A DNA stretch of 46,201 bases from Burkholderiaceae bacterium (GCA_041747615.1 JBGTEW010000047.1:1-46201); one strand, 5' to 3'. Counted from the first letter of the stretch, positions 1-46,201 are shown. The notes: generated from the letters alone by a model not told the origin. Numbers and translations are program-made.

Positions 1-202
1 GTAACCGGCGGATCATCCGCTGATACTGCGTGTCGCTCTTCGACGCCTCGGACTTGAAGAATTCAACACTCGTCTTGCTCAAAGTGATGGTGATTTTCAC
101 GTCCTCTTCGCGGAACGCCAATTCGTCCGGCGAGGGAAGAAAGTCGCGGATGACTTTCGGGTCGCCGATCGGCTCACTCGTGTACCTGATTTTCCCGCTC
201 AT
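1..202 (-). CDS. BrnA/CopG-type (ribbon-helix-helix) antitoxin-like protein; C-terminus runs off the window
   Basis: Minus-strand ATG at 202..200. Translation is MSGKIRYTSEPIGDPKVIRDFLPSPDELAFREEDVKITITLSKTSVEFFKSEASKSDTQYQRMIRRL... and is still open at coordinate 1. The pattern (FLPSP.EL.F.E..VK.T..LS..SV.FFK.EA....T.YQRMIR.L) matches BrnA/CopG-family antitoxins as I remember them. It is absent from the ORF track because the window edge truncates it. Confidence 0.7.
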   Translation of the reverse strand, partial: MSGKIRYTSEPIGDPKVIRDFLPSPDELAFREEDVKITITLSKTSVEFFKSEASKSDTQYQRMIRRL

Positions 203-459
203 AAATCGCCTTGCCCTTGCGCCAATATCCAGCGCCAATGATCCTGATCATCACCGAAGAGAGAACCCCCTAAGAGGCCCAAAGCAACAATGCCAGCGGC
301 AGTGCTGCTCCAGAGGTTCCGGCGGTACGGACCTGACTTGCCTCTGCGGAGATGGATCGCTGCTAACCCCGTTCCGATAGCCAGGGGAAGTGCAGAGATC
401 GACATCCAAAGAAGGCCGGGCCAGAGAATTCGCGCGAAGTCGGTCCAATAGGCGCTCAT
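199..459 (-). CDS. small predicted two-TM membrane protein, unknown function
   Basis: 86-aa ORF with two hydrophobic spans (ILWPGLLWMSISALPLAIGTGLAAI and LWSSTAAGIVALGLLGGSLF). Its TGA (201..199) overlaps the ATG (202..200) of the downstream antitoxin-like gene as ATGA. I recognise no family. Confidence 0.45.
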   Translation of the reverse strand: MSAYWTDFARILWPGLLWMSISALPLAIGTGLAAIHLRRGKSGPYRRNLWSSTAAGIVALGLLGGSLFGDDQDHWRWILAQGQGDL

Positions 460-470
460 TTGTCGGCGTC

Positions 471-516
471 TAACGTCTGAGTTAAGCCGCGCTCGTAGAG
501 CGTCGGCTCTTGAACG
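471..516. repeat. REP-like hairpin element, copy a
   Basis: taaCGTCTGAGTTaAGCCGCGCTCGtAGAGCGTCGGCTcttgaacg. Near-identical to the copies at 991..1035 and 1712..1756. It folds as an 11-bp stem (AGCCG+CGCTC / GAGCG+CGGCT) with one bulged T and a triloop. Confidence 0.75.
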
Positions 517-527
517 GTGAGTTAGGC

Positions 528-983
528 TTAGTTGCGGGGAGTTGCATACGGCTCGGCGCGCGGCTCAACCACTGTGCCGTCAAACAGCACTACGGCGACA
601 AACTCACCACCCCACAATTTCTTTCCGGCCACGACCGGCTGAAATTCGATTCGGTAGAACCACCCTTCAGTCACGGCAGGGCCGGAGCTGGACGGCGGCC
701 TGATGGTGATCGAACTGACAACAAGCTTAGTTATGTCGGCGTGACGCTTGCGCAGCCACATCTCACCTAACTCAACAGCCTTCGAAATTGCCAACGGCGG
801 CGGGCCGCCAGATGCTGGCGTCCACTTCGGCTGAGCTTGCCATTGCTGACGGCTGATCTCCCAATTTTGCATAACGTTGTCGCGGCCTTCACCCAAGAGA
901 GATACCTCGCCTCGGGGTTGCCCGCTTGCGAGGACTGGCAACAGCGCAACGATGAGAGAGATGACGCGCGCGAGGGCTTTCAT
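528..983 (-). CDS. secreted hypothetical protein (151 aa)
   Basis: ORF with an N-terminal signal-peptide-like segment MKALARVISLIVALLPVLASG. AGGA lies 4 nt upstream of the ATG. No family recognised. Confidence 0.6.
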   Translation of the reverse strand: MKALARVISLIVALLPVLASGQPRGEVSLLGEGRDNVMQNWEISRQQWQAQPKWTPASGGPPPLAISKAVELGEMWLRKRHADITKLVVSSITIRPPSSSGPAVTEGWFYRIEFQPVVAGKKLWGGEFVAVVLFDGTVVEPRAEPYATPRN

Positions 984-990
984 GGGTCCT

Positions 991-1035
991 ACCGTCTGAG
1001 TTGAGCCGCGCTCGCAGAGCGTCGGCTCTCCAACG
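991..1035. repeat. REP-like hairpin element, copy b
   Basis: accGTCTGAGTTGAGCCGCGCTCGCAGAGCGTCGGCTCtccaacg. The hairpin core is 1003..1028. It sits between the stop of the 217-aa gene and the start of the 151-aa gene. Confidence 0.75.
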
Positions 1036-1047
1036 AAGAGTTATGCG

Positions 1048-1701
1048 TCACTTTCGATCCTCGCCTGCGAACCGAATGCCTTCTGGACGCTGAAACAAAG
1101 CTGGCTCAAACGGCAGCCCGGCTTCGTACTCCAGGTACTGAACTGCAACGCGTAGTTGACTGTCACGATGCAACTCAAGTCGGGACGGCGTGTCGGACCT
1201 TAGATACAGGTGAACGGATTCGTTCCCTTCGCTGTATTCCAGGCGCTCTACGGCGCCAAGTGTTTCGTGACGAACTTTCTTCCTCGCTGCACCTACAGAG
1301 GAAAGCCATGCTACTTCGCAACCGAACTCCAAGCTGTTGATGAATGTGCTCCGAATACTCGGATCACCGAAGATCGCGGCGCGAAAGCGGAAGGTGGGAC
1401 CTTGGTCGCGTTGGTAGTTACCGGTCTGGCTGACACGGTCGGCCACCCACAAGTGAGGCTCGTCGACCACGACGAGTAAATGAAGGCCCGATTCTGGGTT
1501 ACGGGCCTCTTCTATGCGTCCATAGCGCTCGCCATATCGGTAGAGGGTCTTCGGCACCCGCACAAAATGATCCCTACGAGCGCCAGGCACGTCTAAGGCC
1601 GTGACTACCCGAAGCATAGGCGAGGGCGCGCAGACACGATCGGCCGCGACCGCGACAACCGGAAGCATAGAAAGCACGGCAACGAGGAAGCGGAGGATCA
1701 T
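1048..1701 (-). CDS. secreted hypothetical protein (217 aa)
   Basis: ORF with a signal-peptide-like N-terminus MILRFLVAVLSMLPVVAVAA. No family recognised. Confidence 0.6.
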   Translation of the reverse strand: MILRFLVAVLSMLPVVAVAADRVCAPSPMLRVVTALDVPGARRDHFVRVPKTLYRYGERYGRIEEARNPESGLHLLVVVDEPHLWVADRVSQTGNYQRDQGPTFRFRAAIFGDPSIRSTFINSLEFGCEVAWLSSVGAARKKVRHETLGAVERLEYSEGNESVHLYLRSDTPSRLELHRDSQLRVAVQYLEYEAGLPFEPALFQRPEGIRFAGEDRK

Positions 1702-1711
1702 CTGTGACGTA

Positions 1712-1756
1712 TAACGTCTGAGTTGAGCCGCACTCGCAGAGCGTCGGCTTTCGCAC
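1712..1756. repeat. REP-like hairpin element, copy c
   Basis: taaCGTCTGAGTTGAGCCGCaCTCGCAGAGCGTCGGCTttcgcacgg. It directly abuts the truncated HAD remnant. Confidence 0.75.
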
Positions 1757-1761
1757 GGCGG

Positions 1762-1857
1762 ATGGACCTGCCTGCGGAGGAGGTGCTGTTCCTGGACGAC
1801 AGCCTAAGAAACGTGGAAGCAGCGCGATCCTTGGGGATAACGCCCATCTGGCGATGA
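1762..1857 (+). pseudogene. C-terminal remnant of a HAD-superfamily hydrolase
   Basis: Translation (AFARR)MDLPAEEVLFLDDSLRNVEAARSLGITPIWR* carries HAD motif IV (LF(L/I)DD...N..aA...G) but no N-terminal DxD core. The reading frame begins inside repeat copy c. A +1-shifted continuation NQEEARSVLETYGVV (to 1919) may be the original C-terminus. Confidence 0.6.
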
Positions 1858-2014
1858 ATCAGGAAGAAGCCAGGTCCGTACTTGAGACGTATGGTGTGGT
1901 GTCAACTCGCGACCGTTGATCGACGTATGGACTACTGGATCGACGAACTGAGCACTACCGGCCCATGAGCCGACATTCGCTGACGCGCCAATTTTCTGGC
2001 ACGAATCACGGGCA

Positions 2015-2452
2015 TCACACAGTGATCTTGCTATCGCCGCGGACATCAGCTTCGCCGCGCGCTGCTTCGACCAGCTCGGACAAAATTCCACAGCGGCGAG
2101 CCGACCGTGGTGTTTTGCAGCGGGCTCGGAGCGTCACGAGTTGCTTCTCCAAGGTCAATAGCGACTCAAGTCGGGCTCGTACACGCTGTAGTTGCGTGTC
2201 CACCAAGACGTCGGCTTCATGGCACGAGGATGCAGGGTGATCAATGAGTGCAAGCAGCCTCTTGATGTCCGCAATCGTCACATCCAGCGACCGGCAGTGC
2301 CTGATAAACGCCAGGCGTTCGACCTGCGCCGGACCATAAGAGCGGTAGCCGTTGGCACGTCTCCGAGGCGGTGGCAGAAGGCCCGCCTTCTCGTAGTACC
2401 GAACAGTTTCCACGTCAACGCCCGTGGCGTTAGCAACTTCACCAATACGCAT
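2015..2452 (-). CDS. cadR: MerR-family Cd(II)/Pb(II)/Zn(II)-responsive regulator (CadR/PbrR-like)
   Basis: MRIGEVANATGVDVETVRYYEKAGLLPPP...NGYRSY is the MerR wHTH. Metal-ligand cysteines sit at the expected positions (SSCHEAD and RRCGIL). It is divergent from a CDF transporter, with a MerR-type long-spacer promoter between them. Confidence 0.85.
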   Translation of the reverse strand: MRIGEVANATGVDVETVRYYEKAGLLPPPRRRANGYRSYGPAQVERLAFIRHCRSLDVTIADIKRLLALIDHPASSCHEADVLVDTQLQRVRARLESLLTLEKQLVTLRARCKTPRSARRCGILSELVEAARGEADVRGDSKITV

Positions 2453-2463
2453 TGAACCTCCGC

Positions 2464-2494
2464 TTGACTCTGTAGCTACTTCAGGGTTTGTAAT
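2464..2494 (+). promoter_or_regulatory. MerR-type promoter/operator (long spacer with dyad)
   Basis: TTGACT (2464..2469), a 19-nt spacer, then TGTAAT (2489..2494). The spacer holds the imperfect dyad ACTCTGTAGCTACTTCAGGGT, resembling PzntA/PpbrA/PcadA operators (cTTGACTCTatAG...). Confidence 0.65.
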
Positions 2495-2516
2495 CGTAGC
2501 GCCTGTGGAGGTGAAT

Positions 2517-3128
2517 GTGTCTGAGCAGTGTTGCCCAGTTAGTGCAGTCCCTGATGACAGCCGCCGCTATCGGCGCGTCCTGTGGATCGCGTTGGCGGTT
2601 AACGCCGTCATGTTCCTTGTGGAATTGGGGGCCAGTTTTCGCGCGGAATCAGCCGCGCTTCTGGCGGACGCCATCGATTTCGCGGGCGATGCTGGTAACT
2701 ATGGACTGTCGCTGGCGGCGATTGCGTTCGGGCCTGTCTGGCAGTCGCGTGCTGCACTGGTCAAAGCGACTTCAATGACAGCGTATGGAGTATTTGTGCT
2801 CGCCATGGCGAGTTGGGCTTTACTTAGCGGGTCACAACCCGAGCCTTTAACGATGGGGATCGTCGGTGTTGTCGCGCTGATCGCCAACGTCAGTGTCGCT
2901 GCGCTTCTATTCGCCTTCCGTGAAGGCAATGCGAACATGCGCTCGGTCTGGCTGTGCACTCGAAATGATGTAATTGGCAACATCGCAGTTCTTGCAGCAG
3001 CAATAGGCGTTTTCGGTACAGGTTCGCGTTGGCCCGATCTGCTGGTTGCCACGATCATTGCAAGTCTGGCAATCACCGCGGGGATTTCGACTCTGCGCCA
3101 AGCGCGACAGGAACTTCGTGCCACTTAA
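2517..3128 (+). CDS. cation diffusion facilitator (CDF) family divalent-metal efflux protein, short TMD-only form
   Basis: The track ORF 2424..3128 overlaps cadR and the promoter. I place the start at GTG 2517, 5 nt after GGAGG (2507..2511). Six hydrophobic segments and the CDF-like motifs LLADAIDFAGDAGNY and NMRSVWLCTRNDVIGN. Confidence 0.75.
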   Translation: MSEQCCPVSAVPDDSRRYRRVLWIALAVNAVMFLVELGASFRAESAALLADAIDFAGDAGNYGLSLAAIAFGPVWQSRAALVKATSMTAYGVFVLAMASWALLSGSQPEPLTMGIVGVVALIANVSVAALLFAFREGNANMRSVWLCTRNDVIGNIAVLAAAIGVFGTGSRWPDLLVATIIASLAITAGISTLRQARQELRAT

Positions 3129-3147
3129 ATCAAACGTAGAATCAGTG

Positions 3148-3579
3148 ATGCGCGGAGTGCGTCACCGCTCGCCATGGTCGTGGATGTTTTGCGCTTGGTT
3201 GATTGCAGTTGCTGCAACGCTTGGGAGTTTGTTCTTTAGCGAGGTGATGGGTCTGCCACCTTGCGTCTTGTGTTGATATCAAAGAATTTTCATGTTTCCT
3301 TTGGCGGCCATACTGACGTTAGCGTTTTTTCCATTCGACCTTGGTCATGTTCGTTACTCACTTGCACTCGCGTTAGGCGGGGCGTGCGTGGCTGTTTACC
3401 ACTGCCTGCTGTATGCGGGCCTGATTCCGGAGAATATTCAACCATGCAGTCAGGGCGTCTCATGCGCGGATCGAACTTCTCAACAGATCGCCGGACTACC
3501 GATACCGATGTTGTCGTTGGCTGCTTTTTTGATGATCATCGCTTTGTTGCTCGCAGCGCGAAGGGGAATGAGTAAATGA
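3148..3579 (+). pseudogene. DsbB/BdbC-family disulfide oxidoreductase interrupted by an in-frame TGA
   Basis: ORFs 3046..3276 and 3292..3579 are in the same frame. The joined product reads ...GLPPCVLC*YQRIFMFPLAAIL..., and TGA 3274..3276 sits exactly where the conserved Trp of the CxxCW(Y)QRI motif belongs. Confidence 0.7.
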
Positions 3580-4231
3580 GGCGGCAGACCATCGTCATAA
3601 CGGCTGGCATAGCTGTTTTGCTCTTGTTCTGACTGGGGACGTACACCTACAAGCGGCAGCAGGCGGAGCGGTCGGTCCAAGCGGCGACCCAAGGCAGCGC
3701 GGCACTGGTACGGTTTCATTCACCAACATACGGCGCGCCGGATGCAAAAGTCGAGCTTGTTGAATTTTTCGATCCTGCCTGTGAGACGTGCAGAAAGTTT
3801 TATCCAGTCGTTAAGGAAATCGTTGATTCGAGCGGCGGGAAGGTACGACTTGTCTTGCGATATGCAGCTTTCCACAAGGGATCAGACGAGGCGATCGCGA
3901 TATTGGAAGCGGCAAGAAGCAGCAGCGATTCTGGCCTGCAGTAGAAGCGGCTTTAGCTGCGCAGCCGCAGTGGGCTTCTCACTCCAATCCGCAGCCGGAA
4001 CTGATTTGGAAATACCTCGATGGGCTTGGCCTGGATGTTGAGCAAGCCAAGGCAGATGCACGTGATCCGCGCATCGCTACAAATCTGGAACAGGATCGCG
4101 CCGATTTGGTTGCCATGAACGTCAAAGCTACCCCGAGCTTTATTGTGAACGGAGTTCCGCTTGAGCAATTCGGCGTTGACGAACTCAAGACCCTCGTGCG
4201 CCGCGAAGTGGACAGGGCTTATAAGCAGTGA
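3576..4231 (+). pseudogene. DsbA/thioredoxin-fold (BdbD-like) oxidoreductase with an in-frame TGA and a frameshift
   Basis: ATG 3576 overlaps the dsbB stop (ATGA). The product reads MRRQTIVITAGIAVLLLF*LGTYTYK... with TGA at 3630..3632. The same frame continues ...VELVEFFDPACETCRKFYPVVKEI...ILEAA. The frame then shifts near 3912..3925 (gcaagaag) to KKQQRFWPAVEAALAAQPQW...NVKATPSFIVNGVPL...AYKQ*. Confidence 0.7.
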
Positions 4232-4266
4232 ATGGCGCGCAATCTAAAGAGACACAGGAGTGCTCA

Positions 4267-4635
4267 ATGACGAACTTTGGTAAAGCTATCCGACCGCACG
4301 TGCAGGCCGAGCTTTACGCCGCGCAAGAGGCGGAGGCGCAAGGTCAACCAGACGTCGCCTTTAGTCATATGGAAAGGGCACACGTCCTCGGTCAAGCCTC
4401 GACAATTGAGCACGTGCATATTCACTCGCGCATGCTTCTGTGGGGTTGGCGCCAACGCAGCTTTCGTGAATGCGTTGGGCAGGCCCTTCGCATTGCTGGC
4501 GCTGCTACAAAAACCGCGGTCGGGCTTGTGCCAGAGGGAAACACGGGTGGGTCGAACGTAAGCCCGTTCAAGCGCATGCCAATACCGCCTGAGCTTGAGA
4601 CAATAATTCGACGCGCTCGCTCGTCGCGCACTTGA
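4267..4635 (+). CDS. DUF3703-like protein
   Basis: ATG 4267 follows AGGAG (4256..4260). MTNFGKAIRPHVQAELYAAQEAEAQGQ...FSHMERAHVLGQASTIEHVHIHSRMLLWGWRQR...VPEGNTGGSNVS matches my memory of DUF3703, a family usually found in metal-resistance operons. Confidence 0.65.
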   Translation: MTNFGKAIRPHVQAELYAAQEAEAQGQPDVAFSHMERAHVLGQASTIEHVHIHSRMLLWGWRQRSFRECVGQALRIAGAATKTAVGLVPEGNTGGSNVSPFKRMPIPPELETIIRRARSSRT

Positions 4636-4645
4636 GAGTACCGAA

Positions 4646-4837
4646 GGTCCGCTTTAGAGCGATGCGAATGTCCCCAATGGGTCGAGGCCGTGTGAAAACG
4701 CGTCGACGTGACGTGTGACTTTTAAGTCGACCTCTCAGATCGCTCTGTGTTCAACGATCGACCCTTCGGGAATACCAAACCGACCCCCGAAAACGCGCAG
4801 ATTTTGCGTTTTCACACGGCCTCGGTCGAAAGCGGAC
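4646..4837. repeat. MITE-like palindromic element
   Basis: A 19-bp perfect inverted repeat, CGAGGCCGTGTGAAAACGC (4683..4701) against GCGTTTTCACACGGCCTCG (4806..4824). Outer arms are GTCCGCTTT (4647..4655) and AAAGCGGAC (4829..4837). No ORF inside. Confidence 0.6.
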
Positions 4838-5374
4838 ACGCATTGTCACTTTCAACCAAGTAATGCGTCCTAACAGGAAGACAAGTGCCGTGCCTTTTGT
4901 ACTTCTTCAAACCGCACCTCCGACCATCGCCACTTTTCCGCCGTTGTTGCTTCGGAACTGTTGTTGCTCAGCGTGCCGTAACGAGTATTTGAGTTTTGGT
5001 GGGGTCGACACGGCAGGAATCGAACTGCTAAAGCTCTTGAGAGCGGGCGCGACACGAGCGGACGTTAGGTGGCTGGCGTACCAAGAACATACCTCATGAG
5101 CACGCAGTACCCATCGTTGCCAATCACAGTCTGCGATACGCGGGGTGTAAACGCGATGGAATTGCATTCCGCTTTCAGACCCTGAGCTGCCGTTTGCACT
5201 TGCCGAAAGCGGACTCGCTGACTCGCTCAGAAACGGACACAGCATCGGTAATGACTGAGGCGTCGATCCTTCCGCTTTCGCCGCGGGTATAAGGAGGTTT
5301 GACATCGGCCGCACGGCAACGCGGGTTCGGTCACGTCAGCGTGGGCAGGACCGTTGTTAGCGAGAGGGGTTGCG

Positions 5375-7159
5375 ATGATAGACAAGGAGTTGCGACAACT
5401 CGTCGAACAAGTGCGCTACGGCAGCATGTCCCGTCGGCATTTCATCGATCGCATGCTGGGACTGGGTCTGAGCGCACCGATGGCCGGCCTGATGCTGATG
5501 GAACGCGGCGTCGCGCAGACGCCGGCCGCGTCCTACAAGCCCACGCGTCGCGGCGGTGGTGGGGTGCTGAAAATGCTGCAGTCGGCTGGCCCGACGCTGC
5601 TCAACCCCCACTTTGCGACCGGCCTCAAGGACAGCTTTGGCTCGCGCATCTTCTACGAGCCACTGGCGCAGTGGGATGCCGATGCGAACCTGCAGCCGGT
5701 GCTGGCCGCGGAGGTCCCCAGCCGCGAGAACGGTGGGCTGGCGGCCGACGGCCGCAGTGTCATCTGGAAACTCAAGAAAGGCGTGACCTGGCACGATGGT
5801 CAGCCCTTCACCGCCGACGACGTGATCTTCAACTGGCAGTACGCCATCGACGCGGCCACTGCTAGCGTGACCGCCGGCAGCTACGGCAACCTCAAGATGG
5901 AAAAAATCGACGCCCACACGGTTCGCGTCGTCTTCTCCAGGCCGACGCCGTTCTGGCCCGGCCAATATGCGCAGGTGATGCTGGTGCCCAGACACCTGTT
6001 TGCTCCCTATAGCAACGCAAAGTCGCGCGATGCGCCCAACAACAACAGGCCCGTGGGCACTGGTGCCTACACCTTCGTCGAATTCAAGCCCGGCGACTTC
6101 CTGCGCGCCGCACTCAACCCGAAATACCATGAAGCGAACCGCCCGCATTTCGACACGCTGGAATTGAAGGGCGGCGGTGACGCCACCTCGGCCGCCCGCG
6201 CGGTGCTGCAGACCGGTGAATACGACTACGCCGGCTCGCTGTTGGTCGAGGATGAGGTGCTCGCGCGCATCGAAGCCGGTGGCAAGGGCCGCGTTGAGTT
6301 CCTCAGCGGCAGCGCGACCACCGCCATCTACCTGAACCACGCCGATCCGCGCACCGAGATCGACGGCGAGCGGTCGCACCCCAAGACGCGCCACCCGCTG
6401 TTTAGCGACTCCGTTGTGCGCCGTGCAGTGGGGCTGCTGATTGACCGCCAGAACATCCAGGCCTACGTCTTCGGCCGGCAGGGCATGGCGACGGCCAATT
6501 TCCTCAACCACCCACCGCGTTACCGCAGCGCCAACACGGCATTCGAGTTCAACATCGACAAGGCCAAGGCGCTGCTCGACGCCGCGGGTTGGAAGCCGGC
6601 CGCCGATGGCGTTCGCGAGAAGGGTGGCAAGAAGCTGGCGCTGCTGTTCCAGGCCGCAAGCGGCGCCGTCGTGCAGAAGTACCAGGCCATCGTCAAGCAG
6701 GCGGCACAGAAAGCCGGCATCCAGATCGAATTGAAGGCGGTCGTATCCAGCATGTTCTTCTCGTCGGATGTAGGCAACTCCGACACTTACGGAAAGTTCT
6801 ACGCGGACATGCAGACCTACAACTGGACCAACAACAATCCGGATCCTGAAGGCCTGGTGCAGTGCTTCGTCTCGTGGGAAGTGGCATCGAAGGCCAACAA
6901 GTGGTTGGGACAGAACATGGTGCGCTGGCAGAGCAGCGAGTTCGACGCCCTGTTCCGCGCCTCAGAAGTGGAACTGGATCCGGTCAAGCGCGCAGCACTT
7001 TTCATCCGGATGAACGACCTGGTGGTCGCCGACGGCTACGTGCTGCCGATCATCGCCCGCACTTCGGCGCGAGCACTGAATCGGCGCCTCGTGGCGCCCT
7101 TGTCGGGCTGGCAGCTCGACACGGGGTCACTGCCTCACTGGTACCGCGAAGCCGGATGA
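5375..7159 (+). CDS. ABC-transporter substrate-binding protein, family 5 (peptide/nickel/opine type), Tat signal
   Basis: Long ORF. The N-terminus MSRRHFIDRMLGLGLSAPMAGLML has a twin-arginine motif, and the body has SBP_bac_5-like motifs throughout. The start is either ATG 5375 or the internal ATG encoding MSRRHF. Confidence 0.85.
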   Translation: MIDKELRQLVEQVRYGSMSRRHFIDRMLGLGLSAPMAGLMLMERGVAQTPAASYKPTRRGGGGVLKMLQSAGPTLLNPHFATGLKDSFGSRIFYEPLAQWDADANLQPVLAAEVPSRENGGLAADGRSVIWKLKKGVTWHDGQPFTADDVIFNWQYAIDAATASVTAGSYGNLKMEKIDAHTVRVVFSRPTPFWPGQYAQVMLVPRHLFAPYSNAKSRDAPNNNRPVGTGAYTFVEFKPGDFLRAALNPKYHEANRPHFDTLELKGGGDATSAARAVLQTGEYDYAGSLLVEDEVLARIEAGGKGRVEFLSGSATTAIYLNHADPRTEIDGERSHPKTRHPLFSDSVVRRAVGLLIDRQNIQAYVFGRQGMATANFLNHPPRYRSANTAFEFNIDKAKALLDAAGWKPAADGVREKGGKKLALLFQAASGAVVQKYQAIVKQAAQKAGIQIELKAVVSSMFFSSDVGNSDTYGKFYADMQTYNWTNNNPDPEGLVQCFVSWEVASKANKWLGQNMVRWQSSEFDALFRASEVELDPVKRAALFIRMNDLVVADGYVLPIIARTSARALNRRLVAPLSGWQLDTGSLPHWYREAG

Positions 7160-7267
7160 GCCATCGCATTCGGCAAGCGAACTGGACACAAGCGCTTTCA
7201 TGCTCGGATGGGGAGGGGGTTCATCCGACGCGATCTTCGTACTGAAAGCGGTCCTTCACAGCCGTAA

Positions 7268-7522
7268 CCACGTGGAGCCGGGGACGGGAACTACGGTGAC
7301 TTCAAGCATGCGAAGCTCGACGGACTGATCGACAGCATCGAGGGCGAGACGGACAGCGCCAAGCGGGTGGCCATGATCAACGAAGCCGTAAAGATCGTTC
7401 AGGATGATGTCCTCACGATTCCGCTTCATCGTCAGGTTATCCCCTGGGCATCCAAAGTGAACGTCTCGGTCGTCCATCTTCCAAACAACATCATGAACCC
7501 AGTGTGGGTGAAGGTCCGGTAA
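7268..7522 (+). pseudogene. C-terminal fragment of a second family-5 substrate-binding protein
   Basis: An open frame without a start: ...GNYGDFKHAKLDGLIDSIEGETDSAKRVAMINEAVKIVQDDVLTIPLHRQVIPWASKVNVSVVHLPNNIMNPVWVKVR*. This is the typical C-terminal end of SBP_bac_5 proteins. The track shows only the antisense ORF 7256..7564. Confidence 0.65.
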
Positions 7523-7621
7523 GCGCGGCCACGTTGTTTGCCCGCAGGCATCAACCGTTACCAAAGTCGTTATCGACGTTTTATTGGCACCACGGCGTCG
7601 TCGTAGGTATGGGGATGCGCG

Positions 7622-10600
7622 TCATACAATCGCCGCGCACAGCTTGGCAATCTCTTGCCGAAGCTCCGAGCCCGGCTCGGCACCCATTGCTGCCGCCGCC
7701 GTTTCAGCCGAGGCGAGCGCGGCACGAGCGGCGTCTAGGTCACCGCCAAGGGCCTCCATCCTCCCTCGAATGCAGCGGAATTTGGCGAGCTGCAGCCGGT
7801 CGCCAACCTTACGAAGGACCGCCTCACCCGACCGGAGCGTGTCGCCGGCGTCATCAACCCGCCCTTGCCCGATCAGTAGATTCGCCAGATTGCCGAGAAC
7901 TCTGCCCTCCTCGTTGAGGTTGCCCACCTGGCGGTGGATGCCAAGGGCGGCCTCGTAGTGGGCGCGTGCTTCCTCCAGTCGCCCCTGCTTGTAGAGCAAC
8001 AGGCCCAAATCACCAAGCACGTTGCCCTCGAAGCGTCGATTACCCACCTCGCGATGAATAGCGAGCGCCTGGTCGTAGTACTTTCGCGCACCCTCATAAT
8101 CTCCCTGCTCTTGATGCACGGTGCCCAAGTTGCCGATGACCACGCTCTCGAAGCGACGGTTACCCGCCTCGCGGTGGACGGCCAAGGCTTGAGCGTACTG
8201 AACTCGTGCGTCTTCCATCCGACCTTGTTCGCGGTGCAGCTCGCCGAGGTTGCCGAGGACTCTTCCCTCTTCGTTGCGATTGCCCACCTCGCGATGGATG
8301 GCGATAGCCGCGTCGAAATGCGCGCGTGCTTCTTCCAACGCGCCTTGCATTGTGCGTAGCAGACCAAGGTTGCCGAGAACGGTGCCTTCAAGGTGGCGAT
8401 CTTGGACTTCGCGGCTAATGGAAAGGGCAGCCTCGAAGTGTTCGCCTGCTTCCTCCATCCGGCCTTGTTCGCGCCGGAAGTTACCCAAGCTAACGAGGAC
8501 TTTTCGTTCCAGGCGCGTGCTGCGCAACTCGCGCGCGAGAACGAGCGCCTGCTCGAAGCATGTTTCTGCCTCCTCCATACAGCCGGCGCGTTGCGCGGCT
8601 AGTGCTTTGGTGAACAGCGCTGCGGAGCGCAGCGAAGAACCGACTCCGCAGATGGCGAGCAACTGCGCTCCGAGTTGGACGGCCAGCGCGTACGGCCCCT
8701 GCAGGTCCAGCACTTCCCACGATGCCCGGTACGCTGCTACGGCGATCTCTGCGTCACTGCGACGTACGGCGCGTCGGCTGGCAGCGATGAGATTGTCCAG
8801 CTCTAAAGCGAGCGAGCGTTGTCTTTTGACGCCGCCGTGGCGGCGCAGCGCCTCGAGTGCCTCATCTGTGCCGAAGCTAGCGAAGTATCGTCCGTGTCGC
8901 TCCTCGGCCGACCTTTCCGGCTCAAGCCCGCTCGCCTTGAGTTTTTCCGCGGCGTAGTCACGGATGCTGACGTACATCCCAAAATAAGGCTCTTCTATGA
9001 CGAAGCGGCCTTGCGCCGCGGGCACCCAAGTGCGGAGCAGGCTCTTATCGACGAGCGCCTGCACCACGTCCATGGCTGATGGGGCATCGGACCACGCAGA
9101 AAGATCGAGCACCGCCTCCGCCGCTTCCAGCGTGAAGCCGCCCTCGAACATCGAGCACTGGGCGAGTGCCGCCTGCTCCCAGGGGGTGAGCAGGTCCCAT
9201 GACCAGTCGATTGCGGCTCTGAGCGTGGCTTGGCGCGCCCCCGAGCCGCGGGCATCAGCGAGTAGACGGAAGCGGTCGCGCATTCTCTCAACAATCTGAG
9301 CTGGGGACAGTACCCGCACCCGTGCCGCTGCGAGCTCGATTGCGAGCGGCAGTCCATCGAGCAGACGAACTGCCTCTGTAACAGCTGCGCGGTTGGCGTC
9401 GCTAAGGACAAACTCCGGTCTTTGCGCGCGAGCGCGCGCGCTGAAGAGCTCGATGGCTTCCTTTTCTAAAGGCAGCGGCTCGATGGGCAAGATCTCCTCG
9501 CCCGACAAATGAAGCCGCTCGCGACTGGTGACGATAAAGGCTGCGTCGGCAGCGCGGTCGAGCCAGTGGCCGAGGGTGGTCGCGGCATATCCAAGGATCT
9601 GCTCGAAATTGTCGAGAATGAGCAGACAGTGCCCGCGGCCCGCAATCGCTTCGCCCAGTTGCACGCCAAGATCATCTTTGCCGAGAGGAACTTCAAGCGC
9701 GGAGGCGACAGCGAAGAAGATCCCATCGAGTGAGCGGGCCTCAGAAAGATCGCAAAAGTAGACGCCGCCGGCCCAGTCACCAAGCCACGTCCAGCCGTAG
9801 CGACGCACGAATCGCGTCTTTCCGGTGCCGCCCGGGCCGAGGACAGTGAGCAACCGAGCGCCAGCGTCCAGCCGAGCAGCGAGCGTGCGCAACTCTGCTG
9901 TTCGGCCGACGAACGCATCGCGCTCGCCAGGAAGGTTGTGACGTACCTCGCGCACCGGGCGCCAGAGGTCGCCCGTCCGGACCACGCGGTACGCCTTGTC
10001 CGCGTCCGGCGGCGGGGAGAATGGAGCCAATCCACGCACGCCCAACTCGAAGATCTCGACGGGTGCGTCGAGTCCTTTCAGTCGGTAATGCCCGTGAGCT
10101 TCGATCTCTGCATCCTCCGGAAGTACATCGCCGAGCGCCGTCCGCGCAGCGGCGGTTAGGAGCGTCTGCCCACCGCACGCCAGCGCCATAACGCGGGCAG
10201 CGAGCGGTTTGGCAAGGCCCTCGACCTCCGTCTGCTTGGCGCCGCGAGCAATGTCGTCAGGAACGTTCTCGTGCAGTGTGACCGGGCCTACGTGAAGCCC
10301 CGCGCGGGCGTGAAGCGCGATCTTTGCAAGTGCCTCGTGATATGCAAGCGCGAAGCGAGCTGCGTCAGCTGGGTCGTCGAACAGTAGGAAAAATCCATCC
10401 GTGCGATCGATCTCGCGCCCACAATGTTGGGCGAGCAGGTCGCGCGCGCTGCGGTCATGCGCGGCCCACGCCTCCGCGCTACGTTCATCGCCCAACCGCT
10501 CAACCAATAGCGTGCTATCAACAACGTCAGTGAAGAGAAGGCCGCGTTGAGTTACTTGCCGCACGCTGTAATCAACTCGCGGGCGCGTGAACACAGCCAA
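7622..10600 (-). CDS. class-III adenylate/guanylate-cyclase domain + STAND P-loop NTPase + TPR-repeat protein (992 aa)
   Basis: aa 20-190 are cyclase-like (LLFTDVVDST, RTDGFFLLF, RAGLHVGPV, LAARV...GGQTLLT). Walker A LGPGGTGKT is at nt 9815..9838, followed by LLILDNFEQ (Walker B-like). aa ~620-960 hold about 8 TPR_12-type 40-aa repeats (LGNLG...G..eeA...y..AL.I.RE.G.R). The start is TTG 10600 or GTG 10594. Confidence 0.85.
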   Translation of the reverse strand: MAVFTRPRVDYSVRQVTQRGLLFTDVVDSTLLVERLGDERSAEAWAAHDRSARDLLAQHCGREIDRTDGFFLLFDDPADAARFALAYHEALAKIALHARAGLHVGPVTLHENVPDDIARGAKQTEVEGLAKPLAARVMALACGGQTLLTAAARTALGDVLPEDAEIEAHGHYRLKGLDAPVEIFELGVRGLAPFSPPPDADKAYRVVRTGDLWRPVREVRHNLPGERDAFVGRTAELRTLAARLDAGARLLTVLGPGGTGKTRFVRRYGWTWLGDWAGGVYFCDLSEARSLDGIFFAVASALEVPLGKDDLGVQLGEAIAGRGHCLLILDNFEQILGYAATTLGHWLDRAADAAFIVTSRERLHLSGEEILPIEPLPLEKEAIELFSARARAQRPEFVLSDANRAAVTEAVRLLDGLPLAIELAAARVRVLSPAQIVERMRDRFRLLADARGSGARQATLRAAIDWSWDLLTPWEQAALAQCSMFEGGFTLEAAEAVLDLSAWSDAPSAMDVVQALVDKSLLRTWVPAAQGRFVIEEPYFGMYVSIRDYAAEKLKASGLEPERSAEERHGRYFASFGTDEALEALRRHGGVKRQRSLALELDNLIAASRRAVRRSDAEIAVAAYRASWEVLDLQGPYALAVQLGAQLLAICGVGSSLRSAALFTKALAAQRAGCMEEAETCFEQALVLARELRSTRLERKVLVSLGNFRREQGRMEEAGEHFEAALSISREVQDRHLEGTVLGNLGLLRTMQGALEEARAHFDAAIAIHREVGNRNEEGRVLGNLGELHREQGRMEDARVQYAQALAVHREAGNRRFESVVIGNLGTVHQEQGDYEGARKYYDQALAIHREVGNRRFEGNVLGDLGLLLYKQGRLEEARAHYEAALGIHRQVGNLNEEGRVLGNLANLLIGQGRVDDAGDTLRSGEAVLRKVGDRLQLAKFRCIRGRMEALGGDLDAARAALASAETAAAAMGAEPGSELRQEIAKLCAAIV

Positions 10601-10760
10601 TTACGTTGCGGGTTTCCGCGAACCAGTTGAAGCATATCGAGTAGTTATCAACTAGGTGCCTCAATGACATTGTGTCGGTTTCTGGATCTCTGGGGAAGGC
10701 ACCCCGATGTCCGCTGCTGGCCGTTAGCTGTAATTGGCGTGGTGACGGAGCAGCGCGATA

Positions 10761-12665
10761 TCACGACGCACGCTCGAGCGCCTCGATTTCGTCCATGATG
10801 CGTTCCATGCGCCGCACCAGCGCCTGATACGGTGCAGGCTGGCCGAGATCAACGCCGGCGCGTCTATAGATCTCGTACGCGTGATCTGACCCGCCCGCTT
10901 TCAGCATCGTCAGGAATGGTTCGCGGCCTGGAGCGCCTTCGCGCTGGATGTTGTCAGCGAACTGCGCGGCTCCCGCCATCGACGTCGCGTACTGCCACAC
11001 GTAGTGGCCGAAGTAAAAGTGCGGGATGTAAGCCCACTCGTTACAATATAGTGGGTCGATCATCATCACGCCCTGCGCTTCGCCGTAGTAGCGCTTGAGC
11101 AGCGTGCAATAGCGTTCGCTGAGTAGTGCACCCGATAGCGCCTGGCCTCGTTCGCGCGACTCATTTATTTCAAGCTGGAACTCTGCAAACATCACCTGCC
11201 GAAAGAACGTGGTACGGATCGCCTCCAGCTGTGCGCCGAGATAGAACAGCTTCTGCTCGCGCGTCTTCGCATTGCGGACCATGTAGTCGCCGAGCAGCAT
11301 CTCGTTGGCGATCGATGCGGACTCGGCAATGAAGGTCGAATAGCGTGCCTTCTCGTACGGCTGGTTGGCGTTCGCAAGTACTGTGTGAACCGCGTGACCC
11401 CACTCGTGCGCGAGCGTCGACAGCGACTCGAAGTCGTCGTTGTGGTTTAGCAGAACGTAAGGGTGGACGTCGTACGCGCCGCCCGACACGTAGGCGCCAG
11501 AAGCTTTGCCGGGGCGCGGGTACGGATCAGACCAACTCGCCCCGAATCCCCGTTTGAGCAGCGACACGTACTCGTCGCCCATTGGCGCCAGCGCGGCAAG
11601 CGTGATCCGCTGCGACTCTTCTAGCGAAAAACGCAGCGGCTTGGAGAGTTTGAAGAGCGACGGATAGTTGTCGTAGTACGCGAGTTCGTCCTGGATCCCG
11701 AGCAGTCGCTTGCGCAGCCTTAGGTAGCGATGCAGCGTCGGCAAACCGGCATTTGCCTGTGCGACCAGGGTCCGATACACGCGCTCGGGCATTTTGTCTT
11801 TGAACAGCGCTTCCTGCAACGAGTTGTCGAAGCGTCGTGCACGCGCCGAGAACACGTTGCCCATAACCTGCGTAGTCAGCGCCGCACCAAGCGTGCCCTG
11901 ATAGCTCTTGAACGTAGTCCAGAACGCGTCGAATACCAGCTTCCGCTGTGCCCTTTGGTCCGAACTGCGGTATTTCCCGTACTCCGACTGATTCAGGCGC
12001 ACCTTCTTGCCGTCAATCTCGATCGTTGGATACGGCATTTCCGCGTCGACGAGTTGCCGGTACACATTGTTCGGCTGCGCTAGCACGTCGCCGGTTGAAG
12101 CCAACACCGATTCCGCTTCGAGCCCAAGCGTGTGGGGCGTGAAGCGAAGCGTCTCGGAGAGGAAGAAGTCAAAGCGTTGCTTTAGCGCCGTGGACTGGGC
12201 AAGTAAGGCGCTGACCTTCGCCTGCCCCAGGTTTTGGATCTCTGGCGCTACCCAGGCTGTTTTCTCTGACAACTGAGTGAATAGTGAACGAGCCTGCTGC
12301 CTGCGCTCTTGATTCGGTGCGATGCGAACATCCTCGTCCGACAACAGGGCCGCGTAGGTGAACAGCCGCGCGACTTCGCGGCGCGTGTCGCTGATCGCCG
12401 CCAGCGCAGTGAACATCGTTTCGGCGCTAGTGCCGAGCGTGCCTTTGTAACGATCCAGCGACCCGATGGCGGCGCGGGTGCGATCGTGCGAGGCGATCCA
12501 TGCTTCGGGCGTGGAATAGATGTCACGCAGATTCCACTGAGCTCCAGACTCCGCGCCGGCGACGGTAGCCGGCAGGGCGCCCAGCAGTATCAGTGAGCCG
12601 ATCCCCGTGGCTGCGAGTGCCCGAAAGCTGTCGCTACGGCCGCGGCAGGGGAGATAGAGATGCAT
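10761..12665 (-). CDS. M3-family oligoendopeptidase (PepF-like), secreted
   Basis: Zinc motif HEWGHAVH with M3B-like sequence throughout. A signal peptide follows MHLYLP...LILLGALPATVAGA. I prefer ATG 12665; the track gives 12707. Confidence 0.8.
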   Translation of the reverse strand: MHLYLPCRGRSDSFRALAATGIGSLILLGALPATVAGAESGAQWNLRDIYSTPEAWIASHDRTRAAIGSLDRYKGTLGTSAETMFTALAAISDTRREVARLFTYAALLSDEDVRIAPNQERRQQARSLFTQLSEKTAWVAPEIQNLGQAKVSALLAQSTALKQRFDFFLSETLRFTPHTLGLEAESVLASTGDVLAQPNNVYRQLVDAEMPYPTIEIDGKKVRLNQSEYGKYRSSDQRAQRKLVFDAFWTTFKSYQGTLGAALTTQVMGNVFSARARRFDNSLQEALFKDKMPERVYRTLVAQANAGLPTLHRYLRLRKRLLGIQDELAYYDNYPSLFKLSKPLRFSLEESQRITLAALAPMGDEYVSLLKRGFGASWSDPYPRPGKASGAYVSGGAYDVHPYVLLNHNDDFESLSTLAHEWGHAVHTVLANANQPYEKARYSTFIAESASIANEMLLGDYMVRNAKTREQKLFYLGAQLEAIRTTFFRQVMFAEFQLEINESRERGQALSGALLSERYCTLLKRYYGEAQGVMMIDPLYCNEWAYIPHFYFGHYVWQYATSMAGAAQFADNIQREGAPGREPFLTMLKAGGSDHAYEIYRRAGVDLGQPAPYQALVRRMERIMDEIEALERAS

Positions 12666-12990
12666 GGAGGTGTCCTTTCGATGAGAGGCCGGCACGGCTA
12701 GAGGCAAACGATTTGGCAGGATGGCGCAAAGATTCCAAGGGATGCAAATCCGTTCCCAGACGAGTCAGCTTGTCACATCCTGCGCCAGTGCACAGCAATT
12801 AGTCTTGATGAGAACGGCCAGAGTGCTTGCACGGACGTTCGGAGTGGACACCAGACGCGATCTTGCAGAAGAGGCGCAGCTTCATTGGATGTTAGGCATG
12901 CAGCGATGATGTCTGCTTTCAGGCAAATTGGACAGCGACTGTCGACGGCCGCTCATGGCCGACAGCTGTCGAGTCAACTCGCGCTGCGAG

Positions 12991-13983
12991 CTACCTGATC
13001 GTCCAAATGAACGACGCGATCGTCACTACGACGGCGACGATGGCAAGCAGCTTGTAGAGGGCGCTAGCTTCGAACCTCTTGGTTGCTCCGCCGACGGACT
13101 CGCCTAGCTTGTGGAAACCTTGCGAAACAGGGTTTGCCGGAGCGACGCCGAGGAAATTGCAGATCTCGCGAACGGCGACGCCCATGGCCTCGTCCTGCGG
13201 GAGAATGACGTGATTGGCGCCCGGCAGTGGAATGAACTTGGCGCCGGGCGTATGGGCCGCTATCAGACGGCCCTCCTCGAACGGTACTCGGTGGTCCCCG
13301 CGAACATGCATTACGAGAGTCGGGACACGCAACTCGTTCACAAGGTCAGCGACATTGATTTCGGTGTGGATGGCCGTAAACATCCGCTCGGCCACGTCAG
13401 GTGCGACAGAAAGCCGCTCGAGTTCGTTCCAGTTCCGCTGCTGCTCTATTGTCGCCGAGGGCATCATCTGAGTCGTGAATATGGCCCGAAACGAAGGATC
13501 GTCACTACCCCAGCCACGACGAATAAGGGCGCGCATGGCGTTGACGATCTCCTCGCCCTGGCCCACGCCTTGACGGAACGCGGCGCCGCGTACCAGTGCG
13601 TTCAGCAAGACCAGGTGTGATACCCGCTCGGGGTGCGCCAGTGCGTAGAGAACGCTGACCGCGCCGCCCTGCGAGATGCCGAGCAGGGAGAATCGGTCAA
13701 GGTCTAAAGCATCGATTACGGCTTCAAGGTCCCGGACGAGCGTCGCGGTTGAGATCTCGGACGGGAATCGGTCTGACAGCCCCGTGCCCCGTACGTCATA
13801 TCGGACAAGGCGGAATCGCTTCTGGAGGTGACCGAGGAATGCGCTCCAACCAGACAGGTCCCAGTCGTGCTGTAGATGCGTGTACCAGTTCCCGGCTCGA
13901 ACAAGAACGGGACCGGAGCCCGACACGGCGTATGCGAGGCGCACGCCGTCTGTTGTAGTGCAGAAGCTGATTTGCTGATCCAT
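12991..13983 (-). CDS. alpha/beta-fold hydrolase with a C-terminal TM anchor
   Basis: Nucleophile elbow GISQGG, with HP-loop and catalytic-His context (GANHVILPQD). The C-terminus is hydrophobic: LYKLLAIVAVVVTIASFIWTI. Confidence 0.75.
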   Translation of the reverse strand: MDQQISFCTTTDGVRLAYAVSGSGPVLVRAGNWYTHLQHDWDLSGWSAFLGHLQKRFRLVRYDVRGTGLSDRFPSEISTATLVRDLEAVIDALDLDRFSLLGISQGGAVSVLYALAHPERVSHLVLLNALVRGAAFRQGVGQGEEIVNAMRALIRRGWGSDDPSFRAIFTTQMMPSATIEQQRNWNELERLSVAPDVAERMFTAIHTEINVADLVNELRVPTLVMHVRGDHRVPFEEGRLIAAHTPGAKFIPLPGANHVILPQDEAMGVAVREICNFLGVAPANPVSQGFHKLGESVGGATKRFEASALYKLLAIVAVVVTIASFIWTIR

Positions 13984-14152
13984 GCGCCCCCACCCAAAGT
14001 GACGCCGTCAGAGCGACTTAATCACGCGGACTCAGTTGCATTCCCTGTCCGCTTCGAGGCGATTCTCGCCGAGCTGAGGCAGGACCGCAATTGGCCGTGT
14101 GCTGACATTACAACTGGCGCGATACACAGTTGAGATGAACGCGATGTGATTT

Positions 14153-14181
14153 GCGCACACAAAACCCGCCTCGCGTGCGGG
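14153..14181 (-). terminator. rho-independent terminator of the PEP-CTERM gene
   Basis: The minus strand reads CCCGCacgcgagGCGGG followed by TTTTGTGTG, 20 nt after the stop at 14202. Confidence 0.6.
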
Positions 14182-14201
14182 TCGTTCTGGTGATTGGGCG
14201 A

Positions 14202-14825
14202 CTATTGCTTACGGCGGCGGATTGCGGCGAGGCTAGCGAGACCGATGCTAAGAACAGCGAGGCTCGTAGGTTCAGGCACGGGAAACGGCCCTGGTCCTGG
14301 GAAGCAGCCACCGGTAGATCCCCCACCCGGGAATTCAGAGCACTTCACTTCCCAATTGCCTGAGAAAGTCGGGGTCGCGAGCATCAAACGATCAGCGGTC
14401 GCATCGAAGATCTGCAGCTGCGTCCCAAAACTATAAAAACCCTCAGCCGCGTCGTCTATCGGGGTGTAGGTCCCAAATATAAAGTCCTTCTCTTGCCCGG
14501 GCAGTAGCACACCGGCAATCTGACCGTCAAAGACTGCCTCGAAGGGATCGTTCCCGAAATAGAACGAGTAGCCATCAGGAATGCTGGCCTGGCCGCCAAA
14601 CGAATAGGTGAACTCGTTCCCAATGCAGGGACCTTCGCAAATAGTTACCGTCTGGGTGGTGGACGTATTTGTAACCGAGATGACGATCTCGATATTCTCG
14701 TTCGGTCGGAACGGACCAAATGGGAAGTTATCCGAGAAGCTCGTGCTGAGGAGCAGTGCGGCTTGAGCGCTTGTTGCGAAAAATGCTCCAGCAGCCATGA
14801 GGCCAAGCCTTCTAATTGCATACAT
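14202..14825 (-). CDS. PEP-CTERM sorting-domain secreted protein
   Basis: Signal peptide MYAIRRLGLMAAGAFFATSAQA. The C-terminus VPEPTSLAVLSIGLASLAAIRRRKQ has the PEP motif, a TM span and a basic tail. Confidence 0.85.
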   Translation of the reverse strand: MYAIRRLGLMAAGAFFATSAQAALLLSTSFSDNFPFGPFRPNENIEIVISVTNTSTTQTVTICEGPCIGNEFTYSFGGQASIPDGYSFYFGNDPFEAVFDGQIAGVLLPGQEKDFIFGTYTPIDDAAEGFYSFGTQLQIFDATADRLMLATPTFSGNWEVKCSEFPGGGSTGGCFPGPGPFPVPEPTSLAVLSIGLASLAAIRRRKQ

Positions 14826-14910
14826 CTCGGTGTCCCCGCGTTTCGTTTATGCCGCTATTTGCGCCGACAAACCCAGCGACAAAAGAATCGGCATCGTCTT
14901 ACGAAAATAA

Positions 14911-14980
14911 TTGGCTGCAACGGGTCCCATCCGTTCATCGTCGATGAGTCGCACCCCCCATGCGGGATGGAGATCGAGTG
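14911..14980 (+). repeat. structured repeat family, copy C1
   Basis: ttggctgcaacGGGTCCCATCCgTTCATCGtCGATGAGTCGCAcccccccaTGCGGGATGGAGATCgag. It shares the blocks GTCCCATC, GAGTCGCAC, a C-run and GGATG(A/G)G with C2 and C3. Confidence 0.55.
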
Positions 14981-15118
14981 TATTTGAAGAGCAAACCCAA
15001 TTGCTTTTGCAAAGAGCCTAGTCATTTGATCTTCCCGAGTCGTCGCTAATTATTCTGAATCAAAACGCTGGCCAACGGGAGGCCGCTCGTCGCCGCGAAT
15101 CGAACGGATGATGGAAGT

Positions 15119-15205
15119 GTTGCCCTCAATGGGTCCCATCTACGCATCGCCAAAGAGTCGCACTAATGTCTATGTGAACTCGACCTGGGGGTGGATGAGG
15201 CTCAC
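15119..15205 (+). repeat. structured repeat family, copy C2
   Basis: gttgccctcaatGGGTCCCATCtacgcatcgccaaaGAGTCGCACtaatgtctatGTGaactCGACctggGGGTGGATGAGGCTCAcg. It ends about 100 nt upstream of the PPase-like gene. Confidence 0.55.
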
Positions 15206-15306
15206 GTGGAACTCATAAACAAGCAATACCGCGAGTCTCGCTGCTTCGCCACGACTAGCTCGGGGTGCTCACCAGTTATCAATTCGCTATCAGCGTAGGC
15301 TGACCT

Positions 15307-15816
15307 GTGATCCAAGCTATTCAAAGGCAATTCTGTGAGCAAGCTGTGCTCGACATTCCCGAAGTCGATGTGGTCATAGAAGTTCCGAAGGGCTCCTTTC
15401 TAAAACGTGGGTCCTCGGGCCACATCGATTTCATCTCACCGTTGCCGTGTCCATTCAACTACGGTTCGGTACCGAAGTATTTAGGACTGGAGGGCGACCT
15501 TCTGGACGCGGTGGTACTCGGTCCCCGCTTGCCGCTCGGGGCTTCGTTGCGAGTCATGGCCTGGGGAGCCGTGGCTTTGGTGGATCGCGGTATGACCGAC
15601 CACAAGCTAGTTTGCAGCGAACTTCCGGTAGGGGTTAGAGAGCGTAGGAGGCTGCTACGGTTCTTCGCCTTTTATGCGAAATGCAAGTGGTTGCTGAATG
15701 TAGTGCGACGCCAGCCGGGCCGGAATGCGTGCGACGGGTGGTTGGACGCCTCGCAAGCACTGAGTTGCGCTCAGCCGAGAGATGACACTTGGCGCGGGCC
15801 ATCGGTCCCGTTCTGA
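15307..15816 (+). CDS. family-I inorganic-pyrophosphatase-like protein (169 aa)
   Basis: VVIEVPKGS...PFNYGSVP...EGDLLDAVVL...VDRGMTDHKLV...FYAK aligns by eye to E. coli Ppa (VVIEIPAN...PCNYGYI...DGDPVDVLV...MTDEAGEDAKLV...HYK). The GTG start at 15307 is uncertain. Confidence 0.65.
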   Translation: MIQAIQRQFCEQAVLDIPEVDVVIEVPKGSFLKRGSSGHIDFISPLPCPFNYGSVPKYLGLEGDLLDAVVLGPRLPLGASLRVMAWGAVALVDRGMTDHKLVCSELPVGVRERRRLLRFFAFYAKCKWLLNVVRRQPGRNACDGWLDASQALSCAQPRDDTWRGPSVPF

Positions 15817-15834
15817 TACGACTGCATGGAGGTC

Positions 15835-15920
15835 TTTTGCCTAATGCGTCCCATCCGTGTCGGATACGTCACCCCCCCCGTGCGCAATGGAAATTGACCC
15901 GAAGGTGGATGAGGCTCAGG
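15835..15920 (+). repeat. structured repeat family, copy C3
   Basis: ttttgcctaatGCGTCCCATCCGtgtCGGATacGTCACccccccccGTGcgcaatggaaattgacccgaaGGTGGATGAGGCTCAgg. It starts 19 nt after the PPase-like stop and lies about 300 nt upstream of the 763-aa gene. Confidence 0.55.
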
Positions 15921-16218
15921 CTGGAGTCTCACGCGCGACGATGCCCGAATCAGCGTTGAACTAATCGACTAGGCACTCAGTGTCTGCTTGCGGACCCCAA
16001 GCGGCAGTTCACCATTGTCCGCTATCGGGCATCCGAACGCTCCGTGATCTCGCACGACGATGCCCGCCCACCGCAGGGAGGACGCCCTTAGTTTGAGCCG
16101 GAGAAGGCAAGTTTGATCCGACGCGACCGTCGCGCAGCTGGCCAGTCCGCGCCAACAGGATCCGGCTGATAGCATCGCAGCTCCCGACCCCACGCTTCTA
16201 CTACCGAGGAAGCACCCG

Positions 16219-18510
16219 GTGAATCCCACAGTGCGTCAGACCCTCGAACTGCTCGATTGTCAGTTCGCTCGGGATGGCGGTCTCTCGTACGCCACACTCG
16301 AGAAATCACTCGAGCAGGCGCGTCAGGCCGGCGATCTTGAAGGTGAAGCCGACCTAGCGCTGCAGATGGCGGTTCGACTGTCATCGATGGCCACGTTCGC
16401 GGCGATGCTGGCGCGCCGCGGACAAGAGCTGCCGGGGATGCCAACGGCGGCCGAAGCGCTTGAACCTGCGATCCCTCTTCTCGAGCGGGCGGTGGGGCTC
16501 GCCGCGACCACAGTGAATGGCAAACGCGAGACATTCGCGCGAAACCGTCTCGCCGACTGCTACATGCAGTCCGAGCAGTTCGAGAAGGCGACGGCGGAGT
16601 TCGCCAAAGCCCTCGAGCAGTGTCACATGCGAGAGGACGCGGCGCTGGCGTTCGACACGGTACAGAAGATGGGCGACTGCCATCTGCAGCTCGAGCAGGA
16701 CGCCGCTGCCCTTTCCGCGTACGAGCGAGGTCTGGAGATGGCCAAAGAGATCGACGACCCGTTCGAAATCCATGTTCAGCTCGGAAAGATCGCCAGCGCC
16801 TTGAACAACTTGAAGCGGTACGACGAGGGTCTCGCTCATTACACGGAGGCCCGCGATCTTTTGAAGCGTATTGCGGTCGACCCGGCCCTCCAACAACGAG
16901 TTTCGGTTCACAAGAACCTGTTCAACGTGGACGCCCTGCCAGGTCTCATTGCGTATACAGAGGAGCGGATCTCTCATACCCGAGAGGCGCTTGGCCGCGA
17001 CCTCCTGCGCGAGCTGCCCCATCGCTTGGCGTCGATTTCATCGGCGGCGCTGACGGCGCAGGCGGTTCCCGATCTGTCTGGCTGGCCAGTGTTTCGTGAA
17101 TTGAACCGAGCCGTGCGGGCAGCGGTTGCCGTCCTGAGCGGCATGCTCGACCTCCCGCTCGGTAAACAGGCCACTGACGACTCGGAGGCCAGAACACTGA
17201 AGCTGGTTGGCGACTTCGCCCGTCGAACTGTGGATCCTGCTGTCCGCGATCCGCAATCGCTCATGAACGCCACTCGCTATGTCATGCAGGTCGACCGGTC
17301 GCGCCGCGCCGCCATCCATCTTCGCAGGGCAGAAACCAGCGCCGCGATGCCGGGGCCGTTCGGCGGCGGCACTTCGCCACACGCGCTCTATCTCCGGTCG
17401 TTCGCCGCCACGCCGCACCTGCCACGTGTCGTCATGGAGCCCTGGGGCTTATTGGACCTCGAGGAGGTGCTGGCGTGCCGCTTCGACGAATCGCCGCTGA
17501 TTGCGCTCGGCAATCCAGAACTCGAACGATTCGGTCCGGGTCGCTCGACGACAACCGATGATAACTGGCGCGCGGTTCTCCGCGCGCTGGCCATGGAAGC
17601 GCAAATCATCATTGTCATCCCGACGCACACGCAAGGCACGTCCTGGGAGATCGAATGGGTCACGACCAACAAGTTCTTGCACAAGACGTGCTTCCTAATG
17701 CCGCCGCTCGGGCCCGGCGACGAGGTGTGGTGGGCGGACAACTGGCGTGAACTCAAGAATTGGGCGATCCGCTTCGGGTTCAATCTTCCGGACTACACGC
17801 CGAACGGATCCGTGTTCAGATTGACTTCCGAAGGGCAACTCGACGAGATCGACTTCTCAGTGATCTACGGCGACGACGACTTAAAGTTGCCGCTGATGTA
17901 CCGGCTGTTGTTCCGAACCAATCTTTCGTGGGATTTCGCGTACGGCATTCAGCAAAGCCTGAAAGCGGATCGGGCCCGCGGCGCCATCGAGGCTTGGTCA
18001 GCCGCTACAGATCATTCGAACGAGGCGCTTGGAGGTTTGCCGCCACAAGACCAGACCATGCTGGCGGCGCTCGAAGCTTCGAACCGTCTTGAGATGTCGA
18101 ACTGGTTTTACGACGCACCACAAGTTCCGGGCGAGCCCGGCGTCCTCATGTATTTCGAAAACCCATTTCGGATGATGTGGGCTGAAGCCGTGGACAACTT
18201 GAACGAGACGCTCTGCCATCATTCTGAGGGTGCGGTGAGCGGCTTTACCCGCACTTTGTTTCATCTGAAAGTCCTGAACCGCCTGACGCCCCAGCAAGTC
18301 GATCAGCTCACGAGGAAAACGCTGACCATCGAATCGATCATGAGCTTTCAGGTGAAGCAAATACTGTCGTATAGATTCGTAGTCGTGAAGGATCCAGCCA
18401 GTCGACAACGAATCGCCGAGGCGATTGTGAAGGGCGCTTCGAAACACGGCGTCCCGGAGTTCCCCCGCCCCAGCCATCGCGACGAAGCCGATCCGCGAGA
18501 CTTGTCGTAG
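16219..18510 (+). CDS. 763-aa protein: TPR-like N-terminal region + TIR/NDT-like (flavodoxin-fold) middle domain + orphan C-terminal region
   Basis: GTG 16219 lies 7 nt after GAGGAA. aa ~100-215 are TPR-like helical pairs. aa ~388-540 (nt 17380..17838) read LYLRSFAATP...LIALGNPELERFGPG...NWRAVLRALAMEAQIIIVIPTHTQGTSWEIEWV. The domain assignment comes from motif order only. Confidence 0.7.
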   Translation: MNPTVRQTLELLDCQFARDGGLSYATLEKSLEQARQAGDLEGEADLALQMAVRLSSMATFAAMLARRGQELPGMPTAAEALEPAIPLLERAVGLAATTVNGKRETFARNRLADCYMQSEQFEKATAEFAKALEQCHMREDAALAFDTVQKMGDCHLQLEQDAAALSAYERGLEMAKEIDDPFEIHVQLGKIASALNNLKRYDEGLAHYTEARDLLKRIAVDPALQQRVSVHKNLFNVDALPGLIAYTEERISHTREALGRDLLRELPHRLASISSAALTAQAVPDLSGWPVFRELNRAVRAAVAVLSGMLDLPLGKQATDDSEARTLKLVGDFARRTVDPAVRDPQSLMNATRYVMQVDRSRRAAIHLRRAETSAAMPGPFGGGTSPHALYLRSFAATPHLPRVVMEPWGLLDLEEVLACRFDESPLIALGNPELERFGPGRSTTTDDNWRAVLRALAMEAQIIIVIPTHTQGTSWEIEWVTTNKFLHKTCFLMPPLGPGDEVWWADNWRELKNWAIRFGFNLPDYTPNGSVFRLTSEGQLDEIDFSVIYGDDDLKLPLMYRLLFRTNLSWDFAYGIQQSLKADRARGAIEAWSAATDHSNEALGGLPPQDQTMLAALEASNRLEMSNWFYDAPQVPGEPGVLMYFENPFRMMWAEAVDNLNETLCHHSEGAVSGFTRTLFHLKVLNRLTPQQVDQLTRKTLTIESIMSFQVKQILSYRFVVVKDPASRQRIAEAIVKGASKHGVPEFPRPSHRDEADPRDLS

Positions 18511-19101
18511 CTCCAATGGCAGCTTTCGGGCGTTAAGGTTTGACTACTGGAGGGTCGCAAAGTGGCCGCAAGCGGACATCGGTTAAAGGAAGAGGGCGCT
18601 TTCGTTCCGTCACCGGGTGAGCTGCTCAGCGAAACCTTAACTAGGTTGCGATACTTTTTGCCCTCGCTGCAACTTCTTACGTCCCCTAACGACCCCAAAC
18701 TGTTGTCACGAACTTCTCAAAGCGGCCATTGGTTTCACAATTGCTGCCAAAACGCTATGAGCCTGTATAGTTCGCTCCTTCGTCGTCCGAAGGCAAGTAT
18801 TGCTGCCGATCGGTGAGGGTCCGATAAGGCGGCTTAACTGGCTGCTTTGCCACCCATCAGCGCAGCAATCGCGGACTCGCGACAAGGCAAGCGCTTCAGA
18901 GCTAGTGCTGATTGCAGAGACGATCGATCGCCGCGTACGGCGACCTCGAAAATCGTGTCTGATCTTGAGCTAACCGGAAGCTCGGCAGCGACGCTAGCCA
19001 CCCAACGTCAATCAGAGCTCATGCGTTTCGGCCGTGCAGGCTATCGCTCGTCAGTTAGGGTATGTCAGCGCCGGGAGTTCACGCTTGCGGCGTTGTAACA
19101 G

Positions 19102-19452
19102 TCACTCGGATTCAGAAGGGCGTCGCCAGAATTGCCCAGATGAATAAATGCGACCGTGTGGGTGGACATCCTCATAGAACGGCGGAGTCGGTGCACCAGT
19201 TCGCTCTGCTTCTGGGTCGTCGCGAAGACGCCCAAAATCGTTGGCGCGCAACTCACTTTCTGCTTCCGGCCAAGAGACGAACTGCATGCGATCGAACACG
19301 CCTGAACGTTCGTGAAAAAAGTAAGCGATACAGCCCTCGACTGAGGAGTCGTCCACGAGTGCCCAATTGGTCTGGTGGTTTTCCAGTGTCTTGTACCAGT
19401 AATCGCGGCTCTCGATCGGGACCTCGAGGCGTGCTTCGCTCGGCCGCCTCAT
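19102..19452 (-). CDS. conserved-looking small hypothetical protein (116 aa)
   Basis: ATG 19452..19450 overlaps the upstream stop 19451..19449 (ATGA). MRRPSEARLEVPIESRDYWYKTLENHQTNWALVDD...YFFHERSGVFDRMQFVSWPEAESELRANDFGRL...HPHGRIYSSGQFW. The track offers an alternative start at 19506. Confidence 0.5.
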   Translation of the reverse strand: MRRPSEARLEVPIESRDYWYKTLENHQTNWALVDDSSVEGCIAYFFHERSGVFDRMQFVSWPEAESELRANDFGRLRDDPEAERTGAPTPPFYEDVHPHGRIYSSGQFWRRPSESE

Positions 19453-20194
19453 CGCCTGGTTCCGCACAAGTCGCTTACTAGATGCCAAGAGTAATTCCCT
19501 GGCCACCTTGTGGCCAGCGCCTTACAAACCTCCAGATCGTGTTCGGTGCCGTCGAATATTAGGAAGGCTCTCGTTGTCCCGCGGAGTGCGCGCACAACGT
19601 AGCTAGGTCGGTAGCCCCCGGCAACTTGGATGCGGTCGCACAGACTGCTTAACTCGATGAGGTTGCCCCCCTTCATGCGGCCTTGATGGTGATACACGAT
19701 GACAGTACGTCCCTTTCGCCGCATCTCGCACAGCTCCGAAAAGAGAACGTACTTACGCGCGGCATGCTTCCCGACGCTGAAGGTGTCAGTTCGCAAGCCG
19801 TTGTCCGGATCAAGAGAGACTAGATCACAATCTTTCAGCGTCGCCTTAACATCGTTGAACCATGAAACCCGCTGACTTTGGCGGTTCCGCCAATTTTCTG
19901 GATGGGGATCGGCTTGTCGGCGAAGGTCACGTTGTCAAAGATGCTCGAGGCTTGTACTGCGTCGAGCTTGCGCTGACCAGCCTCAACGATCCCCCGCAAT
20001 GTGTCGTAAACGGTCGGGTCGACACCGCTCCATCGTTTGGGCTGGTTCAAATAGCTTGTGTGCTTCCCATCGGCATTGTGATTCTCATCTGTCACACGGT
20101 ACCAAGCGATGCCTAGGGCGCGCGTCCTTTGCAACCGCCGGAGAAGTGCGTACTTCAAATAGTCGCCGATGTCGCCAACGTAACGGTCTTGCAC
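19449..20194 (-). pseudogene. frameshifted gene of unknown family (N-terminal GDIGDYLKYALLR motif, later LDPDNG motif)
   Basis: The N-terminal ORF 19835..20194 (MQDRYVGDIGDYLKYALLRRL...PIPIQK) and a second frame open from about 19900 (..NWRNRQSQRVSWFNDVKATLKDCDLVSLDPDNGL...YHHQGR...) overlap. Adding one A to the AAAA run (plus-strand TTTT 19894..19897) fuses them as ...IPIQKNWRNRQ.... Confidence 0.6.
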
Positions 20195-20400
20195 TGGCCG
20201 CGGAGCCCGCGGCGTTTCCTTGTCCGCAGGTCTCAGGAGATTTTGATCGTAGGATTGTTACCGGTTTTGCGCCACGATGGGTACTGGCTTCCCATGTCCG
20301 CATTTGGCTCATGCTTCCAGACAGTCGCTTCGCGCAATGCGCCCCAGGAGATCTTGTTCGGATTGTTCGATCATGCTCAATAACAACTTAAACTTAGTAT

Positions 20401-22045
20401 GTGCGTAGCAGAAACCCGTCTGTGGAATCGTACAACTACGTCATTGTCGGGGCCGGTTCCGCCGGGTGTGTTCTGGCGAATCGACTGTCTGCGGATCACA
20501 GTGCGAGAGTTCTGCTTCTAGAAGCAGGCTCTCAGGACGACTACATCTGGATTCACATACCAGTGGGTTACCTGTTCACGATAGGTAACCCTCGCACCGA
20601 CTGGTGCTACCGAACCGTTGAGGAGCCGGGCTTGAACGGGCGATCAATTGGTTATGCGAGAGGAAAAGTTCTTGGCGGCTGCTCGTCAATCAACGCGATG
20701 ATTTACATGCGCGGTACCAGTGACGACTACGACCAATGGCAAGCACTCGGAAGTCCTGGCTGGTCTTGGGCAGACGTTCTTCCCATTTTCAAGCGCTGCG
20801 AGGACTTCTGCCATGGAGCAGATGACTTCCATGGCATTGGCGGCGAGCTACATGTCGAAGAACGGCGCGTCAGCTGGGATGTCCTTGACGCATGGCGCGA
20901 CGCTGCCGAGGAGTGCGGAATTCCGAAGATAAGCGAGTTCAACAGAGGAAACAATTTTGGAAATGCTTATTTTCAGATGAATCAACGAAAAGGGGTGCGC
21001 TGGAGCAGCGTGCGCGCATACCTGGACCCTGCTTCCAAGCGGCCCAACCTGTCGGTTCAGACGCATGCTCATGCGCATCGAATCACCTTTACAAAGTCGG
21101 ATGGTCGGCTGCGTGCAACTGGTATCGAATACTCTCATCCGAAACTTGGAACAAAGAATCGCTCTAGCGAGGCGCGAGACCATCCTTGCAGCAGGCGCAA
21201 TCGGTTCGCCACAGCTTTTGCAATTGTCCGGCATAGGACCGTTGGACTTGCTGACGTCGCTGGAGATACCTGCGATTTGCGAGCTGCAGGGAGTTGGAGA
21301 GAACTTGCAAGATCATCTTCAGATTCGAATGCAGTACAAGGTGCACGGCGTTCGAACCCTCAATGAATTGGCAAACAGCCACGTCGGGAAGCTGTTGATG
21401 GGTCTCGAGTACATGCTCTTCCGAACCGGGCCTCTAACGATGCCGCCATCTCAACTTGGCGCGTTCGCGAAGAGTGACCCTCTTCAGTCAAGGCCCAATA
21501 TCGAATGGCACGTTCAGCCGCTATCGCTAGATAAGTTTGGTGACAACTTACATCCGTTTCCTGCAATAACGCCTTCAGTATGTAATCTGCGGCCGACAGC
21601 CCGGGGGCAGGTTCGTATCAAGTCGCCCGACGCCACGAGCCACCCTGAAATAAGACCGAACTATCTGTCGACCAGTGAAGATCTGCGAGTCGCGGTGGAT
21701 TCAATACGATTCACGCGAAAAATCATGGCTGCCAGAGCGTTCGCTAAATACGCTCCTGAAGAGTTCCGGCCAGGTGTAGCGGCGCAAACAGAAGCAGAGC
21801 TCGCACGTGCGGCCGGCGATTTGGGAACAACGATATTTCATCCGGTTGGCACATGCAAAATGGGAAATGATTCGATGGCGGTTGTGGACGAACGTCTTCG
21901 TGTTCGTGGAATCGAAGGATTACGCGTTGTGGACGCGTCTATCATGCCGCTCATTACGTCGGGCAACACGCATGCGCCGACTGTAATGATTGCGGAGAAA
22001 GCAGCCGAGATGGTTGTCACGGATAGCAAAATCACCGCGGGCTGA
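20401..22045 (+). pseudogene. GMC-family FAD oxidoreductase (choline/alcohol dehydrogenase-like), frameshifted
   Basis: N-terminal part: YNYVIVGAGSAGCVLANRLS, GKVLGGCSSINAMIYMRG. C-terminal part in another frame: ILAAGAIGSPQLLQLSGIG...HPVGTCKMG...VVDASIMP. The frames meet near 21145..21165, and removing one A from acaaag gives GIEYSHPKLGTRIALARRETILAAGA. Confidence 0.75.
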
Positions 22046-22131
22046 GCTTGCCAAGTATTCGCTCATCGGGCTGCACGCGTTGGCTGCCGCGTACGCATTC
22101 CTCATCCAATGAGAGCCTGAGATGGTGAGGG

Positions 22132-23241
22132 TCAGATAGCGATATCCGCCCACAGGCAATGATGGTCCGAAGCCTGTAACAGACCTCGCTTGTCTGCCTG
22201 CGCCTGTTTGATGTCATCAAACGGTTCCCATAGTGTTGAGAAGTACCCGCGCCGATTCACATCGACCGCCCGCACCTTGGACTGCAGACCCTTCGAGAGC
22301 AGCAAGTAGTCGAGCTTGTTGGCGGCGCTGGCGGTCTTGTAGGTGCCGGGTCGGCCCTGATAGATCGGCATCGCCATCGCGTCCTTCAGTTCCGGGTGCC
22401 CCGTCAGCGCATCGAGGCTGCCCCCCGCCGGATGATCATTCAGGTCTCCCGCAACGATGATCCAGGGTGTGCGCTTGCGTACGTCGGCCACGATCTTTGC
22501 GATCTCGGCCGACTGCAGACGCCGACGTGCACCGGTTCGATCGCTTGCTTTGCTTGCCAGATGATTGCCCAGCACAGCAACAAATGACCGGCGGCCGACA
22601 TCGACGTAGAACTCGACGCAATCCCGGCCGAACACGGGCGTTCCTTTTGGCGATAGTCGATCTACGTTCGAGCGCATACCCACGAGCGGATAGCGGCTGA
22701 TCAAGCCCATGTCGATGCCGCGAACGTCGTTGCCATCGACCAGCATGAAGATGCTATGCGGAGCGCTGCCTTTGGCTTTCAGCAGTGGCCAGACGGCTTG
22801 CCGGTAGAAGCGCTCGAGCGTGGATCGGGCCTCGACTTCCACAATGAGAAGCACGTCAGGGTCGACTTCCGCAATGACCCGGGCGGTGTTGTGGATCGCC
22901 GCAGCGCCGACCGTTTCCCGCTTGAGGTCCAGCCAGCCGAGCCAGTCGGCGCGGCCATTGGCCCGGATGGTCTTGGCCTGTCCACCCCCATAGGCGGCCA
23001 GGTCACCACGGATGTCGCGCAGCAGGAAGTATTTGGTATTCGCGTGGGCCGTTGTCATGCCCCAGCGATTCATGATCCGTAGCAGTTCGGCTTTGTCGTC
23101 GGCGCTGTAGACGGGCTTGCTGGTGATGGCGTTGAAGGCGCCGTAGTCGGCGAGGATCGGCTTGCCATCGTCCCAGTTGTCGAAGTTCAGAGCGACCGGG
23201 CGGCTGAAGAGGTTCTCGACGTTGAAGGTGGCGATGCGCAT
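22132..23241 (-). CDS. endonuclease/exonuclease/phosphatase (EEP) family protein
   Basis: MRIATFNVENLF..., ...IVAGDLND..., ...SDHHCLWADI are EEP motifs at the N-terminus, middle and C-terminus. Confidence 0.8.
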   Translation of the reverse strand: MRIATFNVENLFSRPVALNFDNWDDGKPILADYGAFNAITSKPVYSADDKAELLRIMNRWGMTTAHANTKYFLLRDIRGDLAAYGGGQAKTIRANGRADWLGWLDLKRETVGAAAIHNTARVIAEVDPDVLLIVEVEARSTLERFYRQAVWPLLKAKGSAPHSIFMLVDGNDVRGIDMGLISRYPLVGMRSNVDRLSPKGTPVFGRDCVEFYVDVGRRSFVAVLGNHLASKASDRTGARRRLQSAEIAKIVADVRKRTPWIIVAGDLNDHPAGGSLDALTGHPELKDAMAMPIYQGRPGTYKTASAANKLDYLLLSKGLQSKVRAVDVNRRGYFSTLWEPFDDIKQAQADKRGLLQASDHHCLWADIAI

Positions 23242-23457
23242 CGGTGTGTGCTTTCGCTTGAGTTTTGTTCGACGCTACACCAGTAGTCCGCTCGGCGAAC
23301 CGCCCCCTGCGTAATTTGCAGAACATGTGAAGATGGGCGGGCTCGGGCCATAACCGGACCTATGCGGCCGGCCCTCGGTTACCTCGAAACCGGACGTTTG
23401 ACGGTTAGTTGGCGCGCGAGACGATGTCTGCATTGGGCATTGACTTTCCTCCCATCG

Positions 23458-24216
23458 CTACGGCGCCTCGATAGCTCTTGCAATCGCCTCTGAAGCGCGT
23501 TGCATCGAACGCCGAAACCCCTCCAGTTCGTTGAACGACCTGCGGGCGCTGGGTACCGATATTCCTAGTGCAGCGACAAGGCGTCCGTTCGACATGCGCA
23601 CCGGCACTGCACAGCCGACAACACCATCCGCCATTTCTTCATTGCTCACAGCCCAGCCGTTTGCTCGCGCGGCATTGACGGCGGAGCGCAGTGCTCGTTC
23701 GGATACGATTGTTCGGCGAGTCAGCGGCTGCCGTGGAATGCTCTTGAGCCACGTCTCAAATTCCCCTGGCGTCATTTCGGCAAGGAAAAGCTTGCCCGTA
23801 GAACAACAATAAAGAGGCGCTCGGTTTCCCTGTTGGAAATGGAGTCCGGTAGATTGCGCGGCACGCACCGTGTCCGAGTAGACGACGTCGTTTCCTGACC
23901 GCCTGCCGAGCTGGCAATGCTCGCCGAGTTCGTTCGCCAGCACCTCCAGAATTCGGTGCACCCCATCCGAACGCGTCGTTGCGGCGACAGCTGCTGCGCC
24001 GAGTCGTACGAGGTTCGCGCCAACTAAGATCTTCCTCGATGCCAGCGCGCGCTTAAGCAAGGCACGCTGCTCGAGCTGAGCAACGATGCGGTGGACAGTG
24101 GGCACTGGCAAATTGCATTGGTGCGCAATTTCCGTAATGGTTAACGCTCGATCGCTCGCAGCAACGGCTCCCAGCACAGCAAAAGCGCGATCTAATGGTT
24201 GCTCAACTGCTTTCAT
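23458..24216 (-). CDS. IclR-family transcriptional regulator
   Basis: LDRAFAVLGAVAAS..ALTITEIAHQCNLPVPTVHRIVAQLEQRALL is the wHTH, followed by an IclR effector domain. I prefer ATG 24216 (MKAVEQ...); the track starts at 24276. Confidence 0.8.
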   Translation of the reverse strand: MKAVEQPLDRAFAVLGAVAASDRALTITEIAHQCNLPVPTVHRIVAQLEQRALLKRALASRKILVGANLVRLGAAAVAATTRSDGVHRILEVLANELGEHCQLGRRSGNDVVYSDTVRAAQSTGLHFQQGNRAPLYCCSTGKLFLAEMTPGEFETWLKSIPRQPLTRRTIVSERALRSAVNAARANGWAVSNEEMADGVVGCAVPVRMSNGRLVAALGISVPSARRSFNELEGFRRSMQRASEAIARAIEAP

Positions 24217-24250
24217 TGTGCGCCGCCTCCTCGTCGGGTGCATAAAACGC

Positions 24251-24280
24251 TTGACATGCAACAGCGCTGGCCGCAAGAAT
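24251..24280 (+). promoter_or_regulatory. candidate sigma70 promoter of the ABC-transporter operon
   Basis: TTGACA (24251..24256), an 18-nt spacer, then AAGAAT (24275..24280). It lies in the divergent IclR/ABC intergenic region. Confidence 0.4.
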
Positions 24281-24294
24281 TCAAATTATAAAAG

Positions 24295-24327
24295 AAAAAC
24301 TTTCGAAAATTGGAAGTTTAAAGTTTC
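24295..24327. promoter_or_regulatory. AT-rich dyad, candidate IclR operator
   Basis: AAACTTT (24297..24303) paired with AAAGTTT (24320..24326), plus the perfect palindrome TTTCGAAA (24301..24308). It lies between the putative promoter and the SBP start. Confidence 0.3.
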
Positions 24328-24346
24328 ACCGACGAATGGAGAACTT

Positions 24347-25195
24347 ATGTTCCGATCATTGATAACCAACGCGTCCACCTTGGTCACCGGATTAGCGATC
24401 GCAGTAGCTACGACGCTAGCCGTCATTCCGGATGCGTCCGCTCAAGGGACGTCACGACTCGACGAGATCACCAAGCGCGACAAACTGATCGTCGCAACGT
24501 TCGGCACAGCGCCCCCGTTCTGCTACAGCGATGAGACCGGAAAGCTGGTTGGCTTCGACATCGACGTGGCGAAGCTGATCGCCAAATCACTGCTCGGCGA
24601 TGAGAACAAGATCGAATTTGTCACCGTCACCAGCGAGGGCCGTTGGCCGGCGGTGAACTCCGGGCGGGCCGATATCGGGCTGGCTTCGACGACCGTCTAT
24701 CCCGATCGCGCTCTTCGGGTGGCTTTCAGTCGCCCTTACATTGATTCGAGTGTGTCGGTGCTCGTCAGGCAGGATGCCAAAGTCACGACTCTTGCCGAAC
24801 TGAATAACTCGAAGTTCACATTGGCAAATCTCAGCAACCCGCAGATGGTAGATCGGCAGAAGAGGTTCTTGCCGAATGTGAAGGTTGTTACGTTCGATAC
24901 GCCGAGCGCGATGTTCACGGCGGTGAAGGCCGGGCAGGCGACCGCGATGCAGATGGATACGCCGGTCGTTGACTGGTACGCCGCCAACAATAAAGACTTG
25001 CGCGTTTTGCCGGAGAAGCTTGCCGTTATCCAGGGCAACGCCATCTTCATGAAGACGGGCGATTTCCCATTGTGGCTGTGGATGGACACGATGGTGCAGG
25101 AGATGACCGCCGGTTCGCGTTACTCCGAGTACTCGGACATCTACAAGAAATGGTTCGGTCGCAACCCGCCTCCTCAGCGCGCGTATAGCAAGTGA
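24347..25195 (+). CDS. amino-acid ABC transporter substrate-binding protein (family 3)
   Basis: ATG 24347 follows GGAGAA. Signal peptide MFRSLITNASTLVTGLAIAVATTLAVIPDASAQ, with SBP_bac_3-like motifs (GFDIDVAKLIA, ADIGLASTTV..R). Confidence 0.85.
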   Translation: MFRSLITNASTLVTGLAIAVATTLAVIPDASAQGTSRLDEITKRDKLIVATFGTAPPFCYSDETGKLVGFDIDVAKLIAKSLLGDENKIEFVTVTSEGRWPAVNSGRADIGLASTTVYPDRALRVAFSRPYIDSSVSVLVRQDAKVTTLAELNNSKFTLANLSNPQMVDRQKRFLPNVKVVTFDTPSAMFTAVKAGQATAMQMDTPVVDWYAANNKDLRVLPEKLAVIQGNAIFMKTGDFPLWLWMDTMVQEMTAGSRYSEYSDIYKKWFGRNPPPQRAYSK

Positions 25196-25300
25196 CCGGA
25201 TCATCGTAGGTCCGGCGGCAGCGGGCTTCCCCCTGCCGTGATGTCGCACGATCAGCGCGGCGCACGGCAGGCCTCCACACTTCAGTAACAGGAACTGGCG

Positions 25301-25957
25301 ATGTCATTCGACATCGGCTTCATGCTGCGCTCGGTCCCGATTCTTGCGGAGGGACTGACGACGACGTTGGCTCTAGCGCTACCAGCGATCCTGCTGGCAG
25401 CGGCGTGGGGCGTGCCACTAGTCGTCGGCCTGCGGAGCAAGAATTGGTTGCTGCAACGTACCGCACAAGGCTATGTGGAAGTCGTTCGCAACACGCCCGT
25501 CCTGGTACAGATGTTCTTCATCTTCTTCGGGTCGGGTGTGCTCGGCTATCCGCTTTCGGGGTTCGTGGCCGGCCTGCTCGCGCTGGTTCTTCAAAACGGC
25601 GCGTATGCCGCAGAGATCTACCGAGCCGGCATTCAGGCGGTATCGCAAAGACAGGCTGAGGCCGGACTGGCTCTGGGGCTAATGCCGGGAGCCGCCTTTC
25701 GGATCGTCGTTCTACCTCAGGCCTTGCGGAAAGTGATTCCACCGCTGTCGAATCAAGGAGTTTTGATCATCAAAGACACGTCGCTGGTGGCCACGATCTC
25801 GGTGGCTGAGCTGACGTTTCGAGCCAGACTCCTTACGGACCGTACGGCGGCCGTGTTTGAGATCTTCTTCGCCCTCGCGCTGTTCTACATCGTCTTGACG
25901 ACACTTTTTTCTCTTCTGATGCGGCTCGTAGAAGTCCGGCTGCGCGTCCAACAGTAG
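25301..25957 (+). CDS. amino-acid ABC transporter permease
   Basis: Polar-amino-acid permease pattern, with the EAA-like loop (AEIYRAGIQAVSQRQAEAGLALGL). Confidence 0.85.
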   Translation: MSFDIGFMLRSVPILAEGLTTTLALALPAILLAAAWGVPLVVGLRSKNWLLQRTAQGYVEVVRNTPVLVQMFFIFFGSGVLGYPLSGFVAGLLALVLQNGAYAAEIYRAGIQAVSQRQAEAGLALGLMPGAAFRIVVLPQALRKVIPPLSNQGVLIIKDTSLVATISVAELTFRARLLTDRTAAVFEIFFALALFYIVLTTLFSLLMRLVEVRLRVQQ

Positions 25958-25966
25958 GAACACAGC

Positions 25967-26611
25967 GTGGATGCCCTTCTGCCGAGCTTGCCCTTTCTTG
26001 CAAGGGGCATCGTCACTACCCTGTATTTATCGGTCGCGTCGACGGCACTCGCGTCACTGCTTGGAGTCTTGTTTGCCACGATCCAGTTGTTCGCGTGGCG
26101 TCCTTTCCAGTGGGTCGTCGAGGTTTACCTATACGTCGTGCGCGGCGTGCCACTGCTCGTGTTGCTCTTCGCGATGTACTACGCACTGCCATATTCAGGC
26201 ATTGACGTGAAGCCGGTGGTTGGGGGCATCGTCGTCATCGGTACTTACTTCGGCGCTTTCATGACCGAGGTATTCCGAGGAGCGGTTCTCGCGGTGCCAA
26301 GAGGACAGTGGGAGGCCGGGCGCGCGATCGGCATGCGGACTCCTGGGATCCTGCGCGATGTGGTGCTGGTGCAGGCGTTGAAAGTGGCTGGCCCACCGTA
26401 CATCAACACGACGATCATGGTCGTGAAAGGAACGTCCCTTGTTGCGGTGATCGGACTCGCAGACGTGACTTTCGTGGGGCGGCAGATCGTCGAGCGAACG
26501 CTCGCGCCGTTCGAGGTGTTCGGAGCCGTTGCCCTTGTCTACTTCGTCATCTGCTATGCGCTTTCGCGGCTCGGGCGACACATCGAAAAGAAAGCCAGCT
26601 ATGTCCACTGA
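25967..26611 (+). CDS. amino-acid ABC transporter permease (second subunit)
   Basis: GTG start. Same family as the first permease (TEVFRGAVLAVPRGQWEAGRAIGM). Confidence 0.85.
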   Translation: MDALLPSLPFLARGIVTTLYLSVASTALASLLGVLFATIQLFAWRPFQWVVEVYLYVVRGVPLLVLLFAMYYALPYSGIDVKPVVGGIVVIGTYFGAFMTEVFRGAVLAVPRGQWEAGRAIGMRTPGILRDVVLVQALKVAGPPYINTTIMVVKGTSLVAVIGLADVTFVGRQIVERTLAPFEVFGAVALVYFVICYALSRLGRHIEKKASYVH

Positions 26612-27404
26612 TGGGACGACGGCATCGCCTGTTGAGATCGACATTCGCGGACTGTCGAAGTGGTTCGGCAAGCACCAGGTGCTGAAGAAAGTATCTACCG
26701 AGGTGCGCCGCGGCCAGGCAGTTGTGGTGATCGGTCCGAGCGGGTCGGGGAAAACCACGCTGCTTCGTTGCATCAACCTTCTCGAGGAGTACCAGGAGGG
26801 GCAGATCACGATCGGCGGGCAACCCATGGGCTATGTGGTCGGTACCGACGGCCAGCGGACGCGCAAGCCTGAGCGAGACATCGCTGCGATGCGCGCGCAG
26901 GTGGGAATGGTCTTCCAGAGCTTCAACCTATTCCCGCATATGTCGGTTCTGCGGAATGTAGCGCTGGGTCCTGTCCGGATACGAGGTATGCGACGCGAGG
27001 AAGCGGAGGCGATCGGCCGTCGACTCCTTGATCGGGTCGGACTCTCCGACAAGGTCGACGCCTATCCGGCACAACTGTCCGGAGGGCAGCAGCAACGAGT
27101 GGCGATTGCACGCGCGCTCGCGATGGAGCCCAAGGCCATGTTGTTCGATGAGGTGACGTCTGCGCTCGACCCCGAACTGGTTGCCGAGGTACTGGACGTC
27201 ATGCAGCAGTTGATGGTGGAGGGCATGACGATGGTTATCGTGACGCATGAGATGGCCTTCGCGCGCTCATTCGCGGGCAAGGTGCTTTTCATGGCGGAAG
27301 GCGAAGTCGTGGAATCGGGAAGCCCCGACGCCATCTTTGACCGCCCGCAATCTGAGCGGCTTCAGGCGTTTCTCAAGCGCTTCCGGCAGGGCTATCGGAT
27401 TTGA
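26601..27404 (+). CDS. amino-acid ABC transporter ATP-binding protein
   Basis: Walker A GPSGSGKTT, signature LSGGQQQRVAIARAL and Walker B MLFDEVTSALD. ATG 26601 overlaps the permease end by 11 nt. Confidence 0.9.
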   Translation: MSTDGTTASPVEIDIRGLSKWFGKHQVLKKVSTEVRRGQAVVVIGPSGSGKTTLLRCINLLEEYQEGQITIGGQPMGYVVGTDGQRTRKPERDIAAMRAQVGMVFQSFNLFPHMSVLRNVALGPVRIRGMRREEAEAIGRRLLDRVGLSDKVDAYPAQLSGGQQQRVAIARALAMEPKAMLFDEVTSALDPELVAEVLDVMQQLMVEGMTMVIVTHEMAFARSFAGKVLFMAEGEVVESGSPDAIFDRPQSERLQAFLKRFRQGYRI

Positions 27405-27408
27405 CCCG

Positions 27409-28524
27409 ATGACGGGCCGCGCGCTTCTGCTCGAGATTGACGTCGGCGCAATTCGCGCCAACGCCCGCGCGGTCATGCAGGCGATTGGTCCGGGCACGCG
27501 ACTTTTCGCCTGCCTGAAGGGCGATGCCTATGGCTGCGGCATCGCTCACGTGGCACCGGCGTTGTCACACGAAGGCGTTCGTCAGTTCGCCGTTGGATCG
27601 GTCGACGACGCGGTCGCCATTCGGCGGGCAGGCGTCGATGCCGAAATTCTGCTGTATCCGAACTGTCTGCCTGACGCAGTGGCGGCCATCGAGTCGAATC
27701 GATTAACGGTCACGATCAACAGCGTTGACGAAGCAAGGGCCTGGAACAGCGCAGCCAGTTCGCCGTTGCCTGCGTTCATCAAGATCGACGTCGGCGCGCT
27801 GCGATCCGGCGTGATGCCAGATGCCGCCGGCAGGTTGGCGGACGAAGTGCGGCGGTTGGACAAGCTGGACGTCGTCGGCGCCTATGCGCACCTTCACTTG
27901 CCGGACCCGGTGCACATGCGAACGCACGCGCTGCATCAGCTTGGCGCGTTCAATTCAGCAGTGCAGCAGATCGAAGCGGTTGGAATCGCGCTGCGCACCA
28001 AGATGGTTGCGGGAACCGCAGCAGTCATGGAGTTTCCGGAGATGGATCTCGATGCTGTGGACCCCGGCCGTATGCTCTTTGGCATAGGATTTCCCGGGAC
28101 GACACGGTCGCTGGCACTGCGACCCGCAATCCGCCGCTGGACGACCCGGCTTCTGCTGGTCAAAGAGGTTGTTCCCGCCGACGTCGCGCCACATCCGGCG
28201 CCGTTCGAACTCACCCAGCCGATGAAGATCGGCCTGGCTCCACTGGGTTGGGGCGATGGCATGCCGCGGCGACTGCACTCGGATGCGCGCGTGTTGGTGC
28301 GCGGCAAACGGGTGCCGCTGATTCCTCCCAGCCACTTCGAACACATGCGGCTGGATCTGACCGAGGTTCCTGACGCGAGCTATGGCGACGAGGTCGTCAT
28401 CCTCGGTCGACAAGGCGACGCGACCGTGAGCCTCTCGGAAGTCTCCGCATGGGTCGGAAAAGACGACCTGCACTTTCTAGGAACACTGCCGCGCCATATT
28501 GAGCGGGTTGCGGTGAGCAATTGA
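27409..28524 (+). CDS. alanine-racemase-fold PLP enzyme (amino-acid racemase/D-amino-acid enzyme-like)
   Basis: FACLKGDAYGCGI matches the PLP-lysine motif (vKanAYGhG), followed by a TIM-barrel and beta-domain layout. ATG 27409 lies 2 nt after the ATPase stop region. Confidence 0.7.
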   Translation: MTGRALLLEIDVGAIRANARAVMQAIGPGTRLFACLKGDAYGCGIAHVAPALSHEGVRQFAVGSVDDAVAIRRAGVDAEILLYPNCLPDAVAAIESNRLTVTINSVDEARAWNSAASSPLPAFIKIDVGALRSGVMPDAAGRLADEVRRLDKLDVVGAYAHLHLPDPVHMRTHALHQLGAFNSAVQQIEAVGIALRTKMVAGTAAVMEFPEMDLDAVDPGRMLFGIGFPGTTRSLALRPAIRRWTTRLLLVKEVVPADVAPHPAPFELTQPMKIGLAPLGWGDGMPRRLHSDARVLVRGKRVPLIPPSHFEHMRLDLTEVPDASYGDEVVILGRQGDATVSLSEVSAWVGKDDLHFLGTLPRHIERVAVSN

Positions 28525-28554
28525 GAAACCACTACGGGCGATAGACAGATACAA

Positions 28555-29778
28555 ATGCCAGGCTCTCAAAGGAATGACACGCCAAGGTTTGGCCCGCTGC
28601 AGGGTCTGCGAGTGCTTGACGTTGGAAACATGATCGCGGGGCCGCTGGCGGCCACGCAGCTCGCGGACTTCGGCGCGGACGTTATCAAGATCGAGCTGCC
28701 GGGCATCGGAGACTCGATGCGTCATTGGTCACCGATGAAGGACGGGCGCTCGCTCTGGTGGAAGGTGATCGGTCGCAACAAACGCCTGATCACTCTCGCG
28801 TTGTCGAAACCGCGGGGACAGGAACTCCTGAAGCAACTCGTCCGAAACGCGGACATCCTGATCGAAAACTTCAGACCCGGGACGTTCGAGCGGTGGGGAC
28901 TCGGCTTCTCCGAGCTCAGCAAGCTCAATCCGCGCATTGTGATGGTCCGCGTCTCCGGCTTCGGTCAAACCGGGCCCTACGCGAAGCGTGGTGGCTACGG
29001 TACGATCGCCGAGGCGTTCTCGGGCGTCCCTTCTTTCACCGGTTTTCCGGATCGTCCGCCGACACTACCCGGCTTTCCCCTAGCCGACTCAGTGGCTGCG
29101 ACGTTCTCGGCAATGGCCGCGATGTTCGCGATCTACAACCGCGATCACGGCGAAGGCAAAGGCCAGGAAATCGACGTCAGCCTGTACGAGCCGTTGTTCC
29201 GCCTCGTGGAGTCGCAGGTGATCGGATTCGATCAGCTCGGCATCGTCAAGCAGCGGCAAGGTAACCGATTGTCCGAGGACTCCCCGCGAAACACATTCCT
29301 GACGCGCGATGGCCGCTGGATCGGCATCTCGGCGAGTTCGCAGCGTACGTTCGAGCGTCTTGCGGAAGCGATGGACATGCCGGAGCTGATCACAGATCCC
29401 CGGTTCGTCGACAACGCCTCGCGCTGCGCGAACGACGTTGCGCTCGACGAAATCATTGCCGACTGGTTCAAGCAGCGCGACTGCGACGAGCTGATGCAAC
29501 TGTTTGAAAGAGAGGAAGTCGTTGCGGGGCCGGTGCTGGACATCCGCGACATCGTCAAGGACCCGCAGTACGTCGCGCGCGAGAACATCGTGTCGGTCAA
29601 GGACGACGACTTCGGCAGTGTCTGTATGCAGGGGGTCGTACCAAAGTTCAGCGGCACCCCCGGCGAAGTGCGGCACTCTGGGCGAGCGCTCGGGGCCGAC
29701 AACGAAGCGGTGTTCAAGGAACTACTCGGCCTGACCGACGCGCAGCTGGCGGAGCTCTATGAGCAAGGAGTCATCTGA
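28555..29778 (+). CDS. family-III CoA-transferase (CaiB/BaiF type)
   Basis: LRVLDVGNMIAGPLAATQLADFGADVIKIELPGIGDSMR is a typical family N-terminus. Confidence 0.85.
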   Translation: MPGSQRNDTPRFGPLQGLRVLDVGNMIAGPLAATQLADFGADVIKIELPGIGDSMRHWSPMKDGRSLWWKVIGRNKRLITLALSKPRGQELLKQLVRNADILIENFRPGTFERWGLGFSELSKLNPRIVMVRVSGFGQTGPYAKRGGYGTIAEAFSGVPSFTGFPDRPPTLPGFPLADSVAATFSAMAAMFAIYNRDHGEGKGQEIDVSLYEPLFRLVESQVIGFDQLGIVKQRQGNRLSEDSPRNTFLTRDGRWIGISASSQRTFERLAEAMDMPELITDPRFVDNASRCANDVALDEIIADWFKQRDCDELMQLFEREEVVAGPVLDIRDIVKDPQYVARENIVSVKDDDFGSVCMQGVVPKFSGTPGEVRHSGRALGADNEAVFKELLGLTDAQLAELYEQGVI

Positions 29779-30938
29779 TGAGCGCGGTATTCGAAGGAGT
29801 GCGCGTCGTCGGTGCTGGCCAGACAGTCTATGCGAAAAAATCTCAGCACTCGATCCAGAAATTGATTTACGACGCTGGCAGCGCGGCGCTGCGCGACGCC
29901 GGTCTGGACTGGACACAGGTGGATGGATTGGCGATCACATCCTTCATGCTGCCGCCCGATAACGTCGCAACTGTCGCCGAACACCTCGGCATTGAGGCCA
30001 GGTTCCTGTTCCAGGGGCTTTACGGCGGGGCGTCGGGGGTCATCGGCATGGCCCACGCTGCGCGGGCCATTCGCGACGGCGCGTGTGACGTCGTCGTGGT
30101 CGCCGCAGCAGATGCTTTCGATGTCGCGTCTCACAACGAGACGTTGGATCGTTTCAATGGATCAGTGCGCGAGTTCATGTCGCCGCAGGGCTTCGGCGGC
30201 GCGAACGGCATGTTTGCGCTGCATACGCGGCTATACATGGAGCGCTACGGTGCGACGCGCGAGGACTTTGGTCGGTTTTGCATCGGGCTCCGTGCAAATG
30301 CCTTGTTGAACCCGAACGCCTTGTTCAAGGTTCCCCTAACGATGGTCGATTACATGAACGCGAAGCCGATCGCCGACCCTTTAAGGCTGTATGACTGCGT
30401 CATGCCATGCGTGGGGGGTGACGCGATCGTGCTTGTGTCCGAGCGGATCGGGCGCTCACTTGCCGGGCCAACCGTTCGGATCCTTGCGTCGGAAGAGATC
30501 CACAACTTTCCAGCCAATGACGCCTATTCAGCGCCTGGCGGGTGGGAAGGCTTCGCGGATCGGTTGTATGACGGTGCAGGATGTCGGCCGGAGGATCTGC
30601 ACTTTGCGCAGCTCTATGACGACTACCCGGTGATGTGCTTCGTGCAGCTAGAAGGCTTGGGCATATGTGCGAAAGGGACCGCACACCAGTTCGTTCGATC
30701 GACAGACATTACTGCCAAAGGTGGCTTCCCGATCAACACGGGCGGTGGCCAGCTATCGGCCGGGCAGGCGGGTGCAGCCGGTGGAATGATCGGTGTGTAT
30801 GAAGGCGCGACTCAGCTGCTCGGCCGGGCCGGCGCGCGCCAAGTCAAGTGCACGCGCGGAGTGGTGGCTGGGTACGGCATGGTGGCCTATGGCCGAGGCC
30901 TGTGTTCGAGCGCCGCGGTGCTCGAGCGCGCGGAATAG
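29778..30938 (+). CDS. thiolase-like protein (SCP-x/Ltp type)
   Basis: 386 aa with thiolase-fold motifs. The start overlaps the upstream stop (TGATG). It is followed by a DUF35 OB-fold partner, the usual pairing for this subgroup. Confidence 0.75.
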   Translation: MSAVFEGVRVVGAGQTVYAKKSQHSIQKLIYDAGSAALRDAGLDWTQVDGLAITSFMLPPDNVATVAEHLGIEARFLFQGLYGGASGVIGMAHAARAIRDGACDVVVVAAADAFDVASHNETLDRFNGSVREFMSPQGFGGANGMFALHTRLYMERYGATREDFGRFCIGLRANALLNPNALFKVPLTMVDYMNAKPIADPLRLYDCVMPCVGGDAIVLVSERIGRSLAGPTVRILASEEIHNFPANDAYSAPGGWEGFADRLYDGAGCRPEDLHFAQLYDDYPVMCFVQLEGLGICAKGTAHQFVRSTDITAKGGFPINTGGGQLSAGQAGAAGGMIGVYEGATQLLGRAGARQVKCTRGVVAGYGMVAYGRGLCSSAAVLERAE

Positions 30939-30948
30939 GGGACAGGAC

Positions 30949-31383
30949 ATGAGTGCAACGGCGAATTCCGGCGTCTTGAAACCGCAGCCACGTGTCAACG
31001 AACTCAACCGGCCTTTTTGGGAAGGAGCGAACAGCGGCACGCTGATGATTCAGCGTTGCGCACGACCGGAGTGCGGCAAAGCCGTGTTCTATCCGCGCGT
31101 GTGTTGTCCCTTCTGCAAAGGGGCCGAACTGAACTGGGTCAAAGCTTCGGGCCGCGGACGCATCATCTCGCACACGACGGTGCGCCGTACCCACCACGAC
31201 GGTTTCAACAGCGAGGCGCCCTATGTGTTTGCGGCCATCGCCCTTGACGAAGGGCCTTGCCTTTACGCGCAGCTGCCAGGGGCGCCGCTGGAAGACTCCC
31301 TGACCGACCGCGAAGTCGAGGTGGAGTTCGCCGAACACGGCCCCAGCCGGCGAATGCCTGTGTTTCGACTGTCCACTGTATGA
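30949..31383 (+). CDS. DUF35 Zn-ribbon/OB-fold protein
   Basis: PFWEGANSGTLMIQRCARPECGKAVFYPRVCCPFCKG contains a CxxC...CxxC ribbon, followed by an OB-fold tail. ATG 30949. Confidence 0.75.
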   Translation: MSATANSGVLKPQPRVNELNRPFWEGANSGTLMIQRCARPECGKAVFYPRVCCPFCKGAELNWVKASGRGRIISHTTVRRTHHDGFNSEAPYVFAAIALDEGPCLYAQLPGAPLEDSLTDREVEVEFAEHGPSRRMPVFRLSTV

Positions 31384-32459
31384 ACACTCCCGAGATGCAA
31401 TTGGATTTCGGATCGGAAAACACTGCTCCGGTCCACCCGGCCTTTGTGTCCGCTGTCACCTCAGCCAATGTTGGCTTCGCGACTAATTTCGAGGATGAAG
31501 CGTGGACTGAACGTGCACTTCGATCGCTGCGGAAATTCTTCGAGCACGACAGCCTGCAGGCGTTCACTGTAGTTACCGGAACGGCAGCGAACGCGATTGC
31601 CCTGGGCGCGATGGTTCCCCCTTACGGCACCATTCTTTGCCACTGGGACGCGCACATCGAGACCGACGAATGCGGCGCCCCGGAGATGTTCAGTTTTGGC
31701 GCGCGACAGGTACCGCTGGCCGGCGAACACGGCAGGCTGTCGCCTGCTGCGGTGAGCAAACACCTGTCGCACGCGCGTTTTGGCGTGGTGCATTCGTTGC
31801 AGCCTGCCGCATTGAGTCTAACCAACCTCACCGAAGCAGGAACCGCCTACACGCCGGAGCAGATCAAGGAACTCGCGGCCATCGCCCGTCGATATGGGCT
31901 TGGCGTGCACATGGACGGCGCCCGCTTTGCAAACGCGGCGGCCACGGTCAAAGCAACGCCCGCGCAATTGTCATGGCAGTCCGGAGTTGACGTGTTGACT
32001 CTTGGGACGACGAAGAGCGGCTCCTTTGGTGTGGAGACGATCATCTCCTTCAATGAGAAGTACAACACGGCGCTCGCGTTCCTTCGTAAGCGCTCCGGCC
32101 ATTTGGTTCCGAAGACGCGTTTTCTCGGCGCTCAGCTTCAGGTTTACATGGATGACAACCTGTGGCTGAAGAATGCCCGCCACGCCAACGAGATGGCCCG
32201 CCAGCTCTCGCGAGGATTGTCGAATCTGCCGGGTGTTGAGCTGATGCACCCGGTCGAGGGCAACGAAGTCTTCGTCAAGATGCCGGATTCAATGGTGAAC
32301 CGCTTGGTTGAGCGCGGTTGCAAGTTCCAGCGCGACTGGCGCCCCGAACCGAATCACCATCGCTTTGTCTGCTCCTGGGCCACAAGTCTCGAACAGGTGA
32401 ACGCGCTTATTTCGATAGCACGCGCTGCAGTCGTGCAGATCACGGACCCGGTGTCGTAA
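31380..32459 (+). CDS. threonine-aldolase-family PLP enzyme
   Basis: ATG 31380 overlaps the DUF35 stop (ATGA). Motifs: GTAANAIAL, HMDGARFANA, LGTTKSG (PLP Lys). Confidence 0.75.
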   Translation: MNTPEMQLDFGSENTAPVHPAFVSAVTSANVGFATNFEDEAWTERALRSLRKFFEHDSLQAFTVVTGTAANAIALGAMVPPYGTILCHWDAHIETDECGAPEMFSFGARQVPLAGEHGRLSPAAVSKHLSHARFGVVHSLQPAALSLTNLTEAGTAYTPEQIKELAAIARRYGLGVHMDGARFANAAATVKATPAQLSWQSGVDVLTLGTTKSGSFGVETIISFNEKYNTALAFLRKRSGHLVPKTRFLGAQLQVYMDDNLWLKNARHANEMARQLSRGLSNLPGVELMHPVEGNEVFVKMPDSMVNRLVERGCKFQRDWRPEPNHHRFVCSWATSLEQVNALISIARAAVVQITDPVS

Positions 32460-32483
32460 GGCTGCGCACGCGCTTCCGCCGCC

Positions 32484-33659
32484 GTGTCCAGATCCGTTGT
32501 TCTTCTTTGCGCATTCATATTCAGCAATACCTTCGCCGTCGGGGCGTTTCCGGTCCTTTTGCCAGAAATGGCAAGCGATGGGTTCATTAGTGACTTCGCG
32601 CTTGGCGCCATCGCCGGCGCGTTCGGGCTGGCGCGCCTAGCCGCAGATATCCCCGCCGGCCTTTTCATCACTCACCACCTGCGGCGAGCACTGATTCTCG
32701 CCGCCGCCTGCATTGCGGCAGGCGTGCTGTGCCTCAGCATCGGCGGACCGCTGTGGTTACTGATTCTTGGTCGCATCCTGTGGGGTGTGGGGCACTCACT
32801 GGCGATGGTCAGCGGCATCACGGCCATCATTCGCCACACGCGGCCCGGCGGACACGCGGTGTCACTCAACGCCTTCGAGATGAGCGGCATGTGCGGTGTT
32901 CTTTTAGGGATAGTCGGCACCGGACTCCTTCCCCGGGACTGGCCCTGGAACTTGTCTTTGGCGGTGGCATCGTCGCCCCTGCTGGTCGGCCTGTTGCTGT
33001 TGCCGTTCATGCTGAGCGCCATACCCACGGACCGTCGCCCTGCTGCTGCGCGGCCGCTCTTCTCACGCATCGACCGCGTTGGAACTCGACCACAGTCTGG
33101 CGCTACCCGATCAGGGGCGCGGTGGCTGATGGTGCTCGCAGTCGCGAGCGGCGCAACGATCGCGTTTGCCTGGTCGGCGATCGGTCAATTCATTCTGCCG
33201 CTGCGAGCGAGCCGGGATTTCGAGCTGGATCGGATAGGAGTGGCCTCGTTGGTTGCGGTACCGCAGTTCGTCGACGTGGCGCTGTTGTTGCCCATCGGAG
33301 CGCTCGCGGATCGTACCTCGCGCGTGAAAGTGCTCGGGTGGGTGCTGATCATTCTCGCTGCCGGGGTGACTGCAGTGACTTTTGGCTCACTACCCGTTGC
33401 AATCATCGGTTGCGTGCTGCTCGGCATCGGGCTCGCCGCCTGGATGCTGCCGGTGAGCCTGGTCAATCAGGATGCAGAGGCCGGTAGCGTCGCATGGCGA
33501 ACCGCGCTGTATCGCGTCGCTGTGGATGCCGGCATCTTTCTCGGCCCACTGCTCAGCGGTCTCCTGATAGGTTATTCACTGCTCGGCGCGGTCGGCGTCC
33601 TTGTTGCGGCGACATTGGCGACACTCGGGATCGCATTGTTGCTGCGTAGATCCCAGTAA
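32484..33659 (+). CDS. MFS transporter
   Basis: 391 aa with about 12 hydrophobic segments. GTG start. Confidence 0.75.
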   Translation: MSRSVVLLCAFIFSNTFAVGAFPVLLPEMASDGFISDFALGAIAGAFGLARLAADIPAGLFITHHLRRALILAAACIAAGVLCLSIGGPLWLLILGRILWGVGHSLAMVSGITAIIRHTRPGGHAVSLNAFEMSGMCGVLLGIVGTGLLPRDWPWNLSLAVASSPLLVGLLLLPFMLSAIPTDRRPAAARPLFSRIDRVGTRPQSGATRSGARWLMVLAVASGATIAFAWSAIGQFILPLRASRDFELDRIGVASLVAVPQFVDVALLLPIGALADRTSRVKVLGWVLIILAAGVTAVTFGSLPVAIIGCVLLGIGLAAWMLPVSLVNQDAEAGSVAWRTALYRVAVDAGIFLGPLLSGLLIGYSLLGAVGVLVAATLATLGIALLLRRSQ

Positions 33660-33938
33660 GAGCCGCTGTCTCGACGTTCACTTCAGGTCGGCGGAGCGAA
33701 CTCGCCGAAAAGGTCTCGCTGAGGCTGAGATGGCGATGGATCAGATGCAGAAGTTGATGTCGACGCTGTCGAATACGATGAAGAAATTAGTGAGACCTCC
33801 AACGCAATCGTTCAAAGCAAGAAACAACTTCGGTTGATGCGCGAAGCTGCCCTGCGCTAAATATGACTGGCATGTGGACATGTCCTCAAGCAAGTCCTTG
33901 CGCAATTCTGCGCGAATCAAGGTAACATTTCGGCGTGT

Positions 33939-34011
33939 TGCCGTGTAGCTCGGAGCGGCAGTGGCCTTGCCAAGGTTGAGGTCGCGAGTTCGAGACTCGT
34001 CTCCCGCTCCA
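33939..34011 (+). pseudogene. degenerate tRNA-Gly(GCC)
   Basis: The 3' two-thirds, CCTTGCCAAGGttgaGGTCGCGAGTTCGAGaCTCGTcTCCCGCTCCA, closely match canonical tRNA-Gly-GCC (anticodon 33969..33971). The 5' acceptor strand (tgccgtg) cannot pair with CTCCCGC, and the D-arm (TAGCTCgGAGC) has lost its loop. Confidence 0.6.
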
Positions 34012-34078
34012 GTTCCAATGGCAACTGAGGGGAAGCCAAAGCGCTTCCCCTTTTGATTCAGGGCAGGCCGTGCAAAGC

Positions 34079-34152
34079 GGCGGGGTGGCAGAGTGGCCAT
34101 GCAGCGGACTGCAAATCCGTGTACGCCGGTTCGATTCCGACCCCCGCCTCCA
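34079..34152 (+). tRNA. tRNA-Cys (GCA)
   Basis: GGCGGGGTGGCAGAGTGGCCATGCAGCGGACTGCAAATCCGTGTACGCCGGTTCGATTCCGACCCCCGCCTCCA. The acceptor pairs 7/7, the anticodon loop is CTGCAAA, the T-loop is TTCGATT, CCA is encoded, and there is one C-A mismatch in the T-stem. Confidence 0.9.
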
Positions 34153-34201
34153 TTGCCCCTCTGACTGGAAAAACGCCCGGCCATCTCATAGAATCGGTGC
34201 G

Positions 34202-34546
34202 ATGCGCGATCGATTCAACCGACCTCTAAGTCCCGAGCAAGTCGAGTCGCTCATTTTCAAGGTGAGGGAAGGCGCCATGTCGCGGCAGCAGACCGACCCG
34301 CTGGGTGCTGACCTGCTGTTCAAGGCCGTGCGTGCCATCACCATGCTGTGGCGCGAGTGCGCGCTTCACGACAACTTGACCGCTACCGCTGAGCAAGTGC
34401 TGGACGCCACCGAGGCCAGGCTGCACGAGTGTCTGGAGCGGCAGTCAATTGCCGAAGCCGCGGAGGCGCTGGCCGAAGTCAAGCGTCTTAAAAGCGTTAT
34501 CAAGGATCCGCCCGACGCGCACAAGCCGTGGTTCGAGAACATGTGA
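34202..34546 (+). CDS. hypothetical protein (114 aa) between two tRNA genes
   Basis: ATG 34202 (MRDRFNRPLSPEQVESLIF...). The upstream part of the track ORF (34070..) overlaps tRNA-Cys and is discarded. No family recognised. Confidence 0.45.
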   Translation: MRDRFNRPLSPEQVESLIFKVREGAMSRQQTDPLGADLLFKAVRAITMLWRECALHDNLTATAEQVLDATEARLHECLERQSIAEAAEALAEVKRLKSVIKDPPDAHKPWFENM

Positions 34547-34556
34547 TTTCGTTGCT

Positions 34557-34641
34557 TGGTGCCCGGGGCGGGAGTCGAACCCGCACGCCTTTCGGCCCAG
34601 GATTTTAAGTCCTGTGCGTCTACCAATTTCGCCACCCGGGC
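34557..34641 (-). tRNA. tRNA-Leu (TAA)
   Basis: The reverse complement is GCCCGGGTGGCGAAATTGGTAGACGCACAGGACTTAAAATCCTGGGCCGAAAGGCGTGCGGGTTCGACTCCCGCCCCGGGCACCA. It is 85 nt with a long variable arm and anticodon loop CTTAAAA. Confidence 0.9.
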
Positions 34642-34812
34642 GATGCCTAGCGATCTTATCGCGCGCGCAATTCGCACTTGCGCAGACAAGGATGACCGTA
34701 AAACAGCCTCAATTCCGAATGTTCTACGGAGTGCGGCCTAGCAGAATCAAGGCGTTGGCCTCTGTGTCCATTGTGTTACGGTGGACAACATGGTGCTCTG
34801 TATGAAGGCAGG

Positions 34813-35256
34813 ATGAAGGTTTTCAATCTGTGTTGCGATCAGGAACATCCGTTCGAAGGCTGGTTTGCATCGGGCGACGAATTCGATCGGCAGCTCGCTG
34901 CCGGGCTGATCGAATGCCCGGTGTGTGCGAGCACCGAGGTACAAAAGCTGCTGTCGGCGCCGCGCCTTAACCTCGGAAGTTCGCAGCCGCAGGAGTCTGG
35001 CAAAGAGCCGGTCGCGATGCCGAACGATGACTCGATGCGCGCGATGATGCTGCAGATCGCGCGCCACATTGCCGTGAACAGCGAAGATGTCGGCGAGCGC
35101 TTCCCGGAAGAAGCGCGCCGCATTCACTACGAAGAGGCGCCCAAGAGGTCAATCCGCGGCATGGCGTCCAAGACCGAGGCGGCCGAGCTGAAAGAGGAAG
35201 GGATCGAAGTGATGCCGGTGCCGTTCGGCAACCTGCTCAAGAGCCCGCTTCAGTAG
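34813..35256 (+). CDS. DUF1178 family protein
   Basis: MKVFNLCCDQEHPFEGWFASGDEFDRQLAAGLIECPVCAS... is a typical DUF1178 N-terminus. Confidence 0.75.
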   Translation: MKVFNLCCDQEHPFEGWFASGDEFDRQLAAGLIECPVCASTEVQKLLSAPRLNLGSSQPQESGKEPVAMPNDDSMRAMMLQIARHIAVNSEDVGERFPEEARRIHYEEAPKRSIRGMASKTEAAELKEEGIEVMPVPFGNLLKSPLQ

Positions 35257-35258
35257 CT

Positions 35259-35945
35259 TCAGCGCGGCTGATACTGCTTCGCTCCGAATAGGATCTCTTT
35301 TTGCTTATCGTCGACCGGCTTGCGCCGGTCGGCCAGCACCTGGACGCCGCGCTTGACCGCCGGTCGCGCGTCAATCGACTCGTACCAGCGCTTGACGTTC
35401 GGGTACTCCGCCAGGTCGATACCCTGGTTCGCGTGCGAGCGCGTCCACGGAAAGATCGCCATATCTGCGATTGAGTATTCATAGGCGAAGTACTTCGCTT
35501 CCGCCAGTCGCTTGTTCATCACGCCATACAAACGCTTCGCCTCGTTCGTGTAGCGGTTGATGGCGTATTCGATCTTTTCTGGTGCGTAGATGCGAAAGTG
35601 GTGAGCCTGGCCCAGCATCGGTCCGACAGCCCCCATCTGGAACATCAGCCACTGGAGCGCGATGTACTTTCCGCGAACATCGCTCGGCAGGAATTTGCCG
35701 GTCTTGGCAGCGAGGTACAGCAGGATCGCGCCGGATTCGAAGATCGAAATGGGCTTGCCGTCAGGGCCGTCGGAGTCGACGATCGCCGGCATCTTGTTAT
35801 TAGGGCTGATCTTCAAGAACTCCGGCTTGAACTGATCGCCGGCGCCGATATCGATTGCGTGAACCGCATACGGCAGCCCGCACTCCTCCAGCATGATGTG
35901 AACCTTGTGGCCATTCGGTGTGGGCCATGTGTAGACATCGATCAT
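35259..35945 (-). CDS. yfcG: Nu-class glutathione S-transferase / disulfide reductase
   Basis: [26 protein letters not shown]...[19 protein letters not shown]...[13 protein letters not shown] is collinear with E. coli YfcG as I recall it. Confidence 0.85.
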
Positions 35946-37165
35946 CTTGCACCTCCTGATTTACCGATTTCAATTTTTGCGATGGCGTTGCGGTGGACTT
36001 CGTCAGGGCCATCCGCCAGGCGCAGGGTCCGTGCGTGCGCGTACGCATACGCCAGCGGAAAGTCGTCGCATACGCCACCGCCGCCATGCGCCTGGATTGC
36101 CCAGTCGAGCACGTCGCACGCCACGTTCGGTGCCACAACCTTGATCATCGCGATCTCGGCCCGAGCAGCCTTGTTGCCGACGGTGTCCATCATCCAGGCC
36201 GCCTTCAATGTCAGCAATCGGGCCTGGTCAATTCGGTAGCGCGCTTCGGCAATGCGCTCGTGCCACACCGACTGGCGGACGATCGGTGTGCCGAACGCAG
36301 TCCGGCTCGACAGCCGCTGGCACATCAGCTCCAGTGCGCGCTCGGCAAGGCCGATCGAACGCATGCAGTGATGGATGCGACCGGGGCCGAGCCGCCCCTG
36401 TGCGATCTCGAAACCGCGCCCTTCGCCCAGCAGCAGATTGGTTGCGGGCACGCGCACGTCTTTGAAGGCGATCTCCATGTGGCCGTGTGGTGCGTCGTCG
36501 TATCCAAAAACACTTAGCGCGCGCAAAACCCTGACACCCGGCGCGTCGGACGGCACCAGGATCATCGACTGCTGCGAATACTTCGGCGCGCTCGGGTCCG
36601 TCTTGCCCATCACGATGTAGATCCGGCAACGCGGATCGCCCGCGCCCGAGATCCACCACTTGCGGCCGTTGATCACATAATCATCGCCATCGCGCACGAT
36701 CGAAGTCTGGATGTTGGTCGCGTCGCTCGACGCCACCGCCGGCTCGGTCATCACGAACGCCGAACGAATCTCGCCGGCCAGCAGCGGCTTCAGCCACCGC
36801 TCCTTGTGCGCATCGCTGCCATAACGCTCGATCGTCTCCATGTTTCCGGTATCGGGCGCGGAGCAGTTGAACACCTCGGGTGCCCACGGCACGCGCCCCA
36901 TCAATTCGGCGAGCGGTGCGTATTCGACATTGGTCAGTCCCGCGCCACGCGGCGATTGCGGCAGGAACAGATTCCACAATCCCTCGGCTTGCGCCAGCGG
37001 CTTCAGCTCGTCGATCAGCGCCGTCGGAGTCCAGCGTGCGCCGCGCTGCGTGTTGTGCTCGATCTCGCTTCGAAAACGCTGCTCGTTGGGGTAGATGTGC
37101 TGCTGCATGAACGCATCGACGCGCGCGCGCAGATCGTAAACCTTGGGTGAGTAATCGAACTGCAT
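35942..37165 (-). CDS. acyl-CoA dehydrogenase, ACAD10/11-type
   Basis: ATG 37165 ([20 protein letters not shown]...). The track extension to 37771 has no support. The stop overlaps the yfcG start (ATGA). ACAD motifs run throughout ([20 protein letters not shown]). Confidence 0.85.
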
Positions 37166-37222
37166 GCGCGCAGGATAGCTCAGCCCTTTGTGACCATCGG
37201 CGGGCGCGCTAAAGTGCGCTCG

Positions 37223-38197
37223 ATGAAAGCGATCCAGTGCGTGGAGTGGGGCGAGCCTGGCAAGCTGGTACTGGCCGATCTGCCGTTGCCCGAGCCGGGT
37301 CCGGGACAGGTGCGCATTCGCATCGCGGCGGCCGGCGTCAACTTTCCCGATGCCCTGATCGTGCAGAAGAAGTATCAGCTTCAGCCCAGGCTGCCGTTCG
37401 TGCCGGGAACAGAGGTCGCCGGAACGATCGACGCGGTCGGAAGCGATGTGCAGCAGCTGAAGACCGGTGATCGGGTGATCGCGTTCGTCGGCATAGGAGG
37501 CTTTGCCGAATACGTCTGCACTCCCGCTGCTCTGGTGGTTCCTATCCCGGAGGGTGTCAGCGACGAAGTGGCGGCCGCATTCACGCTGACCTACGCGACA
37601 TCGCATCACGCACTGTTCGATAGAGGGCAACTGAAAGCCGGCGAGACGCTGTTGGTGCTCGGCGCCGGTGGCGGGGTTGGGCTGGCGGCAGTCGAGCTTG
37701 GGAAGGTCGCGGGCGCGTCCGTAATTGCGGCCGCGTCGAGTGCGGAGAAGCTCGCAGCGGCGAAGCAGCACGGAGCTGATGAGTTGATCGATTACGCGGC
37801 GACCGATCTGCGAGAGGCGGTCAAGGCTCTAACTGATGGCAATGGTGCCGACGTCATTTACGACCCGGTGGGCGGTCCGACCACCGGGGCGGCCGTGCGT
37901 TCACTTGCCTGGCGGGGGAGACTCCTTGTTGTCGGCTTCGCGCAAGGTGAGATTCCGCAGATCCCGGCTAATTTGTTGTTGTTGAAAGGCGCCTCGGCGG
38001 TGGGTGTCTTTTGGGGCGAGTTCGCCAAGCGCGAGCCGAAGAGCAATTTCGCGATGATGAAAGAACTGTTCGCATGGCTCGCACAGGGAAAGATCAAGCC
38101 GCATGTGTCCCGAATTTATCCGTTGGCCGACACGCCGCGTGCGCTCGAAGCACTGCTGGCTCGCAATGTCGTGGGCAAGCTGGTCGTCCGGCCGTAG
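37223..38197 (+). CDS. NADPH:quinone-oxidoreductase-like MDR-family dehydrogenase
   Basis: [43 protein letters not shown]...[18 protein letters not shown]. Confidence 0.85.
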
Positions 38198-38211
38198 ATA
38201 GCGGAAAACAG

Positions 38212-38769
38212 ATGCGCTTACTGGCTGGCGCCCTGTTGCTTGCGTGGCTGGCGGCGGCTTCTGCAGCCGAGCGCAGCATCGACAAATCGATCGTCGTACC
38301 CGCCACACTCGATCAGACCTGGGACGCCTGGACCACGCGCGAGGGAATCGTCAGCTTCTTCGCGCCCGATGCGAAGATCGAGCCGAAAGTCGGCGGCGCA
38401 TTTCATATCTACATCAACCCGCTGGCCGAGCCTGGACAGAAAGGTGCGGATGACATGCGCTTCATGGCGCTGCAACCGAAGCAGATGCTGTCGTTCGACT
38501 GGAACGCACCGCCGCACCTGCCAGCGGCGCGGCAGCAGCGAACCTTCGTCGTGCTTCGATTTGCTCCAGTCAGCGAAAAGGAAACGCGTGTGAGCCTGCA
38601 TCACACCGGCTGGGGCGAGGGCGGCGAGTGGGACAAGACGTACGCGTACTTCGATCGCGCGTGGGACGGTGTATTGGCGAATCTGAAGAAGCGATTCGAG
38701 AGCGGCCCGCAGGACTGGACGGAATGGATGAACATGCTGCGCAAGATGCAGGAACAGCAGAAGAAGTAG
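38212..38769 (+). CDS. SRPBCC/AHSA1-domain protein with signal peptide
   Basis: ATG 38212 (MRLLAGALLLAWLAAASAAE). AHSA1-like body (VPATLDQTWDAWTTREG...HHTGWGEG). Confidence 0.7.
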   Translation: MRLLAGALLLAWLAAASAAERSIDKSIVVPATLDQTWDAWTTREGIVSFFAPDAKIEPKVGGAFHIYINPLAEPGQKGADDMRFMALQPKQMLSFDWNAPPHLPAARQQRTFVVLRFAPVSEKETRVSLHHTGWGEGGEWDKTYAYFDRAWDGVLANLKKRFESGPQDWTEWMNMLRKMQEQQKK

Positions 38770-39039
38770 ATGCCGCACCTTGAGTTCGCGCCCGCGCTGC
38801 AGCGGCATGCAACGGCGCCACCGGTGTCGGCGAGTGTCGAGTCGCTACGATCGCTGCTGGCCGCTGCCTTCGTGCAGCAGCCCGCCCTGCGCGACTATGT
38901 GCTCGACGACCAGGGATGTGTGCGCAAGCATGTGGCGGTGTTCATCAACGGGCGCCTTCTGCACGATCGCAAGGGGCTCGATGTACCGCTGGCAGCGGGC
39001 GATCGGATCTACGTAGCGCAGGCTTTGTCAGGAGGCTGA
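38770..39039 (+). CDS. MoaD/ThiS-family ubiquitin-like small protein
   Basis: 89 aa ending ...GDRIYVAQALSGG*, a beta-grasp with a C-terminal Gly-Gly. The start immediately follows the upstream stop. Confidence 0.7.
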   Translation: MPHLEFAPALQRHATAPPVSASVESLRSLLAAAFVQQPALRDYVLDDQGCVRKHVAVFINGRLLHDRKGLDVPLAAGDRIYVAQALSGG

Positions 39040-39042
39040 GAA

Positions 39043-40122
39043 GTGAAATTGTCGGTGGCAACACGCAAGGGTCTGTTCGAGCTTTCGCAAGGCGGTCGCG
39101 GATGGAGCGTCGAGGCCGTGCATTTTGTCGGCGAACCGGTCACGGCGGCGCTGCGGGATCGCGCCAGCGGCCGCACGATCGCCGCGTTGAGAATGGGGCA
39201 TTTCGGAGTCAAGCTGCGTGTCTCCGATGATCGTGGCAAGGCATGGGAGGAAGTGACATCGCCGGCGTATCCGCCGAAGCCCGAGGGCATCGAAGACACC
39301 AACCCGTGGACGCTGGACCAGGTCTGGATCCTGGAAGGGTTTCATCGAAAACAGCCGCAGCGGGTATGGGCCGGCACCAATCCCGGCGGACTGTTTCGTT
39401 CGGACGACGGCGGTCGTTCGTGGAGCCTGGTCGAAAGTCTGTGGAACATGCCGGCGCGCAAGCAATGGTTCGGCGGCGGCTACGACATTCCGGGAATCCA
39501 CTCGATCTGCGTGCACCCTGACGACCCCGATGACATCGTCGTCGGCGTGTCGTGCGGCGGCGCCTGGCGCACGCGTGACGGCGGCGCCACCTGGACCGCT
39601 GGCAAGGGGATGCGGGCGACATTCATGCCGCCGGAAGAGCAGATGAACCCGGCGACCCAGGATCCGCATCGGATCGTTCAATGCGATGCGGCGCCGGACG
39701 TATTGTGGACGCAGCATCACTGCGGGATCTGGAAGTCGATCGATCGCGGCGCGAACTGGAACGAAGTCACGACCGCGCGCCCGAGCAACTTCGGCTTCGC
39801 AGTCGCAGTTCATCCGCGACAGGCCGACACGGCATGGTTCATGCCGCTGGTCAGCGATGAGAAGCGCGTTCCGGTCGACGGCAAGGTCGTCGCTTCGCGC
39901 ACGCGCGACGGCGGCGTCACTTTCGACGTGCTGGATACTGGACTGCCGCAGCGCGATGCGTATGACGTGGTTTACCGTCACGGCCTCGACATTGATGCGG
40001 ACGGGACGCGACTGGCTGCCGGCTCCACGACTGGATCGCTGTGGACATCGCAGGATGGCGGCGAGTCGTGGCAGACGGTGGGCGTCAATTTGCCGCCAAT
40101 CTACGCCGTGCGCTTTATTTGA
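39043..40122 (+). CDS. BNR/Asp-box beta-propeller protein (sialidase-like / Ycf48-like)
   Basis: Six SxDxGxxW-type boxes: SDDRGKAW, SDDGGRSW, TRDGGATW, SIDRGANW, TRDGGVTF, SQDGGESW. GTG start 3 nt after the MoaD-like stop. Confidence 0.8.
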   Translation: MKLSVATRKGLFELSQGGRGWSVEAVHFVGEPVTAALRDRASGRTIAALRMGHFGVKLRVSDDRGKAWEEVTSPAYPPKPEGIEDTNPWTLDQVWILEGFHRKQPQRVWAGTNPGGLFRSDDGGRSWSLVESLWNMPARKQWFGGGYDIPGIHSICVHPDDPDDIVVGVSCGGAWRTRDGGATWTAGKGMRATFMPPEEQMNPATQDPHRIVQCDAAPDVLWTQHHCGIWKSIDRGANWNEVTTARPSNFGFAVAVHPRQADTAWFMPLVSDEKRVPVDGKVVASRTRDGGVTFDVLDTGLPQRDAYDVVYRHGLDIDADGTRLAAGSTTGSLWTSQDGGESWQTVGVNLPPIYAVRFI

Positions 40123-40212
40123 TTGCCTGTTATACGCGCCGAATGGCGCGAGTGTAGGATCAGTATCTGCCTTGCCGCTTGGAGATGACGCGGCCGCACC
40201 GAGGAGACAACG

Positions 40213-41556
40213 ATGGGCCATGCCGAAACAAAATTCCAGGACGCACTTTCGACCAGAACGTTGTCGATGGACGAGTACTGGATGCCGTTCACGCCGAACC
40301 GCGATTTCAGGCAAGAGCCGAAAATGGTCGTGCGTGCCGAAGGCATGTACGTATGGAACTCTAGTGGCGAGCGTCTGATCGACGCGTCATCCGGCCTGTT
40401 CTGCGTCAACGCAGGGCACTGCCGTGAGGAGATCGCGCAGGCCGTCGGCGCGCAGCTTCGCGAGCTCGACTTCATTGCGCCGTTCACGCGCGGGCACCCA
40501 AAGCAGTTCGAACTGGCGAGCCGGGTGGCGGCAATGACGCCCGGGGATCTGAACCGCATCTTCTTCACCAACTCGGGCTCCGAATCGGTGGACACGGCGA
40601 TGAAGGTCGCGCTTGCCTACTGGCAGGCGAACGGCCAGGGCGGCCGCACGATGTTCATCTCGCGCGAGCGCGCGTACCACGGCGTCAACTTCGGCGGTGT
40701 TTCGCTGGCCGGGATGGCGAACAACCGGCGCAAGTTCGGACCGACGCTGCCCGGCATTGCCCATATGCGGCACACGCATATCAAGGAGAATTTCTTCCAG
40801 CCCGGCGAGGGCACACACGGCGTCGAGCTCGCCGAGGATCTGGTGCGCCTGGTCAATCTGTACGGCGCCGAAAATATCGCTGCGTGTTTCGTCGAGCCGA
40901 TCGCGGGTTCAACCGGGTGCCTCGTTCCTCCGAAGGGCTATCTGAAACGGCTGCGCGAGATTTGCGATGCGAACGGCATCCTGCTCGTGTTCGACGAAGT
41001 GATCACAGGGTTCGGACGTACCGGGCAGAACTTCGCCGCGCAAAGCTTCGGTGTGACGCCGGATCTGATGACGATGGCGAAGGGCATCACCAACGGCGCG
41101 CAGCCGATGGGCGCGGTCGCCGTCAGCGAGCGCATTCATGACGCGATCTTCAACACGGCGCCCGAAGGTGGCATCGAGTTCTTCCACGGATACACCTACT
41201 CCGGACACCCGGCAGCGTGTGCCGCCGGCCTGGCCACGCTCGATATCTACGAGCGCGACGGACTGTTCGAGCAAGGGCGTCAGCTAGCGCCGTATTTTCT
41301 CGAGGGTCTGTTCTCGCTGGGAGACGAGCCGGCAGTGGCTGACATCCGCGGTTACGGCATGATGGGAGCGATCGACGTACATACCGAAGGCGCGCCGGGC
41401 AAGCGCGGGCACCTGCTGCAGAAGAAGCTGTTCGACAACGGACTGCATCTGAAGGCGACCGGCGACTCGGCGATCGTCGCACCGCCGCTGATCGCAGAGC
41501 GTGCGCATATCGACAGCATCGTGGAAATCCTGCGCCGGACGCTGAAATCGGTGTAG
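40213..41556 (+). CDS. class-III aminotransferase (omega-amino acid / beta-alanine:pyruvate type)
   Basis: GGAGA SD 6 nt upstream. YWMPFTPNRDF..., ...FDEVITGFGRTG..., ...TMAKGITNG (PLP Lys). Confidence 0.85.
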   Translation: MGHAETKFQDALSTRTLSMDEYWMPFTPNRDFRQEPKMVVRAEGMYVWNSSGERLIDASSGLFCVNAGHCREEIAQAVGAQLRELDFIAPFTRGHPKQFELASRVAAMTPGDLNRIFFTNSGSESVDTAMKVALAYWQANGQGGRTMFISRERAYHGVNFGGVSLAGMANNRRKFGPTLPGIAHMRHTHIKENFFQPGEGTHGVELAEDLVRLVNLYGAENIAACFVEPIAGSTGCLVPPKGYLKRLREICDANGILLVFDEVITGFGRTGQNFAAQSFGVTPDLMTMAKGITNGAQPMGAVAVSERIHDAIFNTAPEGGIEFFHGYTYSGHPAACAAGLATLDIYERDGLFEQGRQLAPYFLEGLFSLGDEPAVADIRGYGMMGAIDVHTEGAPGKRGHLLQKKLFDNGLHLKATGDSAIVAPPLIAERAHIDSIVEILRRTLKSV

Positions 41557-41557
41557 T

Positions 41558-41577
41558 GCCGCGCGGGAACGCGTGGC
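41558..41577. terminator. hairpin between convergent genes (possible bidirectional terminator)
   Basis: GCCGCGCGggaaCGCGTGGC forms an 8-bp stem including one G-T pair. It fills the 23-nt gap between the aminotransferase and phosphotransferase stops. There is no U-tract. Confidence 0.35.
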
Positions 41578-41579
41578 GG

Positions 41580-42620
41580 TCACGCCTGCTGCGCGGTCTT
41601 CCAGCCAAGCTCCGCCAACGCTTTTGCCCTCGCACCGGATTGCGCCGCGTTGTCCGATGACGCAATCCCTTCGGTCGAGCGCTTGTACACGCCCTGCAGA
41701 ATCGCGGCGATCCGGAACAGGTTGTAGGCGAGATAGAAGTTCCAGTGACCGATCCCGCGGCCGGTGCGCTGCGTGTAGCGCTCGATGTACGCAGCCTCGG
41801 TCGGAATGCCGAGCGCATTAAGGTCGAGTCCGGCAATGCCGCGGAACGCCCCGGGTGCAATGTGCCAGCTCATGCAGTGATACGAGAAATCCGCCAGCGG
41901 ATGGCCCAGCGTCGATAGTTCCCAATCCAGCACCGCGACAATACGCGGCTCGGTCGGATCAAAGATCAGGTTGTCCATCCGGTAATCACCGTGTACGACG
42001 GTGGTCTCCTCGCCGGGCGGGATGTGCTGCGGAAGCCACTCGATCAGGCGGTTCATCGCGTCGACCGACTCGGTCTCCGACGCCCGGTACTGCTTGCTCC
42101 AGCGCCCGATCTGGCGCTCGAAATAGTTGCCGGCCTTGCCGAAGCCGCCCAGGCCGGCCCGCTCGACATCGACCGAGTGCAACTGCGCGATCACACGATT
42201 CATCTCGTCGTAGATCGCGGTGCGTGCGGCGGGCGCGATGTCGGGAAGCGATTGCTCCCAGAAGATGCGGCCCTCGACATGCTCCATCACGAAAAAGGCA
42301 CGACCGATCACGGCTTCATCTTCGACCAGCAACAGCATGCGCGGCAGCGGTACCCCGTGCGATGAGAGTGCACGCATCACACGGAACTCGCGCTCGATCG
42401 CATGCGCCGACGGCAGCAGTTTGGCAACCGGCCCCGGCTTGCTCCGCAACACGTACTTTGCGTTCGGAGTAGTCAGCAGGTAAGTGGGGTTCGACTGGCC
42501 GCCCTGGAACTGCTTGACGTCGAGCGGTTGGCGAATGTCCGGCAGGTGGTCCTGCAGGTACGCGGCGAGCCGTGCGCGGTCAAAGTCGTGCCGCGCCGTC
42601 ACCTCGCCAAGTTGATTCAC
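41580..42620 (-). CDS. APH-like phosphotransferase, ACAD10/11 kinase-domain type
   Basis: VKQFQGGQSNPTYLL..., HGDYRMDNLIF and VLDWELS are the APH catalytic and Mg loops. Confidence 0.8.
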   Translation of the reverse strand: MNQLGEVTARHDFDRARLAAYLQDHLPDIRQPLDVKQFQGGQSNPTYLLTTPNAKYVLRSKPGPVAKLLPSAHAIEREFRVMRALSSHGVPLPRMLLLVEDEAVIGRAFFVMEHVEGRIFWEQSLPDIAPAARTAIYDEMNRVIAQLHSVDVERAGLGGFGKAGNYFERQIGRWSKQYRASETESVDAMNRLIEWLPQHIPPGEETTVVHGDYRMDNLIFDPTEPRIVAVLDWELSTLGHPLADFSYHCMSWHIAPGAFRGIAGLDLNALGIPTEAAYIERYTQRTGRGIGHWNFYLAYNLFRIAAILQGVYKRSTEGIASSDNAAQSGARAKALAELGWKTAQQA

Positions 42621-43800
42621 TTGACGACGCCCTGCTCAGTCATGCGCTGCACGTGCTCGGCCGAGTAGCCCAGTTCGGCCAGTAGCGCGAACGTGTGCTC
42701 GCCGGCAGCCGGTGCCGATCGCGACTTCCATGGCTGCGACCCAATCTGCGCAAGTGGGCCGACTTCGGTGACGCCGCGCTCCTGGTGCACGAGTTCACGC
42801 GCCAGATGATGCGGATGAGCCAGCGCTTCGGCAGGCGTCAGCACCGGCGTGACGCAGGCATCGACAGTGTCGAAGATTTGCAGCCAGTCCACCAGTGTTC
42901 GTCCCGCAATGTGCTTCGAAACGAGGTCGATCGTTGCCATTGCCGGTGCCGAGCCCGGCGCTTCGCCCAGCTCCCAATGACGCGACCTCAGCTCACCCAA
43001 GCCGGCCGCGTCGCAGAAAGCCTGCCAGAACTTTAGTTCGAGTGCGCCGAGCGCCAGATGCTGCCGGTCCGATGTCTGATAGATCTGATAGCAGGCGACG
43101 CCACCAGTCAGCAGCGTGCGGCCCGCGACCGGTGCGACGCCGCTGTCGATGCTCGCATGCGGAAAAAAATGGTGCGCCAGCAAGCCGTCGGTCATTGCAA
43201 CGTCGACATACGCGCCCTGACCGGTGCGCTGAGCGCCGACCAGTGCGATCAACAGCATCGATAGCGCCGACAACGTTCCGCCGAGCAGATCGCCGATCTG
43301 CAGATTGGGAATCGCATGCGTGCCGTCGGCGCGAATCTGATCAAGCACGCCGGTCATCGCGATGTAGTTCAGGTCGTGACCTGCGCGCTGCGACAGGGGG
43401 CCGGTCTGGCCGTAGCCCGACAGTGAGCACAAGACCAGGCGCGGATTGCGGGCGTGCAGCGCATCCCAACCCAGGGCAAGCCGGTCCAGTACACCCGGGC
43501 GAAAGCCTTCGATTAGTGCATCGGCGCGATCGACCAAGCGCAGCAGAATCTCCCTGCCTTCACTGGACTTCAGATCGATCGCGATCGAACGCTTGCCGCG
43601 ATTGACCGCTTCGAATGCGGCGTTGACGGCGCGTCCGCCATTCACTCCCGCGGTCGGTGGAAAGCCGCGCATGTAATCCCCCGCGCCGGTGTCCTCCACC
43701 TTGATCACATCGGCACCGAAATCGACCAGATGCATTGTCGCCGCAGGCCCCGGCAGCAGCCGCGTCATGTCGATGATCGTCAGGCCGGCAAGCGGCGCTC

Positions 43801-43804
<4 letters not shown>
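42617..43804 (-). CDS. family-III CoA-transferase / alpha-methylacyl-CoA-racemase-like
   Basis: LAGLTIIDMTRLLPGPAATMHLVDFGADVIKVEDTGAGDYMR. Both ends have 4-nt overlaps with the neighbouring genes. Confidence 0.85.
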
Positions 43805-45714
<1,910 letters not shown>

Positions 45715-45781
45715 GGTGATCAGTGATCGGTGATCGGTAAAAACACGGCATGCTGAACTGATCACCGATCACTTGATCACC
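45715..45781 (-). promoter_or_regulatory. long GATC-rich hairpin abutting the ABC-F start codon
   Basis: Left arm GGTGATCAGTGATCGGTGATC (45715..45735) pairs with right arm GATCACCGATCACTTGATCACC (45760..45781) as 21 bp with one bulge and a 24-nt loop. It spans the whole prmB-stop to ABC-F-ATG interval. Confidence 0.45.
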
Positions 45782-45783
45782 GG

Positions 45784-46201
45784 TCACGGCAATTCCTCCT
45801 GTCGGGCAAGAAAGACCATGTCGTCACCTGCGCTGGTTGTCAACCATGTCAAAGGCAAATCACCGAACGCCTTCTCGGCCGCTGATCGGCCGTCGCCGAC
45901 CTCAACGATCAACACTCCGCCGCGATTCAGGTGGCCGCGGGCCTGGCGTACGACCGTCTTGACCAGCTTCATGCCGTCGGATCCGCCGGCGAGTGCCGCT
46001 TTCGGCTCGTGCAGATACTCCTTCGGCAGTTTCGCCATGGCAGCATCGGTTACATAGGGTGGGTTGCACACAATCACGTCGTAGCGCTTGTTCGCCACCG
46101 CGGCGAACAGATCGGACTTGATCAGCTTGATACGGTCTTCGAAGTGATAATCGCCGACATTTCGCGCCGCCACCTGCAGCGCTTCGGCGGAAGAGTCGAC
46201 C
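45784..46201 (-). CDS. prmB: 50S ribosomal protein L3 glutamine N5-methyltransferase, N-terminus off window
   Basis: ...RYDVIVCNPPYV...LPKEYLHEPKAALAGGSDGMKLV...LIVEVG... carries the NPPY motif and PrmB/PrmC-type sequence. The frame is still open at 46201. Confidence 0.8.
   Translation of the reverse strand, partial: VDSSAEALQVAARNVGDYHFEDRIKLIKSDLFAAVANKRYDVIVCNPPYVTDAAMAKLPKEYLHEPKAALAGGSDGMKLVKTVVRQARGHLNRGGVLIVEVGDGRSAAEKAFGDLPLTWLTTSAGDDMVFLARQEELP

Follow-up and report, generated by a model that had tools for sequence, protein, structure and literature searches.

The type VIII Thoeris effector ThsI combines a CMP-hydrolase/NDT-like domain with a TPR array and is activated by TIR-made cADPR (bioRxiv 10.64898/2025.12.03.692087). 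TIR, DRHyd/NDT and SLOG domains are treated in the literature as one related fold group (PMC7159879). Here we analyze a stretch of Burkholderiaceae DNA of 46,201 nucleotides (GCA_041747615.1, JBGTEW010000047.1:1-46201), which we call the window, and in particular two neighboring genes in it. Like ThsI, the product of the second gene joins a TPR array to a Rossmann-like α/β domain with a strand-loop-aromatic-Glu motif, and some of its relatives (at loci L019 and L028) have a TIR gene directly adjacent. It differs from ThsI in its reversed domain order, with the TPR array at the amino-terminal end, in TPRs that are not of the PF20308 (TRAFs-binding) type (Pfam gives generic TPR_1, TPR_2, TPR_8 and TPR_12 only), in an additional GIY-YIG-like domain, and in the absence of a TIR gene from the window. 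BLASTP between the gene 2 protein and ThsI found nothing, and in an hhalign comparison the profile of the α/β domain superfamily scored 13.3 against a 118-sequence ThsI NDT profile, inside the null range.

An original prediction had read the two genes as one module, in which a pyrophosphatase (PPase) is paired with a TPR/TIR-or-NDT-like protein. The two open reading frames are indeed co-oriented, at 15307-15816 and 16219-18510 on the same strand. The features of the locus are as follows.

14911..14990, no strand assigned: repeat copy A, upstream of gene 1; folding z-score -0.06
15120..15215, no strand assigned: repeat copy B, upstream of gene 1; folding z-score -0.48
15307..15816, plus strand: gene 1, 169-aa divergent family-I pyrophosphatase-like protein (PF00719 match, alignment to solved PPases)
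15835..15935, no strand assigned: repeat copy C, just past the gene 1 stop codon, upstream of gene 2
16219..18510, plus strand: gene 2, 763-aa multidomain protein with TPR, helical linker, central α/β domain and GIY-YIG-like domain
16462..16869, plus strand: TPR repeat region, aa ~82-217, presumed sensor or protein-interaction module (Pfam TPR models, PADLOC generic TPR)
17341..17898, plus strand: central α/β domain, aa 375-560, TIR-like layout β-α-β-loop-α-β-α-β-α (A2 profile, AF2 model)
17647..17649, plus strand: codon of E477, invariant Glu, candidate catalytic or ligand-binding residue (superfamily alignment, hhalign)
18028..18465, plus strand: C-terminal GIY-YIG-like domain, aa ~604-749, catalytic motifs degenerate (AF2, Foldseek)

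Results

Gene 1 and the diverged repeat

Gene 1 passes the gathering score of PF00719 (35.4 bits against a Pfam cutoff of 23.5), with a match that spans aa 23-103 and only profile positions 2-90 of 153. It has the N-terminal β-barrel core and the metal-binding Asp cluster plus Lys of family-I soluble inorganic pyrophosphatases, and can be aligned to solved PPases over aa 19-105. In E. coli numbering, this alignment keeps the equivalents of E20, K29, Y55, D67, D70, D97, D102 and K104, but has Glu for D65, Gly for E31 and Phe for R43, which confirms the residue-by-residue reading made earlier from the sequence, including the missing KYE glutamate and Arg43 equivalents. The C-terminal ~65 residues, which include the region of Y141 and K142, cannot be aligned, and the complete set of catalytic and substrate-binding residues (13 positions from E20 to K142 in E. 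coli) was not found. The scores of 28.4 and 25.1 bits against the NCBIfam equivalog models do not reach the cutoffs of 246 and 200. Because two substrate-contacting residues are missing, plain pyrophosphate may not be the substrate of this protein. Its family, with more than 5,000 homologous clusters, goes by the name inorganic diphosphatase and stems mostly from Betaproteobacteria MAGs. Gene 1 is a resident gene typical of its lineage, functionally unconnected to gene 2.

The same structured repeat had been thought to precede each of the two genes. The repeat is real, but there are three copies rather than two, and their structure is no better than chance: in comparison with shuffled sequence the folding z-scores lie between -1.0 and +0.4, and an Rfam search matched none of them. 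Copy B is 75% identical to copy A over 44 nt and 83% identical to copy C over 29 nt. The core of the repeat also occurs at L012, a locus without gene 2, where an equivalent copy follows a PPase homologue at a distance of 50 nt. The repeat is part of the PPase neighborhood.

Rarity and mobility of gene 2

TPR-like helices, originally placed at aa ~100-215 of gene 2, were recovered at aa ~99-217: TPR_12, TPR_2 and TPR_8 exceed Pfam cutoffs at aa 107-177, and the generic TPR model of PADLOC matches aa 99-217 (E 6e-4). Homologues are very rare, with only 20 among 5.8 billion clusters and just two loci across 185,579 species genomes, and the relatives are scattered (an Acidobacteriaceae MAG, an Acidimicrobiales MAG, Streptomyces). 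Orthologues are 82-87% identical and sit in unrelated flanks, and the DNA identity of 87-92% with loci L001 and L019 is restricted to gene 2 itself. Gene 2 therefore moves as a single gene. IS91, IS110 and rve transposases as well as integrases occur in the flanks of its relatives. As searches of phage, plasmid and viral collections did not find the family, gene 2 has no direct link to mobile-element conflict.

The central domain defines a large superfamily

The central domain is not covered by any Pfam, NCBIfam or PADLOC model, and sequence-profile searches of the PDB with it gave no match. An hmmsearch with the A2 profile, however, retrieved 4,804 representative clusters at E<=1e-3, of which 1,142 at E<=1e-10. 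Fusions to transmembrane helices and to ankyrin or TPR repeats are common in this superfamily, and the combination of transmembrane helices with the domain is a common architecture that includes relatives of ~300 aa. Where ankyrin-fused relatives match PDC-M72A, the matches span the ankyrin repeats only.

The motif order noted at aa ~388-540 of gene 2 stood up well, since YLRSF, ALG and GTSWEIEW are the best-conserved part of the gene 2 family. Of the two glutamates put forward as catalytic candidates, only E477 never varies: it is kept in all of 46 diverse superfamily members, as are R393, F395, W450, P468, P495, W509, P524 and G530, whereas E479 varies across the superfamily. Judged by its conservation, the invariant Glu/Arg/Trp set suggests an active or ligand site.

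Comparison of the central domain with TIR, NDT and SLOG domains

The central domain has several features in common with TIR domains of the ThsB type (PF08937/PF13676): the β-α order is collinear, the first strand, LYLRSF, resembles the TIR βA motif vFISHS, the helix that precedes the third strand contains a conserved Trp, and the invariant Glu, placed in the helix that follows this strand, aligns, in a weak alignment, with the catalytic Glu. It differs by an extra β-hairpin after strand 1, by an MPP...WW...W helix and by a C-terminal β-hairpin. In an hhalign comparison with a 46-sequence ThsB/TIR profile the superfamily scored 26.7 (E 7.2e-4, probability 26%), above all 60 of 60 shuffles, which reached a maximum of 24.5; true TIR subfamilies reach probabilities of 97-99% with each other. 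All four hhalign comparisons placed E477 on the TIR catalytic Glu, although the alignment itself is weak, and the global alignment to the TIR profile is collinear, while the local alignment has only 54 columns.

Other searches were negative. The Pfam models TIR, TIR_2 and ThsB_TIR matched none of 17 gene 2 family members even at E<=10, although the same models detect the true TIRs next to relatives at E 2e-16 and 9e-23, and a TIR HMM built for this analysis did not match the central domain either. The AF2 model of the domain (pLDDT 79, pTM 0.81) gave nothing significant in Foldseek searches of the PDB and BFVD, with a best E of 0.18 and TM<=0.38 for a model from only 17 sequences. With this same 17-sequence model, and hence not as final values, Foldseek gave E 0.2 and TM 0.29-0.33 to the TLR1 TIR, and E 0.26-0.30 and TM 0.25-0.27 to ThsB (9B7D).

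The P-x4-G-T-x-W-E sequence after a β-strand of the central domain recalls the motifs DxGTxxE and PGGxGTxxE of NDT and LOG-SLOG proteins. NDT-superfamily proteins make up 11 of the 50 top BFVD Foldseek matches and include 2A0K in the PDB, none of them individually significant (E>=0.18). Pfam NDT or LOG models did not match the central domain, and hhalign against the E. coli LOG protein PpnN, a single-sequence comparison and as such insensitive, found nothing.

The proposal that aa 388-540 are TIR/NDT-like is thus favored by the collinear order, the invariant Glu and hhalign scores above the nulls, but not by Pfam, Foldseek or the comparison with the NDT domain of ThsI. Together, these data weakly suggest such a relationship, which we treat as a lead and not as a result.

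The carboxyterminal GIY-YIG-like domain

The ~220 C-terminal residues of gene 2 had been described as orphan. Instead, AF2 and Foldseek reveal a GIY-YIG-like fold over the C-terminal ~200 residues. AF2 pLDDT exceeds 90 over aa ~604-749, and the top Foldseek matches in the PDB are GIY-YIG domains (2LWF, UvrC; probability 0.93-1.00, TMt 0.53-0.70), among them the N-terminal domain of AtGRXS16 (2LWF, probability 1.0) and UvrC (1YD6_C, TMt 0.70, rmsd 2.9 Å). Sequence similarity is far lower: Pfam GIY-YIG does not match the domain, and the sequence-profile match to 2LWF has only E=2. The pattern GIY...YIG...R..H is echoed in the gene 2 family by PG(I/V/L)x...W(V/A)x...NLxxxLxxH, and an extra helical insertion between α1 and β3 distinguishes the family from GIY-YIG domains. 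In most members, the window protein included, the GIY Tyr is replaced by Leu, the YIG Tyr by Trp and the Arg by Thr; conservation of the acidic residue is only partial, and the catalytic Asn is absent. The domain is probably not a canonical nuclease.

Genomic context

The conflict-system flavor of the original prediction is found in the contexts of gene 2 relatives (TIR and other defense genes, IS elements, integrases), but not among the window's own neighbors, which are metabolic or miscellaneous and include no recognized defense gene. No TIR gene was found in the window in any frame, nor in L001. PADLOC-DB v2 has no system-specific model for gene 1 or gene 2, and only its generic TPR model matches gene 2. 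At L019-21, by contrast, a TIR_2 gene is translationally coupled (ATGA overlap) to an 82%-identical orthologue, and a second TIR is present in the same locus. The L019 TIR, which matches only 90 of the 122 positions of the profile, is possibly a decayed copy. A gene for a TIR-FGE-sulfatase adjoins the relative at L028, and the P0010 contig, which carries a gene 2 relative, contains a TIR_2 gene. In all, a TIR gene neighbors a relative in no more than about 3 of 15 independent contexts; PPase control loci and E. coli K-12, searched with the TIR profile, contain no TIR. Other neighbors of relatives are an LmuB_C fragment, an AAA_13 ATPase and CHAT proteases, and among 77 neighbor ORFs PADLOC matched LmuB, KwaB, PDC-S06, MADS, AriA and TIR models. 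Loci L005, L022 and L010 have no obvious defense neighbors.

Discussion

Our preferred reading, to which we assign a probability of roughly 0.5, is that the two genes are adjacent by accident, and that gene 2 most likely encodes a rare, mobile and self-contained single-protein conflict factor of the anti-phage or abortive-infection type. Since its central domain is widespread, unannotated and often near immune genes, gene 2 may be an undescribed anti-phage protein. The two-gene module originally proposed, a nucleotide-targeting conflict system in which, for example, the PPase-like protein processes a product or substrate of the 763-aa effector, is very improbable and fails the refutation test that came with it. 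Adjacency and co-orientation speak for it, as does the atypical PPase-like protein without E31 and R43 equivalents. However, the two genes are 402 nt apart with no operon signal found, and there is no recurrent pairing in either direction. PPase tblastn against all loci with a gene 2 relative gave zero matches; no PPase-like gene flanks the relatives at ~15 independent loci, and PF00719 is absent from the gene lists of five gene 2 homologue contexts. Conversely, genes of the PPase family are found in many unremarkable settings that lack gene 2, which is absent from the four PPase-family contexts examined, and the families (~20 members for gene 2, >5,000 for gene 1) differ in size about 250-fold. 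Moreover, DNA similarity among gene 2 orthologues ends at the gene boundaries, and the repeat common to the locus also adjoins a PPase homologue that lacks gene 2.

Two other alternatives concern gene 2 itself. It could have a non-conflict function. The central domain, anchored to the membrane in most relatives, would in that case either serve as a scaffold with no enzymatic activity or have an ordinary role in metabolism or regulation; gene 2 would encode an accessory TPR scaffold, and its contexts would vary because it resides in the flexible genome. In line with this idea, searches against enzyme folds and families returned nothing significant, the window context is metabolic or miscellaneous, and three loci lack obvious defense neighbors. 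We consider it unlikely, since the invariant Glu, Arg and Trp residues suggest a conserved active or ligand site, TIR, LmuB, KwaB, CHAT, integrases and IS elements recur as neighbors, and the family is distributed sporadically and patchily across taxa, as conflict genes typically are. About as doubtful is a Thoeris-like effector, in which the central domain would bind a TIR-made nucleotide signal, like the SLOG domain of ThsA, and activate a fused output (GIY-YIG-like in gene 2, transmembrane helices in relatives of ~300 aa); on this model, the copy in the window would be an orphan effector without its TIR. The coupled TIR_2 ORF and the second TIR at L019-21 and the TIR genes at L028 and in the P0010 contig speak for this model. 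The common architecture of transmembrane helices plus domain resembles that of membrane effectors in Thoeris types II, V, VI and VII, and many Thoeris effectors with new domains have recently been validated (bioRxiv 10.64898/2025.12.03.692087). Against it stand the lack of a TIR in the window and L001 despite 82-87% identity among orthologues, the low proportion of contexts with a TIR neighbor, the possible decay of the L019 TIR, the absence of detectable ThsI homology and a GIY-YIG-like output without catalytic residues. In addition, no effector annotation in Table S2 of the same study (bioRxiv 10.64898/2025.12.03.692087) matches the architecture, and the term GIY is absent from its tables.

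For gene 2 as a single-protein conflict factor, a working model can be outlined. The trigger, a protein or a ligand, may be sensed by the TPR array. For the central domain we envisage a Rossmann-like fold of the TIR/NDT/SLOG class, in which E477 and R393 might cleave the N-glycosidic bond of NAD+ or a nucleotide, as in TIR enzymes, or might bind a nucleotide of this kind instead. Binding of nucleic acid or a role in assembly could be the task of the degenerate GIY-YIG-like domain. More broadly, and only tentatively, the central domain may represent an unrecognized TIR/NDT/SLOG branch in bacterial immunity, either as an NAD+- or nucleotide-cleaving effector or as the receptor that reads TIR-made signals in a Thoeris-type family not yet described, with transmembrane helices, ankyrin/TPR scaffolds or repurposed GIY-YIG domains as outputs, of which gene 2 would be the TPR plus GIY-YIG-like variant.

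Had the PPase-effector pairing been real, it would have represented a novel type of system; it is not. Gene 2 leads instead to a very large superfamily outside the public profile libraries, with an invariant Glu/Arg/Trp signature, with fusions (transmembrane helices, ankyrin, TPR) that are typical of immune proteins, and with members that repeatedly adjoin TIR genes, other defense genes and mobile elements. If the domain turns out to work as a TIR-class enzyme or to receive TIR signals, thousands of proteins would be added to the bacterial immune repertoire, and TIR signaling would also gain a new effector type. Should the domain have no part in immunity, its family remains sizeable and in need of a model and a name.

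As to base composition, the locus had been described as a lower-GC patch. This is correct for gene 1 (0.576) and the flanks (0.53-0.57), but not for gene 2, whose GC content of 0.608 matches the window mean of 0.604.

Relationship between the two genes

Both open reading frames of the original prediction exist at the positions proposed for them, accompanied by repeats:

14911-14990: repeat copy, upstream of gene 1
15120-15215: repeat copy, upstream of gene 1
15307-15816, forward strand: gene 1, inorganic pyrophosphatase (PPase)-like protein, 169 aa, GTG start
15835-15935: repeat copy, just past the gene 1 stop codon
16219-18510, forward strand: gene 2, TPR protein, 763 aa, GTG start

The idea that the two genes form a module of a PPase and a TPR effector is refuted by the sequence comparisons, in which their homologues were never neighbours. 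Matches in a tblastn search with the PPase were confined to loci that had been fetched via the PPase itself, with none in the loci that contain a gene 2 relative. PF00719 was absent from the called-gene lists of five gene 2 homologue contexts, and four PPase-family contexts had varied downstream neighbours and no gene 2 relative. The gene 2 family amounts to 20 clusters among 5.8 billion, compared with more than 5,000 (E≤1e-3, named inorganic diphosphatase) for the PPase-like family, the latter mostly from Betaproteobacteria and Burkholderiaceae MAGs.

A copy of a diverged structured repeat had been noted ahead of each gene. The repeat is real, but it is present in three diverged copies, not two, and the third directly follows the gene 1 stop codon. 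The term "structured" had to be dropped, as the folding of each copy, assessed on both strands, did not surpass that of dinucleotide shuffles (z -1.0 to +0.4) and the intergenic repeats had no Rfam match at gathering or permissive (E≤1) thresholds. In L012, which has no gene 2, the repeat core recurs 50 nt 3' of a PPase homologue; the repeat is therefore a feature of the PPase neighbourhood in this lineage and not a tie between gene 1 and gene 2. The core, CAACGGGTCCCATC...CATCGCCGA.GAG.CGCAC, is found at L012:2627-2665 (another metagenome contig) and within 14911-15935 of the window. The lower-GC patch said to cover both genes is limited to gene 1 (0.576) and the flanks; gene 2 (GC 0.608, GC3 0.728) matches the window mean of 0.604. 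The spacer between the genes is 402 nt long. ARAGORN placed a 92-nt tRNA-Asp in it (15940-16031, reverse strand), which is probably a false positive, as the site lacks a tRNA match in Rfam even at E≤1; we therefore assume no tRNA integration site.

Gene 1 scores 35.4 bits against PF00719 (gathering score 23.5), but the Pfam match covers only the N-terminal 90 of the 153 profile positions, and the NCBIfam equivalog cutoffs are far above its score. Solved PPases align with aa 19-105, leaving the last ~65 aa without alignment. The residues originally noted as kept or missing were correctly read, because these alignments show the same pattern: equivalents of E20, K29, Y55, D67, D70, D97, D102 and K104 are retained, and D65, E31 and R43 are replaced by Glu, Gly and Phe, respectively. 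In two unrelated large contigs, a SIR2-family gene (L006:6223-7053 and L008:9026-9832) and the PPase-like gene are no more than ~1 kb apart, and a small ORF of 100-121 aa is found 3' of the PPase. Together, these genes may represent a neighbourhood that is conserved in the PPase-like family.

Distribution and mobility of gene 2

Among 185,579 species genomes, the gene 2 family occupies two loci, and metagenomes contributed 15; distant members occur in Streptomyces and in an Acidimicrobiales MAG. At the DNA level, orthologues are 87% identical in an Acidobacteriaceae MAG (L001) and about 87-92% identical in three further loci (L019-21). In all of these comparisons, the similarity begins at the start codon and stops within the coding sequence; the flanking DNA is unrelated. 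The orthologue in L001 is flanked by IS91 and IS110 transposases and integrases, the relative in L004 by an integrase, and rve-type IS copies are present in L019 and L026. Gene 2 is a mobile unit consisting of a single gene. The central domain of the protein (aa 375-560) had no match in a tblastn search of plasmids and phages or in a scan of viral contigs; these collections contain no member of the family.

Two variations on the gene were seen. In L005, a diverged second copy of the central domain (1837-2946, forward strand; E 2e-10) lies directly upstream of a gene 2 relative, forming a tandem paralogue pair. In L024-L027, a 498-aa variant (e.g. L026:4710-6206) combines the central and GIY-YIG-like domains without the TPR N-terminus and has several rve-type IS copies in its flanks.

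Domain architecture of gene 2

The TPR-like helices recognized by eye in the N-terminal part are genuine TPRs (aa ~99-217); beyond them, gene 2 has no Pfam, NCBIfam or PADLOC match. Our analysis corrects the earlier picture in two points: within the ~220 C-terminal residues, described as orphan, lies a domain with a predicted GIY-YIG-like fold, and the central domain is one of a very large superfamily that has no annotation. The AF2 model of the C-terminal domain has a pLDDT above 90 over aa ~604-749, and nearly all of its top Foldseek matches in the PDB are GIY-YIG domains (2LWF, UvrC N-terminal domains), with probabilities of 0.93-1.00, target-normalised TM values of 0.53-0.70 and an rmsd of 2.9 Å to 1YD6_C. 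Since the catalytic Tyr, Tyr, Arg and Asn are substituted in most family members (GVL, MWAE and NLNETL at the motif sites of the window's gene 2, with GIY or GLY retained only in the distant relatives P0019 and P0020), we regard the domain as a degenerate GIY-YIG-like module and probably not a canonical nuclease.

For the central domain, the family alignment shows a conserved core of YLRSF391-395, E415, ALG429-431, W450, P468, GTSWEIEW473-480, K489, MPP and WW504-505. An exhaustive HMMER search with the domain profile collected 4,804 representative clusters at E≤1e-3 (1,142 at E≤1e-10). Apart from fused repeats, Pfam matched none of 17 family or 100 superfamily members, and the PADLOC model PDC-M72A, which hit ankyrin-fused relatives, matched the ankyrin repeats only. 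The domain defines a large superfamily covered by no library (Pfam, NCBIfam, PADLOC). Its commonest architecture is a protein of ~300 aa in which 1-3 transmembrane helices at the N-terminus precede the central domain; other fusions are to ankyrin repeats and TPRs. Invariant across 46 diverse members are R393, F395, W450, L457, P468, E477, P495, W509, P524 and G530. Of the two glutamates put forward as catalytic candidates, E477 is therefore universal in the superfamily, and E479 is not.

Is the central domain related to TIR domains?

The order of motifs had suggested a TIR, nucleoside 2-deoxyribosyltransferase (NDT) or SLOG-like domain; in the literature, TIR, DRHyd/NDT and SLOG have been regarded as one related fold group (PMC7159879). 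Neither the Pfam TIR, NDT and LOG models nor a TIR HMM made in this analysis matched the central domain. The AF2 model (pLDDT 79, pTM 0.81; layout β-α-β-loop-α-β-α-β-α), built from 17 sequences only and predating the deep superfamily alignment, gave no significant Foldseek match in the PDB or BFVD (best E 0.18 in both, TM≤0.38). The non-significant matches were mostly flavodoxin-like or Rossmann-like (TLR1 TIR, ThsB, ArsH, NDT 2A0K, Argonaute MID), and NDT-superfamily proteins made up 11 of the top 50 in BFVD. PDB sequence-profile searches with the profile used for cluster collection (A2) and with the later, diverse one (A6) returned only de novo TIM-barrel designs, via the repeated β-α unit, which we consider spurious.

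Profile comparison was somewhat more favourable. TIR profiles were made from 46 verified ThsB/TIR sequences, whose sources were Table S1 of bioRxiv 10.64898/2025.12.03.692087 and two TIRs from the neighbourhood of gene 2 relatives. Against the TIR profile, hhalign gave the superfamily E 7.2e-4, a probability of 26% and a score of 26.7, the 54 aligned columns extending from αB through βC and αC to βD; for scale, true TIR subfamilies reach 97-99% probability with each other. The score exceeded those of all 60 block-shuffled nulls (maximum 24.5, median 15.3) and of reversed profiles (15.3), and E477 was aligned with the TIR catalytic Glu in four of four sub-tests. A global alignment was collinear, with LYLR on TIR βA, but weak (P 0.008). 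With A6, the probability against the two neighbouring TIRs was 0.45%, and comparisons with single sequences (E. coli PpnN, plasmid ThsI), an insensitive type of test, were negative. The motif-based reading is plausible but unproven. It leaves one real lead, a possible membership of the central domain in the TIR class, together with genomic associations of the conflict type.

Genomic context and possible role of gene 2

TIR genes recur next to gene 2 relatives:

L019:3448-3882: short TIR_2 ORF, translationally coupled to the gene 2 orthologue
L019:8492-10558: second TIR-containing ORF, downstream of the gene 2 orthologue
L028:1823-3448, reverse strand: TIR_2-FGE-sulfatase fusion
L028:4710-6926, forward strand: 738-aa protein with N-terminal central domain and ~480 aa of C-terminal sequence of no assigned family

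In L019-21, the end of the TIR_2 ORF (E 2e-16) and the start of the gene 2 orthologue, which is 82% identical, overlap in an ATGA. In L028 and L029, the TIR_2-FGE-sulfatase lies 1.2 kb from the 738-aa family member, and the contig of the relative P0010 also has a TIR_2 gene. Further neighbours include an LmuB_C fragment, an AAA_13/SMC-type ATPase and CHAT proteases, and a PADLOC census of neighbour ORFs found LmuB, KwaB, PDC-S06, MADS, AriA and TIR models. Neither ~52 kb of PPase control loci nor E. coli K-12 nor the window, with its 46 kb, had a match to the TIR profile. In L013 (3059-6491), an ankyrin-fused superfamily member adjoins two genes for CHAT (caspase-like) proteases, of which one is TPR-fused.

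We consider it most likely, with a probability of about one half, that gene 2 encodes a solo, mobile conflict protein, in which the TPR array would act as sensor and the central domain would act on, or bind, NAD+ or nucleotides. A role as Thoeris-like receptor, to which the TIR neighbours of the relatives are relevant, seems rather unlikely. The nearest architectural analogue is ThsI, the recently described type VIII Thoeris effector, whose architecture is given as "CMP hydrolase and TPR" and whose activator is cADPR made by a TIR protein (bioRxiv 10.64898/2025.12.03.692087). An operon matching this type is present on an E. coli IncP plasmid (L034; NZ_CP147111.1, 569-4339), where a 402-aa NDT-like + PF20308 TPR protein is followed by a TIR gene. 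However, gene 2 differs from ThsI in domain order and TPR type, BLASTP found no match between them, and hhalign against a ThsI NDT-domain profile of 118 sequences, built from the L034 effector, scored 13.3, inside the null. Gene 2 is not a ThsI. A role outside of conflict, for which we see a similarly small chance, has the defence-type neighbours of the relatives against it; in the window itself, no recognised defence genes are among the neighbours.

On its conjugative plasmid, the type VIII-like L034 operon is next to another TIR gene and a gene for a DUF4231 protein. At 7622-10600 (reverse strand), the window encodes a 992-aa protein in which a STAND-type NTPase (AAA_22/nSTAND5) is joined to a long TPR array. 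It is 34% identical over ~396 aa to a gene adjoining the gene 2 relative in L004, which could be a chance likeness of the TPR/MalT kind. Two anomalies were noted at 19449-20194 (reverse strand) and 20401-22045 (forward strand): an adjacent pair of small ORFs without Pfam or PADLOC match resembles one frameshifted gene, and a GMC oxidoreductase is present as two overlapping ORFs. Both cases represent either pseudogenes or errors in a long-read assembly.
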